Notes under the pieces: generated by a model
Told to the model about the DNA's origin: nothing
Database searches by the model: none
Seen by the model: only the letters and a program-made list of their open reading frames with translations
Program-made: the position numbers and the translations under genes
In this document: positions 1-5,011 of the stretch, piece after piece
Layout of the letters: every line of letters begins with the position of its first letter
Position numbering within the stretch: position 1 is the stretch's first letter
DNA from: a virus
Reading direction: 5' to 3' (one strand)
Virus record (IMG/VR): IMGVR_UViG_3300020029_000227
Span: 1-5,011 of that record
DNA: 5,011 bases

Positions 1-121
1 TGGATTTAAAAATGGATTACGGTGTTCTAAAGGACTCGGCAAGTGTCACCTTACGAAGAGTTGGACGGAATTTTATCGCAAACAGTCCCGTTTATATTAC
101 ACTACCAAGGAAGGATATAAA
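1..121. repeat. Terminal direct repeat, identical to 4891-5011 (circular-contig overlap, not a biological repeat)
   Basis: Base-by-base reading shows 1-121 equals 4891-5011. 4890 is divisible by 3, so reading frames are preserved across the junction. Confidence 0.97.
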
Positions 122-397
122 GTGGCTTTGCCTGAGTATTGGCAACGAAAGATTTTTTCTCCCTCCGAACTCCGAAGGCTTCATTTCGAACATTCTGTCG
201 AGGAATCCTATAAACAACTCCGGCGTGAGGAGGATTTCCTTGATGTGTGGTTTACAAGACGGAAAACTTGTTCCTTTGAGGAGCTTGAATGCCTCTTTGA
301 AACCTCGCCCTATTTTGTCGATCACAGGAATAGGGAAAGAGATTTGCACAAATCAGTAATTATGTATGATTGTTTATTAAAGAAACATAAAATTTAA
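2..397 (+). CDS. Replication initiation protein VP4, C-terminal part (same gene as 4373-5011 after circularisation)
   Basis: The frame is continuous with 4373.. across the junction and stops at TAA 395-397. Track ORF 122..397 is this frame; its M is an internal GTG codon. It contains ...GFKNGLRCSKGLG...ALPEYWQRKIF..., typical of the region downstream of motif 3 in microvirus Rep proteins. Confidence 0.9.
   Translation, partial: GFKNGLRCSKGLGKCHLTKSWTEFYRKQSRLYYTTKEGYKVALPEYWQRKIFSPSELRRLHFEHSVEESYKQLRREEDFLDVWFTRRKTCSFEELECLFETSPYFVDHRNRERDLHKSVIMYDCLLKKHKI
12..359 (+). CDS. C-terminal 115 codons of candidate overprinted ORF-X, or alternatively a shorter embedded gene starting at ATG 12
   Basis: Track ORF 12..359 lies in the +1 frame of rep. 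ATG 12 sits in the context ATTTAAAAATGG, nearly identical to the capsid start context ATTTAAAATGG at 392-402. The frame is open upstream across the junction. No family was recognised. Confidence 0.35.
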   Translation: MDYGVLKDSASVTLRRVGRNFIANSPVYITLPRKDIKWLCLSIGNERFFLPPNSEGFISNILSRNPINNSGVRRISLMCGLQDGKLVPLRSLNASLKPRPILSITGIGKEICTNQ

Positions 398-398
398 A

Positions 399-2069
399 AT
401 GGCACGTAATAATATTAATTCGGTTTTATTGAAGAGACCTAAACGTAATAAGTTTGACCTCTCACGTGTGAATAAGCTTACTTGCGAGGCAGGTGAGATT
501 GTTCCTTTTTTCTTAGAAGAGTGTTTGCCGGATGATTCGTTTAAATTGGCTACTGCTAATCGTATTCGTCTTGCACCTCAGGTTCTTCCTCTTATGCATC
601 AAATTGATGTATCAATGTATTGGTTTTTTGTTCCCTGTCGTATTCTTTGGCCTAATTGGGAAGAGTTTATAACAGGTGGTAAAGATGGTACTTCTGAGCC
701 TATTATTCCTTATACTAATTTTGGTCAAGGTAGTTCTTCTCAAATGAGAACTGCTGGTGTTGGCATGCTTTCTGATTATCTAGGTGTGCCTACAAATGCT
801 GTTTCGGCTACCTTTGGTTCTATTGCTGCCAATTCTTTTAATTTTCTTCCTTTTTCCGCTTATATTAAGATTTATAATGATTATTTTCGTGATGAGAACT
901 TTACAAATGAGCTTCCTTTTGAATTGAAAGATGGTTATCAGAGGATAGATAGAAATACTACTGATAGTGCAGTTTCTACTGCTATTCAGGCTATTTATGG
1001 TGGTGCTATCAGCTCTCCTGTTGCTCATTCTTGGCAGCGTGTTTATGGAGGTTGTTTTTTAGCTTCTTGGAAAAAAGAGTATTTTACTTCTGCTCTTCCG
1101 AATATCCAGAGAGGCCCTGTTGTAAACATTCCTCTTGGTGATAAAGCGCCTGTTGTTTATAATGATGGTACTAGAGATGTTTCGCTTCGGATGGTTGATC
1201 AAGCTTCGACCGGTCTCTTTACTGAGGTTCAAGGCAATTTGCATGAAGATGGTAAACACTTTGATTTTCGTAACTCTGATGTTGTTGGAATTGGTCAGAA
1301 GGATATTTACGCAGATCTGTCTGATGCTACAAATACTAATATTATTGAGCTTCGCCGTGCTTTCCGGATTCAGGAATTTTTGGAACGCATGAATGCTGGT
1401 GGTTCTCGTCTTACTGAGATGATTTATTCAATGTTTGGCGTTAAATCTCCGGATGCCCGTTTGCAGCGTGCTGAATTTATTGGAGCTTCTCATAATCCGG
1501 TTCTTGTCGATGCTATTTATCAGACCTCGGCCTCTCAAGAAAATTCTCCTCTTGCTGATTTTGCTGGTAAGGCTATTTCAGTTGGTGGACAGAAGCCTAT
1601 TTCCTACTATTGTAAAGAACATGGTTATATCATGGGTCTTATGATTATTCGTCCTCGCCCCGAATATCAGAATATTACACGTCGTCACTGGCTTCATGGT
1701 TTGACTGGCAAGTTTGACTATTTTTGGCCTATTTTGGCTAATATTGGTGATCAAGAGATACAGAATCGTGAATTATATGCTGGTAATGGTGTTTCCACCA
1801 AAGTCTTTGGTTATACTCCTCGTTATCAAGAGTATAGATTTGCTCCTTCTGAAACTCATGGTGAAATGCAAACTGATTTGAAGTATTTTCATATGAATCG
1901 CATTTTTGATTCTACACCTGTTCTAAATCAGCAGTTTATGAATTGCACCCCTCGTACTGATATGTTTGCTGTCACTGATGGTAAAATTTCTCATCATTAT
2001 TGGTGTGAGATTTTGATTGGTTGTCAGGCTAAACGTCCTATTCCTAAGTTTGGTACTCCAATGCTTTAA
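399..2069 (+). CDS. Major capsid protein VP1 (Microviridae F-protein family), 556 aa
   Basis: The N-terminus ...RPKRNKFDLSRVNKLTCEAGEIVPFFLEECLPDDSF... matches the conserved microvirus capsid N-terminal signature (FDLS..., G.l.P, e.lPgD). The size fits gokushovirus-type VP1. T-ending codon bias is strong. The start is 1 nt after the rep stop. Confidence 0.95.
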   Translation: MARNNINSVLLKRPKRNKFDLSRVNKLTCEAGEIVPFFLEECLPDDSFKLATANRIRLAPQVLPLMHQIDVSMYWFFVPCRILWPNWEEFITGGKDGTSEPIIPYTNFGQGSSSQMRTAGVGMLSDYLGVPTNAVSATFGSIAANSFNFLPFSAYIKIYNDYFRDENFTNELPFELKDGYQRIDRNTTDSAVSTAIQAIYGGAISSPVAHSWQRVYGGCFLASWKKEYFTSALPNIQRGPVVNIPLGDKAPVVYNDGTRDVSLRMVDQASTGLFTEVQGNLHEDGKHFDFRNSDVVGIGQKDIYADLSDATNTNIIELRRAFRIQEFLERMNAGGSRLTEMIYSMFGVKSPDARLQRAEFIGASHNPVLVDAIYQTSASQENSPLADFAGKAISVGGQKPISYYCKEHGYIMGLMIIRPRPEYQNITRRHWLHGLTGKFDYFWPILANIGDQEIQNRELYAGNGVSTKVFGYTPRYQEYRFAPSETHGEMQTDLKYFHMNRIFDSTPVLNQQFMNCTPRTDMFAVTDGKISHHYWCEILIGCQAKRPIPKFGTPML

Positions 2070-2073
2070 TATT

Positions 2074-2463
2074 ATGAAGATTAGAAATAAATGGATTGAT
2101 AACGTGCCTCTTTCAGAGGTTTCTGAACCTGTTTTAGGTGAGTCTATGACTCTTCCTGATCAGAGTATGTCTATTACTGAGATTTTCCAGCGTTTTGCTT
2201 TAGGTCAACATCTTGATATTGGTGATACTCGTGATCCTGTTTATGGTGATACGATGGAAGAATATGAGTTTGATGAATTGCACGATATGCTTCCCAAGCG
2301 TGATGTAGATGAAGTTTTTGATCCCGAAGATAAAGAGTCTTCTCGATCGAGCGAAGGCGAGCAGGCTCCGGCCGTCCCTCGGACGGACATAGGCAAGGAG
2401 CCCGCACCGCAGGTCTCCGATTCTCCCTCAGAGAGCGAAAATCAGAGCGTAGCAGCGAAGTAA
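2074..2463 (+). CDS. Acidic protein, probable internal scaffolding protein (VP3-like), 129 aa, with a GC-rich disordered C-terminal tail
   Basis: ATG 2074 lies 4 nt after the capsid stop, in frame with track ORF 2017..2463. SMTLPDQSMSITEIFQRFALGQ...DPVYGD resembles the conserved core I recall in gokushovirus-type VP3 proteins. The product is highly acidic (D/E rich). Codons are T-biased up to about 2335, then GC-rich. Confidence 0.6.
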   Translation: MKIRNKWIDNVPLSEVSEPVLGESMTLPDQSMSITEIFQRFALGQHLDIGDTRDPVYGDTMEEYEFDELHDMLPKRDVDEVFDPEDKESSRSSEGEQAPAVPRTDIGKEPAPQVSDSPSESENQSVAAK

Positions 2464-2471
2464 CGTAGTGG

Positions 2472-2501
2472 ATAAGCTAAATACGCTTTGATTGAGCTTA
2501 T
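2472..2501 (+). other. Imperfect hairpin in the intergenic region
   Basis: ATAAGCT (2472-2478) pairs with AGCTTAT (2495-2501). Three further pairs follow after one mismatch, leaving an 8-nt loop. Confidence 0.5.
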
Positions 2502-2512
2502 ACGACGCCCCC

Positions 2513-2544
2513 AAGGCTAGGACGACTCCTAGCCTTAATTTTTT
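2513..2544 (+). terminator. Rho-independent terminator downstream of the VP1/VP3-like genes
   Basis: Perfect 9-bp stem AAGGCTAGG (2513-2521) with CCTAGCCTT (2528-2536), a 6-nt loop ACGACT, then AA and TTTTTT (2539-2544). Confidence 0.8.
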
Positions 2545-2552
2545 GTCAACTA

Positions 2553-2571
2553 GGCAAGACTTATTCTTGCC
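2553..2571 (+). other. Short perfect hairpin between terminator and promoter
   Basis: GGCAAGA (2553-2559) pairs with TCTTGCC (2565-2571) around the loop CTTAT. No T-tract follows. Confidence 0.5.
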
Positions 2572-2604
2572 GTGCGCCCCTTCTACTTGACATATTTATC
2601 GCAG

Positions 2605-2635
2605 TTGACACCAAATTTAAAAAATGTTAAATTTG
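2605..2635 (+). promoter_or_regulatory. Promoter driving the 66-aa orphan, the 171-aa orphan and downstream genes
   Basis: TTGACA (2605-2610), a 17-nt spacer, then TGtTAAATT as an extended -10 (2625-2633). The same -10 region reads TAAATTTG (2628-2635), matching the Bacteroidota -7 consensus TAnnTTTG. This is the only sizeable non-coding region, and it lies directly after the terminator. Confidence 0.6.
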
Positions 2636-2636
2636 G
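2611..2636. promoter_or_regulatory. Perfect 9-8-9 inverted repeat overlapping the -10 element (candidate operator, recombinase core site or origin element)
   Basis: CCAAATTTA (2611-2619), then AAAAATGT, then TAAATTTGG (2628-2636). The two arms are exact reverse complements. Confidence 0.6.
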
Positions 2637-2688
2637 ATTTTGTATTGTTTTTTTTATTACACTTGCATTGTAACTAAAACATACCAAT

Positions 2689-2889
2689 ATGAGACGTTAT
2701 TATTATTCTTTTTATTATGCTGAAGGTCCCATGAGAGGGGATTTGATTACCACTATTAATTTTGTTGTTTGTGGTTTTTTTAATGCTGAGTTTATGGCTA
2801 AGTGTTATTCTTACTGTTTGGCTCTTAGTAGTACTCCTTATTACTCTGTTAATTATGAATATATAAAATCTGAAATTTATGAAAGATAG
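2689..2889 (+). CDS. Hypothetical small protein, 66 aa, tyrosine/aromatic-rich
   Basis: By my count 45 of 67 codons end in T, the same bias as the capsid gene, which supports this frame as coding. It is the first ORF after the promoter and overlaps the next start by 11 nt. 12 Tyr and 5 Phe in 66 residues. No family was recognised. Confidence 0.55.
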   Translation: MRRYYYSFYYAEGPMRGDLITTINFVVCGFFNAEFMAKCYSYCLALSSTPYYSVNYEYIKSEIYER

Positions 2890-3394
2890 TAATTCTTATT
2901 TTGAAATGTTGCAGGCTCATTTTGCTTTAAAACGTCGTTCTATTGAATCTTTGATTAATCATCCTCGTATTCAAAAACAATCTCTTTGTGATCTTGCTTT
3001 TGAAGAGGCGCTTTTTAAAGGTATGCAAGATTTTCTTTCTTCTAGACCTATTATTTGTGATGTTGTTCAGAATAAGACTGGTAAACCTACTCCGGAGGTT
3101 GTTTTGACTCCTTGTTCTGTATTGCATGATATTTTGAATTATTATCCTGTTTATCAATGTACTTTGTTTGATGACAATAAGCTTGATTCTGTTATGTTTC
3201 AGGTTCTTTTTAAAGATGATCAGAATCAACCTGATCGGTTTATGATTTATCCTTTAAATTCTTTGGATGATATTCAGTCTTTGCCTGATAAGATAACTAA
3301 AGATACAGGCCGTCCTGTTGAGCTTTATCCTCTTTTTATTCGTGAGGCTGGTACTCTCGATTGGAAACCTTATTTGTCTGATTTAAAAGATTAA
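2879..3394 (+). CDS. Hypothetical protein, 171 aa (orphan accessory gene)
   Basis: Long ORF with strong T-ending codon bias. It is tightly packed, with a stop 4 nt before the VP2 start. I can recognise no motif. It is not part of the canonical microvirus core set. Confidence 0.8.
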   Translation: MKDSNSYFEMLQAHFALKRRSIESLINHPRIQKQSLCDLAFEEALFKGMQDFLSSRPIICDVVQNKTGKPTPEVVLTPCSVLHDILNYYPVYQCTLFDDNKLDSVMFQVLFKDDQNQPDRFMIYPLNSLDDIQSLPDKITKDTGRPVELYPLFIREAGTLDWKPYLSDLKD

Positions 3395-3398
3395 TATT

Positions 3399-4265
3399 AT
3401 GCCTCCTGAAATTGCTTCTGCTCTTATTGGAGCTGGTTCCGGTTTAGTTGGTAGCTTATTTGGCGGCGCTTCTAATAAGAAGGCTGCTAAGATTGCAGCT
3501 AAGCAGTCTGAAAAGAATCTTCAGACTCAGATTAATTATGCTCGAGAATCTGCTGATCTTGAATGGAAACGCAATTTGGAGCAGTGGAATCGTGAAAATG
3601 CTTATAATGATCCTTCGCAAGTTATTCAGCGTCTTCAGAATGCTGGTTTGTCGCCTGCTTTGGCTCTTGGTAATTATGGTGGTAATACTGCCGCTGGTTC
3701 TCCTAGTTATTCAATGGGTGATATTGATGCTTCAAAGGTCAAGTCCGCAGGTGCCGGACAGATTGGTCAGGCTTTTAGCCAGTTTCTTACAGGTATGATG
3801 CCTGCTGCGATGGAAATTATGAATCGCCGCCGTGATCTTGATTTAAAGGATACACAAGAGACGAATATAGCCGCGGACACTGATGTTAAGAGTACCGCTG
3901 CTGATCTTAATCGTGTTGAAGCTTTTACTCGTCAGATGAATGGTCTTATGGATTTTGCTTCTAAACATTTTGATTATAATATGAAGCGTCGTTTGGCTGA
4001 TAATACGTTGGAAATGGCTTCTGCGAATCTTCAGAAGCTTTATTTAGATATGGCTTCGTCTAGAAAGCTTAATGATTTGCGTGATCTTGAGATGGAATCT
4101 AAAAGAGGTGATTTGTGGCGTTTGCAGGTAGAGAAGGATAAATATCAGAAGATGGGTATACTTCCTGGTGAAGCTGGTATCTTTGGTTCTTTGAAAGGTC
4201 TTTTCTATGGTATTTTTAAAATGTTGTCTGGTTCAGAAGATCGTTCTGGCTTTTTTGAATATTAA
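3399..4265 (+). CDS. Minor capsid / DNA pilot protein (VP2, H-like), 288 aa
   Basis: Gly-rich hydrophobic N-terminus ALIGAGSGLVGSLFGG. The stretch YNDPSQVIQRLQNAGLSPALALG matches the conserved VP2 signature (YNsP..Q..Rl..AGLNP.L). The C-terminal half is predicted to be coiled-coil-like. Size and position fit VP2. Confidence 0.82.
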   Translation: MPPEIASALIGAGSGLVGSLFGGASNKKAAKIAAKQSEKNLQTQINYARESADLEWKRNLEQWNRENAYNDPSQVIQRLQNAGLSPALALGNYGGNTAAGSPSYSMGDIDASKVKSAGAGQIGQAFSQFLTGMMPAAMEIMNRRRDLDLKDTQETNIAADTDVKSTAADLNRVEAFTRQMNGLMDFASKHFDYNMKRRLADNTLEMASANLQKLYLDMASSRKLNDLRDLEMESKRGDLWRLQVEKDKYQKMGILPGEAGIFGSLKGLFYGIFKMLSGSEDRSGFFEY

Positions 4266-4283
4266 TTTTAAAATTTTATTGTT

Positions 4284-4370
4284 ATGAGAAGAAGAAAAAG
4301 AAGAGTTCGTCGTTCACGTCGTAGAAGAGTTCGTACTTATAGAGTTTCACGAGGTGGTATTAGGTTGTAG
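4284..4370 (+). CDS. Small arginine-rich DNA-binding/packaging peptide (phiX174 J-like / gokushovirus ORF8-VP8-like), 28 aa
   Basis: MRRRKRRVRRSRRRRVRTYRVSRGGIRL has 15 Arg and 1 Lys in 28 residues. It sits between VP2 and rep and stops 2 nt before the rep ATG. It is below the ORF-track length cutoff. Confidence 0.75.
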   Translation: MRRRKRRVRRSRRRRVRTYRVSRGGIRL

Positions 4371-4372
4371 TT

Positions 4373-5011
4373 ATGAAGTGTACTTCGCCTCTTAAATTAG
4401 GCTCTCGGATTGTTCCTTGTGGCAAATGTTATGCTTGTCGTAGTAAACGTCGCAACCAATGGTCTGCTCGTCTTACTGAAGAGGCGAGGTATCATGAGAG
4501 AAATGGTAAACAAAATTTATTTATAACTTTAACTTATGATGAAGAAAACGTCCCTTTTATTCAAACAGATGCAGGAGCGGTTCGAGTTGCAGTGTTGCAA
4601 GACGTGTCCGCATTTATCAAAAGGTTGCGTAGAGCCTTGTATGGAAGCAAGAAGGGAGATTTACGGTTCTTCGCCGTTTCGGAATATGGCCCTAAAACTC
4701 TCCGACCTCATTTTCATATTATACTGTTTGGTCTTCCACCCAAAACGATACGCATCCTTACGAGACTCATTGAAAAGGCGTGGAATTACCAAGGTTTTGT
4801 CACGGTGTCTCATGTTACTCGTGGTCGTATTAGGTATTGTGCTAAGTATTGTCTCTCTGAGTTCATGCTCCCCCATGAGATCGTTGAGGCTGGATTTAAA
4901 AATGGATTACGGTGTTCTAAAGGACTCGGCAAGTGTCACCTTACGAAGAGTTGGACGGAATTTTATCGCAAACAGTCCCGTTTATATTACACTACCAAGG
5001 AAGGATATAAA
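4373..5011 (+). CDS. Replication initiation protein (Microviridae VP4 / phiX174 A-like HUH endonuclease), N-terminal part. It continues through the circular junction to 397, giving 304 aa in total.
   Basis: ATG at 4373, 2 nt after the J-like stop. Translation: MKCTSPLKLGSRIVPCGKCYACRSKRRNQW... (CxxCxxC). FITLTY is motif 1. EYGPKTLRPHFHIILFG is the HUH motif, with its first His codon at 4709. RYCAKY is the YxxKY catalytic tyrosine pair as in phiX174 A, with the Tyr codon at 4835. SKGLG follows. The frame stays open to the window end. Confidence 0.93.
   Translation, partial: MKCTSPLKLGSRIVPCGKCYACRSKRRNQWSARLTEEARYHERNGKQNLFITLTYDEENVPFIQTDAGAVRVAVLQDVSAFIKRLRRALYGSKKGDLRFFAVSEYGPKTLRPHFHIILFGLPPKTIRILTRLIEKAWNYQGFVTVSHVTRGRIRYCAKYCLSEFMLPHEIVEAGFKNGLRCSKGLGKCHLTKSWTEFYRKQSRLYYTTKEGYK
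4536..5011 (+). CDS. Candidate overprinted gene (ORF-X) in the +1 frame of rep, N-terminal part. The full ORF is 237 codons, running 4536 through the junction to 359.
   Basis: TAA at 4530-4532, then ATG ATG at 4536/4539. I found no stop in hand translation up to the window end, and the frame joins track ORF 12..359. Translation begins MMKKTSLLFKQMQERFELQCCKTCPHLSKGCVEPCMEARREIYGSSPFRNMALKLSDLIFILYCLVFHPKRYASLRDSLKRRGITKVLSRCLMLLVVVLGIVLSIVSLSSCSPMRSLRLDLK-MDYGV... It is coextensive with the tract where rep loses its T-ending codon bias. Confidence 0.35.
   Translation, partial: MMKKTSLLFKQMQERFELQCCKTCPHLSKGCVEPCMEARREIYGSSPFRNMALKLSDLIFILYCLVFHPKRYASLRDSLKRRGITKVLSRCLMLLVVVLGIVLSIVSLSSCSPMRSLRLDLKMDYGVLKDSASVTLRRVGRNFIANSPVYITLPRKDI
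4891..5011. repeat. Second copy of the terminal redundancy (equals 1-121)
   Basis: Identical 121-nt string at both window ends. Confidence 0.97.

Follow-up and report, generated by a model that had tools for sequence, protein, structure and literature searches.

Results

An open reading frame nested in the replication gene

The window, by which we mean the whole 5,011-nucleotide stretch of IMG/VR record IMGVR_UViG_3300020029_000227 analysed here, is a circular microvirus genome of 4,890 nt, a length divisible by 3, whose terminal redundancy (4891..5011, identical to 1-121) is the mark of a circular assembly. The replication gene rep (VP4; 4373..397, plus strand, 915 nt, 304 aa) lies across the junction: its 5' part occupies 4373..5011 and, because 4891-5011 duplicates 1-121, the gene carries on at 122-397, so that its 3' part is found at 1..397 with the stop TAA at 395-397. 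Its product matches Pfam PF23343 REP_ORF2-G2P (E = 1.4e-17) and the replication initiation proteins of PHROG 942 (E = 1.8e-57), and has the three features of an HUH replication initiator VP4, namely motif I of the uuTu type (FITLTY), the HUH motif (HFHIILF) and the catalytic-Tyr motif (YCAKYC). A candidate origin is located outside rep, in a 225-nt non-coding region with perfect hairpins. Searches against Pfam, PHROG and NCBIfam found no recognisable VP3 or VP5 homologue among the remaining ORFs, and no recognisable lysis gene in the rest of the genome. The nearest named relative of the clade is a Parabacteroides phage (YZ-2015a), and the clade itself consists of uncultured gut microviruses that probably infect Bacteroidales.

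The +1 frame of rep is free of stops from 4536, across the junction, to a TAA at 357-359, which gives an ORF of 238 codons (237 aa) on the plus strand that we call ORF-X. Codons 1-159 lie at 4536..5011 and the 3' part at 1..359, of which 1-121 is again the repeat of 4891-5011; linear ORF finders miss ORF-X because this terminal redundancy hides its continuity. ORF-X is nested entirely in rep, has 78% of the length of Rep and ranks fourth by length among the stop-to-stop ORFs of the genome, and the +2 frame of rep holds about 30 stops. Its start region (4530..4541) consists of a +1-frame TAA at 4530-4532 followed by tandem ATG codons at 4536 and 4539, directly 3' of the segment encoding Rep motif I. 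The putative translation-initiation region (4501..4535) is A/U-rich and unstructured, with a 60-nt fold of -2.0 kcal/mol at the ORF-X start, comparable to the -1.2 kcal/mol of the VP1 start; no Shine-Dalgarno sequence is present upstream of ORF-X, as is the case with the other genes of this phage. The preliminary description of this DNA had placed the circular junction, the upstream stop, both ATGs and the final stop at these same positions, and was also right that no +1 ORF in VP1 or VP2 exceeds 116 codons (the longest have 88 and 116, respectively). In public gene calls, ORF-X is sometimes given in place of Rep.

Chance and codon composition

When the rep gene of the window was shuffled synonymously, the +1 frame rarely stayed open, either with the codon pool of the whole gene (P = 0.0005) or with the overlap's own codons only (P = 0.00115). 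The test was run separately on the window and on L001, L002, L007, L003, L009, L038, L039, L040, L043 and L044; the shuffles expect 4.3-6.9 stops, and the probability of zero stops ranges from 0.003 to <5e-5 in each sequence tested. In every lineage, then, the ORF is longer than expected from the host protein and its codon usage (P ≤ 0.003), the property sought in an overprinted gene. At the level of individual codons, the overlap contains five NTA and 12 NTG rep codons, 16 of these 17 being followed by a pyrimidine and none producing a +1 stop, and a terminal GTA|ATT that makes the stop of ORF-X itself; these counts agree with those first reported.

The composition of rep changes over the same interval. 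T-ending codons account for 0.54 of rep codons 1-54, 0.36 of the overlap and 0.50 of the last 12 codons, and C-ending codons climb from 0.07 to 0.19 inside the overlap. Since the T-ending share is 0.57-0.67 in VP1, VP2 and orf171, the drop from 0.54-0.67 to 0.36 coincides exactly with ORF-X. The earlier count of 18 T-ending codons among the 56 from 4550 (0.32) was reproduced, whereas the share of about two thirds claimed for the preceding part of rep proved too high. The overlap is also richer in G+C than rep codons 1-54 (0.436 vs 0.387), and a recount of 4601-4700 again gave 47 G+C. It had been cautioned that a GC-rich tract might by itself account for the open frame, an explanation that fails because the frame remains exceptional in both kinds of shuffle, including the one confined to the overlap's own codons.

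Conservation among relatives

The ORF-X frame is open, with matching boundaries, in every intact relative found, from 94% down to 41% Rep identity and in at least seven lineages; for two loci, L005 (a chimeric or inverted assembly) and L006 (which contains a run of N), only the intact parts were used as evidence. Pig and human gut sequencing runs were the origin of L004, L007, L042 and L045. All lineages have an upstream +1 stop at rep nt 155/158 and an ATG 1-4 codons past it, and in L039 a GTG at codon 2 precedes the first ATG, at codon 5. Most lineages end ORF-X at rep nt 875-884; in L039 and L040 the stop lies further on, at 917-929. The ORF, its start and its stop are conserved among these diverged relatives, and ORF-X is absent from the closest named outgroup, Parabacteroides phage YZ-2015a, which has 10 stops in the corresponding frame. 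VP1, VP2 and orf171 of the same genomes have no position-conserved long +1 ORF (6-26 stops each). The shuffle tests of the different lineages are close to independent, because the synonymous sites of VP1 and VP2 are saturated between the deeper lineages. Within the clade, Rep is seen to evolve faster than VP1.

A profile search of 1.84 billion representatives retrieved no homologue outside the clade (two clusters, both of them ORF-X), and tblastn against 50,697 phage records returned two close relatives and nothing else. ORF-X matches no family in Pfam, PHROG or NCBIfam at a meaningful E-value and has no PDB relative, and most microvirus reps of 28-46% identity lack it. Such a clade restriction is what would be expected of a gene of de novo origin. 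Significant +1 ORFs in rep, of 182 and 199 codons, also occur in L017 and L020, two lineages that are distant from this clade.

It could be argued that +1 stops are scarce wherever rep is locally higher in G+C and poor in T-ending codons, and that close relatives inherited an accidentally open frame; of the alternative frames, +1 generally has the fewest stops, it stays open for 35-130 codons in the reps of distant microviruses, and the overlap does have the higher G+C content. Set against this are the persistence of the effect at P of about 0.001 when only the overlap's codons are shuffled, the recurrence of the open frame in lineages whose synonymous sites are mutually saturated, the interrupted frame of the outgroup, and the fact that dual coding itself predicts a compositional shift. 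We regard an artefact of chance or composition as very improbable.

Synonymous constraint in rep

In alignment columns with identical amino acids, the same-codon excess in the overlap is +0.19 to +0.30 (z 5.4-8.9). VP1 gives 0.00-0.06, VP2 0.02-0.04 and the first 54 codons of rep -0.05 to +0.07; outside ORF-X the synonymous sites of rep are saturated, as are those of VP1 and VP2. In a sliding window, synonymous conservation starts climbing at rep codon ~41-50, and synonymous change is suppressed over codons ~41-200 (4493..4972, plus strand, ~480 nt; ORF-X residues 1-146). Within rep codons 55-200 there are 0.23 synonymous events per codon vs 0.60-0.73 in controls, a 3-fold drop. Of the fourfold sites, 29% are variable vs 68% in controls (Fisher p = 1.3e-5). 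Rep codon position 1, which is the wobble position of ORF-X, diverges in the overlap as fast as position 3, whereas in control regions position 3 diverges 1.7-2 times faster than position 1. Conservation peaks at 0.84-0.87 in the interval 4797..4865, which encodes the predicted transmembrane segment of ORF-X. Past rep codon ~200, over the C-terminal third of ORF-X, rep shows no drop in synonymous change, so that the suppression foreseen in the preliminary description is present over ORF-X residues ~1-146 and not over all 237.

Three further measures were set aside. Scored with BLOSUM62, the ORF-X replacements that result from synonymous changes in rep looked significantly conservative (P ~0.001), but so did those in the +1 frames of VP1 and VP2, and the test was discarded because it is confounded by the mutation spectrum. 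The NN/NS ratio, computed in the manner of OLGenie for the first position of rep codons, was uninformative (0.54 in the overlap vs 0.31-0.83 in controls). A whole-gene shuffle null for +1 identity was abandoned, as the excess that it assigned to rep codons 1-54 vanished with region-specific codon usage.

Constraint on synonymous sites could also stem from a nucleic-acid element within rep, for instance a fold of the mRNA, a structure of the ssDNA or for packaging, or an origin; ORF-X would then be an untranslated by-product. The phiX174 origin is located in gene A, and the two amino-acid-level tests described above did not separate ORF-X from the control frames of VP1 and VP2. There is also a report of conserved ORFs that overlie Rep motifs and are non-coding, with the caution that such ORFs may appear conserved (PMC9865509). 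However, the constrained tract of ~480 nt is much larger than an origin, a separate origin candidate exists in the 225-nt non-coding region, and variation gathers at the wobble positions of ORF-X (TCA, TCG or TCT before TGC, see below). An element of this kind would, moreover, leave unexplained both the total lack of stops in seven lineages and the conserved start right after the upstream stop, and we consider it quite improbable.

Features of the predicted product

The product of ORF-X would be a basic protein with a net charge of ~+22. The three features first noticed in it, a Cys cluster, a hydrophobic run and a C-terminal part of 120 residues rich in S, R, N and P, were all confirmed. The Cys cluster CCKTCPHLSKGCVEPC (residues 20-35; 4593..4640, plus strand) was located in the alignment, and its Cx2Cx6Cx3C spacing is retained in lineages down to L040 and gone in L043 and L044. 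All 11 Cys of ORF-X arise where a pyrimidine comes after an NTG codon of rep and are thus an automatic reading of such codons, and we have downgraded the cluster as a sign of function.

The predicted transmembrane helix LSRCLMLLVVVLGIVLSIVSLSS (residues 88-110; 4797..4865, plus strand) overlies the catalytic-Tyr motif of Rep. Its Kyte-Doolittle mean over 19 residues is 2.86 in the window and 2.84-3.09 across lineages, and its IVLSIV core is nearly invariant; the transmembrane-like hydrophobicity noted for this run was therefore borne out, and the profile searches that accompanied it yielded no family. Hydrophobic runs are the default +1-frame product wherever codons mostly end in T. It is the conservation of the segment, and not its mere presence, that carries weight.

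Immediately after the helix, Ser110-Cys111-Ser112 (4863..4871, plus strand) stands in a lipobox-like context, [LVAW]-[ST]-[SA]-C, encoded by rep TTC-NTG-CTC. The rep codons over this tripeptide are always TTC, NTG (ATG, GTG or TTG) and CTC, while elsewhere CTC makes up 1-10% of Leu, GTG 3-27% of Val and TTC 7-20% of Phe codons. Rep residue 165 switches between M, V and L, yet its codon stays NTG between the rare TTC and CTC, and it is because of this that the Ser-Cys-Ser of ORF-X stays invariant; the nucleotide that varies at residue 165 is the wobble base of ORF-X, where TCA, TCG or TCT precede an invariant TGC. At this site, codon choice in rep speaks in favour of selection on the ORF-X residues. 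The Cys is invariant in 11/11 sequences and follows a hydrophobic h-region, in agreement with a lipobox of the form [LVI][ASTVI][GAS]C. A PROSITE-style lipobox pattern matches 9/11 sequences, L038 and L040 departing from it at position -4 only. In a canonical lipoprotein the Cys lies 15-35 residues from the N-terminus, after a short basic n-region; because that of ORF-X lies at residue 106-111, we do not classify ORF-X as one.

The C-terminal 120 residues contain 34% S+R+N+P. L+R+S make up 29-37% of ORF-X, as high as in non-coding ORFs (a criterion from PMC9865509). An AlphaFold2 model built from a 7-sequence alignment was of low confidence (pLDDT 41.7), which makes a fold search meaningless.

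These data bear on how much of the ORF is functional. The length of 237 aa would overstate the gene if only the first ~110-146 codons had a function, the C-terminal tail being nearly neutral read-on, or if translation began internally and produced a lipoprotein precursor starting ~20-35 codons before Cys111, with KRRGITKVLSR as n-region and the transmembrane segment as h-region. The return of rep synonymous constraint to baseline past codon ~200, the drift of the ORF-X stop between rep nt 875 and 929, and a tail whose openness is not individually significant (P0 0.09-0.55 per lineage) all point in this direction, as does the likeness to a signal peptide of a transmembrane segment followed by a lipobox-like motif. 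However, the tail is open in all lineages (the product of P0 is ~1e-4 if lineages are independent), no internal ATG is conserved across lineages ahead of the transmembrane segment, and the constraint on rep synonymous sites sets in where the annotated ORF starts (rep codons ~41-70), which argues against an internal start as the source of the only product. A shorter product is possible, if somewhat unlikely.

Discussion

Synonymous shuffling, the comparison of relatives and the synonymous variability of rep support the original interpretation of ORF-X as a gene. We estimate at roughly 0.8 the probability that ORF-X is a real, selected and translated overlapping gene for a membrane protein. It would have been born de novo by overprinting of the rep +1 frame in one clade of gut microviruses. 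Ribosomes would initiate on it internally and independently of rep, at the conserved ATG that closely follows Rep motif I, without a Shine-Dalgarno sequence and from an A/U-rich unstructured region. The N-terminal ~87 residues would probably be cytoplasmic and be followed by a single conserved helix, predicted to insert into the membrane and encoded over the catalytic-Tyr motif of Rep, with the invariant Cys in its lipobox-like context immediately after it. The juxtamembrane stretch up to ~residue 146 also appears to be under purifying selection, and the last ~90 residues are an open, loosely constrained tail.

From these features we infer a role directed at the envelope. Our leading guess, a tentative one held at less than even odds and drawn by analogy with phiX174 E or lipoprotein-type lysis factors, is host lysis or envelope disruption. 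Single-gene lysis proteins, which lyse the host when expressed alone, are smaller than about 100 aa, a size that the 237 aa of ORF-X exceed, and the transmembrane segment that they share is present. ORF-X could also be a K-like burst modulator (K of phiX174 is a small hydrophobic membrane protein) or a superinfection-exclusion factor. It might instead be an accessory of assembly or replication, comparable to the internal scaffold B of phiX174 or to its C or A*; a basic protein that binds nucleic acid or Rep through a Cys4 motif would be one example. The net charge of ~+22, the conservation of the Cys spacing down to L040, a position inside rep like that of B, and the lack of a recognisable VP3 or VP5 homologue among the other ORFs are consistent with such a role. 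Yet the most conserved parts of ORF-X are the hydrophobic helix and Ser-Cys-Ser, which one would not expect of a scaffold that is soluble, L043 and L044 keep the transmembrane segment but not the Cys4 motif, and no Pfam or PHROG family resembles ORF-X; we think this role unlikely.

To our knowledge, no lysis gene has been recognised in most gut microviruses, and ORF-X is a specific candidate for a function in lysis or at the envelope. A more far-reaching proposal, which we hold to be rather unlikely in its entirety, is that ORF-X supplies the lysis or envelope disruption for which its clade has no other gene, as a membrane-anchored and possibly lipid-modified protein, and that large genes overprinted on Rep, those of L017 and L020 included, are recurrent and overlooked across Microviridae. 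Microvirus gene maps beyond the phiX174 group omit overprinted genes, explicitly so in the main global survey, and large surveys have left them out on purpose (PMC9239249). ORF-X also holds a warning for annotation, as it can displace Rep in public gene calls. It represents a gene of considerable length and de novo origin in a lineage of gut phages that is abundant and uncultured; it is superimposed on the conserved HUH and catalytic-Tyr motifs of the Rep enzyme, and it offers a natural experiment on how two proteins share codons, with rare Rep codons fixed to serve ORF-X.

ORF-X was previously unannotated and is of a kind already known from phiX174, where B and K are overprinted in gene A and E is embedded in D. 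Like B and K, it is found in the replication-initiator gene of a microvirus, on the same strand and in a shifted frame, would be of de novo origin, and is overlooked by gene callers. Like E, it is a +1-frame membrane protein (as predicted for ORF-X) inside an essential microvirus gene; E has 91 aa and an N-terminal transmembrane segment, whereas ORF-X has 237 aa, a central one and a lipobox-like Cys. ORF-X has no sequence similarity to B, K or E (no Pfam or PHROG match), and its clade, an uncultured gut lineage near a Parabacteroides phage, differs from the Bullavirinae. Lambda Rz1, an o-spanin lipoprotein, is nested as ORF-X is, being read in the +1 frame from within another gene, Rz. Rz1 and the bacteriocin-release lipoproteins disrupt the envelope and possess a lipobox Cys; their precursors are short and begin with a signal peptide, whereas ORF-X has ~87 residues before its hydrophobic segment. 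In phiX174, for whose B, E and K overprinting statistics are available, the variable region of Rep is the nest for the genes overprinted on it (PMC9865509), whereas ORF-X spans motif II (HUH) and motif III (catalytic Tyr). Another overprinted microvirus gene, OG63, is found in the Rep of reekeekeeviruses (PMC9865509) and, like ORF-X, was inferred computationally from conservation and selection signals alone; it belongs to a different subfamily with tiny genomes of ~3 kb, and the ORF-X profile search matched its own clade only. Finally, although geminivirus C4/AC4, nested in Rep (C1) (PMC10356776), comes from eukaryotic viruses, is unrelated in sequence and is anchored to membranes by acylation, it shares with ORF-X the condition of an overprinted and membrane-associated protein (predicted to be so in the case of ORF-X) encoded over the HUH Rep of a small ssDNA virus.

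An open frame maintained beyond chance

All coordinates and counts in the preliminary description of ORF-X, the 237-aa ORF in the +1 frame of rep, were verified, save one codon share. A TAA at 4530-4532 precedes the ATG ATG of its start (4536/4539), and the frame stays open through the circular junction to the TAA at 357-359, wholly within the 915-nt rep. The 5 NTA and 12 NTG rep codons of the overlap create no +1 stop, with a pyrimidine next in 16 of 17, and G+C is 47 in 4601-4700. T-ending codons make up 54% of rep codons 1-54 rather than the two thirds originally claimed, although the contrast with the overlap holds: their share is 0.36 there and 0.57-0.67 in VP1, VP2 and orf171, and C-ending rep codons rise from 0.07 to 0.19 in the overlap.

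A GC-richer tract had been considered as a possible cause of the open frame. When synonymous codons were permuted with the Rep protein unchanged, a +1 frame of at least 238 open codons arose in 0.05% of shuffles using the whole-rep codon pool and in 0.115% when codons were drawn from the overlap alone, with about 5.7 stops expected in the interval, so that local composition alone is insufficient to explain ORF-X. Taken separately, each lineage of relatives has 4.3-6.9 expected stops (probability of none, 0.003 to <5e-5), and these are nearly independent trials, since synonymous sites in VP1 and VP2 are saturated between the deeper lineages. In each relative, about 30 stops interrupt the rep +2 frame; read in +1, the VP1, VP2 and orf171 genes of these genomes show 6-26 stops and no position-conserved long ORF. 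The C-terminal ~90 residues of ORF-X are open in all lineages, at a per-lineage probability that is unremarkable (0.09-0.55).

Conservation among relatives

Relatives were gathered from IMG/VR, from metagenome contigs and by looking up homologues of Rep and ORF-X. Rep identity to the window is 94-95% in loci L001, L002 and L007/L008, 82% in L009 (81% in L010, its 5' end cut), 76% in L003 and L004, 71% in L038, 61% in L039, 58% in L040-L042 and 41-42% in L043 and L044/L045. Only the intact parts were used of L005 (jgi 3300076549), rearranged past rep codon 261 with VP1 on the opposite strand, and of L006 (ERZ28574559), which has an N run within rep; both look like assembly artefacts. Every intact relative has an upstream +1 stop at rep nt 155/158 and, 1-4 codons after it, an ORF-X start codon (GTG in L039, where the first ATG lies three codons on), and the frame is open to rep nt 875-884, or in L039 and L040 to 917-929, just beyond the rep stop. 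In microvirus reps at 28-46% identity, +1 ORFs are mostly of 35-130 codons, and the outgroup YZ-2015a has 10 stops in the ORF-X frame. Open in all intact relatives and not in the outgroup or most distant reps, ORF-X is a clade-specific, conserved feature.

In L039:1533-2461 and L040:807-1723, ORF-X meets no stop before that of rep and extends 2-14 nt past it, entering the beginning of VP1. The L040 rep and VP1 genes also overlap each other (ATGA), bringing three frames briefly into simultaneous use. Rep codon 172 is an in-frame TAG in place of GAG (window equivalent 4886-4888) in L007:144-1058 and L008:1144-2058, whose rep sequences are identical and come from independent runs (SRR10682125, SRR18467445). 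ORF-X is intact there (236 aa) despite the TAG, and the truncated 171-aa Rep would retain motifs I-III. Three accounts are conceivable: a short but viable Rep, read-through or suppression of the TAG, and a genome that is defective. At both loci ORF-X was called as the gene, not rep, and automatic callers made the same choice on public contigs at L004:2468-3178 (although rep is intact), at L046:71-784 and for proteins P0001-P0006 and P0092. Protein databases therefore already list ORF-X, as a hypothetical protein with no name, and rep is absent from those annotations.

Rep has diverged further than the capsid protein VP1 (39-42% vs 64% identity, window vs L043), and in close pairs its amino-acid divergence over the overlap exceeds that over codons 1-54, which fits a cost of, or adaptation to, an overlapping gene. 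Two distant microviruses with Reps 30-32% identical to the window's (L017:2971-3837, L020:984-1874) carry +1 ORFs of 182 and 199 codons inside rep, lengths attained in 0 of 5000 synonymous shuffles; Rep overprinting may be recurrent in Microviridae.

Synonymous constraint and codon choice

In close pairs, synonymous differences at codons for identical amino acids are 1.5-2.3-fold less frequent within the overlap than in controls (rep codons 1-54, VP1, VP2). Rep position 1, which is the wobble position of ORF-X, keeps pace with position 3 in its divergence across the overlap; outside it, position 3 diverges 1.7-2 times faster. Against a null for deep lineages that kept region-specific codon usage, the same-codon excess was +0.19 to +0.30 in the overlap (z 5.4-8.9), -0.05 to +0.07 in rep codons 1-54, 0.00-0.06 in VP1 and 0.02-0.04 in VP2. 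In a comparison of the seven closest genomes, rep codons 55-200 had 0.23 synonymous events per codon, compared with 0.72 in rep 1-53, 0.60 in VP1, 0.70 in VP2 and 0.73 in rep 201-292, and 29% of fourfold sites were variable vs 68% in controls (Fisher p = 1.3e-5). By sliding window, constraint spans rep codons ~41-200, peaks at 0.84-0.87 in codons 141-180 and is at baseline after ~200; its onset thus coincides with ORF-X and its initiation region, and it covers ORF-X residues ~1-146. The suppression of rep synonymous variability anticipated along all of ORF-X therefore stands for this part, but none is detectable over the C-terminal ~90 residues.

Ser-Cys-Ser directly follows the ORF-X hydrophobic segment in 11 of 11 sequences, over rep codons that are always TTC-NTG-CTC. 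Rep residue 165 is Met, Val or Leu solely via ATG, GTG and TTG, the varying base being the ORF-X wobble base (TCA, TCG, TCT). Leu166 is always CTC (1-10% of Leu codons in other genes), Val always GTG (3-27% of Val codons) and Phe always TTC (7-20% of Phe codons). Similarly, the ORF-X IVLSIV core over Rep YCAKYC needs six specific synonymous choices, kept to the 41% lineage. Such codon choices are evidence that the constraint acts on the ORF-X protein. Two more general amino-acid-level tests gave similar behaviour in control frames and overlap.

Predicted product

The ORF-X product is basic (K+R 37, D+E 15) and has no relatives in Pfam, PHROG, NCBIfam or PDB; its AlphaFold2 model is of low confidence (pLDDT 41.7). 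When 1.84 billion representatives were searched exhaustively by profile, two clusters only were returned, the window-like and L044-like lineages of the overprinted ORF itself, and matches so confined fit a de novo origin. The sole feature kept in all lineages is a predicted hydrophobic helix of ~20 residues (88-110; Kyte-Doolittle 19-residue mean 2.84-3.09), directly followed by [LVAW]-[ST]-[SA]-Cys. Of the 11 sequences, 9 fit a PROSITE-style lipobox pattern; a canonical lipoprotein precursor is ruled out, the Cys being at residue ~111. A Cx2Cx6Cx3C motif at residues 21-35 persists as far as L040 and is lost in L043/L044. In the +1 frame, Cys and hydrophobic residues arise by default, Cys from NTG followed by a pyrimidine and NTN codons from T at rep position 3, so they are informative through conservation only. 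Folding of the 60 nt around the ORF-X start is very weak (-2.0 kcal/mol), as it is at the VP1 start, which is compatible with putative internal initiation without a Shine-Dalgarno sequence.

Genome and likely host

Because 4891-5011 is identical to 1-121, the window represents a circular genome of 4,890 nt. Its genes include those for a microvirus major capsid protein (VP1, 399-2069; Pfam Phage_F, E = 1e-98), the pilot protein VP2 (3399-4265) and a 304-aa HUH Rep/VP4 (4373..397; PF23343, PHROG 942); three further ORFs have no family matches. Between VP2 and rep, below ORF-listing size, a 28-codon Arg-rich ORF (4284-4370, MRRRKRRVRRSRRRRVRTYRVSRGGIRL), also without family match, is likely the J/VP8-type DNA-binding packaging peptide. 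The GenBank pig-gut microviruses MG945165 and MT135354 are 87-89% identical to the window, and their annotations have nothing in the rep +1 frame. The nearest named relative beyond the clade is Parabacteroides phage YZ-2015a (VP1 identity 36%), which, together with the lack of an obvious Shine-Dalgarno at any gene on inspection, suggests a Bacteroidales host. The interval 2326-2690 opens with a GC-rich island (57% G+C vs a genome mean of 39%) at the 3' end of orf129 (2074-2463), encoding an acidic, Pro/Ser-rich tail. The only sizeable non-coding region (~225 nt), after this island, has perfect 10-nt hairpins at 2513-2536 and 2611-2636 and is a candidate origin or terminator.

Discussion

Our results support the interpretation first proposed for ORF-X, and we put at roughly 0.8 the probability that it is a genuine overprinted gene encoding a predicted membrane protein. 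Lysis or envelope disruption ranks first as a tentative function, followed by K-like modulation, superinfection exclusion and membrane tethering of replication; apart from ORF-X, no gene for lysis or an envelope role can be recognised in the genome. Tests for homology with the B, K and E families were negative, so ORF-X is not one of their members.

Overprinting within microvirus Rep is established for phiX174 B and K and was inferred computationally for OG63 in reekeekeeviruses (PMC9865509). Non-coding ORFs over Rep motifs may look conserved (PMC9865509), hence our reliance on stop-avoidance statistics and region-specific synonymous controls. A global microvirus survey explicitly left out overprinted genes beyond Bullavirinae (PMC9239249), and our literature search found no published description of ORF-X. 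ORF-X is unusual in size, covering 78% of Rep, and in lying over HUH motif II and the catalytic-Tyr motif, since the overprinted genes of phiX174 are described as nesting in Rep's variable region (PMC9865509). B and K are the same kind of feature, though non-homologous. The closest analogies in function are the phiX174 lysis protein E, which sits in the membrane and whose gene lies inside D; the hydrophobic phiX174 protein K, whose gene overlaps A; and nested lipoproteins, Rz1 among them.
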